Source of the DNA: Clostridiaceae bacterium
GTDB taxonomy: Bacteria; Bacillota; Clostridia; Oscillospirales; Butyricicoccaceae
Reading direction: 5' to 3'
Length of the DNA: 64,000 nucleotides
NCBI GenBank assembly: GCA_034926865.1
Contig: JAYFQP010000006.1
Coordinates: forward strand, 67,297-131,296
Position 1 is the first letter of the stretch. Each line of letters begins with the position of its first letter. Shown piece by piece: positions 1-64,000 of the stretch. Below the pieces are notes generated by a model. That model was given only the letters and a program-made list of their open reading frames with translations, did no database searches and was not told the origin of the DNA. Both the position numbers and the translations under genes were made by a program.

Positions 1-2
1 CC

Positions 3-152
3 TCAATGATAATCCTTGACACAGTCAAGGGCAATGGCTGCCTGCTGGCAGAGGGGATGTTCCCTTGTCATCATATTGCTTTTACGGCCGAGCAGATCGC
101 GCCCAGCGTAGAGCATGCCGAAAAGATGCTTGAACAGGCAAGAAAGGCATAG
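3..152 (+). CDS. transketolase N-terminal subunit, 3' end only (partial at window edge)
   Basis: Frame is open from the window edge and ends at TAG 150-152 (..ILDTVKGNGC..CHHIAFTAEQ..). The C-terminal transketolase subunit starts 12 nt downstream, which is the typical split-tkt arrangement. Confidence 0.6.
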   Translation, partial: SMIILDTVKGNGCLLAEGMFPCHHIAFTAEQIAPSVEHAEKMLEQARKA

Positions 153-164
153 GGGGTAAACACA

Positions 165-1136
165 ATGAGCGGATATAAAGTAAAAGCTGTTTTTGAAAAA
201 GAAAATATTGAAATGCGCAAGGTCTACTGCGATACTTTGATGGAGCTTGCCGAAAATGATAAAAGAATATGTGTCCTTGATGCCGATTTAGTGGGATCTT
301 CAGGTGTGAAGCCGTTTTTTAAGGCGTTCCCTGACAGGGCTATAGATTGCGGCATACAGGAGGCCAATATGATCGGCGTTGCCGCCGGGCTTTCAGCAGC
401 AGGAATGGTTCCGTTTGCACACTCCTTCGGGCCGTTTGCCACAAGGCGCTGCCTTGATCAGATATTTATTTCTGCGGCCTATGCAAAGCTCAATGTGCGT
501 ATAATAGGTTCTGACCCAGGGGTTGTAGCGGCTTATAACGGTGGCACGCATATGCCCTTTGAGGATATGGGAGCTTTGATGTCTGTTCCTAAGATCACGC
601 TTTTGGAGCCCGCTGACTCTGTACAGTTCGAGTGGCTTGTCAGGGAGCTTCAAAATGCTTACGGCGTTTACTATATAAGGTTGTATCGTAAAGCAGCTGT
701 CGGTGTTTTTGAAAAAGGATCGACCTTTGAAATAGGCAAGGCCGCAGTTCTCAAAGATGGAAATGACGTCTGTATAGCAGCTTCCGGCATTATGGTGGCT
801 GAGGCGCTTAAGGCGGCTCAGAGCCTTGAGGCACAGGGAATATCGGTGGCCGTTCTCAACACCTTTACATGGAAGCCTGTTGATGATCAGACCCTTGCGA
901 CATATTCAAAAAAGTGTGGCTGCTTTGTAACGGCTGAAAATCATAACATTATAGGCGGCCTTGGTTCGGCTGTGGCCTCATCACTTTCCAAGACGGTTCC
1001 CGCCCCAGTTGAGATGGTAGGCGTTCATGACGAGTTTGGCCAGGTAGGTACCGAAGCGTTCCTGAGAGAGGCGTATAAGCTTACATCAAAGGAGATAGAA
1101 ACCGCAGCTAAGCATGCAATAGCAAGAAAAGCTTAA
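165..1136 (+). CDS. transketolase C-terminal (pyrimidine-binding/C-terminal domain) subunit
   Basis: 323-aa ORF with a GGGGG RBS upstream. Motifs DCGIQEANMIGVAAGLS and PFAHSFGPF are typical of transketolase subunit B. Confidence 0.85.
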   Translation: MSGYKVKAVFEKENIEMRKVYCDTLMELAENDKRICVLDADLVGSSGVKPFFKAFPDRAIDCGIQEANMIGVAAGLSAAGMVPFAHSFGPFATRRCLDQIFISAAYAKLNVRIIGSDPGVVAAYNGGTHMPFEDMGALMSVPKITLLEPADSVQFEWLVRELQNAYGVYYIRLYRKAAVGVFEKGSTFEIGKAAVLKDGNDVCIAASGIMVAEALKAAQSLEAQGISVAVLNTFTWKPVDDQTLATYSKKCGCFVTAENHNIIGGLGSAVASSLSKTVPAPVEMVGVHDEFGQVGTEAFLREAYKLTSKEIETAAKHAIARKA

Positions 1137-1257
1137 AATGTAGTATCTGAGAGGCGAATATTAAAAAAATCTTGCCAAACTTCGCTTGGTATGATAATAT
1201 TAGTAATGCTGATTTTATGTAATATTATACTCTTAAATATAACGGAGGTTTTATCTC

Positions 1258-1494
1258 ATGAGCGAAACGTTAAGGTTGGCTTTGACTATCATTCAAGTGC
1301 TTGTCTGCCTTGTTGTTATAGTTTCAGTATTGATGCAGTCGGGCAAGACTGAAGGTCTTGGCTATATCGGCGGTGCGGCTGAAACATTCTTCGGCAAGAA
1401 TAAAGCCAGGTCTATGGATGCGAAGCTTGAAAAGGTCACCGTATACTCTTCTGGCGTATTTCTGCTGCTGACCCTTGTGCTTGCGATATTCTAA
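1258..1494 (+). CDS. secG: preprotein translocase subunit SecG
   Basis: 78 aa with two hydrophobic segments and a VLMQSGKTEGLG motif. GGAGG RBS upstream. Confidence 0.75.
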   Translation: MSETLRLALTIIQVLVCLVVIVSVLMQSGKTEGLGYIGGAAETFFGKNKARSMDAKLEKVTVYSSGVFLLLTLVLAIF

Positions 1495-1509
1495 TTTTTA
1501 TTTAAATTA

Positions 1510-1537
1510 TAGGCGGCATGACAAATGCCGCCTATTT
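1510..1537 (+). terminator. intrinsic terminator after secG
   Basis: TAGGCGGCAT / ATGCCGCCTA 10-bp stem with a 5-nt loop, followed by TTTG. Confidence 0.55.
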
Positions 1538-1714
1538 GACTTATAATACTTATTTTGACAAATGCCTTCTGTCGGTTTTCCACAGGCAGCGACTTACTGC
1601 TTTGCCATTATTGTTGGGAGTTGAGGCATCTGTTTTTGGCAAAAGCCGTCTTAATTAGAAGGCAAGTCTATTTTTAATGTAAATAGTATAAACAAAGAGT
1701 GAGGTAATTCTATT

Positions 1715-3154
1715 ATGGCTGACGACAAAAAGCTGGTGTCGGCAATCACTCCTATGGAGGATGATTTTGCCCAGTGGTACACCGACATTGTAAAAAAGGC
1801 AGAGCTGGCTGATTATTCCAGCATGAAGGGCTGCATAGTAGTACGACCTTATGCCTACGCTATCTGGGAGAACATTCAGCACATTTTTGACGGTATGATA
1901 AAAGAGACCGGACACGAGAATGTGGCAATGCCTATCTTTATTCCAGAGTCACTGCTTCAAAAGGAAAAAGACCATGTTGAGGGCTTTGCTCCCGAAGTCG
2001 CATGGGTCACCTATGGCGGAAATGAAAAACTGGAGGAGAGGCTTTGTGTGCGTCCCACCTCCGAGACCCTTTTCTGCGAGCATTTTGCCCATATCGTGCA
2101 GTCTTGGAGAGATCTCCCCAAGCTTTACAACCAGTGGTGCAGCGTCGTCAGGTGGGAGAAAACGACCCGTCCGTTCCTCAGAACAAGAGAGTTCTGGTGG
2201 CAGGAGGGTCATACCATACATGAGACCGAGGCTGAGGCCCGCAAGGAGACTCTTGACATACTTGATCTTTATGAAAAGCTTCTGCATGAATGCCTCTGTA
2301 TGCCTGTTATAAAGGGCCGCAAGACTGATAAAGAGAAATTTGCCGGAGCTGAGGAAACGTACACTGTCGAGGCTATGATGCACGACGGAAAAGCCCTTCA
2401 GAGCGGCACATCGCACTATTTTGGCGATGGATTTGCCAGGGCCTTTGGAATCCAGTTTGCTGACCGTAATAATAAGCTTGCTTATGTTCATCAGACCTCT
2501 TGGGGTATTTCCACAAGGCTTATCGGCGGTATTATCATGACCCACGGCGATAACTCCGGCCTTGTTTTGCCTCCAGCCATAGCTCCGATTCAGGTTGTTA
2601 TAGTTCCTGTCGCTATGCATAAGGAAGGCGTTTTGGAGAAGGCTCAGGAGCTTGCATCGCATCTTAAGAGCCTTGGAATCCGCGTCAAGCTTGACAGCTC
2701 GGAGCAAAGCCCCGGATGGAAGTTTGCTGAGTATGAGATGAAGGGTGTTCCCATAAGGCTTGAGATAGGCCCCAGAGATATAGAAAACGGAAACTGCGTT
2801 CTTGTTAGACGCGATAACCGCGAAAAAACTGTTTGCCAGCTTGATAAGCTTAATGAGGTTATACCCCAGATGCTTGAAAGCTTCGCAAATGCCATTTATA
2901 AGAAGGCCAAGGATAATCTTGAGGCTAACACAGTCACTGCCCGCACCCTTGACGAAATGAAAGCGGCTATTGAGGGCAAGGCAAGATTTGTCAAAGCTAT
3001 GTGGTGCGGAGATCAGGCCTGTGAGGATGTCATAAAAGAGCAGACCGGCATGCCCGCAAGGTGTATCCCGTTTGAGCAGGAGCACATCGGCGACGTTTGC
3101 CCCGTGTGCGGAAAGCCCGCAAAGCACATGGTGGTTTTCGGAATATCTTATTAA
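1715..3154 (+). CDS. proS: proline--tRNA ligase (archaeal/eukaryote-like short form with C-terminal Zn-binding tail)
   Basis: 479 aa with class II aaRS motifs. The C-terminus [18 protein letters not shown] ends in Tyr, as in this ProRS type. Confidence 0.9.
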
Positions 3155-3170
3155 TATCATAAGCGATTAT

Positions 3171-3205
3171 AAAAAACCGGCCTGTAATCATTACCGGCCG
3201 GTTTT
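3171..3205. terminator. bidirectional intrinsic terminator between convergent proS and the 76-aa ORF
   Basis: AACCGGCC / GGCCGGTT stem flanked by an A-run on the 5' side and a T-run on the 3' side. Confidence 0.6.
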
Positions 3206-3238
3206 ACTATTACGGCAAACAAAAAAGGTCAAAAGGCT

Positions 3239-3469
3239 TTACTCGTCATATTCCATGCAGTAAGCCGGATATCTGGCAAGATCCACTTTGCCGCTTTCAA
3301 AAAGCATCTTTATAAAAATCTGTGCTTCATATTCCGAAACATTTTCTACAGTGTAAATTGATTCGCTTCCGTAAAGGCAGAGTTCCCCCTCTTCACGGTC
3401 ATAAAGCGCCTCGTATACTTCTATGGTAACAAGAGATTCGTCGTTTTTATCCATCAGCAGTGCTCTCAT
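3239..3469 (-). CDS. hypothetical acidic protein (76 aa)
   Basis: ORF with GGAGGGAGG-like RBS complement at 3476-3486. No recognisable family. Confidence 0.45.
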   Translation of the reverse strand: MRALLMDKNDESLVTIEVYEALYDREEGELCLYGSESIYTVENVSEYEAQIFIKMLFESGKVDLARYPAYCMEYDE

Positions 3470-3879
3470 ATCAAAAATCCTCCCTCTGTAAAGACTTTAA
3501 AACCAATGTGACCTTGTAAACTGAATTAAAACTGTTGCAAAAAGACATTATCGCTATCAGCGCGACATCTGCTATTTATTATATCACATTTACGTCTGAT
3601 TCGTAAAAGTTTTTGGGTTAACCATTAGAAAAGAGCGAGCCTTTTTGTGATTTACACAAAAAAGATATAATATTTTTGTATTTCTGCGTAAAATGATTTT
3701 ATCCTGTAAACAATAAGATCAAATTTCACCATGCTCTCACAGTTTTTCAAAAGCATGCCAGTCGAGTCAGTTTTTTCTTTTATGTGAGGAAGTTGATAAG
3801 AGTTGGCATAAAGTTTACGTAATAGTAAATAATAGGAGCATGTAAATATGATTTCTTGATTCGGGAGGAGTAAAAATAT

Positions 3880-4395
3880 ATGAAGGCGACAGGTGTAGTG
3901 CGCAGGGTTGATGACCTTGGAAGGATAGTAATACCAAAGGAGATACGCAGGACAATGCACATTCGCGAAGGCGAACCTATGGAGATATTTATTGATTCGT
4001 CAGGCAGCGTTATTTTTAAGAAATACTCACCAATGGGCGAGCTTTCAGATATAGCGACACAGTTAGCCGAATCCTTGTATAAGGAGATCGAACGGCCTTG
4101 TGCTATTTGTGACCGCGACGGTATAATTGCAGCAGCCGGCATGAAGTGCGAGGGCAAAAAGCTTAGCCGCGTAGCTGAAGGCGTTATTGAAGAGCGCAGG
4201 ATATATAAAAGCGAAAATATGGATGTGGAGTTATGGGATGGCGGGCCTAAGGCTGAGGTGATAATTCCTGTTATATCGGGTGGAGATCTTTCTGGTTGTG
4301 TTGTCCTTATGGAGGGGCAGGCTGCTGTGAAGGAAGAAGAAATAAGGCTGGCTAAGATGACAGCTACTTTCATGGCAAAACAGATGGAAGATTAA
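3880..4395 (+). CDS. spoVT: stage V sporulation protein T (AbrB-type N-terminal domain + GAF-like C-terminal domain)
   Basis: N-terminus MKATGVVRRVDDLGRIVIPKEIRR is the SpoVT/AbrB swapped-hairpin motif. Length is 171 aa, with a GGGAGGAG RBS. Confidence 0.85.
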   Translation: MKATGVVRRVDDLGRIVIPKEIRRTMHIREGEPMEIFIDSSGSVIFKKYSPMGELSDIATQLAESLYKEIERPCAICDRDGIIAAAGMKCEGKKLSRVAEGVIEERRIYKSENMDVELWDGGPKAEVIIPVISGGDLSGCVVLMEGQAAVKEEEIRLAKMTATFMAKQMED

Positions 4396-4440
4396 AATGT
4401 TTTTTGTAAAGGGTAAAACCACCTTTCGAAGCCAATGCAA

Positions 4441-5838
4441 TCAGCCACGATAAACTGCGCTGTAAAGCATCTCCACTGCGGTGGGGATGCTTTCTGTTTT
4501 AAGTGCCCCAAATCCCAAAACGAGACATGGCTTTTCAAAAGGGCAAACGTTAGAAAAACAATAGCTTTTAAGCCCTCTGATTCGCAGTCCTGAGCGCTGC
4601 GCCGAGGCCTCTATTTCCCTTTCGCTTTTTTGTATATCCGGCTTTAAAAGAAAACTTAGGCCTGTATGCGTGTTTACCATTACTGCCGATGGGCCAAATG
4701 TTTTCGAAATATTGTCCATAAGCGTGTCGCGTCTGAGTTTATACTGGCTTCGCATTTTATTGAGGCTGCGTCCAAAGTGCCCCTCTGAAATATATCGGTA
4801 TAGGGTCTGCTGTTCAAAACGCGAAACTGTGCTTGAAAAAAAGCTGAATTGGTTTTTATATATTGCCATAAGCTTCGGGGGCAGAGCCATATAAGCAACT
4901 CTTATAGCAGGCGCGATAGTACGCGAAAAGGTGCCGATATATATTACGCGTGAGGGGCTCATACTTTGCATACAGGGCATGGGCCTGCCATCGAAACGGA
5001 ATTCAGAGTCATAGTCGTCTTCGATTATATATCTGTCATCTTTCTCCGCTGCCCACTTAAGAAGTTCGGTACGACGTCCCGCCGGAGTGACGATGCCTGT
5101 AGGGAACTGATGGCTTGGTGTAAGATAAGCTATGCCGGCGCCAGATTCAGCCAGAGCTGAAGGGTCTATGCCTTGACTGTCAAGGTTTACAAAGCATACA
5201 TCCATACCCCCGCTTGATAGTATCTGATGTATTTTAGGATATCCGGGATCCTCAACTGCTACCTTGTTGCCCTTGAGTATGTGACACAGCAGCCCAAGTA
5301 GATATTCCATACCTGCCCCAATGATTATGTTGTCGGAATGGCAGTATACACCTCTGCCATGGTGTAGATAAAGGCTTATTGCCTCTCTAAGATCATCGTC
5401 CCCGCATGGATTTCCGTGGTTTAGAAGGTCAGGCCTGTTGTAGAGCGTATCCTTGAAAAGGCGGCCCCATGTTCTGAATGGGAATAGCGATTCATCTATA
5501 CTGCCAGTGAGAAAAGAATAGGCAGCAGAAGAAGTGGGTTTTGGGGTTAAGTGTGCTGAAGCATCGAAAACAGGGGGTGCTTCTAACTGCTCAAGCCGGC
5601 AGACTACGAAGCCTGAACGTGGCTTAGAAATAACATATCCTTCAGAGGTGAGAAGCTGATAGGCCCCGTCAACTGTGCTTTGGCTGATGCCGAGCAGCTT
5701 CGAGGCCGTGCGTTTGCCCGGGAGGCGTTCACCCTCCTTGACACGGCCTGATGATATTTCTAAAGCTATATAATCATGAAGCTGTAAATAAAGGGGGATT
5801 TTCTTTGATGGATCTAGATTAGCTGAAATATAGTCCAT
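4441..5838 (-). CDS. MocR/PdxR-type GntR regulator fused to a PLP-dependent aminotransferase-like domain
   Basis: N-terminal wHTH (LPGKRTASKLLGISQSTV) followed by a roughly 350-aa class I aminotransferase-like domain. I prefer the ATG at 5838 (GGAGG RBS) over the TTG at 5850 given in the ORF track. Confidence 0.8.
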   Translation of the reverse strand: MDYISANLDPSKKIPLYLQLHDYIALEISSGRVKEGERLPGKRTASKLLGISQSTVDGAYQLLTSEGYVISKPRSGFVVCRLEQLEAPPVFDASAHLTPKPTSSAAYSFLTGSIDESLFPFRTWGRLFKDTLYNRPDLLNHGNPCGDDDLREAISLYLHHGRGVYCHSDNIIIGAGMEYLLGLLCHILKGNKVAVEDPGYPKIHQILSSGGMDVCFVNLDSQGIDPSALAESGAGIAYLTPSHQFPTGIVTPAGRRTELLKWAAEKDDRYIIEDDYDSEFRFDGRPMPCMQSMSPSRVIYIGTFSRTIAPAIRVAYMALPPKLMAIYKNQFSFFSSTVSRFEQQTLYRYISEGHFGRSLNKMRSQYKLRRDTLMDNISKTFGPSAVMVNTHTGLSFLLKPDIQKSEREIEASAQRSGLRIRGLKSYCFSNVCPFEKPCLVLGFGALKTESIPTAVEMLYSAVYRG

Positions 5839-5848
5839 GCCTGCCTCC

Positions 5849-5898
5849 AACTGGTATCATTAAATAAATATAAACTGACTATTTTAATATACCCAGTT
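5849..5898. promoter_or_regulatory. candidate MocR operator repeats in the divergent promoter region
   Basis: AACTGGTAT (5849-5857), AACTGACTAT (5873-5882) and inverted ATACCCAGTT (5889-5898). Confidence 0.4.
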
Positions 5899-5970
5899 AT
5901 CTACTACAATAATCTTACGTCTTGAGGGAATATGTGTCAAGGCTTATAAAGACAAAAGGGGAAAATATCT

Positions 5971-6543
5971 ATGGATAAGAAGGCCTTTACTACAAGGGAT
6001 ATCGCCTTGATAGGCGTTTTGTCCGCAATGGTTTTTGCGGCTACATATCTTCACATCGACATACCGACGGCTTTGGGCAAAACTATGATCCATCTCGGAA
6101 ATGTCGTCTGCTTGCTTGGAGGCTTGCTTTTCGGCCCGCTGACTGGAGGGCTTTCTGCCGGAATAGGATCAGCGCTTTATGATCTTATTGATCCTGCTTA
6201 TGCCTCTGAGGCATGGATAACTTTTATCAACAAGTTCATGATGGGTATGGTAGCAGGCCTTGTTTTCAGGATAGGCATGGGCAAGGGGCTGAAGAAGGAA
6301 AATCTTTTTACAGTTATTGCAGGTATTTGTGGAGCTGTAACCTATGTGACTCTTTATGTTTCTAAGACTATCATAATCCAATATTTTATAAACAGCGGAG
6401 TATGGGCAACGGTTTATGCTGTAGCAATACAAAAAGGCACAATCTCGCTTATCAACGGTCTGATAGCTGTGTGTGTATCATCAGTGCTGGCTATAGCATT
6501 GCGTCCCGCCCTGAAAAAAGCTCACATCTTTAGGGATATATAA
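5971..6543 (+). CDS. ECF transporter S (substrate-capture) component
   Basis: 190 aa with about 6 TM segments and a Gly-rich LLGGLLFGPLTGGLSAGIGSALYD segment. It is a solitary S-component divergent from a MocR regulator. Confidence 0.65.
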   Translation: MDKKAFTTRDIALIGVLSAMVFAATYLHIDIPTALGKTMIHLGNVVCLLGGLLFGPLTGGLSAGIGSALYDLIDPAYASEAWITFINKFMMGMVAGLVFRIGMGKGLKKENLFTVIAGICGAVTYVTLYVSKTIIIQYFINSGVWATVYAVAIQKGTISLINGLIAVCVSSVLAIALRPALKKAHIFRDI

Positions 6544-6566
6544 GGTTTTTAAGCATCGCATCCAAA

Positions 6567-6609
6567 GCATACAGGCGTGCCGCCAGGCGGTACGCCTGTA
6601 TGCTTTTTT
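6567..6609 (+). terminator. intrinsic terminator after the ECF S-component
   Basis: GCATACAGGCGT / ACGCCTGTATGC 12-bp stem followed by TTTTTT. Confidence 0.8.
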
Positions 6610-6731
6610 GCTGCGTTGTTTTGTAAGCTCTTATTTGACACAGGCTTGCCTTTGCAGAAGTTTTGGCATTGCAGTTATAAAAAAGGCAGCGCCGGATTAA
6701 CCGCGTGCTGCCTTCTTATTTTTAAAAAAGT

Positions 6732-7025
6732 TTAGCCAAGGATGACTTCTTTGGCCTCTTCAGGGGTAAAATAGCCTGCCATGTCATATTTGTTATGGCG
6801 TGTGGAATCGGAGAGCACGCGCCCTTCAAGAGAATAACAGCGGATAAAACGCTTGCCGTCAACCGATGTCCAGTTTTCGGCGTCCCAAGTAAGGTACCCG
6901 TCGGAGTCTGTTTTTTTATTATAGAGAATAAGATCGACTTGACGGTTATGATTGGCTACGAGATCTATGAGTTGCTCTGTTGTAAGGTCTAGCTCCTGCT
7001 TCTGTATTCTGTCGTATACTTTCAT
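6732..7025 (-). CDS. hypothetical protein (97 aa)
   Basis: ORF with GGAGGCAC RBS complement at 7031-7038. No recognisable family. Confidence 0.45.
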   Translation of the reverse strand: MKVYDRIQKQELDLTTEQLIDLVANHNRQVDLILYNKKTDSDGYLTWDAENWTSVDGKRFIRCYSLEGRVLSDSTRHNKYDMAGYFTPEEAKEVILG

Positions 7026-7157
7026 TTTTGTGCCTCCGTGATTTTCCCTTTAAATAGAAAGAGATTTATTTACGGAATAAATAATAGCACATTTGGTATG
7101 ATAATGCAATGAGTGAAGAGAGGGTATTGACAAATACACGAAAATGGTATATATTTT

Positions 7158-7182
7158 ATATACCCCACGGGGGTGTAGTATA
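7158..7182 (+). promoter_or_regulatory. CsoR-type operator upstream of copA
   Basis: ATATACCCCACGGGGGTGTAGTATA is a GC-core pseudo-palindrome of the TACCC-N-GGGGTA type, located 11 nt before the copA ATG. Confidence 0.6.
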
Positions 7183-7192
7183 GGAGGGCATT

Positions 7193-9769
7193 ATGAAACA
7201 ACGTTTTAATGTTACCGGTATGACCTGCGCCGCGTGTTCCGCTCATGTTGAAAAGGCTGTGGCTAAAACAGAGGGAGTAAAAACGGCTACTGTCAACCTT
7301 ATGACAAATAGTATGACTGTCGAGTATGATGAAAGCCGTGTGAGCGACAAAAATATAATCGGCGTGGTTGAAAGATCGGGTTATGGCGCTTCCGTTAAGG
7401 GAGTCGAAGCTTCTCAGGCAAAGAAGGCTGAGGATTCTCACACAGAGGATGCAAAACATCTTAGGGAGAGCCTTTCAAGGCTTTTGTGGTCTATTGCTCT
7501 GCTTGTTCCTCTTATGTATGTATCAATGGGACATATGGTATCGCTACCTCTGCCATCATTTTTGAGCGGAGCTGAAAATGCTGTATCGTTTGCCTTAGTT
7601 CAGTTTTTGATAACAATACCGATACTTATGCTCAACGGTCATTATTTTAAGAATGGTTTTAAGCGGCTTTTTTCAGGCTCACCCAATATGGACAGCCTTA
7701 TAGCTGTAGGCTCCTCCGCAGCACTTGTTTATGGTGTATTTGCTATTTTCAGGATGAGCTACGGCTTAGGGGCGGGTAATATGGAGCTTGTGCATAAATA
7801 CCATATGGATCTGTATTTCGAGAGTGCGGCGATGATAGTCACGCTTGTAGGGATAGGCAAGTATATGGAGGAAAAGAGTAAAGGCAAGGCAAAAGATGCG
7901 ATAACCAAGCTTTTAGACCTTGCTCCTCAGACGGCGGTTGTCGAGCGAGAGGGGTCTGAGCTTACGATTCCTGTTGCCGATGTTGCCATGGGCGATATAG
8001 TTATTATCAGGCCGGGCCAGAGTATACCTGTTGATGGAATCATTACCGAGGGGCACTCTCAGGTGGATGAGTCAGCCATAACTGGAGAGAGCATTCCTGT
8101 TGAAAAGGCAGAAGGCAGCGCGGCCATTGCGGCCACAGTAAACAAAAATGGATTCTTTAAGTTCAGGGCAACAAGAGTAGGGCAGGATACAACGCTTGCA
8201 CAAATAGTATTCCTTGTGGAGGAGGCCGCTGCCTCCAAGGCGCCTATTGCCAAACTGGCCGATAAGGTTGCCGGCATATTTGTTCCGACGGTTATGGTTA
8301 TAGCGCTTTTGACAGGTATTGGATGGCTGTTGGCCGGACAGACGGCCGAGTTCGCGCTTTCTTCCGCAATAGCGGTGCTTGTTATTTCATGCCCGTGTGC
8401 CTTGGGCCTTGCTACACCTGTGGCGATAATGGTGGGTACAGGTGTAGGGGCCAGAAGCGGTATTCTCATTAAAAACGCCGTCGCTCTTGAAACGCTTCAC
8501 GGCATAGATACAGTAGTGCTTGACAAAACGGGAACCGTCACAGAGGGCGCGCCAAGAGTCACGGATGTGGTGGCCGTGGAGGGAGAAAGAGCGCTTTTAG
8601 CTATAGCTGCTTCATTGGAAAAGCTTAGCCAGCACCCTCTTGCCGACGCCATACTCCAGAAGGCACGTGAGCTGGGGATAGATATACATGAGTGTACGGG
8701 GTTTGAGAATATGGAAGGCATGGGGATTTCAGCTAATATTGACGGCAAGACTTACTATGGCGGCAATCGCAAGCTGATGGATAAAATAGGCGCAGATATT
8801 TCCGGCTTAAGTACAAAGGCGGAAGCTCTGGCCCATGAGGGTAAAACGCCCCTGTTCTTTGCAAAGGATGGCAAGGCCCTCGGCCTTATAGCTGCAGCGG
8901 ATGTCGTCAAGCCAACGTCCAAAATGGCGATAGACCGCATGAAAGAGTTGGGCCTTGAGGTAGTCATGCTGACAGGTGATAACAAGCTGACAGCCGCTGC
9001 CATAGGGCTGCAGCTTGGAATAGATAATACGATAGCTGAAGTTTTGCCGGGGGATAAGGAAAAGAAGGTTAGAGAACTTCAGCAGCAGGGAAGAAAAGTC
9101 GCGATGGTCGGAGACGGAATAAATGACGCCCCGGCCCTTGTCAGAGCTGATGTGGGGATAGCCATCGGCGCGGGAACAGATGTCGCCATTGAAAGCGCTG
9201 ATGTTGTATTGATGAAAAGTGACCTTTTAGATGCCGTAACAGCTTACAGGCTCAGCCGCTCAGTTATAAGAAACATCAAGCAGAACCTTTTTTGGGCGTT
9301 CTTTTATAACTCTGTGGGCATTCCTATTGCCGCAGGTCTCCTTTACAACGCATTTAACATAAGGCTTACGCCGATGTTCGGTGCCGCGGCTATGAGCCTT
9401 TCGTCTGTATGCGTCGTGACAAATGCTTTGAGGCTGAACTTTTTCAAAAAAGAGAATTATAACAGCGTGGCTTATGATTCGCCCGATGATTCCTTTAGTA
9501 TGGTATCTTCAAATAATGATATAATAAAAGCTGAAAATAAGAGCAAAAAAGGAGAAGAAAAAATGACAAAGACACTTAAAATCGAAGGCATGATGTGCAT
9601 GCATTGCAGCGGCAGGGTAGAAAAGGCGCTCAATGGCATTGCAGGAGCTCAGGCAAAGGTAGATTTGGAGGCCGGTACGGCTATTGTAACTCTATCACAT
9701 GAGGTTTCTGACGATATCCTTAAAAAGGCTGTGGAGGATGCCGGATATCAGGTGGTGTCGATAGCGTGA
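7193..9769 (+). CDS. copA: copper-translocating P1B-type ATPase with an N-terminal HMA domain and an extra C-terminal CopZ-like HMA domain
   Basis: GMTCAACSAHVEK (HMA), SCPCALGLATP (CPC), DKTGT and GDGINDAPAL motifs. The C-terminal 68 aa, MTKTLKIEGMMCMHCSGRVEKAL.., form a second HMA domain. Confidence 0.9.
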   Translation: MKQRFNVTGMTCAACSAHVEKAVAKTEGVKTATVNLMTNSMTVEYDESRVSDKNIIGVVERSGYGASVKGVEASQAKKAEDSHTEDAKHLRESLSRLLWSIALLVPLMYVSMGHMVSLPLPSFLSGAENAVSFALVQFLITIPILMLNGHYFKNGFKRLFSGSPNMDSLIAVGSSAALVYGVFAIFRMSYGLGAGNMELVHKYHMDLYFESAAMIVTLVGIGKYMEEKSKGKAKDAITKLLDLAPQTAVVEREGSELTIPVADVAMGDIVIIRPGQSIPVDGIITEGHSQVDESAITGESIPVEKAEGSAAIAATVNKNGFFKFRATRVGQDTTLAQIVFLVEEAAASKAPIAKLADKVAGIFVPTVMVIALLTGIGWLLAGQTAEFALSSAIAVLVISCPCALGLATPVAIMVGTGVGARSGILIKNAVALETLHGIDTVVLDKTGTVTEGAPRVTDVVAVEGERALLAIAASLEKLSQHPLADAILQKARELGIDIHECTGFENMEGMGISANIDGKTYYGGNRKLMDKIGADISGLSTKAEALAHEGKTPLFFAKDGKALGLIAAADVVKPTSKMAIDRMKELGLEVVMLTGDNKLTAAAIGLQLGIDNTIAEVLPGDKEKKVRELQQQGRKVAMVGDGINDAPALVRADVGIAIGAGTDVAIESADVVLMKSDLLDAVTAYRLSRSVIRNIKQNLFWAFFYNSVGIPIAAGLLYNAFNIRLTPMFGAAAMSLSSVCVVTNALRLNFFKKENYNSVAYDSPDDSFSMVSSNNDIIKAENKSKKGEEKMTKTLKIEGMMCMHCSGRVEKALNGIAGAQAKVDLEAGTAIVTLSHEVSDDILKKAVEDAGYQVVSIA

Positions 9770-10026
9770 GAGCCGATAAGGCCAAGGTGCTGCGTCTTTT
9801 GAAAACAGCCTCCGGTCAGATCGAGGGTGTGGTCAAAATGATTGAGGAGGACCGTTATTGCCTTGATATATCAAATCAGGTTATGGCGGCTGAAAGCGTT
9901 CTTAAACGGGCTAATCGAGAAATAATAAAGGCCCATATGTCGGGGTGCGTGCGCGAAGCGAAAACCGATGCCGAGCGGGATGAAAAAATCGAGGAGATAC
10001 TTAAGCTTCTTGAAAAATTGATGTGA
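9766..10026 (+). CDS. csoR: CsoR-family copper-sensing repressor
   Basis: 86 aa with a GTG start overlapping the copA stop (GTGA). YCLDISNQ..HMSGC provides the C-H-C ligand pattern. Confidence 0.8.
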   Translation: MRADKAKVLRLLKTASGQIEGVVKMIEEDRYCLDISNQVMAAESVLKRANREIIKAHMSGCVREAKTDAERDEKIEEILKLLEKLM

Positions 10027-10250
10027 CAGCACACAGCGCCCAAAGGCTTGCAAAGCTTTTTTTAGTATGGTTTACGTAGAAGCAAACGATAAAAAACAAC
10101 TCTCTGAGTTTGAGGGTGCCCTCGCATTTTCAAATATATAATAAATGCCGGCCAGCAAAGTGCCGTTCTTACCGGTATACGCTGGAAGAGTTTACAGATA
10201 AATGGAAGCCCGAAAACGACAACGGTAAGTATTGAAAAAAGAGATAATTT

Positions 10251-10281
10251 AAGGTGAGGAAAGCTACGCTTTCCTCACCTT
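10251..10281 (-). terminator. hairpin downstream of the methyltransferase gene
   Basis: Perfect 14-bp stem AAGGTGAGGAAAGC / GCTTTCCTCACCTT with a 3-nt loop. The T-run on the minus strand is displaced by about 10 nt. Confidence 0.5.
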
Positions 10282-10289
10282 ACTATGTA

Positions 10290-11051
10290 TTATTGCTTTT
10301 GAAGTTTTATTATCAAAAAGCTTGGAGTCTCGATAAAAGCAGTGTATTTTCGTGGAGAGGTTTTTTCCCAGTCTTCAGGGGATAGCGGCTCACGCATTTC
10401 TGTAATGATAAGTCCGCAGGCGGTTATTGCGTTTACATAATCGCTGAATGTATGATGAAAGCTTGTGCTTAAAAAGTTTTGGACTTCGTCATTGTATTCA
10501 ATCCATGGCTGAATATAGCATCTTTCACGCTTATCAAGATATCTTATATGCCAGTCATCATCGGATGGAGTATCTATACCGTTGCCGATAGGATATTGTG
10601 ATGTATATACCGGATTCATTACAGAGATAATGCATTGCCCTCCAGGGGTAAGAATCTCATAAATGTTTGAAAAAAGGTCTTTTAGATTCTCAATATAATG
10701 AGACACTGTGGAAGAAAAGATAAAATCGAACTTTTCATCAGTAAAGTGCTTTGCTATATCGCCTTTAATAAACTCCGCCCGAGAACAGAGCTTTTTGGCC
10801 TTTGCTTGGGCAAGCTTAATCATATCCGCCGAGAGATCGATGCCTGTTATTCTTGAGGGGCTTTTTCCCTCGAGCCAAAAAGTGAATCGTCCTGTTCCAC
10901 AGCCGAGATCTATAATGTTTTTTCCGTTTAAGTCAGGCAGCATCTTTTGAATGCAGGGCCACTCTATTTTATAGCTGTATGAGTTTTCTCCGGCGGTAAA
11001 TTCCTCATATGCCTGGGCCATCTTATCCCAGTTATGCTCGATGTCATTCAT
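10290..11051 (-). CDS. class I SAM-dependent methyltransferase
   Basis: 253 aa with motif I, IIDLGCGTGRF. Confidence 0.75.
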   Translation of the reverse strand: MNDIEHNWDKMAQAYEEFTAGENSYSYKIEWPCIQKMLPDLNGKNIIDLGCGTGRFTFWLEGKSPSRITGIDLSADMIKLAQAKAKKLCSRAEFIKGDIAKHFTDEKFDFIFSSTVSHYIENLKDLFSNIYEILTPGGQCIISVMNPVYTSQYPIGNGIDTPSDDDWHIRYLDKRERCYIQPWIEYNDEVQNFLSTSFHHTFSDYVNAITACGLIITEMREPLSPEDWEKTSPRKYTAFIETPSFLIIKLQKQ

Positions 11052-11236
11052 TTTCGTGCCTCCGTTTATAGGGGAAACCGTAGGTAAGGGCTTATGTAAG
11101 TACTATATCATACGATGTAGGCCTTAGCAATACGAGCTGTATTAATGATGTCAGCATTAACGAACAAAAGTTCTGTAAATGCTTGTATTTGCCTTTAATT
11201 AAGTGTAAAATACTGTTGTGAAAAGGAGAGGTTATA

Positions 11237-12106
11237 TTGCATAAGGTTAAAGCAAAAGGGATACTTTCGGCTTCCAACGGAATGAATATCTATAGGGGAT
11301 GTCTTCACGGATGTATTTATTGCGATTCCCGGAGCTGCTGCTATAATATGATGCATCCTTTTGAAGATATTGAAATTAAGGAAAACTGCATTGAGCTTCT
11401 TGAAGATGCATTAAAACGTAAGCGAAAACCCTGCATGATATCAACAGGCAGCATGACAGACCCGTATATTCCTCTTGAGCGGGAGCTTCGGTATACACGC
11501 GGGGTGCTTGAGCTTATAAACAAATATGGCTTTGGAGTTTGTCTTTTGACAAAATCATGTGATGTTTTAAGGGATATCGATATTATTAAAGAGATTAATA
11601 GCCGAACAAAGGCAGTTGTGCAGATGACGCTGACAACCTTTGACGACAATTTGTGCCGAATAGTTGAGCCAAATGTATCCGTGACCTCCGAACGCTTTAA
11701 AGCACTTTGCCGCCTAAGGGATGAAGGGATACCAACAGTTGTGTGGCTCTGCCCGATACTGCCGTTTATAAATGACACTGAGGAAAGTGTAAGTGGCATA
11801 CTTTCCATGTGCGCTGAGGCAAAGGTGAAAGGTATAATCACTTTCGGTATGGGCCTGACATTGCGAAGCGGCAGCCGCGAGTATTATTATGAACAGCTTG
11901 ACCGATATTTCCCAGGCCTTAAGGAAAAATATATAAAGGTTTATGGCGAGAGTTATGAGCTTCCAAGCCCCAACTCATCAAGACTTATGCGGCTGTTTGA
12001 TACTTTCTGCGATAAAAATGGCATACTGCATGATGCACGTGAGGTATTTGGTTATCTACGAGCCTTTGAGGATAAAGAGGAAACCTCTCAGCTCTCCATA
12101 TTTTGA
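11237..12106 (+). CDS. radical SAM protein (SplB/COG1533-like)
   Basis: TTG start with an AGGAGAGG RBS. CX3CX2C motif YRGCLHGCIYCDS lies near the N-terminus. Confidence 0.7.
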   Translation: MHKVKAKGILSASNGMNIYRGCLHGCIYCDSRSCCYNMMHPFEDIEIKENCIELLEDALKRKRKPCMISTGSMTDPYIPLERELRYTRGVLELINKYGFGVCLLTKSCDVLRDIDIIKEINSRTKAVVQMTLTTFDDNLCRIVEPNVSVTSERFKALCRLRDEGIPTVVWLCPILPFINDTEESVSGILSMCAEAKVKGIITFGMGLTLRSGSREYYYEQLDRYFPGLKEKYIKVYGESYELPSPNSSRLMRLFDTFCDKNGILHDAREVFGYLRAFEDKEETSQLSIF

Positions 12107-12217
12107 TTTTAAAAATCTATAATGCATGATTGATTTATCGATAAAGGCTATTTGCTTTATTTGGGCGGATACCATAAAATAATATACGGTAAAAATCATG
12201 TTTATAAGGAGAGTAAA

Positions 12218-13366
12218 ATGAAGCTTATTAAGGAACTGCCTGAGATATTCGAGGATTTTTCCGAACAAAGGAAAAAGTCTTTTGTAGAGGCTTATGAGCT
12301 TAAACAGCAGGGCATACCCTTCGTTGGAGGCTTTTGCACATATCTGCCAAAGGAAATACCCATGGCTATGGGGGCTTGCGTTGTGGGCTTGTGCTCAAAG
12401 ACAGGTGAGACGATCCCTGATGCCGAAAAGGATCTCCCGAGGAATCTTTGCCCTTTGATTAAGTCGAGCTACGGTTTTGCCAAGACAGATAAGTGCCCGT
12501 TTTTCTATTTTTCCGATATCATTATCGGTGAGACCACCTGCGATGGTAAGAAAAAGATGTATGAGATGCTGGGAACCTTCAAGAACGTTCATGTCATGGA
12601 GCTTCCAAATCGACAGACAGAGCAGGGCATGGAGCTTTTCAGAGGAGAGATCATAAGGCTTAAAGAGGTTCTCGAGAAGCAATTCGGAGTAGAGATAACC
12701 GAAGAGAAGATATCTAAAGCCATAAAGGAATGCAATGATCAGCGTACGGCGCTTAAGGAATTCTACGGCCTTCAGAAGATGGATCCGCCCCCAATGAGCG
12801 GCCTTGAAATGCACAGGGTTCTTTATGGAGTACAGTTCCGCTTTGATATACCCGGGGCTACCGAGGAGCTTCAGGCGTTTACGCAGAAAATACGGGACGA
12901 ATATGATCCGGAAAAATATAAGGGACGCAAGAGGATACTCGTTACAGGCAGCCCCATCGGCGGCGTAACCGAAAAGGTTATAGAGGCCATTGAGAATAAC
13001 GGGGGAATCGTTGTAACATACGAAAACTGCGGGGGTGCCCGCTCTATTGACGAACTCGTTGATGAAAGCGAGCCGGATGTATATAAGGCGCTTGCAAAGC
13101 GCTACATAAATATAGGCTGCTCCTGCATGACGCCAAACCCAAAAAGATTTGATCTTTTGGGCAGGCTTATTGACGAATACAAAGTTGACGCCGTTGTGGA
13201 GGTCATTTTGCAGGCCTGCCATACCTTTGCCATTGAGGCGTATCAGGTCAAGAAGTTCGTCACCGAGCAGAAGGACATACCCTACATCTGCGTTGAGACA
13301 GATTATTCCACTACCGATATCGGCCAGCTCAATACGAGGATAGGCGCCTTTATCGAGATGCTTTGA
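12218..13366 (+). CDS. 2-hydroxyacyl-CoA dehydratase / benzoyl-CoA reductase BcrC-BadD-HgdB family protein, single subunit (double-cubane-cluster-protein-like)
   Basis: 383 aa from the ATG at 12218 (GGAGAG RBS); the ORF-track start at 12152 is probably an upstream extension. Conserved Cys residues are spread through FCTYLP, GETTCDGKKK, ENCGGARS and LQACHTF. An activase gene follows 4 nt downstream. Confidence 0.65.
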   Translation: MKLIKELPEIFEDFSEQRKKSFVEAYELKQQGIPFVGGFCTYLPKEIPMAMGACVVGLCSKTGETIPDAEKDLPRNLCPLIKSSYGFAKTDKCPFFYFSDIIIGETTCDGKKKMYEMLGTFKNVHVMELPNRQTEQGMELFRGEIIRLKEVLEKQFGVEITEEKISKAIKECNDQRTALKEFYGLQKMDPPPMSGLEMHRVLYGVQFRFDIPGATEELQAFTQKIRDEYDPEKYKGRKRILVTGSPIGGVTEKVIEAIENNGGIVVTYENCGGARSIDELVDESEPDVYKALAKRYINIGCSCMTPNPKRFDLLGRLIDEYKVDAVVEVILQACHTFAIEAYQVKKFVTEQKDIPYICVETDYSTTDIGQLNTRIGAFIEML

Positions 13367-13370
13367 TATA

Positions 13371-14129
13371 ATGAATACGCTTAGCCTGGGAATAGATTGC
13401 GGCTCAACCACTGTTAAGGGGGCGCTCTTTGACGGGAAGAATATCGTTGATACACTGCTTTTGCCCACAAGCGCGAGACCTGCTGTCAGAATGATGGAGG
13501 TTTATGAGCGCCTTCATAATTCTGATGTTGGTTATGTGGTCACTACTGGATACGGAAGGGAACTGCTTGAGCAGTCGAACAAACGCGTGACAGAGATCAC
13601 GTGCCATGCCAAGGGAGCCGCATGGCTTGAGGGAGAGCTCGGCGGCCTCATAGATATTGGAGGGCAGGACAGCAAGGTTATTCTGCTGGATAACGACGGC
13701 AATGTCAGGGATTTTTTGATGAATGACAAATGTGCCGCAGGAACAGGGCGCTTTGTTGAGATGATGTGCCGCATACTTGAGTGTTCCGGCGAAGAGCTTG
13801 ATACCTTTGCACAGCACGGCAAACCTGTGGATATAACGAGCATGTGTACCGTCTTTGCCGAGAGCGAGATCATAAGTCTGCTGGCTCAGGGAGCCGACAG
13901 GGGGGATATAGCTCTAGGCGTTGTCAGGTCGATATGCAGGCGTACAGCTGCGCTGGCATCCCGCCTTCCAATGGAAGGAAAGGTATTTTTCAGCGGGGGG
14001 CTCGCGCGGTTCGAGGTTTTCAGGCAGAACCTTGAAGCATGTCTTGGAATACCTGTTGTGACCCATCCTCAAAGTCAGTTTTGCGGGGCAGTTGGTGCTG
14101 CGGTTATCGGGCGGAGATTCATAAAGTAA
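13371..14129 (+). CDS. acyl-CoA dehydratase activase (BcrAD/BadFG/HgdC ATPase family)
   Basis: 252 aa with an N-terminal LGIDCGSTTVKGALF phosphate-1 motif, and DKCAAGTG carrying the cluster-bridging Cys. Confidence 0.8.
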   Translation: MNTLSLGIDCGSTTVKGALFDGKNIVDTLLLPTSARPAVRMMEVYERLHNSDVGYVVTTGYGRELLEQSNKRVTEITCHAKGAAWLEGELGGLIDIGGQDSKVILLDNDGNVRDFLMNDKCAAGTGRFVEMMCRILECSGEELDTFAQHGKPVDITSMCTVFAESEIISLLAQGADRGDIALGVVRSICRRTAALASRLPMEGKVFFSGGLARFEVFRQNLEACLGIPVVTHPQSQFCGAVGAAVIGRRFIK

Positions 14130-14181
14130 TTGCCTGACAAAGCATCGATACAAACTAGCGTAGGCATAACAGTTGAATTGA

Positions 14182-14214
14182 CCGGCGAACGTGTGATGTT
14201 CGCCGGCCTTTTTT
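14182..14214 (+). terminator. intrinsic terminator after the activase
   Basis: CCGGCGAAC / GTTCGCCGG stem followed by CCTTTTTT. Confidence 0.75.
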
Positions 14215-14474
14215 CGGAGATACATATGGGACACAGCGGGGGTGTTGTGATTGATTCTAAGGTTTTTCTAAAGTAAATGTAATAAAACCTTTAACAATGT
14301 CAGGGTATTGTTGACAGAAGGGTAAGAAAGAGTAAAATGAACTCATGATTGCCGGAAAAGGAAATGCATGGCAGCAAAACTTTTCCAATAGCTCAGGGCA
14401 TATATGTATCTGCCTTTGAAGTTATGATGGCGTGCAGGGCGGATATTTAGGATAGATCAGAAAGAAGGTATTAA

Positions 14475-16172
14475 ATGTCAGAGACAAAAGAACAGGCAAA
14501 AACACCATCTGGAAAGACGGCTGACGAACAGCTTGAGAACATGATGTCGGGTGAAAAGAAAAAGAAACACAGAAGGTTGGCCATCATAGCGATCATAGTT
14601 GTGGCGGCACTTCTTTGGTTTGTTGTAAAGCCCATATTCTTCGGAGGAAGCGATTCAGTAGATACAGGATATATAAACTACACTGTTGAAAAACAGAATC
14701 TGACTATCTCAATAAGCGGAAGCGGAGCTCTTCTGCCGGCTGATTCTTATGATATCACAGCCCTTGTAAGCGGTGATATCCTTTCTGCTGATTTTGAGGA
14801 AGGCGATTATGTCAACAAAGATGACCTGCTTTATCAGATAGACAGCTCTGACGCTGAAAAGAGCATCGAGCAGGCCAAGATAAGCCTTCAGAACGCGCAG
14901 CTTTCTTATCAGAATACGCTTGATACTCTTGATGGCCTTGAGCCAAAGGCAACGGTATCAGGGCGGTTATCTAAGCTTTATGTCGAGGCTGGCGACGACG
15001 TGTCTTCCGGAAGCGCCATCGCCGATATAGCCGATACAGATAATATGGTTCTGAGCGTATATTTTCACAGCACCAATGCCGACGCTATTTTTAGCGGCAT
15101 GTCGGCCGCGGTAACGATGTCCGGCACAGGCGAGACGGTATACGGGACGGTGACCTCAGTATCCGGCATCACCACTGTGGGAACCGGCGGAGCGCTCCTG
15201 CGCGAAGTGAAAATAACTGTACAGAACCCAGGCGGCATTGCTGCCGGCGCAGCGGCAACTGCTGTGGTGGGCTCATATTCCTGCGCCCAGAGCGGAACCT
15301 TTGCGGCTAAGACATCCTCGACGGTTTATGCCTCTGTTTCGGGAACTGTGAGCAAGCTTTATGTAAGAGAAGGTGATCTTGTTTCCAAAGACGCTTCGCT
15401 TATGAAAATTGTCAGCGACTCGGCGAGCCGCCAGATTCAAAGCTCCGAACTGAGTCTCCATTCTTCTCAGATATCTCTTGAAAATGCTGAGAATACTCTT
15501 GATAACTATTCCATAAAGGCGCCTATATCTGGTACCGTTGTGGAAAAGAATCTTAAAGCCGGAGATAAGCTTGTGTCCTCCACCGCTTCAACCACTATGG
15601 CGGTTATTTACGATATGTCATATCTTACGCTTACACTTAATGTAGATGAGCTTGATATAAGCTCTATTAAGGTAGGGCAAAAGGTCACCATAGAGGCGCA
15701 GGCTGTTTCCGGTGAGACTTTTGAAGGCTATGTAGACAGAGTCGGCGTAAATGGAACAGTGGCATCGGGTGTCACCACATACCCTGTCAGAATCATTCTC
15801 ACAGACTATGAGGGCCTTATGCCCGGGATGAATGTCACGGCCGATATAGTAATAGATGAGGTCACCGATGCGCTTACGATACCGGTCAGCGCTGTCAGCC
15901 GCAACAATCTTGTGCTGCTTGCAGATGCTGCCAGCCAGGGTGATGAAGCAAACGGCGTGCCAGCCGGATACAGGCAGGTTGAGGTGAAGATAGGCAAGAG
16001 TACCGATGATTATATTGAAATCCTCAGTGGCCTTTCCGAAGGAGATAAGGTAGGAGTAAACGGCACGCCAACATCCGGGTCGGGATTCTTTGGCATGATG
16101 TCAGAGGATGAGCAAGAAAGTGCACCTCAAGGCGGCGAGAATGGGCCTCCACCTTCAGGAGGCAGAGACTGA
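14475..16172 (+). CDS. HlyD/MacA-type periplasmic adaptor (membrane fusion) protein
   Basis: 565 aa with an N-terminal TM anchor, lipoyl/coiled-coil/beta-barrel pattern and a Gly/Pro-rich C-terminal tail. Confidence 0.75.
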   Translation: MSETKEQAKTPSGKTADEQLENMMSGEKKKKHRRLAIIAIIVVAALLWFVVKPIFFGGSDSVDTGYINYTVEKQNLTISISGSGALLPADSYDITALVSGDILSADFEEGDYVNKDDLLYQIDSSDAEKSIEQAKISLQNAQLSYQNTLDTLDGLEPKATVSGRLSKLYVEAGDDVSSGSAIADIADTDNMVLSVYFHSTNADAIFSGMSAAVTMSGTGETVYGTVTSVSGITTVGTGGALLREVKITVQNPGGIAAGAAATAVVGSYSCAQSGTFAAKTSSTVYASVSGTVSKLYVREGDLVSKDASLMKIVSDSASRQIQSSELSLHSSQISLENAENTLDNYSIKAPISGTVVEKNLKAGDKLVSSTASTTMAVIYDMSYLTLTLNVDELDISSIKVGQKVTIEAQAVSGETFEGYVDRVGVNGTVASGVTTYPVRIILTDYEGLMPGMNVTADIVIDEVTDALTIPVSAVSRNNLVLLADAASQGDEANGVPAGYRQVEVKIGKSTDDYIEILSGLSEGDKVGVNGTPTSGSGFFGMMSEDEQESAPQGGENGPPPSGGRD

Positions 16173-16173
16173 T

Positions 16174-16887
16174 ATGATAGAGCTTACCGATGTTTATAAG
16201 CTCTATCATATGGGCGATAACGTTGTCAGAGCGCTTGACGGCATCAGCATGAATATTGACAAGGGTGAGTTTGTTGCCATTGTTGGTCAGTCGGGGTCTG
16301 GCAAGTCTACTTGTATGAATATTATCGGGTGCCTCGATGTGCCTACCTCGGGGACATATAAGCTTAATGGCATCGATGTTTCAACGATGAACGATAATAT
16401 GCAGGCCGTTATAAGAAATAAATTTCTTGGGTTCGTATTTCAGCAGTATAACCTTATCCCAAAGCTCAATGTTGTGGAAAATGTGGAGCTTCCTCTGCTT
16501 TATTCCGGGATGGGAGCCACTGAAAGACGAAGGGCAGCGCTGAAGGCGCTTGACCGGGTTGGGTTAACCGATAAGGCTAAAAACCGCCCTTCACAGCTTT
16601 CAGGCGGGCAGCAGCAAAGGGTTTCTATTGCAAGAGCCCTTGCAGGTGATCCCGCAGTTATTCTTGCCGATGAGCCGACGGGTGCGCTTGATTCTCATAC
16701 GGGGCGTGATGTTCTGGCTTTTTTGCAGGAACTAAATCGTGACGGGAGAACCATAATTTTGATAACACACGATAATTCTATTGCTGTGAAAGCCAGAAGA
16801 ATAGTTCGTTTGGCTGACGGCAAGATAGTTTTCGACGGCGACGCCACTGATCCTGGGGCGATCGTTGCGCCAAAGGAGGAGCAGTAA
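16174..16887 (+). CDS. MacB/LolD-type ABC transporter ATP-binding protein
   Basis: [24 protein letters not shown] and [11 protein letters not shown] motifs. I prefer the ATG at 16174, immediately after the adaptor stop; the track start at 16108 overlaps the adaptor gene. Confidence 0.85.
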
Positions 16888-16890
16888 CGT

Positions 16891-18066
16891 ATGGGTTTCA
16901 GACAATCCTTTATGTTGGCGATTAAGTCACTTGCAACAAGCAAGGTAAGAGCTCTTTTGACTATGCTTGGTATAATTATTGGCGTTGCTGCCGTTATCGT
17001 TATAATCAGCCTTGGTGATGGCCTTCAGGCCACCATTACTGATAGCTTCGAGAGTATGGGAACAAATCTTCTTATGGTAAACGTTATGGGCAGAAACTCA
17101 TCAAGGCGTGTAACCGAAGAGGAGATGTTTGAGCTGGTCGACAAAAATACAGAGTATTTGTCGGCTGTCAGTCCGGTTGTATCAATCATCGGTACCACAA
17201 AAATCGGCAGTGAAGTACTTAAAACCACTACAGTAACCGGGGTGTCTGAGCAGTATGTTGAAATAAAAAATCTCGAGCTTTCTTCGGGAAGGTTTTTGCA
17301 GTATATTGATGTTCTTAAAATGGGCAAGGTATGTGTAATAGGATCGTATATAAACAAGGAGTATTTGAGTTCCAACGGCATTGGGCAAACCGTCAGGATA
17401 GCGGGAAACAATTATACTGTTGTAGGTATTCTTGATGAGAAGGCTGATTCTGCGGAAGGCACTGATGATGATTATATTTATATACCCTATACAAACGCCC
17501 AGCGAATAAACAGAAATGCCAAAACTACTTCTTATTATTTCAGCACCGTGTCAACAGATACAACTTCTGTAGCAAAATGGCTGATTGAGAATAAGCTTCA
17601 AAGCGTTTTTGAAGATAAAGACGCTTATAACATTATAAGCATGTCTGAGATGCTTAGCACAGTGACAGAAATACAGGATACTCTTTTGAGCGTTCTTGTT
17701 GCCATAGCCGGAATATCGCTGTTTGTAGGCGGAATTGGCATTATGAACATTATGCTTGTCTCGGTTACTGAGAGAACAAGGGAAATAGGTATAAGAAAGT
17801 CCTTGGGTGCAAAGCGTAGGGATATAAGGAGTCAGTTTATAATTGAAGCCGGAACGACCAGTGCCCTGGGCGGTGTAGTAGGAATCGGTGTTGGAATGGC
17901 TATGGCCAGCTTGGCGGGAAAAGCCGTTGGAATAACGGCTATTACTTCGGTTACATCAATTTCGGTATCTTTTGGGGTATCTTTGGCAGTCGGCGTGACT
18001 TTTGGATATCTGCCCGCTAATAAGGCAGCAAAGCTTAACCCTATTGATGCTCTGCGATATGATTAA
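16891..18066 (+). CDS. MacB-type ABC transporter permease (MacB periplasmic core + FtsX domain)
   Basis: 391 aa with an N-terminal TM segment, a large extracytoplasmic domain and a C-terminal FtsX-type 3-TM bundle. Confidence 0.8.
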   Translation: MGFRQSFMLAIKSLATSKVRALLTMLGIIIGVAAVIVIISLGDGLQATITDSFESMGTNLLMVNVMGRNSSRRVTEEEMFELVDKNTEYLSAVSPVVSIIGTTKIGSEVLKTTTVTGVSEQYVEIKNLELSSGRFLQYIDVLKMGKVCVIGSYINKEYLSSNGIGQTVRIAGNNYTVVGILDEKADSAEGTDDDYIYIPYTNAQRINRNAKTTSYYFSTVSTDTTSVAKWLIENKLQSVFEDKDAYNIISMSEMLSTVTEIQDTLLSVLVAIAGISLFVGGIGIMNIMLVSVTERTREIGIRKSLGAKRRDIRSQFIIEAGTTSALGGVVGIGVGMAMASLAGKAVGITAITSVTSISVSFGVSLAVGVTFGYLPANKAAKLNPIDALRYD

Positions 18067-18079
18067 GGGAGGAAATATA

Positions 18080-19930
18080 ATGAAAAAAACTTTTGTGGCG
18101 GGCCTGTGCCTGTGCATGATTTTATCAATGCTTACAGGGACTGCTCTTGCTGCGCCCTCTCTTGAGGAGGAAGTGCTGCCTGTGCTGGCAGTCATGGGTG
18201 TTATAAACGGAGATGAAAACGGAAATCTTGATTTGAGTGCCAGCGTTACAAGGGCGCAATTCGTAAAAATGGCTGTTGCGGCCTCAAAATATAAAACGCA
18301 GGGGCAGGCGGTTTCCTCCGTTTCGCCATACCCTGATGTGCCTGCTAAAGCCTGGTATTCGGGCTACATAACAACGGCAAGGGATAACAGCTATATTTCT
18401 GGCTATTTGGATGGCACATTCCGGCCTGATAATTATGTAACTTTAGAGGAAGCCATATCGGTTATGCTAAAGGTTATGGGCTATTCGGGAACGGATTTTG
18501 CAGCTGGTTATCCTGCGGCCCATATGTCACTTTACTATTCGCTTGACCTTGATAATGGAATGACGGCTGTGCAGGGCGGAATAATGAAGAGAAGCGACTG
18601 CGCTGTTCTGATATATAACTGCCTTAATGCAAAGGCAAAATCCGGGAAGATATACGCCAGCGAGCTGGGTTATTCGGTAGATTCTTCAAACAAGATAAAT
18701 TATGCGGCCCTGACGTCATCCTTGGCACAAGGGCCTGTAGTCAACAGTGGAAGCAGTATTTCATCACTTGTTGGGTTTGAACCTGTATCTGTCTATAAAA
18801 ACCGAAGGACGTCAAGCCTTTCAAGTATCGCTTATGGAGATGTGCTTTATTATATAAAAGATGTAAAGACGGTTTGGGCCTATTCAGATAAGATCAGCGG
18901 TACTGTACAGGCAATAAGCCCGTCTACGGCATCTCCTACTTCGGTAACAGTATCCGGAATAACATGCACTCTTGGAAGTTCCTCTGCCGTATACAGCTTT
19001 TCCGATTTAGGTACTGTAAAGGTGGGGGATAACGTCACCCTTCTCCTCGGCGTCGGAGGGCAGTGTGTATATGTCCTTTCCGGGGATTCTACCACGCAGA
19101 CGCTTTATGGCGTGGTGTCTTCTGTGGGAACAAAAACGGTAACGGACAGCTATGGCTCAAGTGTTCAGGATAACTATATAACAATCGCATCCACTGACGG
19201 CAATACATATAACTACTCCTATGACGGAAGCCTCGATGAAGGAGATGTGGCAAAGGTCGTTATTTCCGACGGAAAGATTTCCATATCAAAGGCAAAATCA
19301 AGTGTTACACTTTCGGGGACTGTTGATAATAAAGATCTTGGCAGTTATTCTATGGACAGCAGTACACAGATTATAGATTATCTTTCGGGAAGAGCGGTAA
19401 GCGTACCTGTCAGCCGGCTGGATGGCGTATATATTTCTCAGAGCAAGGTTGCTTTCTGTATGTTGGATGATGATGGCGTGATTGATAAGCTGATTCTTCA
19501 AAATGTGACAGGAGATAATCTGGATTACGGTGTAGCCACTACGGTAAATGAAAGCTCTGATATAATGGACGGCTCGAGCTCATATGTGTATATCGTAGAC
19601 GGTACCCAGAAGGTTTATTCCGCTCAGGTGACATATAATGTAAAAGAAGGTCCGTGTTCAATCGAGTATAAAAGTGATGGAACAGTAAAAAGTCTTTCTT
19701 CCCTGACCGGTAAGAAGGTGACCGCCATGGGTTCTTACACAATGACTCTTAGCGGAACAGGAGAAATGAAGAAGAGCGAGGATATTCAGACATATATCAA
19801 AAACGGAGACGAGTATTACCTTTCAAGCCTGATGAATGTAAGCCTTGACACACATACTCTGACGGCTTATTACGATAAGGAAGCAAAGAACGGCGGTTGT
19901 ATAAGGATAGTCATCGCAACAGAAAAATAA
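18080..19930 (+). CDS. secreted S-layer-homology (SLH) domain protein
   Basis: Signal peptide MKKTFVAGLCLCMILSMLTGTALA. Three SLH repeats (VTRAQFVKMAV; YPDVPAKAWYSGYI..GYLDGTFRPDNYVTLEEA). About 400 aa of Ser/Thr/Val-rich C-terminal region has no recognisable family. GGGAGG RBS. Confidence 0.7.
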   Translation: MKKTFVAGLCLCMILSMLTGTALAAPSLEEEVLPVLAVMGVINGDENGNLDLSASVTRAQFVKMAVAASKYKTQGQAVSSVSPYPDVPAKAWYSGYITTARDNSYISGYLDGTFRPDNYVTLEEAISVMLKVMGYSGTDFAAGYPAAHMSLYYSLDLDNGMTAVQGGIMKRSDCAVLIYNCLNAKAKSGKIYASELGYSVDSSNKINYAALTSSLAQGPVVNSGSSISSLVGFEPVSVYKNRRTSSLSSIAYGDVLYYIKDVKTVWAYSDKISGTVQAISPSTASPTSVTVSGITCTLGSSSAVYSFSDLGTVKVGDNVTLLLGVGGQCVYVLSGDSTTQTLYGVVSSVGTKTVTDSYGSSVQDNYITIASTDGNTYNYSYDGSLDEGDVAKVVISDGKISISKAKSSVTLSGTVDNKDLGSYSMDSSTQIIDYLSGRAVSVPVSRLDGVYISQSKVAFCMLDDDGVIDKLILQNVTGDNLDYGVATTVNESSDIMDGSSSYVYIVDGTQKVYSAQVTYNVKEGPCSIEYKSDGTVKSLSSLTGKKVTAMGSYTMTLSGTGEMKKSEDIQTYIKNGDEYYLSSLMNVSLDTHTLTAYYDKEAKNGGCIRIVIATEK

Positions 19931-19940
19931 TAGATATAAG

Positions 19941-19977
19941 AAGTTCCTCGTCTTATTAAAGATGAGGAACTTTTTTT
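19941..19977 (+). terminator. intrinsic terminator after the SLH protein gene
   Basis: AAGTTCCTCGTC / GATGAGGAACTT stem followed by a T-run. Confidence 0.8.
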
Positions 19978-20110
19978 ATGCATTTGGCATCTTTCTTTAA
20001 AAGTCAGAGAGGATAAAACAAGGTTTTTCATGAATTGCGGAGGAATATATTTTATTATAAGATATTTTGTGTTACAATTTAGAACATCAATGCTATGAGG
20101 TGAGAAAGCT

Positions 20111-20881
20111 ATGCACGAATATGTAAGAATGCTGCTTATCGTCTGCCCTCTTATTTTCCTTGCCGGATTTATCGATTCCATTGCTGGAGGAGGAGGGTTA
20201 ATATCCTTGCCTGCGTATCTTTTTGCTGGTCTTCCGGCTCATTATGCGGCGGGAACAGGAAAGTTTTCATCTTGCTGCGGGCTTGCCTCAGCCTCATATA
20301 AATACATAAAAGAGGGCAAGGTATTGATGTCTGTGGCCCTTTATTCGGCGCTTGGATGCATTGTAGGCGCCGGTATAGGCACGCGCCTGGCTTTGTTTTT
20401 TTCTGAGCGTACACTTAGAATGATTATGCTGGCGGCCATACCTATAGTTGCATTATTCCTGCTTACGAGAAAAGATTTTGGGAAAGAAAAAACCGTCGAT
20501 TTGCAGCTTAGCCGTAAAAAAGAGGCGGTTATGTCCTTTGCTATAGGAGCTGTAGTGGGAGTTTATGACGGACTTATAGGGCCTGGAGCAGGGACGTTTC
20601 TTATAATTGGATTTACCGGAGCGCTGGGAATAGACCTTTTGAGAGCGTCTGCCTGTGCAAAAGTGTCTAATATGGCCTCTAACTTTACATCTATAGTGCT
20701 TTATGCCATAAGCGGAAAGATAATGTACACTATCGCCCTGCCTGCTGCATTGTGCTCTATGCTTGGAAGTTATGCAGGCGCTCACTATGCAGTAAAGGGT
20801 GGAAGCGGCAAGGTCAGAAAAGTTATGATAATTGTCCTTGTCCTTTTGTTTGCAAAGCTTTTGTATGACTTGCTGGTATAA
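20111..20881 (+). CDS. TSUP (TauE/SafE) family anion exporter
   Basis: 256 aa polytopic protein with GGGGLISLPAY and a repeated 4-TM architecture. Confidence 0.7.
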   Translation: MHEYVRMLLIVCPLIFLAGFIDSIAGGGGLISLPAYLFAGLPAHYAAGTGKFSSCCGLASASYKYIKEGKVLMSVALYSALGCIVGAGIGTRLALFFSERTLRMIMLAAIPIVALFLLTRKDFGKEKTVDLQLSRKKEAVMSFAIGAVVGVYDGLIGPGAGTFLIIGFTGALGIDLLRASACAKVSNMASNFTSIVLYAISGKIMYTIALPAALCSMLGSYAGAHYAVKGGSGKVRKVMIIVLVLLFAKLLYDLLV

Positions 20882-20883
20882 AT

Positions 20884-21330
20884 ATGATAAAAGTAGAGTT
20901 TGAAGATATAAAAAGCGTTAAAGAAAACCTTTTTAAATATGCGGTTATTGTGAGCTGTTATCAGGGGAAATGGATATACTGCAAACACCGGCAGCGCGAT
21001 ACATGGGAAACCCCGGGAGGACACAGAGAGAAGAATGAGACCATTTTTTGTACAGCTAAACGAGAGCTTTATGAAGAGACAGGAGCGCTCGATTTTGCTC
21101 TTTATCCTGTTGCTCCATACTCTGTAACGAGTTCCGAAAAAAGCTATGGTTTTTTGTTCTATGCCGATATAAAAAAGCTGGGGCCTTTGCCCGAATCGGA
21201 GATTGAATGTATCGATTTCTTTGAGAATCCTCCTGAAAATCTTACATATCCGTATATACACCCTTTGCTTTTGGATAAAGCAAAAGAATACATTATGCGT
21301 GAATTGCCCTTTGCCAAGGATATAAGCTAG
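20884..21330 (+). CDS. NUDIX hydrolase
   Basis: Nudix box GGHREKNETIFCTAKRELYEETG. Confidence 0.75.
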   Translation: MIKVEFEDIKSVKENLFKYAVIVSCYQGKWIYCKHRQRDTWETPGGHREKNETIFCTAKRELYEETGALDFALYPVAPYSVTSSEKSYGFLFYADIKKLGPLPESEIECIDFFENPPENLTYPYIHPLLLDKAKEYIMRELPFAKDIS

Positions 21331-21375
21331 TCTTATGATAAACCCCCTGTGGAAAACTTCCACAGGGGGTTTAAA

Positions 21376-23178
21376 TCAATAACTTTCGAACTGAGAGCGG
21401 TAAAGGTTATAGTAAAAACCTTTTTTAGCCATAAGCTGTTCGTGCGTACCTTGTTCGACGATGCTGCCATCATTGACTACAAGTATGTTGTCGGCATTGC
21501 GTATAGTCGAAAGCCTGTGAGCGATGACAAAGCAGGTTTTATCTTTCATAAGGCTTCTCATTGCCTGCTGTATGGCTTCCTCAGTTCTGGTATCAACATT
21601 GGATGTCGCCTCGTCAAGTATCAGCATCTTTGAATCGAGCAGCATGGCACGGGCTATCGTCAGGAGCTGTTTTTGCCCCTTTGAGATGTTGACGCCGTTG
21701 TCGCTCAAAAGGGTATCATAGCCCTTTGGAAGCTTTTTTATATAGCTGTGTATATGTGCGGCCTTTGCGGCGGCGGAGACTTCCTCATATGTAACATTTT
21801 CTTTTCCGTATGCAATATTCTCAAAGATGGTTCCGCTGAATAGCCATGTATCCTGAAGAACCATCGTATAACATCGCCTCAGGCTGTCACGCGTAGAGGA
21901 ATATATGCTCTGCCCGTCAACTGTGATGTCCCCCTCAAGGGTATCGTAAAAACGCATCAAAAGATTTATTATTGTTGTCTTTCCTGCGCCTGTCGGGCCC
22001 ACAATGGCAATAAGGCTGCCCTTTGGAGCAGAAAGGTTAAGATCATTGATAATAGTGCGTTCGGGGTTATATCCAAAGCTTATATCCTTTAGCTCTACGC
22101 TGCCCTCAATGTCTTTGAATACCAATGCGTCTTCGCTATCCGGTTTTTCGGGGGCTTCATCTATGAGTCGGAAAACGCGTTCTGCCGCAGCAAAGGCTGA
22201 CTGAAGTTCGCCGAGAATATTAGCTGCTTCGTTTATCGGCCCTGAAAACTTCCTTGAATAGAGCACAAAGGAGGAGATGTCGCCCAATCCGATCGAGCCT
22301 GCAAGATAAAGCAGCGAACCAAAGACGCTTACAAGCGTCAGCGAAATGTTGTTGATAAAATTGACGGAGGTGCCAGTCAAAACTCCCTGATATTCAGCCG
22401 TTGTGTAAGCCTCCACCGCTTCATCGTTCTTTTTGTCAAAGCGGCTGATCATAACGTCTTCGACGCTGTAAGCTTTGGTGGTTTTCTGCCCGTTTATCAT
22501 CTCTTCAACAAAGCCGTTAAGTTCCCCCAGCTTTGCCGAGCGCTTGCGATATAAAGGGCGTACCATTCTTGTGATATATCTTGTTGCTATAAGGGACATC
22601 GGAACGGTGACTGTAAATACAAGGACAAGCATAGGAGATATCTTTATCATCATTATCAGCGCACCCAGAACAGTTATCGTGCTTTGACATATCTGGAGAA
22701 AGTCGGTCGAAAGAGAAGCGTTAACCGTGTCAATATCATATGAAATGACGCTTATTATGTCTCCGGTCTGGCGGCTGTCGAAGAATGATACAGGCAGGGA
22801 GGAAAGCCTGCCGAATACATCCTTGCGCATCTGATATATGACGTTTCGGCTTATATTTACTGTTATGATAGTCATTATGTATGTCATAACGGATGAGATG
22901 GCGTAAAATGCAATGATCATCATGACATATCTTGTGACAACAGGAAAATTGACCATTCCGGGAACAGTACCTATCGCATCAATGGCTTTACCCGAAAGGC
23001 TCGGGCCCATAAGGGCAAGTATATTGCCGCCCAGCATAAGGAAAAGAGCTGTAAATAAAAGCAGCTTATTGCGGCTGAGATATGTCCAAAGCCTAAGGAG
23101 GATGGCACGTTTCTTCTTGCCTGACAGCGGCTTCGCCACGCCCCCGGACATCGTTTTTGGGGCAGATGGGTTACGCAT
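21376..23178 (-). CDS. ABC exporter, fused permease/ATPase (heterodimer partner)
   Basis: 600 aa with 6 TM segments plus an NBD carrying GPTGAGKTT and ILDEATSNVD. Confidence 0.85.
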   Translation of the reverse strand: MRNPSAPKTMSGGVAKPLSGKKKRAILLRLWTYLSRNKLLLFTALFLMLGGNILALMGPSLSGKAIDAIGTVPGMVNFPVVTRYVMMIIAFYAISSVMTYIMTIITVNISRNVIYQMRKDVFGRLSSLPVSFFDSRQTGDIISVISYDIDTVNASLSTDFLQICQSTITVLGALIMMIKISPMLVLVFTVTVPMSLIATRYITRMVRPLYRKRSAKLGELNGFVEEMINGQKTTKAYSVEDVMISRFDKKNDEAVEAYTTAEYQGVLTGTSVNFINNISLTLVSVFGSLLYLAGSIGLGDISSFVLYSRKFSGPINEAANILGELQSAFAAAERVFRLIDEAPEKPDSEDALVFKDIEGSVELKDISFGYNPERTIINDLNLSAPKGSLIAIVGPTGAGKTTIINLLMRFYDTLEGDITVDGQSIYSSTRDSLRRCYTMVLQDTWLFSGTIFENIAYGKENVTYEEVSAAAKAAHIHSYIKKLPKGYDTLLSDNGVNISKGQKQLLTIARAMLLDSKMLILDEATSNVDTRTEEAIQQAMRSLMKDKTCFVIAHRLSTIRNADNILVVNDGSIVEQGTHEQLMAKKGFYYNLYRSQFESY

Positions 23179-24886
23179 CTATCTCACCCCCCATCTGAGA
23201 AAGGCTTATGCTTTTATAAAGCTCACAGCTTTCGATTAGCTCCTCGTGGGTGCCCTGGGCTGTTATATGTCCGTCTTCCATGACGAGGATAAGTTCGGCA
23301 TGTCGGATTGAGCTTATCCTCTGAGCCACTATAACGGATGTTACTCCGCTGTAAGCTGACGCAAGGGCCTTTCTAAGCTCGGCATCAGTGCGGTAGTCAA
23401 GCCCTCCCGAGGAGTCATCAAGTATAAGAATTTCAGGTTTTGCGGCAAGCGCTCTTGCAATAAGCAAGCGTTGTTTCTGGCCACCGCTTAAATTGGTACC
23501 TCTGGCTGTAACCATATGTTCAAGGCCCTCTGGACATCCTTTTAATACATCGTCCGCTTGCGCATCGTGGGCTGCTTTCAAGATTTTTTCACGGGACAGA
23601 GCGCGACCGTAGCTGATGTTTTCATATATCGTGTCCGCAAGCAGAAAATCATTTTGAAAGGCAGTGCCAAACATGCGGGCAAGCCGGTCTTTTTCTATGC
23701 TTTTAATATTTTGGCCATCTATATAGATCTCTCCGCTGTCCGGATCATAAAACCTGAGAAGAAGGTTGATTATAGTCGTTTTGCCGGAACCCGTCGGGCC
23801 AATTATTCCAAGTGTCTGACCGCGTTTCAGCTCAAAGCTTATGTTGGTAAGATTGTTTTCCACCTTGTTATAGGAAAACGACACATTGTCAAACTTTATG
23901 TGGCTGTCGTCTGCTATAGATGGAAGCTGCATGACAGAAATATCGGCTGGGGCATCAAGGACTTCGCTAATACGCCTGCCGGATGCAATGCCTTTGGAAC
24001 AGAGAATGAAGATTTTTGTTACGCCCAGCATGGCGTTAAGGATGATGTTGAAATAGCTTAAAAAGGCGATTATAGCACCAGGCTGTGTTAAACCGGAATT
24101 GACTCTGCTTGCACCTACAAGGATGACAAGGCTTATCCCAAGATTTAATATAAAGGTGGTAGATGGGCTTGACAGAGACATGATGATTCCGGCTCTGCGC
24201 TCTTCGCCGGAAAGCTCAAAGTTAACTTTGTCGAACCGTTTTTTCTCGTATTCACTTTTCGAAAGTGCTTTTATAACTCTTACACCTGTTATGTTTTCCT
24301 GCACCGTCATGACCATTTTGTCAAGGATCTTCTGACAGTAGGTATAAATCGGCACGCTGATCTTGGTGACAAAATACACAATGGCCACGATAAAGGGGAG
24401 AACAGCCACCAGAACAAGAGTAAGCGTGCTGTCTATGCTCATTGTGATTAACAGCCCTCCCACAAGGAGGATCGGAGCGCGCACACCCATTCGCTGTATT
24501 CTTGAAAGCATTTGGTTTATGTTATAAGTATCGGAGGTTAGCCTCGACACGAGAGATGGCAGCGTAAACCGGTCGGTCTGAGGGATAGAGAGGTAGGCTA
24601 TTGACGAAAACAGATCATGCCGTATTGCTCCCGTGATGCTTCCTGCGCTTTTTGCGGCAAGGCGGTTGGCAGATATATTGCAGAAAAATGAAATCACCGA
24701 GAACGCGACCATAACGCCGCCCCAAAGGAATATCTGTCTGTGCTCTCCTGTAGGCACCACATCGTCAATTATCTTTTCAAGGACAGAGGGTATCAGCAGA
24801 TCCATTATTGCCGAGATAAACTTAATAAAAAGGCCAAATGACATTATTGGCACATAGGGTTTGATATAGACCCAAAGTCTTTTCAT
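23171..24886 (-). CDS. ABC exporter, fused permease/ATPase (heterodimer partner)
   Basis: 571 aa with GPTGSGKTT and LSGGQKQRLLIARAL. It overlaps the downstream partner by 8 nt. Confidence 0.85.
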   Translation of the reverse strand: MKRLWVYIKPYVPIMSFGLFIKFISAIMDLLIPSVLEKIIDDVVPTGEHRQIFLWGGVMVAFSVISFFCNISANRLAAKSAGSITGAIRHDLFSSIAYLSIPQTDRFTLPSLVSRLTSDTYNINQMLSRIQRMGVRAPILLVGGLLITMSIDSTLTLVLVAVLPFIVAIVYFVTKISVPIYTYCQKILDKMVMTVQENITGVRVIKALSKSEYEKKRFDKVNFELSGEERRAGIIMSLSSPSTTFILNLGISLVILVGASRVNSGLTQPGAIIAFLSYFNIILNAMLGVTKIFILCSKGIASGRRISEVLDAPADISVMQLPSIADDSHIKFDNVSFSYNKVENNLTNISFELKRGQTLGIIGPTGSGKTTIINLLLRFYDPDSGEIYIDGQNIKSIEKDRLARMFGTAFQNDFLLADTIYENISYGRALSREKILKAAHDAQADDVLKGCPEGLEHMVTARGTNLSGGQKQRLLIARALAAKPEILILDDSSGGLDYRTDAELRKALASAYSGVTSVIVAQRISSIRHAELILVMEDGHITAQGTHEELIESCELYKSISLSQMGGEIDA

Positions 24887-25317
24887 TCCTCATATCCCTC
24901 CTCATCAAGGGCGATCGCCCCGATTCGGACCTTTTCAATCAGGCTTTCAAGCTGAGATATTTCTTCTTTCGTAAGCATTTGAGTTATCAAGCTGTTCCAC
25001 TCCCTGAATGAGGCCTTTATATCCGGAAGGGCAAGCTGAGCCTTATCTGTAGGGTATATTTCATAAAACCGCCGATCATCCTTTGAGGTGATCCTCGTTA
25101 TATAGCCTTCCTGTTCAAGAGTGTTCAGCTGCCTTGTGACATTGCTTTTGTCCATATGGTTAATTTTTGCTATGCCGTCCTGCGAGATGCCGGGGCTTTT
25201 GCAGATTGTCATTATACATACCGGCTGGCTTCCTTTTAGCCCGTATCTGCGCAGCTTGGCTTCCCTGAAGCGGCGCGAGCATCTGGAGATAATATTGATA
25301 TTATGCGAAAGGCTCAT
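24883..25317 (-). CDS. MarR family transcriptional regulator
   Basis: 144 aa with a winged-HTH core (GISQDGIAKINHMDKSNVTRQLNTLEQEGYI). It has a 4-nt overlap with the ABC exporter gene. Confidence 0.8.
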   Translation of the reverse strand: MSLSHNINIISRCSRRFREAKLRRYGLKGSQPVCIMTICKSPGISQDGIAKINHMDKSNVTRQLNTLEQEGYITRITSKDDRRFYEIYPTDKAQLALPDIKASFREWNSLITQMLTKEEISQLESLIEKVRIGAIALDEEGYEE

Positions 25318-25450
25318 AGTCTTCCTCCCTCAGAATAGTTGATTACGCAACCGATTGTAAGCTATAAATTATCAAATGTCAACAGTATAAATCAGCGGGA
25401 TATGAAGAATACCCATGTCGTGGTTATATAAAAGATGCCTTGCTGTAAAG

Positions 25451-25479
25451 TTGACAAATGGCATTATACGTAATATACT
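25451..25479 (+). promoter_or_regulatory. sigma-A-type promoter of the CNNM/CorC transporter leader
   Basis: TTGACA (25451-25456), 17 nt spacer, TATACT (25474-25479). It lies about 290 nt upstream of the CDS. Confidence 0.55.
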
Positions 25480-25616
25480 GTCTCATAAAGGATAGGTGTA
25501 TTGTAAGTGATCAATTCATCGGGATCTGATTCGGAACCCCCCAATCGACGACGTTTAACGTTTGCTCATTTTGTGGGACGAGGTCAGAGGGGAATGTATA
25601 TTATGCACATAGCTGA

Positions 25617-25640
25617 GGGCAATCACATATTGTCCTTTTT
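25617..25640 (+). terminator. leader-internal intrinsic terminator (candidate attenuator)
   Basis: GGGCAAT / ATTGTCC 7-bp stem with one G-U pair and a 5-nt loop, followed by TTTTT. A second T-run lies at 25650-25656. Confidence 0.4.
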
Positions 25641-25772
25641 GCTGTGTGTTTTTTTATTGATGTGACTTATGTTTAATTAAGAGCTCATTATGTGTTAAGA
25701 ATATAAATAAAGCATTTAGCTAATGTCTGGAAAAACAAAATATCTTTTCAGGCATTTTGGGAGGTTACTATT

Positions 25773-27110
25773 TTGAACGAAGATCCGTTGCTGTGGCTGT
25801 TTTTGCTTCAGCTTGCATTTATATTTTGCAATGCCATCTTTGCCTGCGCAGAGATAGCTGTTATAACAATGAACGACAATAAGCTTGCCAAGCTTTCGGC
25901 TTCGGGAGATAAACGTGCTCTGCGTCTTACAAAGCTTACCCAGCAGCCGTCGGTGTTTTTGGCAACGATACAAGTGGGCATAACACTTGTAAATCTTTTG
26001 AGCAGTGCCGTGGCCACAAGGAACTTTTCCGACAGGCTTGTGGCTTGGCTTGTAAGCCTTGGGATAAAGATACCTGCGTATGTTATAAATATGCTTGCGG
26101 TGGCGGTTATCACCCTTTTGCTGACCTACTTTACTGTTCTTTTGGGAGAGCTTATACCCAAACGGCTTGCAATGAAAAAAGCCGAACAGATCGCACTTGG
26201 CATGTCGGGGATAATATATGTGATTTCAAAGATATTCACTCCGGCTGTATGGCTTTTTACCGTTTCCACCAATGGAGTGCTGAGGCTTATGGGTATTGAC
26301 CCTAACAGCCAGGAAGACGAAAATGCCGAGGAAGAGATACGCATGCTTCTTGATGCAGGCAAGCAGAAAGGAACTATTCAGCCTGATGAACAGAGCATGA
26401 TTCAGAATATATTTGAGTTTGACGATACCTCGGCTGGAGAGCTTATGACCCACCGTACTGAGGTTTCCCTTCTTTGGCTTGATGAAAGCGATGAACAGTG
26501 GGAACAGACCATCGGAGAAAGCCGCCATTCGATTTATCCCGTATGCGCTGACAGCCCTGACTATATAACGGGTGTTTTGTATGCCAAGGATTATCTGAGA
26601 CTTAAGGATAAAACCCGGGAGAATGTACTCAAGAAAGCTGTTAAGCCTGCATATTTTGTGCCTGAGTCTGTCAGGGCCGACGTTTTGTTCAGAAACATGA
26701 AGAAAACAAGGAATCATTTTGCCGTAGTTGTAGACGAATATGGAGGTATGAGCGGAATTGTAACGATGAACGACTTGCTTGAGCAGCTTGTGGGAGATCT
26801 TGATGATGATAGTTCAACGCCTCCCGAAAAGCCCCTTATTGAGCGTATAGATTCAAAAACTTGGAGAATTCAGGGGGCGGCGCCGCTTGATGAGGTATCG
26901 TTGCAGCTTGGCGTAGCTTTGCCAGATGACGAATACGATACCTTCGGGGGGCTTGTGTTTGGTGTTTTAGGAACAGTTCCAAATGACGGCAGTACCCCCG
27001 AAATTGAGGAATATGGGCTAACGATAAAAGTTACAAAGATTAAGGAGCATAGGCTTCTAAATTCTGTTGTCTGCCTTTCGGATGCAGGTGCCGGAAAAAC
27101 AGCTGAATAA
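25773..27110 (+). CDS. CNNM/HlyC-CorC family transporter (DUF21 + CBS pair + CorC_HlyC)
   Basis: 445 aa with a TTG start and GGAGG RBS. Domain order is an N-terminal 4-TM DUF21, then a CBS pair, then a C-terminal transporter-associated domain. Confidence 0.8.
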   Translation: MNEDPLLWLFLLQLAFIFCNAIFACAEIAVITMNDNKLAKLSASGDKRALRLTKLTQQPSVFLATIQVGITLVNLLSSAVATRNFSDRLVAWLVSLGIKIPAYVINMLAVAVITLLLTYFTVLLGELIPKRLAMKKAEQIALGMSGIIYVISKIFTPAVWLFTVSTNGVLRLMGIDPNSQEDENAEEEIRMLLDAGKQKGTIQPDEQSMIQNIFEFDDTSAGELMTHRTEVSLLWLDESDEQWEQTIGESRHSIYPVCADSPDYITGVLYAKDYLRLKDKTRENVLKKAVKPAYFVPESVRADVLFRNMKKTRNHFAVVVDEYGGMSGIVTMNDLLEQLVGDLDDDSSTPPEKPLIERIDSKTWRIQGAAPLDEVSLQLGVALPDDEYDTFGGLVFGVLGTVPNDGSTPEIEEYGLTIKVTKIKEHRLLNSVVCLSDAGAGKTAE

Positions 27111-27134
27111 GGCTTAATAATGCTATGATAAAGA

Positions 27135-27178
27135 TACCGCCCCGATAGTCGCCTGTCGGGGCGGTACTGTTTGTTTTA
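27135..27178. terminator. bidirectional terminator between the CNNM gene and flotillin
   Basis: TACCGCCCCGA / TCGGGGCGGTA 11-bp stem with T-rich sequence downstream. Confidence 0.7.
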
Positions 27179-27212
27179 TGAGATTGAAAGGGAATATGGC
27201 TACTGCACAGCG

Positions 27213-28712
27213 TTATACACGAATGGGATCTTCAGGAGTGTTTTCCGTATCTTCTGATTCTTTGCTGCTGTTGTTTTCTGATGACCGGGTTTCGAGAACT
27301 ATTCTCTGTGCGGGCATATTGTTTCTTACCATGTTGCCTGCAACAACGCCTGAAAGGATAGATTTTAAATCAATCCCCGTGGATTCCTTCATGCCGTCTA
27401 CTATCTGATCGGCGCTTGTCATAACATCTCTTATAAGCTTGGTCGAGTTGCCTTCGCCGTACATAACGATTTTATCGGTCTGGGCTAAAGGAGCAGCGGC
27501 ATTCTTGACAACCTCGGGCAGCGCTGTGAGATACATTTCTAGGATAGACGCTTCGCCCATTTTACGCTGAGCTTCGGCTTTCTTTTCAATTGCCTCAGCT
27601 TCCGCAAGACCCTTGGCCCTTATGCCCTCGGCCTCCTGCTCCATTGAGAACCTAAGGGCTTCGGCCTGAACTCTTTTGGCCTCGGCGTCCCGCATGGCTT
27701 CATAGGTGCGGGCTTCGGCATCTCTTTGACGGCGAATAAGGTCAGACTCAGCTTCCTTTTCTGCCTTATACTTCATAGCATCGGCCTGTTTGCGAACATC
27801 AGCATCAAGCTGGCGCTCCTTAAGGGATATTTCTTTTTCGGCCAGCTCCGATTCTTTTTCCTTTTTTGCTATGTCGGCATTTACGCGTGCTACCTCGATG
27901 ACTTTACGCTGCGATTCCTGTTGAATAGCGTAAGCAGCGTCAGCTGCGGCCTTCTTGGTATCCGCAAGAACCTGCATTTCTGCACGCTGAATGGCAAGCT
28001 GGGCGTTTTGTTCGGAGATCATCTTTTCGGTCTGCACCTTTACGGCATTTGATTCCTGATCGGCATTGGCTGTGGCTATGGAAATATCGCGCTGGGCGTT
28101 TGCCTTGGCGATTTGGGCATTTTTGCGTATCTGTTCTACGTTGTCGATACCCATGTTCTCAATTGTTCCAGCAGCATCCTTAAAGTTCTGGATATTGAAA
28201 TTAACGACCTCCATGCCAAGTTTCTGCATATCTGGCACAACGTTTTCGGTGATCTTTTTAGCGACACCCTGGCGGTCCTGAACCATTTCTTTAAGACCTA
28301 CAGAACCCACGATTTCGCGCATATTTCCCTCTAGAACCTGAGTAACAAGGGATATAAGCTCATTTTGGTGCATTCCAAGCAGAGCTTCTGACGCCTTCTC
28401 GAGCAGATGTGGATCTGACGATATTTTAATATTTGCCACGCCGTCCACAGAAACGTTAATAAACTCGTTTGTGGGAACAGCCTCCGAGGTTTTTACATCG
28501 ACCTGCATAACGCGAAGAGAAAGCTTGTCAACCCTCTCAAAGAACGGTACTCGCCAACCGGCTTTACCGATAAGTATCCTCTTTTTGCCTAAGCCGGAAA
28601 TTATGTAGGCAGTATCCGGTGGCGCCTTTAAGTAGCCGACAATAAGAAGCAGCAAAACTACGACTACGCCTATAGTAGATGCAAAGCCTGCGGGGGTTAG
28701 AAAAAAATCCAT
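27213..28712 (-). CDS. flotillin (SPFH/band-7 family) protein
   Basis: 499 aa with an N-terminal membrane hairpin, an SPFH domain and a long Ala/Glu/Lys-rich coiled-coil (flotillin repeats). Confidence 0.8.
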   Translation of the reverse strand: MDFFLTPAGFASTIGVVVVLLLLIVGYLKAPPDTAYIISGLGKKRILIGKAGWRVPFFERVDKLSLRVMQVDVKTSEAVPTNEFINVSVDGVANIKISSDPHLLEKASEALLGMHQNELISLVTQVLEGNMREIVGSVGLKEMVQDRQGVAKKITENVVPDMQKLGMEVVNFNIQNFKDAAGTIENMGIDNVEQIRKNAQIAKANAQRDISIATANADQESNAVKVQTEKMISEQNAQLAIQRAEMQVLADTKKAAADAAYAIQQESQRKVIEVARVNADIAKKEKESELAEKEISLKERQLDADVRKQADAMKYKAEKEAESDLIRRQRDAEARTYEAMRDAEAKRVQAEALRFSMEQEAEGIRAKGLAEAEAIEKKAEAQRKMGEASILEMYLTALPEVVKNAAAPLAQTDKIVMYGEGNSTKLIRDVMTSADQIVDGMKESTGIDLKSILSGVVAGNMVRNNMPAQRIVLETRSSENNSSKESEDTENTPEDPIRV

Positions 28713-28817
28713 TTGTGTTCCTCCTTTAATTCCTTTCGAGCTTCTTTGATTAATACCTGACTTTGTAGTTCTTTGTTCCCGGGAAAGATCATCGACGATA
28801 TCGCGGGGGAGATCATA

Positions 28818-28952
28818 TGAAAAAAGACTTTTACCACATGTTATGCGATAAAAGTCTTGTAAAAATCAATATGATTTCTGTGCGTCCGGGCCATAAGCGG
28901 CCGTTCTGACGGTGCACACAGCGGAATGACCGCTGAACTACTCCCTTTTGAT
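28818..28952 (-). ncRNA. candidate structured RNA (independent sRNA, or riboswitch-like leader of the flotillin gene)
   Basis: Minus-strand promoter TTGCAT (28988-28983), 17 nt spacer, TAATAT (28965-28960). It is followed by GC-rich hairpins (CAGCGG/CCGCTG, CCGT/ACGG, GGCC/GGCC) and an intrinsic terminator (AAGACTTTTA / TAAAAGTCTT at 28824-28858 plus a T-run). No ORF with a start codon is present. Confidence 0.35.
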
Positions 28953-29199
28953 GGATATTATATTACTACATTCCAACAGCAAATGCAATATGCGACTTTG
29001 ACAAAAATATATCAACAAATTTATGCAATAATGTTTATTCTTTAGGCCTTGCAAAGAACTTCACTTAAGATGTGTCATTGCAACCAAGGCGACTATGCCG
29101 AAGGCGCGTATAGTATGTTGCCGCTAAGCCCATCACATGCTCCCATTGAAAAGGGAAGAAGAAAGTTGGCGGTTATTGGTCCATACCGTAGGCGAAATG

Positions 29200-29307
29200 C
29201 TAGGTCATATCTGCGGAGGCAGCTATATCGGGAATGGATATCGGGGTATAAGCAGCTGACCCAAGAATAAAGATTGTCCCCATAAGTAGTATCAAATATA
29301 ATTGGGC
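29200..29307 (-). pseudogene. DUF1538-like membrane protein gene, distal fragment
   Basis: Translates to AQLYLILLMGTIFILGSAAYTPISIPDIAASADMT followed by a stop. It resembles the region just after the conserved DSFGLVA segment of DUF1538 proteins. Stops and frameshifts occur downstream. Confidence 0.45.
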
Positions 29308-29330
29308 CTATGCTGCATATGAGTGTTCTA

Positions 29331-29342
29331 TATTAGGAAAAC
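29331..29342. repeat. left terminal inverted repeat TATTAGGAAAAC
   Basis: Perfect reverse complement of 33961-33972. It lies 25 nt from the 3' end of the recombinase remnant. Confidence 0.6.
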
Positions 29343-29366
29343 CAACAAACTGTTGAAGTGGTGGGG

Positions 29367-29839
29367 TTATACCACCTGCAAATGTGAGTTGACTTCAATG
29401 TATTCGATAATGCGGCGAAGCTCGTCTGCAAACTTAAATCGTATGCTAATGTCGCCGCCCTCGTATATCTTGATATGGTCACCCAGTTCAATCAAAATTT
29501 CTCTTGTCAGCTTGTCGATGTTCTCATATTTTCGTAAAGTAGCCAAAAATGGGTTTTCAACATCAATGCCGTTTTCCAGCTCGTCCCGTTCTTTTTTCAG
29601 ATTGGCGATAACCTCCATGATGGCTTCATTTTGCCGCTCGTAATCTTCGCCCATGTGACGGTAATCATTGTGCGTAATGATACCATCTTTCTTTGATTGA
29701 TGACGCTGTTGCTCTCGTCCTTGCCACGGTTCAAATCTTCTTTGGATAAACGGATGTATTGACCGAGCTTCCAGCGTATTACATTGTACGGGAATGGGGA
29801 AACGGTGAGATTTGTTCTCCTGTTTTTTGTGCGTGCCAT
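29367..29839 (-). pseudogene. large serine recombinase remnant (N-terminal ~50 aa joined out of frame to a C-terminal DUF4368-like ~110 aa)
   Basis: Frame A reads MARTKNRR..GQYIRLSKEDLNRGKDESNSVINQRK, the start of a resolvase catalytic domain. Frame B reads ..MEVIANLKKERDELENGIDVENPFLATLRKYENIDKLTREILIELGDHIKIYEGGDISIRFKF.., a typical C-terminus. The roughly 400 aa normally between them are missing. Confidence 0.65.
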
Positions 29840-30155
29840 GTATCCTCCTTCCTATCACATTACACCTCCTGCGCTGTGCTTCGGAAAGTTTACCCATAGC
29901 AATGTGAAGCTGCCTGTAACTTTCCATCTTCATCAGAAGGTCGGCGGGATCATTCACAACGGAATATCTCATAGCTGTGTCTGTCAAACCGTCTATGAAA
30001 TCCGTATAATCAAGATACCGCCTGTCTTGCCGCCTTTGGGACTGGATTTGCCGGGTGGACTGTTCAAGCAGTTCCTTAACCGGAGTTGAAACCTCAACAC
30101 AAATCTCGCTCCCATTGGCGGTTTTATATTTTATCGTAACTAATAGCTTGTCCAT
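29840..30155 (-). pseudogene. conjugative-element sigma-70 region-4-like gene, truncated
   Basis: MDKLLVTIKYKTANGSEICVEVS..RQDRRYLDYTDFIDGLTD..LSEAQRRR matches the N-terminal two thirds of the small sigma/HTH proteins that precede serine recombinases in clostridial ICEs. The HTH part is absent, and reading runs on into recombinase DNA, which produces the artefactual 289-aa ORF. Confidence 0.55.
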
Positions 30156-30563
30156 TGTTTTTCCTCCATTCATCATGTGGCGAATTGCTTCGCCGGGTTG
30201 ATAGGTTGACGAATGGAGGGAGGTGTGGAACGACAACCGGGGCCAAGGCCCCGCCCTGACTTCGCGCTAACTTGGCCCGAAGCGATAAAGTAATCTGTTT
30301 TCGGCTGGGTCACATTAGGCCGCTATCCTTGTTTAACGGCCCGGCGCGTTGGCTTGAATTGGCATAATAAAACACAGCGATACCTCCTTTGATACCGCCG
30401 TGTCCTTAAAATAGGGCAATTTTAATACACCCTCCGTGATTCTATTTTTTGAAAAGGAAAACGGCGGCTTTGAATATTGATTTCAAAACCGCCGCTCACA
30501 ATCGACTACGCTCTATCGTAATATAACCCTGTCGTTGAAACAACGGTTATATGCGTTGATGGC

Positions 30564-31190
30564 CTATATAGGCGTTGAGCTGTATGTATAACTTGCGTTT
30601 GCCTTTCTATAGCCGTCATTTTCCTTTGCGCTCAATTCGGATTCAATCTGTGATAAACGCTGTTCCAAATCCCTACGCTTTTCCTCATCATCGCGGACAC
30701 TGTTCAACTGCTGTTGAATCTGCTGTTTCTGTTCTTTCAGCTTCTTGATTTCAGAGTCAACTTTGTCGGTATCAACCCTACAAAATAAACCTCCTTTTTT
30801 GTCGCCGGGTTTTTCAGGCCCATCACCTTTTTCCGGCAGTAGAGCGTCTATATCCGGGCCCGATACGGTTTCGGGTGATTTACCAGCCTGTTCTTTTCCT
30901 TGCGTACCATCGGCTGGTTTGCTTTGTTCGGTTGAATCGGGGCGGTCGAAAACAATCCGCTTATCTCCGTTTTCGTCCGCTTCCAATCGGTAAAGACCGG
31001 GGGTTTTTTCAGCCTTTCCATCGCTTGGGATATATTCGTCACGATGTAGGGCGGATGACTTAGATTGCTCCGCTTTTTCGGCTTCCTTTGCCTTATCAGC
31101 GGCGTTTATAGGCTTGTTTTGATCTTCTTCTACTTTACTTGCGTAGGGGTCTGGGCGAGAAACGCTATTCCCAACTGCTCCTATTGACAT
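30564..31190 (-). CDS. hypothetical protein with a low-complexity N-terminal part and a FlxA-like C-terminal coiled coil
   Basis: 208 aa. Lys/Glu/Pro-rich region followed by EIKKLKEQKQQIQQQLNSVRDDEEKRRDLEQRLSQIESEL. Confidence 0.5.
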   Translation of the reverse strand: MSIGAVGNSVSRPDPYASKVEEDQNKPINAADKAKEAEKAEQSKSSALHRDEYIPSDGKAEKTPGLYRLEADENGDKRIVFDRPDSTEQSKPADGTQGKEQAGKSPETVSGPDIDALLPEKGDGPEKPGDKKGGLFCRVDTDKVDSEIKKLKEQKQQIQQQLNSVRDDEEKRRDLEQRLSQIESELSAKENDGYRKANASYTYSSTPI

Positions 31191-31258
31191 AAGAAATCCT
31201 CCTTTGCTATGTGATATAGTAGTACCTACTTACAATTATAGGGATGAAAATGGCTCAT

Positions 31259-32581
31259 TCAATGGGTTTGTTGTGAAATGCCCTTAGATTGTTGTGGAAT
31301 GACGAATAGGGCGTTGAGTTTGAATGTACCATCGGCAATTTCGATTTCAACCTTTCCGTTGTACTTGTGAAGCACCGCCTGTATATTGGAAAGCCCAATC
31401 CCCGCCGTCGGAAGTTTTGTATCTACATGACAGCGGTTTTCAATATTCAAAAGATAGATATTTCCTTTTTGGCTGCCCGATAAACGAATCCCTCTATCCT
31501 GTTCGCAGACCTCCTCGTTTGCAACGATGGCATTATCAAGCGCATTGGATAAAACAATGCACCAGTCCATATCGTTCACGCCGCTCTGTTTTGGGATATG
31601 CACGGAACAATCAACATGAATCTCTTTTCCCGCCGCAATCGCCAGTTTACTGCCTAACAAAGCATCTACGGTTACATTTCCGGTCTGTATCGGAAAGGAC
31701 AGGGTATCGGATACGTTTTCTAACTTCTCCAAATACTCTTGCGCCGCACTCGGTTGATTTTCTTTGAGCAACTGACGCAAAACAAGGAAGTGGTTTTTAA
31801 TGTCGTGCCGGAACGAACGGGTCTGCTCATACCGTAGGCTTGATTCCTTTACATAAACCTCTTGATTCTGCGTTTGTTGCTCTAAAAGTCGAGCCCTCTG
31901 CTCATGCTCAATGGATTGGAGCAATTTCTGATACGTAATGAGGGCGGAAACCAAGCCTCCACAGGCAAGCAGACGCAAGGATACTATTTGAAAACTGTTT
32001 ACTTTTGGAGAAACCAAGCCTTGCGCACTATCCCAAATAACTACGTTTCCATAAATCGAATCGGATAGGAACGCTCCGACAAAGGTAATAAACAGAATAG
32101 GCACAAGCAGTACAAGCAGGGTTGGTTGCCGTATACCCCCAATACTGCTTGGAAAGTAGCTCAATATAATGCGGAAAGTCAAAATTAAAAGAATGATAAT
32201 TATTGCATTTTGAAAGTAATCCGCAAATCTCAGTATTGTCAGCGAATTGACACTTGAAATTACCCAAAATGTTAAAGATGTCATTGTTCCGGTTATAACG
32301 TTCTCTACGGAAATTGCCAATGATGATATGACAGCCGCTTCCGTAAATCTGCACTTTTGAAAGAGCCCACCGCAGATAGCCAGCAGAAGGATTCCTAAGA
32401 GGACATAAAAAAACTCCCCTACCCACCACGAGTATCGGCAAAAGGCCAGACCACATGAAAATACCGAATACAGTACGCCCCAATACCAACGAAAAGCCGT
32501 ATTACATAGACGGCAGAAGTAATAGTACAACAGCATGGAAATTATGCCGGAATAGAGTAGCGCCAATATTATTGAATCCAT
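31259..32581 (-). CDS. AgrC-like (HPK10) membrane sensor histidine kinase
   Basis: About 6 N-terminal TM segments, H-box FRHDIKNH, N-box LSNALDNAI and G-box GIGLSNI. Confidence 0.8.
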   Translation of the reverse strand: MDSIILALLYSGIISMLLYYYFCRLCNTAFRWYWGVLYSVFSCGLAFCRYSWWVGEFFYVLLGILLLAICGGLFQKCRFTEAAVISSLAISVENVITGTMTSLTFWVISSVNSLTILRFADYFQNAIIIILLILTFRIILSYFPSSIGGIRQPTLLVLLVPILFITFVGAFLSDSIYGNVVIWDSAQGLVSPKVNSFQIVSLRLLACGGLVSALITYQKLLQSIEHEQRARLLEQQTQNQEVYVKESSLRYEQTRSFRHDIKNHFLVLRQLLKENQPSAAQEYLEKLENVSDTLSFPIQTGNVTVDALLGSKLAIAAGKEIHVDCSVHIPKQSGVNDMDWCIVLSNALDNAIVANEEVCEQDRGIRLSGSQKGNIYLLNIENRCHVDTKLPTAGIGLSNIQAVLHKYNGKVEIEIADGTFKLNALFVIPQQSKGISQQTH

Positions 32582-32586
32582 CTACC

Positions 32587-33294
32587 TTACGTTCCCTTCT
32601 TTTTCATGTATGACATCATGGCTTCCATAAACTCCTGATGTTTGAGCCTTGAAACCGGAACATATTCTTTGTTTTCCAACTCAATCTGCCCGCCACCGTA
32701 TTCCTTCATATAGTCCAAATTGACAAGATAACTGCGGTGGCAACGTACAAAACGGTAATCAAGCTGTTTCTCCATATCTTCCAATGTGCAGTAGTATTCA
32801 ATAACGCCGTTTTTCGTATGAAGATACATTTTACGGTTAATCACTTCACAATAATAAATGTCCTCCAACTTGACCGTCTTGCACCAGTTCATAGTCTGAA
32901 CAAATAAGGACTTGTTTTCATTTTCGTGAAGTTTTCTTATGGCTCTATCCAAGGTTTTATGTAAGCGCATATCAACAATAGGTTTACAGATATAGTCAAA
33001 AGCCTCTACCTCAAAGGCTTCATAAACACGCTCTGACAATGCGGTTATAAAAATAATCGCACCCCGGTTTTCGTTCTCCCTTATTTTTTTTGCGAGTGTG
33101 ATACCGTCTTGCTCCGGCATTTGTATATCCAAAAAAAATAGGTCAAAGGCGCAAGACGTTTTGAGCAATGCAGCAGCACTAAAGAAGCATTTAATTTCAT
33201 AATGCTCTTTTTGGCTGTCCATATAGGACGATATTTTTTTCTCTAAAATTTCATGTGCGACCTTTTCATCGTCGCATATCGCAATTTTTACCAT
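32587..33294 (-). CDS. LytTR-family response regulator
   Basis: Receiver domain (ICDDE..FLDIQMP) plus a LytTR DNA-binding domain (FVRCHRSYLVNL). Confidence 0.85.
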   Translation of the reverse strand: MVKIAICDDEKVAHEILEKKISSYMDSQKEHYEIKCFFSAAALLKTSCAFDLFFLDIQMPEQDGITLAKKIRENENRGAIIFITALSERVYEAFEVEAFDYICKPIVDMRLHKTLDRAIRKLHENENKSLFVQTMNWCKTVKLEDIYYCEVINRKMYLHTKNGVIEYYCTLEDMEKQLDYRFVRCHRSYLVNLDYMKEYGGGQIELENKEYVPVSRLKHQEFMEAMMSYMKKKGT

Positions 33295-33366
33295 AGTCTT
33301 ACCCCTACCACTAGACGGTATAATACATACCTATCCCTACTATTTTTTCAAATTATATAAGCAGTT

Positions 33367-33726
33367 TCAATGGCTTTGTCGCAGAATGTCATTCCAATGC
33401 TGTGAAATGTTGAATTGCCCATCTACATCATTATATCTGATGACCCCGATATCCTCAAGAAAGTCGGATGGCATACATGAAAAACTTTGCTTTTCCGATG
33501 TTCCGCTAAACTGCAAACAGGGCAAGTGTATTGACACTTGCACATTTTTGAGATTCTCCCTGACGGGAAAATTCAAAAATTGCTTGTTGGGGAGTGCCTT
33601 TCCCAAGGGTTCTTCCGGCCTGTCCTTATCAGCTTCATGTAGAACAGCTCCGTCCTCATGGGAAAGTGCCGCTGTTTCCTCGGCGGTCTTTACTTCGTCC
33701 GGCTTGTTTGGCTCATTTTTTGCCAT
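33367..33726 (-). CDS. hypothetical protein (119 aa)
   Basis: ORF with a GGAGG RBS and an acidic N-terminal half. No recognisable family. Confidence 0.4.
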   Translation of the reverse strand: MAKNEPNKPDEVKTAEETAALSHEDGAVLHEADKDRPEEPLGKALPNKQFLNFPVRENLKNVQVSIHLPCLQFSGTSEKQSFSCMPSDFLEDIGVIRYNDVDGQFNISQHWNDILRQSH

Positions 33727-33855
33727 GCATTTTACCTCCGGTCTGTTTTATGGCAACAAAAAAAGGCCTGATTTTTAATCAAGCCCAACGGGATATTTGC
33801 AATCCCTCCTTTCCACTTCGGGCCAAGCTGACCCGAAGTTCCGCTATCCAGATAC

Positions 33856-33888
33856 AAAAACACCGCCTATCTTGTCCAATTAGGCGGT
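33856..33888 (-). terminator. intrinsic terminator just inside the right end of the element
   Basis: ACCGCCTA / TAGGCGGT stem with a T-run on the minus strand (A-run 33856-33860 on the plus strand). Confidence 0.6.
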
Positions 33889-33960
33889 ATCCTGTGTAAT
33901 GTGATAGCTCATATTTTATTTTGGTATTTCCTTATCCCGCATGGAATAAGGGTTTTTGCA

Positions 33961-33972
33961 GTTTTCCTAATA
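33961..33972. repeat. right terminal inverted repeat GTTTTCCTAATA
   Basis: Perfect reverse complement of 29331-29342. It lies 9 nt from the stop that ends the proximal DUF1538 fragment. Confidence 0.6.
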
Positions 33973-33980
33973 CGTTTGGC

Positions 33981-34121
33981 TTATATGGCTACAAGACCAA
34001 AACTGTCGCTTTGTGAATGACGATCACCTTGCGGCATAGAGAAGCCTATACCTAGTGCCATTATAAAAGGAACCATTATGGGGTCTGTGGTCACTCCTAC
34101 GGAGTCGAAGAACACAATGTT
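33981..34121 (-). pseudogene. DUF1538-like membrane protein gene, proximal fragment
   Basis: Translates to NIVFFDSVGVTTDPIMVPFIMALGIGFSMPQGDRHSQSDSFGLVAI followed by a stop, close to the conserved AFDSGGVTTGP..VPFI.ALG..DSFGLVAL core of DUF1538. The N-terminal ~150 aa are absent, because the fragment abuts the MFS terminator. Confidence 0.55.
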
Positions 34122-34130
34122 CGAGGGCAA

Positions 34131-34167
34131 ACGCAACAAAAAATGCCGCGCGTTTCAAGGCGCGGCA
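34131..34167 (-). terminator. intrinsic terminator after the MFS transporter gene
   Basis: TGCCGCGC / GCGCGGCA stem followed by a T-run on the minus strand. Confidence 0.75.
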
Positions 34168-34189
34168 CTATTTGTTGTTATACTTTTGT

Positions 34190-35500
34190 TTAAGCTTTAA
34201 GGCTGTCCTTTTTCTTCAATATGAAGTATCTTACTGCAAAAAGGCTGGCTGCGAAAAGCCTGCATACGCTGGAGGTGAACATGGTATGAACAACGCCTAT
34301 TCGGGTATACAGCGCAACGCCAAAAAGAGGTGCTACAAAGTTTGAAATCTGCATTACCATGTTATAAATACCAATGTAAAGAGATTTGTTTTCATCAGGC
34401 AGATTATCAAGCATGTCGTTGAAAAGCCCCAGCTGGAAACCGGGAGATGTTCCTCCGCTAAACATGTAGCCTGCCATGATGACCCAAAAGTTCTTGGTAA
34501 CGGCCGTCAGAAAAGGGGATGTTGCACATGCAATCATACCGAGAACGGTAGAGCCCCTCGGGCCGAACTTATCTATCCTTCTGCCCCACCATGTAGACAT
34601 CATTGTCAAAGCCAGATATGAGAGAACATCAAATACACTTTTCGTTGCCTCGTTAAAACCTACATATTTAATGAGATACAGAAAGAACATGGGCCATGCC
34701 ATTTGCCATGAAAAATAAAAAACAAAAAGAAGCCCAAGAAAAATGCAGAACTGAGGATGGCCTTTAAGGCCCTTAATAGCCACAATAAAATCTTTTGGGG
34801 AAAGTTTACTGCCCGCTGAAGAGGGAGGCATAACATGTTCTGGACAGCAGGTTTTATTGATAGCTTTTCGCTGGAATACCGAGGCTATGAATGCTACAAC
34901 AAAAAATCCCTGATATGCCAGTATCTTCTGATCCTGAGTCTTACAAAGATAGCTTAATATAAGGCCGCCTGCCATAAGAGTAACTATAGGCACGGCATTG
35001 GTCATCATTTGTCTTCTGGCATAAGGAAGGGCTCTGTGAGAAGGAGAGTAAAGGTCGGAAAAATAGCTTTGCCAGGAGACTGTGTAGCATATATAAGGGA
35101 TATTCCATAAGGAAATGCCGATTATAAAGAACCAATATCCGTGGCTTCCCAAAAATGGCGCCATAGCGATAAGAGGAAGCACTACGCCGCATATGGTAAT
35201 TGCTGAGCTAAGGAACTTTTTTTTGTCTTTTACTCTGTCAATATACATTGAGGCAGGGAGCAAAACAAAGAGAGCGCAGAAAGACGGAAGGGAAGATATT
35301 AGACCTATGGCGACATCGTCGGCTCCCATTGCTGAAGCAAACAGCTGGTAAAAAGGGTTAGTGAGCTGAAGAACGATTCCGGCAAAGAGAGCCTCCGCCA
35401 TTATCATAAGCGTATTACGCTCTTCAAAGGCCAGATGCGCTTTGGCACTGCGCCTCATTTGATTTAAAAGACCCATAATAACACCTCGTGACTGCTTCAA
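34190..35500 (-). CDS. MFS transporter
   Basis: 436 aa with a 12-TM pattern. Confidence 0.75.
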   Translation of the reverse strand: MKQSRGVIMGLLNQMRRSAKAHLAFEERNTLMIMAEALFAGIVLQLTNPFYQLFASAMGADDVAIGLISSLPSFCALFVLLPASMYIDRVKDKKKFLSSAITICGVVLPLIAMAPFLGSHGYWFFIIGISLWNIPYICYTVSWQSYFSDLYSPSHRALPYARRQMMTNAVPIVTLMAGGLILSYLCKTQDQKILAYQGFFVVAFIASVFQRKAINKTCCPEHVMPPSSAGSKLSPKDFIVAIKGLKGHPQFCIFLGLLFVFYFSWQMAWPMFFLYLIKYVGFNEATKSVFDVLSYLALTMMSTWWGRRIDKFGPRGSTVLGMIACATSPFLTAVTKNFWVIMAGYMFSGGTSPGFQLGLFNDMLDNLPDENKSLYIGIYNMVMQISNFVAPLFGVALYTRIGVVHTMFTSSVCRLFAASLFAVRYFILKKKDSLKA

Positions 35501-35568
35501 TAAGTACCGTATACAGTCTCAAGCGTACTATAGCAGAAAGATGAGGGCAAGTAAAGAGTTATTTAATT

Positions 35569-36006
35569 CTATTTCCCAGCCAGAATATCTCTAGCAATCG
35601 CTATTGCTCCATCCACCATGACATGGCATCTCTGTTTGAGCTCAGGGCTTTCATTATATAGTTTTTTGCCTTCCGGGGTAGAGGTATCGCATCCCAATAG
35701 GTCCCGGCAGATTAAAGTTCCATATTGCTCGCGGAAGCGACGGTTGAACTCAGAATATTGGGCATAAGCATGCTCACGCGTTTCCTTATCTGTCATATCG
35801 GTATTGCCGTTAATCATGCCCATTGCCATAAGGGCTCCGGTGACTGCTCCGCATACCTCTCCTGCACGGCAGCCCCCGCCAAAGCCACAGCTTATCTTCA
35901 TGGCAACATCAGTGTCCAGGCCCACTTCATTCGAAAGTGATACTAAAACCGACTGTGCGCAGTTACATCCATTTTTCATAAGTTCTCTGCCAAAAAGTTC
36001 GCTCAT
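35569..36006 (-). CDS. C_GCAxxG_C_C family (putative redox-active) protein
   Basis: NGCNCAQSVL ... GGGCRAGEVCGAVTGA ... C-terminal Cys. Confidence 0.75.
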   Translation of the reverse strand: MSELFGRELMKNGCNCAQSVLVSLSNEVGLDTDVAMKISCGFGGGCRAGEVCGAVTGALMAMGMINGNTDMTDKETREHAYAQYSEFNRRFREQYGTLICRDLLGCDTSTPEGKKLYNESPELKQRCHVMVDGAIAIARDILAGK

Positions 36007-36253
36007 ATTCTTTCTCCTTTTAGGTATTTCTTTTAACCTGATAAGCTATATTATATACATCGTCTCAGTGTGTTTCAATATGGATAACTGAGAAGTTGTA
36101 ATTTCCTGACATTCAAATGCAGTGAATAAGGTATATAATGGCTCATATTAAGGGAGCATACTGCGTCGGGGGGCAAAACATCTATCTTTTATTTTGCGCA
36201 GTGGGGAATTTATGGATAAAACGACAAATCGGGACATTTTGCAAAGCTTAAGG

Positions 36254-36282
36254 TTGCAAAATAAGAGAAAATATAGTATTAT
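36254..36282 (+). promoter_or_regulatory. sigma-A-type promoter of the pur operon leader
   Basis: TTGCAA (36254-36259), 17 nt spacer, TATTAT (36277-36282). Confidence 0.5.
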
Positions 36283-36418
36283 TTAACTGTATTTAATAGA
36301 CTGCGTGGAGGCCTTGCGGACATGAGACTGTTTTTCAAATACGAAGTCATGGATGACGTCGGAATTGCAGATATCCGCGGGAGAGTTGCGTCCGGCATAA
36401 AGAATAATTTGTCATGAG

Positions 36419-36445
36419 AAGCACCCTGTCAAAAGGGTGCTTTTA
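36419..36445 (+). terminator. leader-internal intrinsic terminator upstream of purE (candidate riboswitch expression platform)
   Basis: AAGCACCCT / AGGGTGCTT 9-bp stem with a 6-nt loop and a T-run. It lies 100 nt upstream of the purE ATG. Confidence 0.65.
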
Positions 36446-36545
36446 GCTTATTGTTTTTGTGGATTATTTTGCCAAAAGTTATTAATTGAAGCAATTACAA
36501 AAATGCGAAATAAGTAAAAATCTGAGAAATCGAGAGGATAGGCTT

Positions 36546-37055
36546 ATGAAAAAGGTCATAGTTGTAATGGGATCCGATTCAGATCTTCAAGTTATGGAGG
36601 GCGCGATCAAGGTTCTGAGAAACTTTTCTGTCCCTTTTGATGTGAGGATAGTTTCCGCCCACAGAACTCCATCGGTGGCAGAGGAGCTTTCTAAAACTGC
36701 TGAATCACAGGGCGCAGGCGTCATTATCGCTGCCGCAGGCAAAGCAGCACATCTTGCCGGCGTTCTTGCTGCAAATACGGTATTGCCTGTCATAGGCGTT
36801 CCAATAAGGTCAAGCACGATGGACGGTATGGACAGTCTTCTTTCAACCGTTCAGATGCCCACAGGAGTACCCGTGGCGACGGTAGCCATCAACGGCGCCG
36901 AGAATGCCGCGATATTGGCTGTGCAGATTCTTTCGATGTGTGAGCCGCGTCTTGTGGAGGCACTTAAAAAGCATAAGCACGATATGGAGAAAAAAGTCAT
37001 TGAAAAAGACGAGTATATAAGAAAACAATACAGCATTATGGAGGTACAGATATGA
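36546..37055 (+). CDS. purE: 5-(carboxyamino)imidazole ribonucleotide mutase (class I-like PurE)
   Basis: [14 protein letters not shown] and [10 protein letters not shown] motifs. ATG at 36546 with a GAGAGGA RBS; the track start at 36486 is an extension. Confidence 0.85.
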
Positions 37056-37762
37056 AAAAGCTTGAGCAGGTATACGAGGGAAAGGCAAAGAAGGTTTTTG
37101 CCACAGATGATCCGGAACTTTTTATCGTAGATTATAAGGATGATGCCACCGCATTCAACGGAGAAAAAAAGGGAACCATTGTCGGCAAGGGCGTTATAAA
37201 TAACAAAGTAACTAATTTCCTTATGCAGAAGCTTGAAAAGGAAGGCGTTCCCACACATTTTGTACAGCAGCTTTCCGATAGGGAGACACTAGTCAAAAAG
37301 GTATCCATAGTACCTCTCGAGGTTATTATCCGAAACATCTCCGCGGGATCCTTTGCAAAGCGCTACGGGGTAGTTGAGGGCATAGTATTCGACGAGCCCA
37401 CCATAGAGTTTTCTTATAAGAACGATGATCTTGGCGATCCCCTTATCAACGATTATCACGCGCTTGCTCTTAAACTTGCCACCGTGGAAGAAATCGAGAC
37501 TATCAAGAAATATGCTTTTGCCGTAAATAAGTTCCTCAAGGCTTTTATGAAGGATAACGGCATCGATCTTGTAGATTTCAAGCTTGAGTTCGGACGCCTC
37601 AGCAACGGCACTATTGTGCTCGCGGACGAGATATCGCCGGATACCTGCCGTTTTTGGGACAGCAAGACTCATGAAAAACTTGATAAGGACCGTTTCCGCA
37701 GGGACCTGGGACATGTAGAAGATGCATACCAGGAAATACTGCACAGGCTGATGGGAGAATAA
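37052..37762 (+). CDS. purC: SAICAR synthetase
   Basis: 236 aa beginning [13 protein letters not shown].., with the start overlapping the purE stop (ATGA). Confidence 0.9.
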
Positions 37763-37764
37763 AC

Positions 37765-39231
37765 TTGATCAAAGAAAAGGAATACTCGATCATAATAGAT
37801 GAAGACAGGCCATTTGACAAAGTTCACGAGGAATGTGGCGTTTTTGGCATAGTCTGCGGTAAGGATGAGCAATGTTTACCCGCATGGGAGGCATACCATG
37901 CGCTTTTCGCCCTGCAGCATAGGGGGCAGGAAAGCTGCGGTATAGCGGTAAACGACAGAGGAGTTCTTACGCTTCATAAAGACGTCGGGCTTGTGCCCGA
38001 AGTCTTTTCCTCAGAGATACTTGACAAAATGCCCGGACAGATGGCCATAGGCCATTGCCGCTACTCGACTACCGGAAGTTCTCTGCGTGAAAATGCCCAG
38101 CCAATATTGGCTCGCCATATAAAGGGGACGTTGGCGCTGGCACATAACGGAAACCTTGTAAACGCAACTGAACTCCGCAAGGAGATAGAGCTTTCAGGCG
38201 GAATATTTCAAACGACTAACGACAGTGAGGTAATCGCTCATATGATAGTTCGAGAGCGCCTAAGCTCCAGCTCTATCGAAGAGGCGGTTTATAAATCTAT
38301 GCACAGAATCAAGGGTGCATATTCAATCGTTATTATGTCGCCCCGAAAGATGATCGCGGCTCGCGATCCCAACGGTTTCAGGCCCCTTTGCATAGGAAAG
38401 CGCGGGGAATCATATATTTTCGCTTCTGAGACATGCGCGCTTGACGCTCTGGGAGCTGAATTTGTCAGGGACATCGAGCCAGGCGAGATTGTCACCTGTA
38501 TTGGCGGCGAACTGCATTCCACCTTCTGTCAGGACAAGGCGGATTCAACGACATGTATTTTTGAATATATTTATTTTGCAAGGCCGGACAGCGTTATTGA
38601 CGGAGCTTCTGTAGAGATGGCACGTCAGGAATGTGGCAAATACCTTGCACAGACGTTCCCCGTAGATGCCGATATAGTTATCGGCGTGCCTGACAGTGGC
38701 ATCCCGGCGGCAATAGGCTACAGCAAATATTCTGGCATACCATACGGCGTAGGACTTATTAAAAACAGGTATGTTGCCAGAACATTTATTCAGCCGACAC
38801 AGGAGATGCGCGAAAGGGCAGTAAAAATAAAACTCAACGCCCTTGCTACAGCGGTAAAGGGTCAAAGGGTAATAATGGTGGATGACTCTATCGTCAGAGG
38901 TACCACCTGTGCCAGAATAGTTAGGCTTCTTAAGGAGGCCGGGGCCACCGAGGTTCATGTGAGGGTGTCTTCTCCTCCGTTCCTGTTTCCATGCTACTTT
39001 GGAACTGACGTTCCTGATAAAGAGAATCTTATAGCACATAACCGCACCATTGAGGAAATGCGCGATATCATAGGAGCTGATTCTCTTGGCTTCCTTCCTA
39101 TCGAGGCTACGCGCAAGCTGGCGCCTTCTGCCAGATGTGGCTTCTGCGATGCCTGTTTCAGCGGTAATTACCCCATTCCGGTGCCCGAAAAGGTTGAAAA
39201 AAATCCATTTGAACAGAGGTTGGAAATATGA
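37765..39231 (+). CDS. purF: amidophosphoribosyltransferase
   Basis: TTG start with a GGGAG RBS. A propeptide precedes the catalytic Cys (CGVFGI). A PRTase motif and C-terminal Cys ligands are present. Confidence 0.9.
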   Translation: MIKEKEYSIIIDEDRPFDKVHEECGVFGIVCGKDEQCLPAWEAYHALFALQHRGQESCGIAVNDRGVLTLHKDVGLVPEVFSSEILDKMPGQMAIGHCRYSTTGSSLRENAQPILARHIKGTLALAHNGNLVNATELRKEIELSGGIFQTTNDSEVIAHMIVRERLSSSSIEEAVYKSMHRIKGAYSIVIMSPRKMIAARDPNGFRPLCIGKRGESYIFASETCALDALGAEFVRDIEPGEIVTCIGGELHSTFCQDKADSTTCIFEYIYFARPDSVIDGASVEMARQECGKYLAQTFPVDADIVIGVPDSGIPAAIGYSKYSGIPYGVGLIKNRYVARTFIQPTQEMRERAVKIKLNALATAVKGQRVIMVDDSIVRGTTCARIVRLLKEAGATEVHVRVSSPPFLFPCYFGTDVPDKENLIAHNRTIEEMRDIIGADSLGFLPIEATRKLAPSARCGFCDACFSGNYPIPVPEKVEKNPFEQRLEI

Positions 39232-40265
39232 GCCATAACGACAGCCACAGCGAAAGCTATGCTAAGGCCGGCGTAGATGTGACGGCCGGATATGATACAG
39301 TAAAAAAAATAAAGCCTATGGTGGAAAGCACTTATATTCCCGGCGTGATAGGCTCAATAGGCGGGTTCGGCGGCATGTTTGCCCCTGATGTCACGGGGAT
39401 GAAGCAGCCGGTGCTGGTTTCGGGCGCCGACGGCGTTGGGACAAAGCTCAGGATAGCTTTTGCACTTAACAAGCACGATACCGTCGGGATTGACTGCGTG
39501 GCAATGTGTGTAAACGATATTGCATGTTCGGGGGCGAAGCCCATCTTTTTCCTTGATTATCTTGCAGTTGGCAAGCTGGATCCCTCGGTAGCCGCTGATA
39601 TAGTATCAGGCGTTGCCGAAGGTTGCCGCCAGGCAGGATGCGCCCTTGTTGGAGGGGAAACTGCTGAAATGCCCGGCTTTTACCCTGTTGGTGAATACGA
39701 TCTTGCAGGATTTGCCGTAGGAATAGTAGACAGGGATCAGATGCTTGAGGAAAGTCTTCTTAAAGAAGGCGATGTTCTTATTGGCGTTGCATCCTCGGGG
39801 ATGCACTCGAACGGGTTCTCCCTTGCAAGAAAGGTTTTGGGAGATGATGTAGAGAGTCTTTCTGCACCGCTTGGGGATAGCACAGTTGGACATGCTCTGC
39901 TGACACCCACAAAGATATATGTTAAAACACTTGAAGCTGTAAGAAATGTATGCGAGATAAAGTCTGTCGCGCATATCACGGGGGGAGGCTGGTATGAGAA
40001 TATTCCAAGAGCGCTGCCCGAGAATATAACGGCAAGGCTCTATAAAAATGCTCTGCCTGTGCCCGCTGTTTTTAAGACTATTATGGAGAAGGGCAATATA
40101 CCTGAAAGGGATATGTACAATACCTTTAATATGGGTGTTGGGCTTGTAATAGGCGTAGCTCCTGAATATAAGGAAAAGGTTCTTGCCGCTATTGAAAAAG
40201 CAGGGGAGAAAGCTGCTGTGCTCGGCGAGTGTGTCAAGGGCGAAAAGGGAATAGAAATATGCTGA
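39228..40265 (+). CDS. purM: AIR synthetase
   Basis: 345 aa with DGVGTK and GGETAEMPG motifs. Confidence 0.9.
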   Translation: MSHNDSHSESYAKAGVDVTAGYDTVKKIKPMVESTYIPGVIGSIGGFGGMFAPDVTGMKQPVLVSGADGVGTKLRIAFALNKHDTVGIDCVAMCVNDIACSGAKPIFFLDYLAVGKLDPSVAADIVSGVAEGCRQAGCALVGGETAEMPGFYPVGEYDLAGFAVGIVDRDQMLEESLLKEGDVLIGVASSGMHSNGFSLARKVLGDDVESLSAPLGDSTVGHALLTPTKIYVKTLEAVRNVCEIKSVAHITGGGWYENIPRALPENITARLYKNALPVPAVFKTIMEKGNIPERDMYNTFNMGVGLVIGVAPEYKEKVLAAIEKAGEKAAVLGECVKGEKGIEIC

Positions 40266-40885
40266 AAATAGCGGTTTTCGTGTCAGGGGGAGGAACAAAT
40301 CTTCAGGCACTTATAGACTGCCAGCAGAAAGACGGGCTTGGCGGCGGTGAAATAACCGCCGTCATCTCCTCAAAAAGGGATGCCTATGCCCTGGAGAGGG
40401 CTGAAAACGCAGGGATAAAAGGATATTATGTGTCCGCTAAAGGGCTTTCAGCAGATGAATATGGGCAAAAGCTTATTGAGCTGCTCGAAAGAGAGATACA
40501 GCCAGATCTTATAGTTTTGGCGGGATTTCTCAAGGTGCTCAGCCCATCTTTCTGCGAGCGCTATAAAGGCAGGATGATAAATATACATCCCGCGCTCATT
40601 CCCTCTTTTTGCGGGGATGGCATGTATGGCCTGAAGGTTCATGAGGCTGCTATTGAAAAGGGAGTGAAGGTCAGCGGGGCCACTGTGCATTTTGTAGACG
40701 TTGTTACAGATGGAGGGCCCATAATCCTTCAAAAGGCCGTAGAGGTCATGGATAGTGATACGCCCGAAAGCCTGCAGAAGCGGATAATGGAGGAAGCAGA
40801 ACACATTCTTCTTCCAAAAGCCGTAAGGCTTTATTGTGCAGGGGCGCTAAAGATAGAAAATGGCAGAGTAAGGATAACTAAATAA
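40259..40885 (+). CDS. purN: GAR formyltransferase
   Basis: MLKIAVFVSGGGTNLQALID and NIHPALIP motifs. The ATG at 40259 overlaps the purM end. Confidence 0.85.
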   Translation: MLKIAVFVSGGGTNLQALIDCQQKDGLGGGEITAVISSKRDAYALERAENAGIKGYYVSAKGLSADEYGQKLIELLEREIQPDLIVLAGFLKVLSPSFCERYKGRMINIHPALIPSFCGDGMYGLKVHEAAIEKGVKVSGATVHFVDVVTDGGPIILQKAVEVMDSDTPESLQKRIMEEAEHILLPKAVRLYCAGALKIENGRVRITK

Positions 40886-40907
40886 TTTTCACCGGAGGTA
40901 TAATGAT

Positions 40908-42440
40908 ATGAAAAGCGCGCTTATTAGCGTTTCTGATAAAACAGGCGTCCTGGAGTTCGCCTTGGGGCTTGAAAAGCTGGGGTACCGTATACTTTCCACA
41001 GGAGGAACCGCAAAGGCTTTAAGAGATGGCGGGGCAGCCGTCACTGATGTTTCAGAGATAACGGGTTTTCCCGAATGCCTTGACGGGAGAGTAAAGACTC
41101 TTCATCCGGCAGTACATGGCGGAATTCTTGCAATGCGCTCCCGCCCTGAGCATATGGAGCAGCTTAAAAAGCTGGGTATTGACACAATTGATATCGTGGC
41201 TATAAATCTCTATCCTTTTAAGGCTACAATTTCAAAAGAGAACGTAGCGCTTGAGGAAGCGATAGAGAATATCGATATAGGCGGGCCCACAATGCTAAGA
41301 GCAGCCGCGAAGAATTGGCAGGATGTATGCGTTGTGACAGACAACCATGATTATCAGCCTCTTCTCGAGGCTCTTCAAAACGGGGGAGCCACAAGAGAGC
41401 AAAAATTTGCTTGGGCTCAGAAGGTCTTTGAGCATACGGCAAATTATGATACCATGATAGCCCGTTATCTTGCAGGCAAGGAGGGGCTTGTTTTTCCTGA
41501 GGTTATTTCTTATACCTATGAGAAGGCACAGGATCTGCGCTATGGAGAGAATCCCCATCAGCAAGGCGCGTTCTATAAGGATGGTCTTGTAAAACGAGGA
41601 ACATTGGCTCAGGCAAAGCAGCTTCATGGCAAGGAACTTTCCTTTAACAATATCAATGATACGGCGGCAGCAATAGCTCTTTTGAAAGAGTATGACGGAC
41701 AGATCGCGGCCGTTGGAGTAAAGCATGCTAACCCCTGTGGCTGCGGCATCGGCAATAATCTGCTTGAAGCTTACACAAGGGCATACGACAGTGACCCTGT
41801 CTCAATATACGGAGGGATAGTCGCGGTCAACACAGAGGTAGACGGAGATACTGCCAAGAAGCTGGCAGAAATATTCCTTGAAGTCATAGTTGCTCCTTCG
41901 TTCAGCCCTGAAGCCCTCGCGATACTTGAAAAGAAGAAGAATATCCGTCTTTTGGAGCTCGAGGGGTGCGGAGAGAAAAGCCGTGATGCTTTTGATATGA
42001 AAAAGATAGACGGCGGCCTTCTTGTGCAGACCAGAGACAGCGAAAGCGGCCTTGGAGATTATAAGGTGGTCACAAAGAGAATGCCCACCGCAAGTGAGTT
42101 GGAGGCTATGGCCTTTGGCTGGAAGGTTGTAAAGCACACCCGTTCAAACGCTATTGTACTGACAAACGAAAATGCTTCTTTGGGCGTAGGCCCTGGACAG
42201 ACCAACCGGATAACAGCCCTTGAGCTGGCGATAAAATATGCCGGAGACAGAGCAAAAGGCAGCGTTATGGCTTCCGATGCATATCTGCCGTTTGACGATT
42301 GCGTGAAAGCAGCTGCCGCAGCAGGAGTAACAGCTATTGTACAGCCCGGCGGATCGATAAGAGATGAAGATTCTATCAAGGCCTGCGATGAATACGGTAT
42401 TGCTATGATATTTACAGGGATGCGCCATTTTAAGCATTGA
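40908..42440 (+). CDS. purH: bifunctional AICAR transformylase / IMP cyclohydrolase
   Basis: 510 aa with an MGS-like N-terminal domain (ALISVSDKTG) and an AICARFT domain. Confidence 0.9.
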   Translation: MKSALISVSDKTGVLEFALGLEKLGYRILSTGGTAKALRDGGAAVTDVSEITGFPECLDGRVKTLHPAVHGGILAMRSRPEHMEQLKKLGIDTIDIVAINLYPFKATISKENVALEEAIENIDIGGPTMLRAAAKNWQDVCVVTDNHDYQPLLEALQNGGATREQKFAWAQKVFEHTANYDTMIARYLAGKEGLVFPEVISYTYEKAQDLRYGENPHQQGAFYKDGLVKRGTLAQAKQLHGKELSFNNINDTAAAIALLKEYDGQIAAVGVKHANPCGCGIGNNLLEAYTRAYDSDPVSIYGGIVAVNTEVDGDTAKKLAEIFLEVIVAPSFSPEALAILEKKKNIRLLELEGCGEKSRDAFDMKKIDGGLLVQTRDSESGLGDYKVVTKRMPTASELEAMAFGWKVVKHTRSNAIVLTNENASLGVGPGQTNRITALELAIKYAGDRAKGSVMASDAYLPFDDCVKAAAAAGVTAIVQPGGSIRDEDSIKACDEYGIAMIFTGMRHFKH

Positions 42441-42469
42441 TTCGTTTGAGTATTTAGGAGATTTTATTG

Positions 42470-43738
42470 ATGAAGATACTTGTTATAGGAGGCGGTGGCA
42501 GAGAGCATGCCGTTGCCAAAGCACTTGCAAAAAATGTTGCTGTTGAAAAAATATGGGTTGCCCCCGGTAATGGAGGCACGGCCTCTTTTTGTGAAAATCT
42601 GAATATAGCCGCAACTGATCTTAAGGGAGTACTTGATTTTTGCCTTGAGAAGAGGCCGGACTTTGTTGTTGTAACTCCTGATGATCCCCTGGCCCTTGGC
42701 ATGGTCGATTTGCTAGAGGATAATGATATCCCTTGCTTTGGGCCAAGGAAGGCTGCTGCAAGGCTTGAGTGGTCAAAGAGCTATGCTAAGGAGTTTATGG
42801 GGAAATATAACATACCTACGGCCAAGTGCCATGTTTGCGAGGATGCAAAGGCCGCTAAAGCGTATGTGAAAAAGTGCCAGATACCGATCGTTCTTAAAGC
42901 GGACGGGCTTGCCCAGGGAAAAGGCGTGGTTGTGGCTCTTACAAGAGAAGAAGCTGTGGCTGCACAGGCTCAGCTGTCATACGGCAGAAATGATCAGGTT
43001 ATGGTGTTTGAAGAGATGCTGACAGGGCCTGAGGTTTCCATCCTTTGCTTTACCGACGGCAAGACGATAGTACCAATGCCTGCAGCTCAGGATCATAAAC
43101 GCGCTTATGACGGAGACAAGGGCCCAAATACAGGCGGAATGGGGGCATATTCACCTGTTTCGGCATACACAGAAGAGCTTTCAGAAAGATGTATGCGGGA
43201 GATATTCCTTCCCACTATAAGGGGAATGGAGCAGGAGGGAACGCCTTTTAAAGGTGTTCTTTATTTCAGCCTTATGCTTACAGAGAAGGGCCCCAAGGTT
43301 ATAGAGTATAATGCGCGTTTCGGCGATCCGGAAACCCAGGTAGTTCTTCCGCTTTTGAACGCGGATCTGCTCAATATCATGATTGCCGTAAGGTCAGAAA
43401 AGCTTGATAAGGCCAAAATAAAGTTTCTTGATAATTATTCTGCCTGTGTCGTTATGGCAAGCGGGGGATATCCTTCAGCCTATGAAAAGGGCAAGCTTAT
43501 ATGCGGAATAGAAGAAGCCGGACATTTTGGAACAGTGTACCATGCTGGCACGAAGAAAACCTTTGATGGCAGCTTTGTGACATCAGGAGGCAGGGTCTTA
43601 TGTGTTTCTTCGTTGGGAAGAAGCCTGCGCCAGGCGCTGCGAAACTGCTACCGTGGGGTCGAGACTATAAGGTTCGAGGGCGCTTATTACCGCAGAGATA
43701 TCGGCAGTAAGGATGCCGCCATTGTGAGGGAGGAATAA
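42470..43738 (+). CDS. purD: GAR synthetase
   Basis: MKILVIGGGGREHA with an ATP-grasp fold. The track begins one codon earlier, at TTG 42467. Confidence 0.9.
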   Translation: MKILVIGGGGREHAVAKALAKNVAVEKIWVAPGNGGTASFCENLNIAATDLKGVLDFCLEKRPDFVVVTPDDPLALGMVDLLEDNDIPCFGPRKAAARLEWSKSYAKEFMGKYNIPTAKCHVCEDAKAAKAYVKKCQIPIVLKADGLAQGKGVVVALTREEAVAAQAQLSYGRNDQVMVFEEMLTGPEVSILCFTDGKTIVPMPAAQDHKRAYDGDKGPNTGGMGAYSPVSAYTEELSERCMREIFLPTIRGMEQEGTPFKGVLYFSLMLTEKGPKVIEYNARFGDPETQVVLPLLNADLLNIMIAVRSEKLDKAKIKFLDNYSACVVMASGGYPSAYEKGKLICGIEEAGHFGTVYHAGTKKTFDGSFVTSGGRVLCVSSLGRSLRQALRNCYRGVETIRFEGAYYRRDIGSKDAAIVREE

Positions 43739-43739
43739 C

Positions 43740-46700
43740 ATGGCAAAGGTTTTCAGATGCTATACTGAAAAACGGCAGGGGTTCGACATAGAGGCGAAAG
43801 GTCTTCTTTCGCGTCTTAGAAGTGAAGAGGGAATAGACTGCCTTGAAAAAGTCAGGATATTAAACCGGTACGACTGTCAGGGAATAGATGAGCAGACTTA
43901 TCAGCTTGCCTGTGAGGGCGTTTTTTCCGAGCCTGCCTGCGACGAAGTATATCATGAGGAGCTGCCTTTTGAGGGTGACTGGACTCTTATAGTCGAGGCG
44001 CTGCCCGGGCAGTTTGATATGAGGGCAGATTCATGCCGACAGTGCATAGCCCTTATGACCAGAGGCGAGCGCCCCCTTGTTAAAAATGCCGTAATGTACG
44101 TTTTTTACGGTAATCTGTCAGATGAAGATAAGTTAAAGATATCAAAGAGCCTTATTAACCCCGTTGAAAGCCGAGAAGCTTCAGAGAAAAAACCTGAGAG
44201 TCTTGAAGATAGCTATCCTCAGCCTGAGGCGGTTCCCTATCTTACTGATCTGATGGCGGAAGCAGATCTTGATAGTTATATAGAGAGATACGGTCTTGCG
44301 ATGGACAGCGCTGACCTTGACTTTCTGCGGGAGTATTTCAAGGGCGAGGGCAGAGCCCCCAGTCTGACTGAGCTCAGAATGATAGATACCTATTGGTCTG
44401 ATCATTGCAGGCATACTACTTTTCTCACACATCTTGACGACATTAAAATCGATGATGAAAAGGTAAAGGCGGCATATGACAGCTACCTTGAGGGAAGGCG
44501 CTTTGTTTACGGTGATAAGGCCAAGGCACGCCCCGTAACACTTATGGATATTGCCACAGCAGGAGCAAAGGTGCTGAAAAAGCAGGGGTATCTGGCTAAC
44601 CTCGACGAAAGCGAAGAGATAAATGCCTGCTCCATAAAGATAAAGGCCGATGTTGACGGCACGGAAGAGCCTTGGCTTTTGATGTATAAAAATGAGACGC
44701 ACAATCATCCCACTGAGATAGAGCCCTTCGGCGGCGCTGCAACATGCCTTGGAGGGGCGATAAGAGATCCTCTTTCCGGCAGGGCTTATGTATATCAGGC
44801 AATGAGGGTTACAGGAGCCGGTGATCCTAACACCCCTCTTTCTGAGACTCTGGAGAACAAGCTTCCACAGAGGACTATATGCCGTAAAGCCGCTCAGGGC
44901 TACAGCTCATACGGAAATCAGATAGGGCTTTCGACAGGTCTTGTTTCTGAGCTTTACCATCCCGGATATGTGGCCAAGCGCCTCGAGACAGGCGCTGTTG
45001 TTGCCGCAGCTCCGGAGAGCAATGTAGTGAGAAAAGTCCCTGAACCTGGAGATGTAATAGTGCTTTTGGGCGGTAAAACGGGACGAGACGGCTGCGGCGG
45101 GGCTACAGGCTCTTCAAAGAGCCATAGCAGCGAGAGCCTTGAAAGCTGCGGGGCCGAGGTGCAGAAGGGCAACGCCCCAGAAGAACGCAAAATACAGCGC
45201 TTATTTAGAAACGGCGAAGCAACAAGGATGATAAAGCGCTGCAACGATTTTGGCGCGGGCGGTGTATCAGTAGCCATAGGTGAGCTTGCCGATGGGCTTG
45301 ATATAGATCTTGATATGGTGCCCAAGAAATATGACGGGCTTGACGGAACTGAGCTTGCCATAAGCGAGTCACAGGAAAGAATGGCTGTCGTACTGGCCCC
45401 TGAAGACGTAGAAAAGTTTATAGCTCTTGCCGCTGGCGAGAATCTTGAAACAGCTATTGTGGCTCATGTAACAGAATTGCCAAGGCTTAAAATGAGATGG
45501 CGCGGAGAGATGATTTGCGATATTTCACGTGAGTTTTTGAACTCCAACGGGGCAGAAAAGCATGCTTCCATATTTGTTCCAAAACAGGATATAAAGAATG
45601 TCGAGCTTCCCAGCGGCGATATTGCAAAGGCTGTAATTGACCGTCTCAGTCATGAGAGCGTATGCTTGCAGAAGGGCCTTGGAACAAGATTTGACGGGTC
45701 AATAGGCGCAGCTTCTGTTCTGATGCCATATGGCGGCAAAAATCAGCTTACACCCACACAGGTAATGGCTGCTAAACTCCCTGTACTTGATGGGGAGACG
45801 AATACAGCTTCTGTTATGGCCTATGGCTTTGATCCTTATCTGATGGAGCAAAGCCCATTTAAGGGGGCTATGCTGTCTGTAGTATCCTCGGCGTCAAAGC
45901 TCGTATCAGCGGGTTGTGACCCCAGCGGAGTATACCTGAGCCTTCAGGAGTTCTTTGAAAAGCCCAACCATATGCCAGAGAGGATGGGTAAGCCATTTGC
46001 GGCTCTATTGGGAGCATATGAGGCACAGCAGGCTCTAAAGATGGCAGCTATCGGCGGGAAAGATTCGATGAGTGGTACTTTCAATGATATTGATGTTCCT
46101 CCTACCCTTATTTCCTTTGCGATAACCACTCAGAGCGCGGGAGATATACTTTCTCCGGAGTTCAAGGAGAAGGGCAGCCATGTTTATTATTTTGAATGCC
46201 CCGAGGATATAGAAAAGGTATCCGCGTTCCTTGAAGAAATGTATAGCTTTACTCAGAGCGGAAGAGTGCTTTCGGCTTGGTCGGTTACAGCCGGTGGTAT
46301 TATTGAGGGCATATGCAAGATGGCCATAGGCAATGATATCGGTTTTAGGCTGGATGATGGTTTTGATGAGCGCTGCCTCTTCGGCGGCAGCTTCGGCAGT
46401 ATCATTGCCGAGGTCGACGGCGAATGTGAGGGCTTGATGCTTGGACGTACAGGAGGAAAAACCATAGAGCTCAAGACGGCTGAGATATCGCTTCAGACCG
46501 TCAAAAATGTCCTTATGGATACGCTTGAGCCTATTTATTCCACAAAGACGTCTCAACAGCCGAGGGAAGTTCCGACCTATAGCCATAAAGTAAGGCCTCA
46601 AAAGGCTATGACCAAGGTCGCCGCACCTCAGGCTGTTATACCGGTTTTCCCAGGCACTAACTGTGAATATGACACGCAAAAGGCTATCGAGCGCGCTGGG

Positions 46701-47420
46701 GGCAAGGGAAGGATAGTTCTTATCCGCAACATGTCGCCATCTGCTCTTGAGCAGTCAGCAAATGAGCTTATAGAGGCGCTTAAGTCAAGCCAGATGCTTA
46801 TAATTCCCGGCGGATTTTCAGGCGGAGACGAACCTGATGGAAGTGGCAAGTTTATTCAGGCCTTTTTCCGAAATCCTGCCGTAACAGAACAGATACATGA
46901 GCTTCTCTATAACCGTGACGGCCTTGCCCTTGGCATATGTAACGGCTTCCAGGCGCTCGTAAAGCTTGGGCTTCTTCCGTTCGGAAAAGTGACAAGGCTT
47001 GACAGTACTTGCCCCACAGTCACCTTTAACACCATCGGGCGTCACCAATCAATCTATTCTTATACAAGGGTATCTTCAGTCAAATCTCCCTGGCTTCTTA
47101 AGTGCAATGTGGGCGAAGTTTATAATATACCCTTCTCCCACGGCGAGGGGAGATTTATGGCTGACAGCAAGACTCTTAAAGAACTGGCCCAAAATGGGCA
47201 GATTGCCTTCCAGTACTGTGATGAAAAGGGCAGGCCGAATATGGATATCAATATAAATATCAACGGTTCTGTTGCTGCTATTGAAGGTATAACGAGTCCT
47301 GACGGCAGAGTTCTTGGAAAAATGGGGCATTCTGAGCGCTGCGGAAGCAATGTGGCAAAGAATATTCCCGGTGACAAGTATCAGCCGCTTTTTGAAGGCG
47401 GAGTAGAGTATTTCAGATAG
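43740..47420 (+). CDS. purL: FGAM synthase, single-chain large form (PurS-like + PurL + PurQ glutaminase domains fused)
   Basis: 1226 aa. The C-terminal glutaminase has GICNGFQ and HGEG motifs. Confidence 0.9.
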   Translation: MAKVFRCYTEKRQGFDIEAKGLLSRLRSEEGIDCLEKVRILNRYDCQGIDEQTYQLACEGVFSEPACDEVYHEELPFEGDWTLIVEALPGQFDMRADSCRQCIALMTRGERPLVKNAVMYVFYGNLSDEDKLKISKSLINPVESREASEKKPESLEDSYPQPEAVPYLTDLMAEADLDSYIERYGLAMDSADLDFLREYFKGEGRAPSLTELRMIDTYWSDHCRHTTFLTHLDDIKIDDEKVKAAYDSYLEGRRFVYGDKAKARPVTLMDIATAGAKVLKKQGYLANLDESEEINACSIKIKADVDGTEEPWLLMYKNETHNHPTEIEPFGGAATCLGGAIRDPLSGRAYVYQAMRVTGAGDPNTPLSETLENKLPQRTICRKAAQGYSSYGNQIGLSTGLVSELYHPGYVAKRLETGAVVAAAPESNVVRKVPEPGDVIVLLGGKTGRDGCGGATGSSKSHSSESLESCGAEVQKGNAPEERKIQRLFRNGEATRMIKRCNDFGAGGVSVAIGELADGLDIDLDMVPKKYDGLDGTELAISESQERMAVVLAPEDVEKFIALAAGENLETAIVAHVTELPRLKMRWRGEMICDISREFLNSNGAEKHASIFVPKQDIKNVELPSGDIAKAVIDRLSHESVCLQKGLGTRFDGSIGAASVLMPYGGKNQLTPTQVMAAKLPVLDGETNTASVMAYGFDPYLMEQSPFKGAMLSVVSSASKLVSAGCDPSGVYLSLQEFFEKPNHMPERMGKPFAALLGAYEAQQALKMAAIGGKDSMSGTFNDIDVPPTLISFAITTQSAGDILSPEFKEKGSHVYYFECPEDIEKVSAFLEEMYSFTQSGRVLSAWSVTAGGIIEGICKMAIGNDIGFRLDDGFDERCLFGGSFGSIIAEVDGECEGLMLGRTGGKTIELKTAEISLQTVKNVLMDTLEPIYSTKTSQQPREVPTYSHKVRPQKAMTKVAAPQAVIPVFPGTNCEYDTQKAIERAGGKGRIVLIRNMSPSALEQSANELIEALKSSQMLIIPGGFSGGDEPDGSGKFIQAFFRNPAVTEQIHELLYNRDGLALGICNGFQALVKLGLLPFGKVTRLDSTCPTVTFNTIGRHQSIYSYTRVSSVKSPWLLKCNVGEVYNIPFSHGEGRFMADSKTLKELAQNGQIAFQYCDEKGRPNMDINININGSVAAIEGITSPDGRVLGKMGHSERCGSNVAKNIPGDKYQPLFEGGVEYFR

Positions 47421-47440
47421 TTTTATATGATATTTAAGAA

Positions 47441-47466
47441 GCGGCAGGATTATCCTGCCGTTTCTT
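47441..47466 (+). terminator. intrinsic terminator after purL
   Basis: CGGCAGG / CCTGCCG stem followed by TTTCTT. Confidence 0.65.
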
Positions 47467-47589
47467 ATTAATTTGTCTTTTTGAATATATGATCTATAAG
47501 TAATAACGAATAAATAAAAAAAGAAGGCTTTGGTCTCGTGTAAATACGCTAATTTTCAAAGTAAGATGCAAAAAATGATTTATTCTCCC

Positions 47590-47618
47590 TTGACAAGGGG
47601 GAGGATGAGTAGTATCAT
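47590..47618 (+). promoter_or_regulatory. sigma-A-type promoter of the met leader
   Basis: TTGACA (47590-47595), 17 nt spacer, TATCAT (47613-47618). Confidence 0.65.
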
Positions 47619-47650
47619 AACAACAATACTTTAGAAAGTGAAAGTGATTT

Positions 47651-47764
47651 ATGACAGGTTACGTTTTTGGTATGATGATGATGTGCTCCATGATGTGCGC
47701 TATGTACACCATGTGCATGTGCATGCCTAAAAATAACGGTAACCTGGTAAAATCCCTGTCTTAA
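47651..47764 (+). CDS. Met/Cys-rich leader peptide (37 codons) MTGYVFGMMMMCSMMCAMYTMCMCMPKNNGNLVKSLS
   Basis: ATG at 47651 and TAA at 47762-47764. It has 11 ATG and 4 TGC codons, with 14 of the 18 codons at positions 8-25 being Met or Cys. The SD is weak (AAAGTGA). It lies between a promoter and an intrinsic terminator upstream of metN. It is too short to appear in the ORF track. Confidence 0.6.
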   Translation: MTGYVFGMMMMCSMMCAMYTMCMCMPKNNGNLVKSLS

Positions 47765-47798
47765 GAAGTATTATCGTATAAGCAGGATTTATATTTTG

Positions 47799-47837
47799 CC
47801 GCCGGTTATCGTTTTGATAACCGGCGGTTTTTGTTTT
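47799..47837 (+). terminator. attenuator terminator upstream of metN
   Basis: Perfect 12-bp stem CCGCCGGTTATC (47799-47810) / GATAACCGGCGG (47816-47827), loop GTTTT, then TTTTTGTTTT. Confidence 0.85.
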
Positions 47838-47930
47838 AAGAAAGCGAGGAAGAGGGATGAAAACAAGCGTCACCCTGCGAGAACGAATGTGAAGGCTTGC
47901 TGAAAAATTAATTTTTTAGGAGCTGAACAC

Positions 47931-48962
47931 ATGATCAAACTTAATGATATCGCAAAGACCTTTTACGGCGATGGCGGAAAAGTCGAGGCCGTCAAGGATG
48001 TAAGCCTTGAAATAGACGACGGCGAAATATTTGGGATAATCGGCCTTTCAGGGGCCGGGAAATCAACTCTTGTCAGGTGCATCAACCTCCTTGAGAGGCC
48101 TGACTGCGGAACCGTGACTGTTGACAATGTAGAGCTTACTTCACTTGATGAAAAAAAACTCAGGCACCAGAGGATATCCATGGGCATGATATTTCAGCAT
48201 TTCAACCTCATGCCCTCCAGAACAGTATGGGGAAATATTGCCTATCCACTCAAAAAACAGAAGCTTTCAAAAGAGCAGATTGACACTCGTGTGACTGAGC
48301 TTTTAGAGCTTGTAGATCTTGGCGATAAGAGAGATGCTTATCCCAATCAGCTTTCTGGCGGACAGAAGCAGAGAGTAGCCATCGCAAGGGCTATCGCCAG
48401 TGGCCCCAGAGTGCTTTTGTGTGACGAAGCGACTTCCGCGCTTGACCCGGCAACCACGCTTTCCATCCTGGGGCTTCTTAAAAAAATAAATAAGGCACTT
48501 GGCCTTACGATAGTAATAATTACCCATGAAATGGCTGTCGTGAAAGAGATATGCGACAGGGTAGCTGTCATGGAAGGCGGAAGAGTCATAGAGGAAGGCG
48601 ATGTCCTTAACATTTTCTCTTCTCCGAAGTCGTCTGTTACTAAGTCTTTTATTGAAAGTGCCGCCAATATAGGCAAGATAAGAACGCTTGTGGAAGAGCA
48701 GTCGCCTGCTGTGGCGCTTGAGCCGGGACAGGTGCTTGCAAGGCTTAGATATCACGGGAGAAGCGCTGACCGGGCGATTATTTCATGTATCTCGAGAGAA
48801 TATGATGTCGACTGCAACATCATATTCGGCAATATAGAAATAATAAAGGATTCAGCCATAGGGACGCTTGTATTGATTTTCAGCGGTAAGAAAGAGAATA
48901 TTGAAAAAGCTGTTTCTTATTTGAGCGCCAATGACGTATCGGTGGAGGTGATAGACAGATGA
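47931..48962 (+). CDS. metN: methionine ABC importer ATP-binding protein (with C-terminal NIL domain)
   Basis: GLSGAGKST, LSGGQKQRVAIARAI and LCDEATSALD motifs, plus a roughly 100-aa C-terminal NIL-type domain. AGGAG RBS. Confidence 0.85.
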   Translation: MIKLNDIAKTFYGDGGKVEAVKDVSLEIDDGEIFGIIGLSGAGKSTLVRCINLLERPDCGTVTVDNVELTSLDEKKLRHQRISMGMIFQHFNLMPSRTVWGNIAYPLKKQKLSKEQIDTRVTELLELVDLGDKRDAYPNQLSGGQKQRVAIARAIASGPRVLLCDEATSALDPATTLSILGLLKKINKALGLTIVIITHEMAVVKEICDRVAVMEGGRVIEEGDVLNIFSSPKSSVTKSFIESAANIGKIRTLVEEQSPAVALEPGQVLARLRYHGRSADRAIISCISREYDVDCNIIFGNIEIIKDSAIGTLVLIFSGKKENIEKAVSYLSANDVSVEVIDR

Positions 48963-49636
48963 GTATATTATATGTGCTTTTCCCAAACACCATGGATAAG
49001 ATTCCGCAGTTTCTTGAAAGCATAGTGCAGACGTTTCAGATGGTTGCGCTTTCGGGGGTGATTTCCTTTATTATCGGCATGGTGCTCGGGGTTGTCCTTA
49101 CAGTGACAAAAAATGGGAATATCATGCAGAACGCCGTTGTAAACGGTATTCTCGACAAGGTGATAAATATATTCAGAAGCATACCTTTCGTCATACTGCT
49201 GACGGCTCTTTTGCCGCTCACCAGGGCCCTTGTGGGAACTGCGATCGGCACCAAGGGCGCGATAATACCGCTGATTTTCGGTACGGTGCCATTCTTCTCA
49301 AGGCAGATCGAAGCGGCTTTGGCCGAGCTTGACGGCGGCCTTATCGAAGCTGCACAGAGCATGGGAGACAGCCCTTGGGAGATAACCTTTAAGGTATATC
49401 TCAGAGAGAGCATTCCCTCTATTGTTCGGGGAACTACGATAACAACAATAAGTCTTATCGGGCTTACGGCAATGGCAGGGGCCATTGGCGGAGGAGGCCT
49501 GGGTAATTTTGCTATAATGTGGGGGCATCAGCGTCAGCAGACGGACTGCACCTATGCCGCTATGATAGTAATTCTGGCCCTTGTTTTCGCTGTTCAGGCG
49601 ATAGGAAATCTAATAATAAAAAAGACAACACATTGA
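48959..49636 (+). CDS. metI: methionine ABC importer permease
   Basis: 225 aa with 5 TM segments and an EAA-type loop (IEAAQSMG). The start overlaps the metN stop. Confidence 0.85.
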   Translation: MSILYVLFPNTMDKIPQFLESIVQTFQMVALSGVISFIIGMVLGVVLTVTKNGNIMQNAVVNGILDKVINIFRSIPFVILLTALLPLTRALVGTAIGTKGAIIPLIFGTVPFFSRQIEAALAELDGGLIEAAQSMGDSPWEITFKVYLRESIPSIVRGTTITTISLIGLTAMAGAIGGGGLGNFAIMWGHQRQQTDCTYAAMIVILALVFAVQAIGNLIIKKTTH

Positions 49637-49652
49637 TTTTGGAGGAATAAAA

Positions 49653-50501
49653 ATGAAGAAGCTTATATCACTTATAGCTATTCTGGCGCTTGTGTTCACC
49701 CTTGGAGCATGCGCATCTTCACAGGATACTGATGGAAACCAAGATTCACAGCAAAGCTCTGAACAGAAGGATGGGGCTGTTGTGAAGCTTGGAGTTGTAG
49801 GCGAGGCGAATGAAGCATGGCAGCCTGTTATCGAAAAGCTTGCCAAAGAGGATATAACCCTCGAGATAGTCAGTTTTTCAGATTATACGCTGCCTAATCA
49901 GGCCCTTGATGACGGGGATATTGATCTTAACTCCTTTCAGCATTACGCATTTCTTAATAATGATATCGAAAAGAACGGGTATAAACTGACAGCCATAGGT
50001 GAAACGGTTATTGCTCCCCTTGGCCTTTACAGCCAGAAGATCAAAGATATATCCGAGATCAAAAACGGAGATTCTATTGCCATACCCAGTGATACGACAA
50101 ATGGAGGACGTGCGCTTAAACTTCTTGAGTCTGCAGGATTAATAAAGGTGGACCCCGCAGCCGGATATACCCCGTTTGTTACGGATATTACCGAGAACCC
50201 ACTGAAGCTTGAGTTTGTTGAGGTAGAGGCATCCCTGACGCCCGGCTTGCTTCCCGATGTTGCCGCTGCGGTGATAAACGGAGGCCACGCTGTAGATAAC
50301 GGCCTTGTTCCCTCAGAGGATGCCATTTATCTTGAAAAAGTCGAGGACGGAGCGGATAACCCATATATAAATGTTATTGTCGCACGTACTGAGGATAAGG
50401 ACAATGAGGTCTATAAAAAGGTAGTTGAGTATTATCAGACGGACGAGGTAGCTGCCATAATCAAAGAGCAGTATAAGGGTTCTTATATCACCGTCTGGTA
50501 A
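49653..50501 (+). CDS. metQ: MetQ/NlpA-family methionine-binding lipoprotein
   Basis: Lipobox FTLGAC. NlpA-family pattern (LNSFQH, GDSIAIPSDTTNGGRAL). Confidence 0.85.
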   Translation: MKKLISLIAILALVFTLGACASSQDTDGNQDSQQSSEQKDGAVVKLGVVGEANEAWQPVIEKLAKEDITLEIVSFSDYTLPNQALDDGDIDLNSFQHYAFLNNDIEKNGYKLTAIGETVIAPLGLYSQKIKDISEIKNGDSIAIPSDTTNGGRALKLLESAGLIKVDPAAGYTPFVTDITENPLKLEFVEVEASLTPGLLPDVAAAVINGGHAVDNGLVPSEDAIYLEKVEDGADNPYINVIVARTEDKDNEVYKKVVEYYQTDEVAAIIKEQYKGSYITVW

Positions 50502-50506
50502 AATGG

Positions 50507-50540
50507 AAGAGAGAAGGGCAAATGCCCTTCTCTCTTTTTT
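50507..50540 (+). terminator. intrinsic terminator after metQ
   Basis: AAGAGAGAAGGGCA / TGCCCTTCTCTCTT 14-bp stem followed by a T-run. Confidence 0.85.
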
Positions 50541-50607
50541 AATTTGACCATATGCTATGCCGATGGTAAAATGTTTTTATAAAGAATGAAGAGTGGAGAA
50601 AAGGCAT

Positions 50608-51456
50608 ATGGGCAGATTTGACGGGATAATAAAAGGCATTGAGAGGCTTGCAAGCGAGAGCCAGGATGTACATGCAGCAATAATAATCGGCTCACAGGCC
50701 CGGGAAGATCACCCTTCGGACGATAGCTCTGATCTGGACGTTATTCTTATCGTCGGAGATACTGCGCATTATTTAAAAGATGACCGCTGGCTTGAGAATA
50801 TCGGGGGCCTTCAAATATCTTTTCTGGAAAAAACTATAGGTGGGGCAACAGAAAGGAGGATACTATTTGAGGGAGCTCTGGATGTAGATTTTATTATTAT
50901 GACCGAGGAGGATCTCAAGAGCCTTTTTAGCCGGAAAGCTTTGAACGGTATATTTGGAAGGGGATATAAGATCCTTGTAGATAAGATTGGGCTTGAGGGG
51001 CTAAATGAAGCTCCGCTGCAAGCTAAGGCCAATAAGCTTTCAGAGCAGGAGTTCTTAAACCTTGTGAACGACTTTTTCTATCATACAGTATGGACTGCCA
51101 AAAAGCTTAAACGCGGTGAAATGTGGACGGCAAAGCTCTGTCTTGACAGTTATATGAAGTTCCTGCTTTTGCAGATGATCGAGTGTCATGCGCTTGCACT
51201 TCATGGCGAGGATTATGATATATGGCACAGCGGACGTTTTATCGAGGAATGGGCTGAGAGTTGGATAATAAAAGAGCTTTCAGTATGCTTTGCCCATTTT
51301 GAAGAGAGCGATATAAAAGAGGCGCTTTTTAATACGATGAGCCTTTTTAGGGCTGTTGCCAAAGAGGCAGCGCAAATGATGGCATATACATATCCTAATA
51401 AAGCAGATGAGTTTGCCTCCGCTTGGGTTTCTGATTATTTGGAAAAAAGGCTTTAA
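50608..51456 (+). CDS. ANT(6)/AadK-like nucleotidyltransferase (streptomycin adenylyltransferase family)
   Basis: About 282 aa. The N-terminal nucleotidyltransferase fold (GSQAR..SDLDVILIV) and C-terminal helical domain are collinear with ANT(6) proteins. ATG at 50608 with a GGAGAA RBS; the track starts at GTG 50593. Confidence 0.55.
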   Translation: MGRFDGIIKGIERLASESQDVHAAIIIGSQAREDHPSDDSSDLDVILIVGDTAHYLKDDRWLENIGGLQISFLEKTIGGATERRILFEGALDVDFIIMTEEDLKSLFSRKALNGIFGRGYKILVDKIGLEGLNEAPLQAKANKLSEQEFLNLVNDFFYHTVWTAKKLKRGEMWTAKLCLDSYMKFLLLQMIECHALALHGEDYDIWHSGRFIEEWAESWIIKELSVCFAHFEESDIKEALFNTMSLFRAVAKEAAQMMAYTYPNKADEFASAWVSDYLEKRL

Positions 51457-51483
51457 TAGAGCATATTGGGAGCAAAAGAGATA

Positions 51484-51525
51484 AAAGACCCCTGTTCTGT
51501 TTTAGAATTCAGAAGGGGTCTTTTT
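51484..51525. terminator. bidirectional terminator between the ANT(6)-like gene and the amino-acid ABC operon
   Basis: GACCCC..TTCTG / CAGAA..GGGGTC stem flanked by A- and T-runs. Confidence 0.65.
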
Positions 51526-51550
51526 ATATTTCTTTGCTGTACAGATGCCC

Positions 51551-52300
51551 TTATGCCTCGTCCTGGGATACGAATCTTCTTATACGCGGGTTTTCGCTGT
51601 TAAATATGCTTTCCGGAGATCCTTCCTCAAGAATCAAGCCGTCATCCATGAAGAGCACCCTGTCTGAAATTCGCCGGGCAAAGCGCATTTCGTGGGTTAC
51701 TATCAGCATGGTCATCGTATGGCTTTCGGCGAGACGCTGGATAACATTCAGTACCTCCCCTACAAGCTCGGGATCGAGTGAAGAGGTAGGCTCATCAAAG
51801 AGCATGACCTGAGGCTTGACGGCCATAGCCCTGCCTATGCCCACTCGCTGCTGCTGCCCACCGGACATATGAGCGGGGTAGGAGTCACGCTTATCAAGGA
51901 GGCCTATTGTTGAAAGGATCTCTTCGGCTTCATGCAGAGCTTCGTCCTTTGGTATGTTCTGAACCTGCACAAGGGGTTCCAAAATGTTTTCAAGTGCCGT
52001 TTTGTTTTTGAAAAGGTTGTAGTTTTGGAAAACCATAGCTGTTTTATGACGCAGCTTATAAATATCTTTTTTAGAAGATTTTCCTGCTTCAACGGCAACA
52101 TTGTCGATTGTTATTGTGCCGCTTGTAGGTTTTTCAAGGTAATTTATACAGCGCAGAAGGGTAGATTTTCCTGTGCCGGATGGGCCTATGATAGATACTA
52201 CTTCGCCTTTTTTCACAGTAAGGTCAATGCCCTTTAGAACAGAAAGGGATCCGAAGTTTTTTGTAAGCCTTTTAATGCTCAGAATAGGCTCGCTGTTCAT
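51551..52300 (-). CDS. polar amino-acid ABC transporter ATP-binding protein (GlnQ-like)
   Basis: [24 protein letters not shown] and [10 protein letters not shown] motifs. Confidence 0.85.
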
Positions 52301-52983
52301 TATTTATTCCCCTCCTGTACATATGCTCTGTTCATTCTCTGCTCAAGCCTTGATTCTCCCCATTCAATAATGGCAAGTATTACCCAATATATTATAATTA
52401 GGGCCACATAGCCTTCAAGATACCTAAATGTCAGGTTTACCTGGTTTTTTGCAAAGGCTGTCATATCCATAACGCCTACGGTAAAGCAAAGGGATGTTGA
52501 CTTAAACAGGTTGGCAAAGCTGTTGGACATTCCTGGTATAGCGACGCGCGCAGCCTGAGGGATAATAATGCGCTTTATAGTCTGCCAGTTTGTAAGGCCG
52601 ATAGATATGCCTGCTTCAAATTGGCCTTTGTCTACAGATATTATTGCTCCGCGTATGTTTTCTCCCATATAAGCCGCAAAGCTGAGCGAAAGTACAACAA
52701 TTGTGGCCCAGTAGCTGGACATGTTTCTTATAAGAGTGGATATCTGAGAGAAACCGTAATAAAAAACAAAGAGCTGTGCAATAAAAGGCGTGCTGCGAAA
52801 AAAAGATGTAAAAATAACCGAAAACTGTTTAAGCCCCGGGACGTTATAATATCTCACGGCGGCCAACACAAAGCCTAAGAGCACTGAAAGGACAAGGGAT
52901 AAAACCGCTACTGAAAAGGTTGTGCCAAAGCCGTGAAGGATGATGCTGAACATGCTGGCAAAATAGTCTATATCGAAATTCAC
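52300..52983 (-). CDS. polar amino-acid ABC transporter permease (HisMQ family)
   Basis: 227 aa with 5 TM segments and an EAA-like loop ([14 protein letters not shown]). Confidence 0.8.
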
Positions 52984-53065
52984 AAGCTACCTCCTGAAAA
53001 GAAGAATAAACGCAAAACATGGCAAGCGCCGTTTGACGCCTGCCGTGTTGCTTTGGCTGCGTTGA

Positions 53066-53947
53066 TTACTTTGAATAGTATTCCTTGGCAGCGGCGGTCT
53101 CCATTACATCATAGTCAAACCATTTTTCGCTTAATTGCTTGTGTGTACCATCTTTGATTATTTCGGCCAGAGCGCCGTCTACAAGCTTAAGTAATTCCTG
53201 ACCTCTGTCTGTGCGGGCAAAAGGATAACCGTTGACTTCCGTATAAATCGGGTTTTCCGTATCTACACATTTAAGATCCCAGTCGCTGTGCTTTTCAAGA
53301 AGGTACGGCAAAAGCAAATAGGCATAGGGCATAGCGTCTACTCTTTCCATAACTACTTCCTGAGGAATTGATGAAAAAGATTCATATGTTGCCTTTTCAA
53401 CCTTGTTATCAGGGTCAAGAGCTGCAACAAACTCATTCATGGCGCTGCCGTCGGCAAGGCCTATCTTTTTACCGGCCATATCGGCCCATGTCTTTATTTC
53501 TTCGTTATCGCCCCTGACGAGAAGACAGTACGGGCTGAAGAAATAGGGCTTAGTAAAGTCATATTTTTCCTGTCGTGCAGGAGTGATGCTTATTTGCTTG
53601 GCTACTGTATCAACTTTTCCGATCTCAAGATCACCAAAGGATGTGGCTACATCTTCTTGAACAAACTCAACTTTATATCCGATCCTATTTGCGATCTCAT
53701 TCCACATGTCGATCTCAAAACCCGACCATTCCTTTGTGGTCTCATCATATACGGTAAACCCTAAATAATCACCCGAGGTTGCAACACGAATAACTTTATC
53801 ATCGCTAGTTGATGTTTTATCATTATCGGTTGCTTCGGACTTATTTTGGGCATCTTTAGAACCTTCGCTTGTGTCACTCTTTGATCCGCACGCTGTAAAG
53901 GATAACGCCATCATAGCGGCAAGAATAAGTGCGAAAAATCTTTTCAT
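53066..53947 (-). CDS. amino-acid ABC transporter substrate-binding lipoprotein (family 3 SBP)
   Basis: Lipobox SFTACGS, a Ser/Asp/Thr-rich linker and an SBP_bac_3-like body. Confidence 0.8.
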   Translation of the reverse strand: MKRFFALILAAMMALSFTACGSKSDTSEGSKDAQNKSEATDNDKTSTSDDKVIRVATSGDYLGFTVYDETTKEWSGFEIDMWNEIANRIGYKVEFVQEDVATSFGDLEIGKVDTVAKQISITPARQEKYDFTKPYFFSPYCLLVRGDNEEIKTWADMAGKKIGLADGSAMNEFVAALDPDNKVEKATYESFSSIPQEVVMERVDAMPYAYLLLPYLLEKHSDWDLKCVDTENPIYTEVNGYPFARTDRGQELLKLVDGALAEIIKDGTHKQLSEKWFDYDVMETAAAKEYYSK

Positions 53948-53970
53948 ATCGTTCTCCTTCTATCGTTTGT

Positions 53971-54021
53971 GCAATACCGGTATCGCAAAACCATTATATG
54001 GAGCTGATTTTTGAAAGTCAA
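53971..54021 (-). promoter_or_regulatory. promoter plus palindromic operator of the amino-acid ABC operon
   Basis: Minus strand: TTGACT (54021-54016), 17 nt spacer, TATAAT (53998-53993). A 16-bp palindrome GCAATACCGGTATCGC (53971-53986, core ATACCGGTAT) lies just downstream of the -10 element. Confidence 0.5.
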
Positions 54022-54192
54022 ATCGTTTATTTCTTTTACAGAGGGGATACTTATTGAAAATAGCTATAAAATTACACACTGTAATAATTAGAAGTATTTA
54101 TTTATTATAATTTTAATATAATATTTATTTTTGCAAAACAAAAAGACGCTTATAAAGCGTCTTTTGCTTAGCAAATAATCTAACATCAGAAT

Positions 54193-54876
54193 CTATAGCC
54201 CGTTCTTTTTCCCTTCGAGGTTATCCGAAACGGTATGAAGAAGATTTAAAAGAGAGGGTGCAAGCTGAGGATAATTTGCCTGAAGTTTATCGATGGTCAG
54301 TTCAGAAATGGTTTCTGAATCATGCTTTTCATCCGCGGCAAGTTGTCGAAGCGCAAGCTCGCTTTTTTTAAGCTGAATGTCGCAAAGAGTGTCTATATAT
54401 TCAAATGGAACAGGAAAAGCATTGTCTGGATTTTGCTTTCTCAACGAGTAGACATAGCGATACATTTTATAAATCGACGTATAAAGATAAAGGCTGCAGT
54501 CGGCAATCAGTTTTCTGTCATTATGTCGTCCGAGCACGTCAAAAAAAATAGACATGGAATTGGTCAGTACCTTCCGCGAGAAAAGTGCCATGGCACTGCC
54601 TTTTAAGACATTGTCTTTCTGATCCATAACATCCGGAAGACTCTCCGCAACGATTGTTGAACCATCCCGCGACATGGTCCGGCCTAAAAGATAATCAGAG
54701 GAGACACTGTAATAATCAGAAGCTTTAACGAGAAATTCCAACCCAGGCTCTCTCATACCATTCTCATAGTGCGACAAAAGAGCCTGAGAAACACCTAAAT
54801 CTCCGGCTGCTTTTCTCTGGCTTATTTTCTTCTCTTTTCTCAGAAGCGAAAGAGTCCTGGGAAAGTCGTTTACCAT
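54193..54876 (-). CDS. XRE-family HTH regulator with an uncharacterised C-terminal domain
   Basis: HTH ISQRKAAGDLGVSQALLSHYENG. I prefer the ATG at 54876 (GGAG RBS); the track starts at TTG 54909. Confidence 0.7.
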   Translation of the reverse strand: MVNDFPRTLSLLRKEKKISQRKAAGDLGVSQALLSHYENGMREPGLEFLVKASDYYSVSSDYLLGRTMSRDGSTIVAESLPDVMDQKDNVLKGSAMALFSRKVLTNSMSIFFDVLGRHNDRKLIADCSLYLYTSIYKMYRYVYSLRKQNPDNAFPVPFEYIDTLCDIQLKKSELALRQLAADEKHDSETISELTIDKLQANYPQLAPSLLNLLHTVSDNLEGKKNGL

Positions 54877-55174
54877 GAGCAGTAATCTCCGTAATATTGA
54901 TAATAGCAACCATTTTGACCATAATGGCTAAAAAAATATATAAAGCAAAAATAAAAGGTAACATCAATAACACCATGTCTATTATAAAGAAAAAGGCATT
55001 CCAAAGGCCACAAGAGCTTTAGATTTAGTATACAGCCAAAAGCAAAATCAGTAAAGGCTTTTTTTAAAACTCGCTGTAATATTTCTTTGGCTGATTTTGT
55101 ATAAATCGACGGTATAAACTAAAATACACAAGATATTACACCTTTGGTGATTACAGACCGCAATATATTGGTTG

Positions 55175-56092
55175 CTAAAAGAAAAGCGTCATAATCGGAA
55201 TGGTTATCATCGAAAGCAGAGTGGAAACAAACACAACCTGTGAGCCGAATTCATAGTTGCCATTGTACTTTGCAGAGAGTATGGCCGTCATCGATGCGGC
55301 AGGCATTCCGGAAAGCAGGGTGCAAACGCCGACAAGCAAAGGCTCTACGTTAAACAAATTGAGAATTATGAATACGCAGGCCGGAATAAAGATAAGCCTT
55401 ATGAAGCTGTAGTATGAAAGAAGTTTTTTATCGATGTTTTTCAAATTGATATCGGCAAGGATAGCACCAATCACCATCATTGAAACAGCCGTTGTGCATC
55501 CGCCCACAGAATCTATTGTTTTCGTTATAAATCCGGGAAGCTCAAAAGGCGCAAACATTACGGCAAAGCCGACAAATACTGCAATGACGCAGGGGTGAGT
55601 CAAGAGATTTTTGATTACCGATTTGCTGTCGGTCTTTGTGTAAAGGCTAAGACCGGCTGACCATAAAAATATTCTTATGGGTATAAGAGCAATGGAGGCA
55701 TAAAGAAGCCCTTCGGCTCCAAAGACACCGTATGTAATCGGGTTGCCAAGAAAGCCTGCGTTTGAGGTAATAGTTCCATGGCGTAATATCACCTGTTTGT
55801 CCATTGGCACTTTTCTGTAAGCTACCAAACTGACAAGGTATGCAAAGGTTTGTACTGCCATGTATATTGCAAAGACCATTCCGGCAGATTTGAGAAGTTT
55901 GTCGGTGACTTCAATATCAAACGAGCTTACTATATTGCATGGTAGGATTATATTAATAAGCAAATCAGAAAGCACGCCTCTTGTTTTTGCGTCTATCATA
56001 TTTTTCTTGCGACAGAAAAAGCCAATTACCATGATAGTAAACAGAGAGAGCTGAAGATTCAGCATGGTTTGAAAAGTAGACACGATAATCAC
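55175..56092 (-). CDS. AEC (auxin efflux carrier) family transporter
   Basis: 305 aa with about 10 TM segments and the two-repeat membrane topology typical of AEC permeases. Confidence 0.7.
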   Translation of the reverse strand: MIIVSTFQTMLNLQLSLFTIMVIGFFCRKKNMIDAKTRGVLSDLLINIILPCNIVSSFDIEVTDKLLKSAGMVFAIYMAVQTFAYLVSLVAYRKVPMDKQVILRHGTITSNAGFLGNPITYGVFGAEGLLYASIALIPIRIFLWSAGLSLYTKTDSKSVIKNLLTHPCVIAVFVGFAVMFAPFELPGFITKTIDSVGGCTTAVSMMVIGAILADINLKNIDKKLLSYYSFIRLIFIPACVFIILNLFNVEPLLVGVCTLLSGMPAASMTAILSAKYNGNYEFGSQVVFVSTLLSMITIPIMTLFF

Positions 56093-56317
56093 TCCTCAGT
56101 ATTTATTCGCAACCTAAATAGTTTACAGCATTAATCATTAAAAGTCCATATTTTTATACAGAAAGCGACAAAAAAGCATATTTGCTTTAGAAATTGCCCC
56201 GATAAGAATATATGAGAATAAAAATAAGATCTTTTGCAGTTGAGAAAATCCCAGAGACATAAAAAACCCCCTGGGTTTCACCAGAGGGCTTTTAGTTTTG
56301 TTCTTGAAAAAGCTTGA

Positions 56318-56578
56318 CTATACGCTGTGTTTTACTCTATCGGCTTCTTCTGCAAGCTTGGCGTCGTTCCAGCGATCCATCGTACCCACAAGATATCCGG
56401 TTATTCTGCGGATTCTTTCAAAGGGCACCGCAACAAGAGTATAATTTAGGTCTACGTAATCCCCGTCTACGGTGATAGTCAGTTCATCTATCTTCTGATG
56501 ATTTTTTTCTTGAATATGATCCACATAGGCTTGCACTTCTTTTTGATCAAGCTTTCCGCCCTGCACATTGACTGTCAT
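56318..56578 (-). CDS. small protein resembling the C-terminal glycyl-radical tail of anaerobic ribonucleotide reductase NrdD
   Basis: 86 aa from the ATG at 56578, with GGAGG 8 nt upstream. The C-terminus FERIRRITGYLVGTMDRWNDAKLAEEADRVKHSV parallels the NrdD R-x-C/T-G-Y-L..N.GK..E...RVKH motif. The track start at 56611 adds 11 aa. Confidence 0.5.
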   Translation of the reverse strand: MTVNVQGGKLDQKEVQAYVDHIQEKNHQKIDELTITVDGDYVDLNYTLVAVPFERIRRITGYLVGTMDRWNDAKLAEEADRVKHSV

Positions 56579-56774
56579 TATTTTTACCTCCATACTATAT
56601 TTTGTGTTCAATTTTAATTATACACACTAAATAGCTAATTGCAATAGAAAATAAGACTTTTTTTAAACCTTAAAATATGATAATATATTTGCGTAAAGTT
56701 ATAAGAAAAATGCTCTTATCTTTTTATGTGAAAATAGTACCCAATAAAAATTAAATATAAGAGGAGTCTGAAAG

Positions 56775-58067
56775 ATGAACGTAAAGAAGATGAAAAAGCT
56801 GGCGTGCGAAGCCATAGACAAGAATGCGGACAAAATAATAGGCATTGCAGAGAGCATTTTTGCTGAGCCTGAGCTAGGCTATAAAGAGTTCAAAACAGCT
56901 GAAAAGGTAAAGGCTGTATTTGAAGAGCTGGGGTATGAATATAAAGCCGGCATTGCCGTGACGGGAGTTGTAGCCACCGCCCCAGGAGGGGAGCATAACG
57001 CAAGAGTAGCTGTAATGGGCGAGCTTGATGCAGTTGTCTGCCCGGGACACCGCTGTGCCAACCCGGAAACGGGCGCAGCACATTCCTGCGGACATCATGC
57101 TCAAATCGCTTCAATGATAGGCGTTGCGTATGGTCTTAAAGATAGTGGAATACTTCCGGAGCTTGGCGGAGATGTGAGGCTTATGGCTGTTCCTGCTGAG
57201 GAGGGTGTTGAGCTTGAGTACAGAAGTGAACTGATGAAGCAGGGCAAAATATCTTATCTCGGCGGCAAACAGGAGTTCATAAAGCTGGGTGTTTTCGATG
57301 ATATAGATGCCATGATAATGCAGCATACAATCGGCGGAGATAAGGTAACCGCAGGCGGCCCCGGCGGCATGGGATTTGTTGCAAAGATCATAAAGTATTA
57401 TGGCAAAGAGTGCCATGTGGCTTCGCCTTATCTCGGAATCAACGCTCTTGACGCAGCAAAAGTAGGGCTGGTTGCAGTAGATGCCATCAGAAGCACCTTT
57501 AGGGATGAGGACAGCATACGTTTTCACCCGATCATTACTAAGGGTGGTAACCTTGTAAACGTTGTACCTTCATTTGTGCAGATTGAGACCTTTGTCAGAG
57601 GCCGCAGCATAGCCGCGATCAAAGATGCCAGCTTCAAGGTTGACCGGGCGCTCAGGGCGGGCGCAGATGCCGTTGGAGCGACCTGCGAGATATTCAACCT
57701 GCCCGGATATCTCTTTTCAAACGAGGCGCCAGAGCTTAAGGCCCTTGTTCATGATAATCTTGCCGAGCTTGTTGGGGAAGATCATATAGTACAGGGAGTT
57801 GGTTTTACAACTGAGGCCAACGATGTTTCACAGATACTTCCTACAGTTCATGCCACAATAGGCGGAGCGGTAGGCGTTGCACACAGTTCTGACTTTGAAA
57901 TCGGTGACAAAAATCTTGCATACATAGTCGCCGCTAAGATGCTTATAATGACTGTCATAGATCTTTTGGCAAACGGAGCCGAAAAGGCCGTCAAAATTAA
58001 AAAGAACTTTTCAGCACCTCTTACTAAAGAAGAGTATCTTAAACTGCTGGATGAGCTCAAAGCATAA
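56775..58067 (+). CDS. M20-family amidohydrolase (AbgB-like)
   Basis: 430 aa. Contains HSCGHH and the M20 catalytic/dimerisation domain pattern. Confidence 0.7.
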   Translation: MNVKKMKKLACEAIDKNADKIIGIAESIFAEPELGYKEFKTAEKVKAVFEELGYEYKAGIAVTGVVATAPGGEHNARVAVMGELDAVVCPGHRCANPETGAAHSCGHHAQIASMIGVAYGLKDSGILPELGGDVRLMAVPAEEGVELEYRSELMKQGKISYLGGKQEFIKLGVFDDIDAMIMQHTIGGDKVTAGGPGGMGFVAKIIKYYGKECHVASPYLGINALDAAKVGLVAVDAIRSTFRDEDSIRFHPIITKGGNLVNVVPSFVQIETFVRGRSIAAIKDASFKVDRALRAGADAVGATCEIFNLPGYLFSNEAPELKALVHDNLAELVGEDHIVQGVGFTTEANDVSQILPTVHATIGGAVGVAHSSDFEIGDKNLAYIVAAKMLIMTVIDLLANGAEKAVKIKKNFSAPLTKEEYLKLLDELKA

Positions 58068-58081
58068 AGTGATTTTAGATT

Positions 58082-58116
58082 TGCGGTGCAGATATTTAAT
58101 CTGCACCGCAATTTTT
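58082..58116 (+). terminator. intrinsic terminator after the M20 gene
   Basis: TGCGGTGCAGAT / ATCTGCACCGCA 12-bp stem followed by ATTTTT. Confidence 0.8.
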
Positions 58117-58343
58117 ATATGTTTATTTTATTTTTGCTTGTGCATATTGTATGTTGTGAAGGCGCTAAAATAATAATATAATACTGTTGTGTACTTGATA
58201 CTTGCCTGACAGCTTATGCATTTTTTTAAAATGTGCATAGGGAATAAGAACTATGTCGTATTAAGTCAAAAAGCTTAGATTTAGGAACAATAATGGCTTA
58301 GGGCTGTCTAAATATAGAGATGACAGCAGAAAGGGGAACAGCT

Positions 58344-59678
58344 ATGAACTATAAGCACGAATCGGCGGGGAAAAGGCCTATGTGGCTTTTATACTGCCTG
58401 GCTGCCGTAGCTATCGTGCTTGCATGCTTTGCGCTTTACAGAGCGATAGGAAGCAAGCCGAAGGATAACGACAACGTTAAGGAAAGTGATGGCACTCAGC
58501 AGGAGGGAAATCAGGAATCCGGGAAAAAAGATGATAACACCGATTCCGCAAAAGCGAAGGAGACTGAAGCAATAGCCACGGCAGACAAGCTGGCAAAAGG
58601 TTATTTTTATGATGAGGCTATTGAAGCGTTAAAAGATTTCGAAAGTGATGATGCAAAGACTAAAGTTGCTGAGTATGAAGGCCTTAAGGCGGCGCTTGTG
58701 CCATATACTGGCCAATACTACCATGTTTTCTTCCATAGCCTTATTATAGATACTGCTCTGGCTTTTGACAATAAAGGGAATTCGGCAGAAGGCTATAATA
58801 TGTGGATGACTACGCAGAGCGAGTTCAAAAAGATGCTTCCTTTGCTGCTCCAAAACAATTTTGTTCTTTATGATATCACTCAGATGGTAGAGCTTGATGC
58901 AAACGGAAAGGCCCAAGCCAAGGCTATATATCTTCCGGCGGGCAAAAAGCCGCTTGTGATTTCCATAGATGATGTTGACTACTATGACTATATGAAGACA
59001 GATGGCTTTGCCGACAGACTTGACGTAGATGATAAAGGCAGGGTTGTGACTGTTGTAAAGGATGCAAGCGGAAATGAAAGCATAACATATGATGGCGACG
59101 TAATGCCTATTCTTGACAGCTTTGTCGATGAGCATCCTGAGTTTTCGTTCAGAGGTGCCAAGGGCATCGTTGCCACAACTGGGTTTGCAGGTGCTTTTGG
59201 TTACCGCATAACTGACCTTGACAAGTATAGCGAAGCTGATGGAAAAGCCATGCTTGCTAAAGTTCAGAAGGTTGCCCAGGCGTTAAGATCAAGCGGTTGG
59301 CAGATATCAAGCCATAGCTATACTCATAATCAGTATTGGAATAAGCTCACAATTACGATGGATCAAATGAAGTATGACACGGGTCGCTGGAAAAAAGAGA
59401 TTGAGCCTTATGTAGGAAACACCAATATTTTCATTTCCCCCTTTGGTGTGCATTTTGACAAAAAAGATCAGCGGTTCAGGTATCTTCTTGATGAAGGCGG
59501 ATTTAATATTTATTGCCCTGTAGGCGCAAATATGTCTACCACTTTTGTTGATAACGAGATGATTCAGGAGCGATTGGATCTTGATGGGTATACGATGATT
59601 AAGCATCCGGAAAGGGTTTCAAAATACTTTTTTGATCCCGCGCTTGTTTTAGATTCTGCACGGCCCCCAATCAATTAA
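58344..59678 (+). CDS. membrane-anchored polysaccharide deacetylase (NodB-homology) family protein
   Basis: N-terminal TM anchor, a low-complexity linker, and SIDDVDYYDY and SSHSYTHNQ (H-x3-H-type) motifs. ATG at 58344 with a GAAAGGGGA RBS. Confidence 0.55.
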   Translation: MNYKHESAGKRPMWLLYCLAAVAIVLACFALYRAIGSKPKDNDNVKESDGTQQEGNQESGKKDDNTDSAKAKETEAIATADKLAKGYFYDEAIEALKDFESDDAKTKVAEYEGLKAALVPYTGQYYHVFFHSLIIDTALAFDNKGNSAEGYNMWMTTQSEFKKMLPLLLQNNFVLYDITQMVELDANGKAQAKAIYLPAGKKPLVISIDDVDYYDYMKTDGFADRLDVDDKGRVVTVVKDASGNESITYDGDVMPILDSFVDEHPEFSFRGAKGIVATTGFAGAFGYRITDLDKYSEADGKAMLAKVQKVAQALRSSGWQISSHSYTHNQYWNKLTITMDQMKYDTGRWKKEIEPYVGNTNIFISPFGVHFDKKDQRFRYLLDEGGFNIYCPVGANMSTTFVDNEMIQERLDLDGYTMIKHPERVSKYFFDPALVLDSARPPIN

Positions 59679-59691
59679 ATCAAGAGCTTGG

Positions 59692-59728
59692 AAACGCTGT
59701 CCTCGCCAGATAAGAGGGCAGCGTTTTT
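59692..59728 (+). terminator. intrinsic terminator after the deacetylase gene
   Basis: AAACGCTGTCCTC / GAGGGCAGCGTTT stem followed by TT. Confidence 0.7.
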
Positions 59729-59744
59729 ACGTATAAACAGGCAG

Positions 59745-59783
59745 AAAAAAGGCATCCCGGCTTTTAGTCAGGATGCCTTTTTT
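59745..59783 (-). terminator. intrinsic terminator after rplL
   Basis: GGCATCC / GGATGCC stem flanked by A- and T-runs. Confidence 0.7.
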
Positions 59784-59834
59784 ATATCGGGATGCCTATT
59801 GGCGGTCCGAACAGTGTAAAGTATGTGCGGTTTC

Positions 59835-60212
59835 TTACTTAACTTCGCACTTAGCGCCGGCTTCTTCGAGCTTCTTAACGATATCATCAGCAGCGGCTTT
59901 GTCGATGTTCTCCTTAATTGCCTTGGGAGCGCCGTCAACCAACTCCTTAGCTTCCTTAAGGCCGAGGCCTGTAAGCTCACGGACAACCTTGATGACGTTG
60001 ATCTTCTTTTCGCCGACTTCCTTCAGGATGACGGTGAACTCGGTCTGCTCTTCAGCAGCGGCAGCAGCAGCGCCAGGAGCGGCAGCAGCGGCTGCAGGGG
60101 CAGCAGCAGATACGCCGAACTCTTCTTCGAGAGCCTTTACGAGCTCGGAGAGCTCGAGAACGGTAAGAACCTTAACTTCTTCAATAAGCTGTGTTACTTT
60201 TTCGCTTGCCAT
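59835..60212 (-). CDS. rplL: 50S ribosomal protein L7/L12
   Basis: Ala-rich hinge [20 protein letters not shown] and [23 protein letters not shown]. Confidence 0.95.
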
Positions 60213-60253
60213 TTTAATTTACCTCCAAAATATAACTTTAGTGTTGTTTTCGA

Positions 60254-60778
60254 TTATTCAGCAGCGGCTTCTGCGTGAGCGCCCTTTTGCTCAGCGATGG
60301 CATTGATAACTCTGGCCAAAGCAGCGATGGGGGCATTAAGGGTTCCGAGAACAGTGGCAACAAGATCATTCTTGTTTGTCAAAGTGGAAAGAGACATGAT
60401 GGTGTCGACATCAACGACTTTACCTTCAACAAATCCGCCCTTGACAGCAAAGCTCAGCTTGGGATTCTTCTTGATAAAGTTGCCGACGAGTCTTGCAGGA
60501 GCGATGGGGTCTTCCTTGCTCATTGCCAGAGCCGTAGTGCCGTTAAGAATGGGGTCAAGTTCTTCAAAACCCACCTCATGAGCGGCAAATCTTGTCAGCG
60601 TGTTTTTAACGACAGAATACTCTACGTTGTTCTGTCTAAGTTCCGTGCGGAACCTGGTATCGGCATCAACGGTAATACCCTTATAATCGACAAAAACACC
60701 GGAGCTTGCATTCTTCATCTGCTCAACCATAGCAGCTACTATGGCCTGCTTCTCGGATAATACTTTAGCGTTAGGCAT
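60254..60778 (-). CDS. rplJ: 50S ribosomal protein L10
   Basis: MPNAKVLSEKQAIVAAMVEQ.., 174 aa from the ATG at 60778 with a GGAGGTGA RBS. The track ORF extends upstream into the leader. Confidence 0.9.
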   Translation of the reverse strand: MPNAKVLSEKQAIVAAMVEQMKNASSGVFVDYKGITVDADTRFRTELRQNNVEYSVVKNTLTRFAAHEVGFEELDPILNGTTALAMSKEDPIAPARLVGNFIKKNPKLSFAVKGGFVEGKVVDVDTIMSLSTLTNKNDLVATVLGTLNAPIAALARVINAIAEQKGAHAEAAAE

Positions 60779-60976
60779 TCTGGATTTCACCTCCGTATAG
60801 ATTTTGCTAAGAAAAAGTGCCTCCGCATCCAAAGATACGAAGGCACGAAAATACATAATACAATGTAAATGTGCATCCTCGGCAGGACGGCATAGCCGTT
60901 TACTTTTTTCCTGCGGTCTCCGGATAACGAATGAATTATATCAAAAGCCGGTCAGGCTGTCAATATAAAAATTAAA

Positions 60977-61672
60977 TTAGTTGGAAAGTTTTGCGGGGTT
61001 GACCTTGACGCCGGGGCCCATCGTAGAAGCGATGACACAAGATCTGATATACTGGCCTTTGGCGGCAGCAGGCTTAGCCTTGACAATAGCTCCCAGGAGA
61101 GCGTTGAAGTTCTCGACGAGCTTATCCTGGCCGAAAGAAACTTTTCCAAGCGGGCAGTGGATGATATTTGTCTTGTCCAGACGGTACTCAATACGTCCGG
61201 CCTTGGACTCCTTGATAGCCTTTGCAACATCCATTGTTACTGTGCCGGCCTTGGGGTTAGGCATAAGGCCTTTAGGACCAAGAACACGTCCCAGACGGCC
61301 CACAAGGCCCATCATATCAGGTGTGGCGATAACAACTTCATAGTCAAAGAAGTTTTCGCTTGTGATCTTCTGCACCATATCCTCGGCGCCCACAAAGTCG
61401 GCTCCGGCAGCTTCTGCCTCGGCGGCTTTGTCGCCCTTGGCGAAAACAAGAACCCTGATTTTCTTGCCCGTTCCGTTGGGAAGGACAATAGCACCTCTGA
61501 CCTGCTGGTCAGCGTGTCTTGAGTCAACGCCCAGCTTGACATGAACCTCTACGGTTTCATCGAACTTGGCTTTGGCCGTTTTAAGCATTACATCTATAGC
61601 TTCATCAGAGTCATGAAGCTTTGTACGGTCATAAAGTTTAACGCTGTCTGCGTAATTTTTACCTCTGCGCAT
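60977..61672 (-). CDS. rplA: 50S ribosomal protein L1
   Basis: 231 aa with [13 protein letters not shown] and [12 protein letters not shown]. Confidence 0.95.
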
Positions 61673-61771
61673 GAGTGTTTTTCCTCCTTATAGTGGTTTT
61701 TCGGAATAATCCTCCCACATAGCGGCACTTAGCCGCGGTTCAATTAAATATTAAAAACGGGGGACCAAATA

Positions 61772-62197
61772 TTACTCTTCAACTGTTACGCCCATTGAGC
61801 GAGCAGTACCGGCAACCATGCTCATAGCTACCTCTACGCTTGCAGCGTTGAGATCGGGCATCTTGAGCTCGGCGATTTTACGAAGGTCTTCCTTAGAGAG
61901 CTGGGCAACCTTCTGCTTATTGGGAACGCCGCTGCCGCTTTGAAGCTTGCAAGCCTTTTTGATGAGAACAGCCGCAGGGGGGGTCTTTGTAATAAAGCTA
62001 AAGGAATGATCGGCGTATACTGTTATGACCACGGGGATTATGAGATCGCCCTCGTTCTTAGTGCGCTCGTTGAATTCCTTTGTAAATGCCATAATATTAA
62101 CGCCGTGCTGACCCAAAGCAGGGCCGACAGGTGGTGCCGGAGTTGCCTTACCGGCGGGGATCTGAAGCTTGATTAAACCTGTTACTTTCTGTGCCAC
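61772..62197 (-). CDS. rplK: 50S ribosomal protein L11
   Basis: [28 protein letters not shown]. Confidence 0.95.
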
Positions 62198-62267
62198 TTT
62201 CGTTGCACCTCCTATAAAAAATGTGGTAAGAGTGGGTTTTAAACCCTCCCACTTGACGGCGACCGCC

Positions 62268-62792
62268 TTATTTTTCCAGAGAGGCCACCTGATTAAACTT
62301 GAGTTCTACAGGAATTTCCCTTCCGAACATACTGATGTTAACACATACAGTGTTCTTTGGAAGAGAAATCTCTTCTACAATTCCAATGTTGCCGTCGAAT
62401 GGTCCGTCAATGATCTTAACATTATCACCGATTTCGAAAGAAAGCTTTAACTCCATGGATTCGACACCAAGAGCCATAACTTCTTCGTCAGTAAGGGGAA
62501 CAGGCTTTGAACCCGGCCCGACAAAGCTTGTTACACCGCGGGTATTGCGGACGATATACCAGCTTTCATCAGTCATGTACATCTTGACGAGAACATAGCC
62601 CGGAAAGAGCTTTCTTTCCACTTCCTTGGCTCCTGTATCCCTTATTTCCGTAACTGTCTCCATAGGGACTCTTACGTCAAGGATCAGTTCCTGCAGACTT
62701 CTGTTTTCAACGGTTTTCTGTATTGTAGCGGCCACTTTGTTTTCGTAGCCGGAGTATGTGTGTACCACATACCATTTTGCACCGTCAGACAT
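62268..62792 (-). CDS. nusG: transcription termination/antitermination factor NusG
   Basis: [14 protein letters not shown] (NGN domain) plus a C-terminal KOW domain. Confidence 0.95.
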
Positions 62793-62804
62793 GATTATCT
62801 CCCA

Positions 62805-63098
62805 TCAAACAAGCTTGACTATCGTATCTCTTACAAAGCCGAAGGAAACATCGAGGATGTATACGAATATACAAACAACGATTGCGGCTATTATAACGAC
62901 GACAGTGTTGTTTAAAACTTGTTTGCCAGTAGGCCAGACGATCTTTTTGCTTTCGCTTCTGAAATCTCTGAACCACTTGGAAATAACACGTCCTGTGCGC
63001 TTGAAGAAACCTGGTTTCTTTTCGGCCGGTTTTTTCTCGGCCTTTTTGGGAAGATTTTTATCGTCCTTCCCAGAAACTATCTTGTCCTGCTCAGACAT
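62805..63098 (-). CDS. secE: preprotein translocase subunit SecE (with a Lys-rich N-terminal extension)
   Basis: SESKKIVWPTGKQV followed by a single TM segment. Its position between rpmG and nusG is the usual one. Confidence 0.8.
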   Translation of the reverse strand: MSEQDKIVSGKDDKNLPKKAEKKPAEKKPGFFKRTGRVISKWFRDFRSESKKIVWPTGKQVLNNTVVVIIAAIVVCIFVYILDVSFGFVRDTIVKLV

Positions 63099-63133
63099 GT
63101 TGCACCTCGTTTCTTAAATGTTACACACAGAAA

Positions 63134-63283
63134 CTACTTTGATTCTCTGTGTAAGGTGTGCTTCCTGCAGAAACGGCAATACTTTGTCATCTCCAAACGA
63201 TCTGGATCGCTTTTCTTGTTCTTCATGGTATCGTAGTTTCTCTGTTTGCATTCCGTGCAGGCCAGTGTGATCTTAACTCGCAT
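63134..63283 (-). CDS. rpmG: 50S ribosomal protein L33
   Basis: 49 aa, [49 protein letters not shown], with an AAGGAGG RBS. It is too short for the ORF track. Confidence 0.9.
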
Positions 63284-63586
63284 TTTTGCGGCACCTCCTT
63301 AAATTATTGTTGCCTCCCTGAAAGGGATGTTCCATTTTTGGACAACAAAAAAAGACCCTGACAGGTGTAACAAATATATCACACTCTTACTGCAAGGTCA
63401 AGCACTATTTTGAATATAATAATATTTTGCGGGATGTTTTTTACTTTTATATAACGCTTTTTTGTTAGTTATGTTATAATTAAAAAAATTGTAAGCAACC
63501 GTCAGCCTTTAACCTAAATAAACCATCGAGCCATCGGCAGAAAAGATGTCGGGGCTATGCTTTTTGGAGGACGTAAATAGAGTATA

Positions 63587-64000
63587 ATGAATGAATCTAT
63601 AAAAGTCAACAGGCAAATGATATTAAATATTCTGCCTCAAAGAGATGACAGCGGGAACAAAGGGAGCTTCGGGTGTCTTCTTTCCGTATGCGGAAGCCGC
63701 GACATGACCGGGGCGGCATGTCTTTCTTCTATGGCTGCTCTGCGGTGCGGGATAGGGCTTCTGGCGCTGGCTTCTGTTCCTGAGGTGCTTTCGGCGGCAA
63801 AAGGAGCTGTTTGGGAAGCGATTTATATTCCGCTCGAAGAGACTATTGACGGCAGAATAACCGACAGTTCAAAGGATCGCATATTGTCTTTTGCAAGGGC
63901 CAGCGCGATGCTGGCAGGCTGTGGCATTGGAAAAGGGATAGAGGGTACACGGCTTTTGTATGAATTGATTGAAGGCTCGGAGTTACCGATTATTGTTGAT
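63587..64000 (+). CDS. ADP-dependent NAD(P)H-hydrate dehydratase (YjeF C-terminal family), 5' part only (runs off the window)
   Basis: MNESIKVNRQ..RDDSGNKGSFGCLLSVCGSRDMTGAACLSSMAALRCG. The frame stays open to the window end. Confidence 0.65.
   Translation, partial: MNESIKVNRQMILNILPQRDDSGNKGSFGCLLSVCGSRDMTGAACLSSMAALRCGIGLLALASVPEVLSAAKGAVWEAIYIPLEETIDGRITDSSKDRILSFARASAMLAGCGIGKGIEGTRLLYELIEGSELPIIVD

Follow-up and report, generated by a model that had tools for sequence, protein, structure and literature searches.

Control of methionine genes in Gram-positive bacteria is usually ascribed to S-box riboswitches, Met T-boxes or protein regulators. Leader-peptide attenuation is the classical arrangement of Enterobacteria (trp, his, leu, thr, pheA and ilv), and to our knowledge no methionine example belongs to this set. 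In these attenuators a short translated leader ORF enriched in cognate codons precedes exclusive 1:2, 2:3 and 3:4 hairpins and an intrinsic terminator located before the first structural gene, and a ribosome that completes the leader blocks 2:3 pairing by virtue of the position of the stop codon. A leader upstream of metNIQ, in the 64-kb stretch of DNA analysed here (the window), appears to share all of these features. It differs in that the amino acid is methionine, the genes encode an importer rather than a biosynthetic pathway and the host is a Gram-positive Clostridium-class anaerobe. In addition, the leader is long (37 codons), its 10 sensing codons over 54 nt form the apex of helix 1:2, and its untranslated state may, judging from modelled folds, be ON instead of super-attenuated.

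A leader peptide, metL, has been predicted upstream of metNIQ in Streptomyces lividans TK24 and read as methionine-dependent (PMC8079986). It too is a short Met/Cys ORF (…ARCMCRRMCAF, then stop) directly before metNIQ, but it is leaderless, has 3 Met codons and, according to its authors, lacks a recognizable Rho-independent terminator. metL is an annotation in one genome of a different phylum, likened to the leader in the window by description; nevertheless, the remark in the initial annotation of this DNA that it was aware of no described Met leader for metNIQ needs qualifying. Beyond metL, no Met leader attenuator was found in the literature covered, from which subscription journals were mostly absent. 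Met T-box leaders (RF00230) of other Firmicutes share the position, the operon, the presumed tRNA-Met charging signal and the terminator/antiterminator read-out. However, a T-box binds uncharged tRNA directly without translation, whereas the leader described here would use a translated ORF and is devoid of T-box sequence and structure.

Two further groups of small ORFs are instructive. In mycobacteria, ribosomes stalled on the Cys run of leaderless polycysteine ORFs unmask a ribosome-binding site, and several such loci make up a ‘ribulon’ (10.1101/834739); this matches both the action that we propose for a second ORF, ORF2, and the occurrence of the Met leader before metNIQ as well as an M20 gene. 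The mycobacterial ORFs sense cysteine, are leaderless and act on translation only (10.1101/834739), whereas the main tier here would be transcription termination, and ORF2 has one sensing Met codon, which follows CGA and stands directly before the stop. Predicted His leader peptides in Firmicutes, at hisS/hisZ of the B. cereus group and in his operons of Peptostreptococcaceae and Erysipelotrichales, set a precedent for regular leader-peptide attenuators and, in some lineages, for T-box replacement; they differ in amino acid, genes and lineages, and are predictions as well (PMC2965389, PMC9413887). Against this background we consider it likely, from sequence comparison and modelled folds, that the locus is a Met-specific, ribosome-mediated leader-peptide transcription attenuator of metNIQ, probably followed by a translational attenuator.

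Layout of the leader and its operon

The features of the locus, all on the forward (+) strand, are as follows.

47590-47618, +: sigma-70-type promoter (TTGACA 47590-47595, 17-nt spacer, TATCAT 47613-47618)
47634-47650, +: 5' UTR with a weak purine-rich Shine-Dalgarno (SD) sequence, GAAAGTGAAAG, for leader ORF1, by direct reading
47651-47764, +: leader ORF1, 37 codons with 10 internal Met, proposed methionine sensor; stop codon 47762-47764
47655-47674, +: segment 1, 5' half of the anti-antiterminator helix; partner strand 47722-47746 in minimum free energy (MFE) folds
47672-47725, +: Met-codon run, codons 8-25, opening with four consecutive ATG (47672-47683); proposed ribosome stall zone
47681-47720, +: apex hairpin within the Met run, CAUG palindromes plus UGC/GCA
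47733-47752, +: segment 2, pairing with segment 1 or segment 3, inside the last 10 codons of ORF1
47794-47813, +: segment 3, terminator 5' arm and flanks; antiterminator with segment 2, duplex -19.7 kcal/mol
47798-47837, +: intrinsic terminator, stem 47798-47828 (-23.8 kcal/mol) and T-tract 47829-47837
47857-47892, +: mini-ORF2, MKTSVTLRERM-stop, with the purine tract GAGGAAGAGGG ahead; ends CGA-AUG-UGA (47884-47892)
47887-47932, +: hairpin sequestering the metN SD in the MFE fold; hides the SD AGGAG (47918-47922) and the start codon
47931-50501, +: operon metNIQ, methionine ABC importer (metN 47931-48962, metI 48959-49636, metQ 49653-50501)

The promoter agrees with the consensus at 11 of 12 positions and places the predicted transcript start near 47625; near-consensus promoters are likewise visible in homologous loci. 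MetN (TIGR02314, 408 bits), MetI (NF008049) and MetQ (NF008285/TIGR00363) are the top NCBIfam matches of the three genes by a wide margin, with scores that all lie under the curated cut-offs. The initial annotation had proposed this promoter, with its 17-nt spacing, the metN ATG at 47931 and the identity of metNIQ, and it had read ORF1 as we do; on each of these points our analysis agrees with it. The product of ORF1, MTGYVFGMMMMCSMMCAMYTMCMCMPKNNGNLVKSLS, contains 11 Met and 4 Cys, and 14 of the 18 codons from 8 to 25 specify one or the other. Nowhere else in the 64-kb window, in any of the six frames, do 12 stop-free codons include at least 5 ATG. The SD sequences of homologous leaders are stronger than that of the window at identical spacing (GAAAGGAAAGG and similar), and in locus L119 an exchange of TGA for GCG turns the same region into AAAGG.

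An SD, an ATG, a Met-rich ORF and a terminator occupy the same place upstream of the operon in 37 of 80 metN loci, so that the conserved short ORF with Met-codon enrichment expected ahead of metN/metQ orthologues is indeed seen in related genomes; where metQ comes first, the leader stands ahead of metQ. In the 33 of these 37 loci that were analysed in detail, the leader ORFs have 28-53 codons and 5-12 Met, and in 29 of them codon 7 or 8 is the earliest internal Met. The ORF1 peptide family also includes L001-L004, L106, L119, L121-L125, L091, L096 and L102. ATG triplets within the leader ORFs split by frame as 249:23:4, and the SD energy at leader starts averages -8.7 kcal/mol against -2.0 for other ATGs in the 33 loci; both tests are to some extent circular, as those very criteria had served to pick frame and start. 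Indels inside the Met run are multiples of 3, and in no locus does a stop codon interrupt the leader frame ahead of segment 2. Between the window and L119 the leader diverges by 4.2%, metN by 11.1% and the upstream DNA by 22.6%, and each of the 4 differences in ORF1 affects the third base of a codon, in one case that of the stop codon; with ORF2 included, the figure is 6 out of 6.

Could the RNA alone be the switch? A new riboswitch, or a leader that binds a protein or a tRNA, would treat the AUG repeats and the CGAAUG hexamer as RNA motifs and the ORF as incidental. Such a switch would fit the strong, conserved secondary structure, the invariance of CGAAUG as nucleotides, a block 3' of the Met run that is kept as nucleotides while its frame differs between lineages, and the higher conservation of the leader relative to metN synonymous sites. 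It fits poorly with a good, correctly spaced SD and a conserved ATG in nearly all loci (the SD of the window itself being weak), with the concentration of ATGs in one frame, with a variable number of units and in-frame indels, with the uninterrupted frame ahead of segment 2 and with the third-position differences between the window and L119. Nor is a conserved multi-helix, aptamer-like core present family-wide, and the Rfam searches gave no match. At the gathering score no family reached threshold in the window region, and the weak sub-threshold matches at E <= 10 across 47400-47960 included neither a SAM riboswitch nor a T-box; 20 leader-bearing loci likewise contained no known RNA family, these two included. 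By covariance model the leader is none of the SAM riboswitches (SAM-I/S-box, SAM-II to VI, SAM-SAH, SMK), and the Stem I specifier loop, T-box sequence and antiterminator bulge of RF00230 are absent from it. The lack of S-box and T-box signatures noted in the initial annotation was therefore borne out, and none of the Rfam leader families matches either. The best Rfam match in the leader, Enterococcus-1 RNA, scored 19.8 bits where the threshold is 71.4, and was rejected. A tRNA scan of the 64-kb window found no tRNA. Taken together, a purely RNA-based switch seems to us most improbable, and we favour a translated leader.

Competing hairpins and the terminator

The leader fold has a z-score of -5.4 relative to dinucleotide shuffles, and none of 200 shuffles was equally stable. 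The terminator with its T-run, already seen in the initial annotation, proves to be a stem of 13-14 bp followed by TTTTTGTTTT. It is identical between the window and L119 (0 differences in 40), and all 33 closely analysed loci have an equivalent, whose stem shows compensatory pairs. The shorter segments first named, GGTTACGT (47657-47664), ACGGTAACC (47736-47744) and GGTTATCGT (47804-47812), read as claimed. Across 13 sequences, 78.8% of cells in helix 1:2 are paired, as opposed to 23-52% with slid partners, and 9 pairs have compensatory changes, the structure in this test having come from one of the aligned sequences. In the clade of the window, the start of segment 2 always lies 24-37 nt ahead of the stop, and its end falls within a range from 20 nt before to 3 nt after the first base of the stop codon. 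Folding of the complete leader yields 1:2 together with the terminator in 8 of 9 sequences (the exception is L096), and the nascent fold with a stalled ribosome gives the 2:3 antiterminator in 9 of 9 clade members, whose helix sequences are quite different. When cognate segment 2/segment 3 pairs were compared with non-cognate ones, 0 of 10,000 permutations reached the observed sum. From the compensatory changes, helices 1:2, 2:3 and 3:4 are judged to persist in the clade of the window, and the search for such changes in segments 1-4 among relatives was thus rewarded.

Masking the ribosome codon by codon leaves the antiterminator in place for an A site at codons 1-25 and abolishes it at codon 30 or beyond and at the stop. 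This folding with a ribosome-covered region supports part of the stall logic of the initial annotation, namely that a mask on the Met codons yields the antiterminator. The other part, in which masking of segment 1 frees segment 2, needs correction, as helix 2:3 is at least as stable as 1:2 and forms without a ribosome too. Since the antiterminator forms thermodynamically whenever segment 2 is free, arrival of the ribosome at the end of ORF1 appears to be more decisive than the release of segment 2 from pairing with segment 1. In full-length leader RNA the terminator is always part of the MFE structure, and the model therefore rests on kinetics, which are not computable here.

Mutually exclusive pairings in which a stall favours 2:3 are found in the window and are less clear in GC-rich distant loci. 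RNAduplex z-scores for 2:3 and 1:2 against shuffles were informative for the clade of the window; in the GC-rich distant loci they were not, the antiterminator being statistically indistinguishable there, and they were replaced by the permutation of cognate and non-cognate pairs. RNAalifold on 16 distant leaders recovered the terminator alone, the central part of the alignment being too divergent, and we therefore claim no family-wide consensus for helices 1:2 and 2:3. A clade-wide MAFFT alignment of whole leaders misaligned the terminators, so folding was done per sequence.

The apex hairpin bears on what the leader senses. It is paired in 97.8% of cells and contains a swap from U-A to C-G that amounts to a change of Cys/Tyr codons into Arg/Arg codons; by analogy with the trp leader it is possibly an RNA polymerase pause hairpin. 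The initial annotation described the leader as Met/Cys-rich, and a combined sulfur-amino-acid attenuator, sensing Met and Cys codons alike, would account for the 4 Cys codons interleaved with Met in the window. The thr and ilv leaders are established cases in which regulatory codons for more than one amino acid are mixed. The predicted metL of S. lividans is also rich in both residues (PMC8079986). In relatives, however, Arg replaces Cys (MRAMRTM in L002, L091, L096 and L102), the partner codon changes with it so that pairing is kept, and distant leaders have 0-2 Cys. Moreover, UGC beside AUG creates the GCAUGC/CAUG palindromes that build the apex hairpin. The Cys codons look structural because they are swapped with Arg in base-paired fashion; Met enrichment is conserved, Cys enrichment is not, and we regard joint sensing of the two amino acids as improbable. 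Methionine-specific sensing is retained as our reading.

ORF2 and the metN ribosome-binding site

Between the terminator and metN lie ORF2 and the SD hairpin, which the initial annotation did not include. ORF2 is present in the window, L119, L001, L106, L002/L083, L096, L120, L004 and L124/L125, and is absent in the L003 type. The distance from its stop to the metN ATG is 36-40 nt in all (40 in L120). Its C-terminus, TL(R/K)ERM, is kept through synonymous codons (CTG/CTT/CTC/TTG, CGA/CGG/CGC/AAG and GAA/GAG for L-(R/K)-E), the L004 type having HKGRRM, and the 2 differences between the window and L119 are both at third positions. The 5' arm of the hairpin consists of AUG-UG of ORF2 and an anti-SD, GGCUU-CUGAAAAA (47894-47907). 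With a ribosome mask on CGA-AUG, the probability of being unpaired rises from 0.21 to 0.44 for the metN SD and from 0.36 to 0.82 for the start codon; 4% of shuffles sequester the SD equally well. The same mask-dependent opening is seen in L002, L096 and L004, and was not found in L001 or L106. ORF2 and the hairpin look like a second, translational Met-sensing tier, for which these folds give moderate support.

CGA-AUG stands at codons 7-8 of distant leaders and, in the clade of the window, closes ORF2 directly before its stop codon; the hexamer CGAAUG shows no variation in nucleotide sequence. CGA is presumably read by an inosine-34 tRNA-Arg through I:A wobble, and this rare Arg codon in the P site ahead of the sensing Met codon may slow A-site decoding and amplify sensitivity to Met-tRNA(Met). 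We tentatively put forward, as a possibility somewhat against the odds, a two-tier and purely ribosome-based Met sensor with a sensitized CGA-AUG dicodon and a default-ON fold, in which ORF2, sensing at the level of translation through one codon, would control whether metN is translated from transcripts that have escaped the terminator. We know of no attenuator for which either the sensitized dicodon or the default-ON fold has been described.

Peptide conservation invites another reading, in which the nascent peptide itself, in the manner of TnaC or SpeFL, senses free methionine or SAM rather than tRNA charging. The motifs MCMCMP, MDMAMPMP and the ORF2 ending TL(R/K)ERM-stop would then act in the ribosome tunnel, with elongation or termination stalling with or without ligand. 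MDMAM is invariant across 13 distant leaders while its Ala codon varies between GCT, GCG and GCA, which together with the synonymous variation of L-(R/K)-E in ORF2 is the kind of conservation that an arrest peptide would produce, and the Met-UGA end of ORF2 resembles termination-stalling peptides. The polarity is awkward, since an importer should be induced at low methionine and ligand-induced arrest is normally ON at high ligand. The motif is also not universal (L013, L028, L046 and leaders of the L019 type are without MPMP, and the ORF2 of the L004 type again departs from it), ORF1 beyond the Met run is read in different frames by lineage, and multiple Met codons (5-12) are the hallmark of charging sensors. 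We therefore hold arrest by the peptide to be very improbable and return to ribosomes that wait for Met-tRNA(Met).

Proposed methionine sensing and the spread of the leader among gut Clostridia

How would the leader respond to methionine? From the sequence elements, their conservation, the compensatory base-pair changes and the predicted folds, we infer the following course, from transcript start and translation of both ORFs to Met-codon stalling, its timing relative to polymerase and every methionine response. Transcription would begin at the consensus promoter, and ORF1 would be translated as RNA polymerase advances. When Met-tRNA(Met) is plentiful, the ribosome would pass the 10 internal Met codons, cross segment 2 and be at or near the stop as segments 3 and 4 emerge; with segment 2 covered, or parted from segment 3 by the ribosome, the terminator stem would form and transcription would stop in the T-tract. 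When Met-tRNA(Met) is scarce, the ribosome would be held on the Met codons, first on the AUG quartet, covering segment 1 too, while the free segment 2 would pair with segment 3, no terminator would form and polymerase would enter metNIQ. On read-through transcripts, the 11-codon ORF2 would end just ahead of the anti-SD that hides the metN ribosome-binding site, and a ribosome lingering on its last Met codon would open the hairpin so that metN is translated.

Methionine is needed for initiation too, and severe starvation could halt leader translation altogether. In a classical attenuator, loss of leader translation results in super-attenuation. Here, the greater or equal stability of the 2:3 helix relative to 1:2 means, on thermodynamics only, that the untranslated state may read through. 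A default-ON fold of this kind would remove the objection that a Met-codon attenuator must fail because starvation for methionine also blocks initiation.

Carriers of the leader are labelled Oscillospiraceae, Agathobaculum, Oscillibacter, Flintibacter, Lawsonibacter, Dysosmobacter, Christensenella and similar. They include the cultured strains Agathobaculum butyriciproducens DSM 100391 (L027), Flintibacter faecis BX5 (L043), Vermiculatibacterium agrestimuris DSM 112226 (L040) and Hominicoprocola fusiformis CLA-AA-H269 (L035). At 15 other loci of the 80 a T-box is found at the same position (95-129 bits), its specifier being AUG in all 8 inspected. A profile search with the leader peptide retrieved 154 small ORFs, all unnamed, and every context inspected was a leader followed by metN-metI-metQ, with or without an M20 peptidase; the same type of leader also stands separately upstream of an M20 amidohydrolase gene. 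For a single peptide variant, the assembly collection lists 152 indexed blocks. A metagenome pattern scan with ACCATGTGCATGKSCATGCC gave 21 matches, of which only L083, L084, L091 and L096 are true relatives, the others being chance matches inside genes. The forward-strand Met-window matches of L019 and L020 fall within a genuine gene, out of its frame, and are not leaders.

That a profile can recover the peptide family might suggest that ORF1 encodes a functional small protein, for instance a Met-rich metal-binding or membrane peptide, merely co-transcribed with metNIQ; MxM motifs do occur in copper-binding proteins. Yet conservation is confined to the Met codons and a short core, and lineages differ in the frame in which they read the C-terminal half. 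ORF1 is always separated from the operon by a terminator, it is associated exclusively with genes for methionine uptake or the M20 amidohydrolase, and it takes the place of a Met T-box. We give this explanation almost no credence. The Met-codon attenuator proposed in the initial annotation, by contrast, gains support from the comparison, with the leader in 37 of 80 loci, terminators in 33 of 33 and compensatory changes in the stems.

What does this leader mean for methionine uptake in these bacteria? By comparative sequence evidence it appears to be a real, conserved and essentially undescribed Met-specific variant of leader-peptide attenuation, retained in many gut Clostridia at a position that in relatives is taken by a tRNA-sensing T-box. 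An attenuator at the exact position of the Met T-box of relatives would represent a clean natural swap of tRNA-charging sensors, and the family would account for no fewer than 154 small ORFs that metagenome annotations leave unnamed as ‘hypothetical’. Two questions become testable: how an attenuator that uses the initiator amino acid can work, and whether a rare codon ahead of the sensing codon can tune sensitivity. The leader may also be of use in the synthetic biology of Clostridia, as a compact Met-responsive part. As the carriers include many abundant gut anaerobes, the model predicts how methionine uptake would be regulated in commensals that are hard to study.

The metNIQ leader and its conservation

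Direct reading and mechanical scans reproduce the promoter, ORF, terminator and metN start that the initial annotation described ahead of the methionine importer operon metNIQ, and its three short segments were found where it had placed them.

47590-47618, +: promoter TTGACA-17-TATCAT, 11/12 consensus positions matched
47651-47764, +: ORF1, Met-rich leader ORF of 37 codons, product MTGYVFGMMMMCSMMCAMYTMCMCMPKNNGNLVKSLS (direct reading and mechanical scans)
47798-47828, +: intrinsic terminator, then TTTTTGTTTT (mechanical scan)
47931, +: metN ATG; metI and metQ come after (best NCBIfam match for each gene)

The leader pattern is not chance. Across six frames of the 64-kb window ORF1 is the sole site with at least five ATG per 12 stop-free codons, and for the 216-nt leader the fold has z = -5.4, a stability equalled by 0/200 shuffles. 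Rfam places no family in the leader region at curated thresholds, and down to E <= 10 it returns weak sub-threshold matches only, none a SAM riboswitch or T-box, the classes whose signatures had already appeared to be missing. Window 47793-47908 resembles Enterococcus-1 RNA (RF02973) below threshold (19.8 bits vs 71.4, E = 0.13); the matching parts, AAGCGAGGAA and GAACGAAUG, overlap the Shine-Dalgarno (SD) sequence and CGA-AUG end of the mini-ORF ORF2, and the resemblance may be chance.

The Met-rich ORF singled out at the outset recurs elsewhere: among 80 metN loci, on contigs from one genome per species, such a short ORF lies immediately 5' of the operon in 37. Their record titles name Oscillospiraceae, Agathobaculum, Oscillibacter, Lawsonibacter, Flintibacter, Dysosmobacter, Pseudoflavonifractor, Vermiculatibacterium, Hominicoprocola and Christensenella. 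Because the Christensenella locus (L063) has metQ before metN and the leader 5' of metQ, the leader tracks the operon, not metN as such. The 33 loci studied in detail share a constant order of near-consensus promoter, SD, ATG, Met-rich ORF (28-53 codons, 5-12 Met), stop, terminator and transporter-gene SD, with 4-66 nt from stop to intrinsic terminator and then 19-122 nt to the transporter SD. Rfam gave zero matches on 20 leader-bearing loci. In 15 of the other loci, labelled mostly as Erysipelotrichaceae-type taxa, Catenibacterium, Dubosiella or Lachnospiraceae, a T-box occupies precisely the leader's position. The specifier loop reads GAA-N-AUG-G in 8/8 T-boxes inspected, which makes these eight Met T-boxes; given the shared position, the leader ORF takes the place of a known sensor of tRNA-Met charging. 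A leader-peptide profile search of a 5.8-billion-protein collection found 154 small ORFs, with no Pfam domain and no name beyond 'hypothetical protein', and the index of the collection lists one leader variant in 152 blocks. All contexts examined run from the leader to MetN (ABC_tran + NIL), MetI and MetQ, often then an M20 peptidase.

Alternative pairings and the passage of the ribosome

Segment 1 (47655-47674) can pair with segment 2 (47733-47752) as an anti-antiterminator, segment 2 with segment 3 (47794-47813) as an antiterminator, and segments 3 and 4 form the terminator. We folded nine members of the window's clade (the window, L001, L106, L002, L096, L003, L004, L091 and L102). In 8/9 the full-length leader forms the terminator together with a long 1:2 hairpin, the exception being L096. 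In nascent RNA ending before the terminator 3' arm, with the early Met codons masked by a ribosome, segment 2 pairs with the terminator 5' arm in 9/9, as the initial annotation had anticipated. These helices differ widely in sequence (AACGGUAACC/GGUUAUCGUU, AAGGAUGACC/GGUCAUCCUU, AGCGAUGACCG/CGGUCGUCGCU, CGCGGCGGCC/GGCUGCCGCG, CGGCAGCCG/CGGCUGCUG). Across the 33 loci cognate pairs of segment 2 and terminator arm beat non-cognate ones, the observed sum being reached in 0/10,000 permutations. Helix 1:2, which lies inside ORF1, was tested in 13 sequences against a structure derived from the window's own sequence, and so somewhat flattering: 78.8% of cells are paired vs 23-52% with slid partners, and nine pairs carry compensatory changes (21 doubly-changed cells, matched by 0/500 shuffles). 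Support for 1:2 and 2:3 thins out in the GC-rich distant loci, for which RNAduplex z-scores are uninformative, and RNAalifold on distant leaders recovered the terminator alone, with no 1:2 or 2:3.

The apex hairpin in the Met run is 97.8% paired in the same 13 sequences, and a U-A to C-G swap in it turns Cys/Tyr (UGC…UAC) into Arg/Arg (CGC…CGU). As the swap keeps the pairing, the Cys codons look like structural partners of CAUG palindromes; they do not form a conserved Cys sensor, and distant leaders have few Cys. The proposal of a Met/Cys-rich sensing run thus keeps its Met part, which is conserved, and loses its Cys part.

How would the ribosome select between these structures? In a codon-by-codon mask, with the A site at codons 1-25, a range that takes in all Met codons, 11/13 terminator 5'-arm bases of the nascent RNA pair with 47738-47748. 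A mask from about codon 30 through the stop covers the partner of this arm, and with the ribosome at the stop 2/13 arm bases are still paired upstream. A ribosome at the ORF1 stop would leave the 5' arm free, and the terminator would form; one on the AUG quartet 47672-47683 would cover segment 1 as well. Throughout the window's clade segment 2 falls within the final ~10 codons of the leader ORF. At -19.7 kcal/mol the 2:3 duplex matches or exceeds the outer 1:2 duplex (-16.6) in stability, and it is present in the nascent fold with no ribosome too; thermodynamically, therefore, the decisive event is the ribosome reaching the ORF end. These models suggest that an untranslated leader may read through instead of super-attenuating, in which case the argument usually raised against Met-codon attenuators, that starvation blocks initiation too, would fall. 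The terminator is always the minimum free energy structure of the complete RNA, so kinetics decide.

ATG triplets within leader ORFs are distributed 249 : 23 : 4 by frame, and the SD is much stronger at chosen starts (-8.7 kcal/mol) than at the remaining ATGs of these regions (-2.0 kcal/mol; p = 7e-19), tests that are partly circular since these properties guided the choice of frame and start. Independent sequence comparisons support the coding reading of ORF1. An alignment of 16 distant leaders has a fixed 15 nt from start ATG to first sensing codon, and Met-run indels in multiples of 3. The close relative L119 (MetN 95% identical) differs from the window at 11.1% of metN bases and 22.6% of the DNA 5' of the promoter, at 4.2% of the 306-nt leader and at 0/40 positions of the terminator; within ORF1 and ORF2, 6/6 differences fall at third codon positions, and one, GGT to GGC, also turns a G·U of helix 1:2 into G-C. 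In the 16 distant leaders a 5-nt indel 3' of the Met run changes the frame and the nucleotide block GCGCTCAYTTGCYGCC is kept; this conservation across a frame shift marks the block as an RNA pairing segment, not peptide. Thirteen distant leaders (alignment A4; e.g. L016, L029, L037, L023) all contain the pentapeptide M-D-M-A-M, with GCT, GCG or GCA for Ala and usually PMP next, which may reflect selection acting on the peptide, or on the particular P-site residues (Asp, Ala, Pro) that come before each sensing Met codon.

ORF2 and the CGA-AUG dicodon

A further element, missed by the initial annotation, lies between terminator and metN.

47857-47892, +: ORF2, 11 codons, MKTSVTLRERM (stop), purine-rich tract before it

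ORF2 is carried by the window, L119, L001, L106, L002/L083, L096, L120, L004 and L124/L125; the L003 type is without it and has metN 22 nt after the terminator. Its 3' end is always CGA-AUG-UGA, and its stop is always 36-40 nt from the metN ATG (40 by our own count in L120). One sub-clade keeps the C-terminus TL(R/K)ERM across synonymous codons (Leu CTG/CTT/CTC/TTG, Arg/Lys CGA/CGG/CGC/AAG, Glu GAA/GAG); the L004 type ends in …HKGRRM. In a predicted hairpin (47887-47932) bases 3' of the ORF2 stop act as anti-SD to the metN SD, and CACAU at the metN start pairs with AUG-UG of ORF2. A ribosome mask on CGA-AUG makes the metN start region of the window more accessible: P(unpaired) goes from 0.21 to 0.44 at the SD and from 0.36 to 0.82 at the start codon, an effect also found in L002, L096 and L004 and absent in L001 and L106. 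The native level of SD sequestration is equalled by 4% of shuffles. Read by eye, the anti-SD complements its own SD context in L120 (CUUCUUAAAA/UUUUAAGGAG) and L004 (UUCUCACCUUU/AAAGGAGAGAA). We tentatively regard ORF2 and its hairpin as a translational attenuator, a second tier, at slightly less than even odds. Such a tier would be akin to the translational attenuators of ermC and the mycobacterial poly-Cys leaders (10.1101/834739).

The dicodon CGA-AUG is common to the ORF2 end (47884-47889) and codons 7-8 of distant leaders, in which CGA almost always directly precedes the first sensing Met codon (codon 7 or 8; L009-L059 leaders, e.g. L016:2778-2783). CGA makes up 20/22 Arg codons immediately 5' of ATG and 10/86 other leader Arg codons, counts inflated by kinship of the sequences; in flanking genes it accounts for only 6-9% of Arg codons. 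CGA is decoded by an inosine-34 tRNA-Arg via I:A wobble and impairs decoding of the next codon in other organisms. The window has no tRNA genes, hence no local check on CGA decoding. Sensitisation by CGA, together with the default-ON reading, is speculative and in our judgement rather unlikely. L034 and L042 have a second CGAATGTGT near the leader ORF end, able to pair with ACACATTTG just 5' of the terminator.

A possible regulon, and relation to known systems

The window's leader type, with terminator, also stands 5' of a stand-alone M20 amidohydrolase gene (TIGR01891) in other genomes, and many metNIQ operons have an M20 peptidase gene 3' of metQ; together these placements suggest a small ribosome-sensed methionine regulon.

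L102:2501-3907, also L103-L105 and L091:3804 onward: leader + M20-family amidohydrolase (TIGR01891)
L037:1910-2560, L040:1687, L051:1640-1711: MxMxM-repeat gene, a Met-rich protein adjoining the methionine importer
Window 47435-47467: 15-bp hairpin, T-rich flanks both sides, directly 3' of the purL stop (47420)
Window 60802-60941, -: ribosomal protein L10 leader (RF00557), 50.8 bits, sole above-threshold Rfam family in the window

The MxMxM genes lie 5' of the leader in Pseudoflavonifractor/Vermiculatibacterium-type loci and hold long in-frame repeats (KLEMDMNMKMDMT…, GMTMTMDMNIGM…). The hairpin is presumably the purL terminator, insulating the metNIQ promoter; the purL-metNIQ neighbourhood is common to the window and L003. 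The L003-type loci L122 and L123 (300-495 in each) carry an additional ~140 nt, structured and with GC-rich hairpins, between promoter-like ATTATCAT and the leader SD, absent from L003 itself.

By every feature testable in silico, modelled folds included, the element qualifies as a leader-peptide transcription attenuator, and it belongs to no Rfam leader, riboswitch or T-box family. Conservation, compensatory pairs and masked folds support the attenuator first proposed, with the corrections described, and we hold methionine-specific ribosome-mediated attenuation of metNIQ to be probably the main mechanism. Histidine leader peptides of Firmicutes were predicted earlier (PMC2965389, PMC9413887); full-text literature, with subscription journals mostly outside coverage, yielded no Met-codon attenuator in Firmicutes. 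The initial annotation knew of no precedent for a Met-codon leader of metNIQ; that agrees with this Firmicutes literature but not with S. lividans TK24, whose reannotation predicts a 'metL' (…ARCMCRRMCAF, stop) upstream of metNIQ (PMC8079986). As presented there, metL is unlike the window leader in being leaderless, with 3 Met codons and without a clear terminator. The leader thus adds to a known mechanism a new variant that is specific for methionine and widely conserved; the proposed second tier, acting on translation, and the conserved pair of rare codon and sensing codon would, if confirmed, be new design features.
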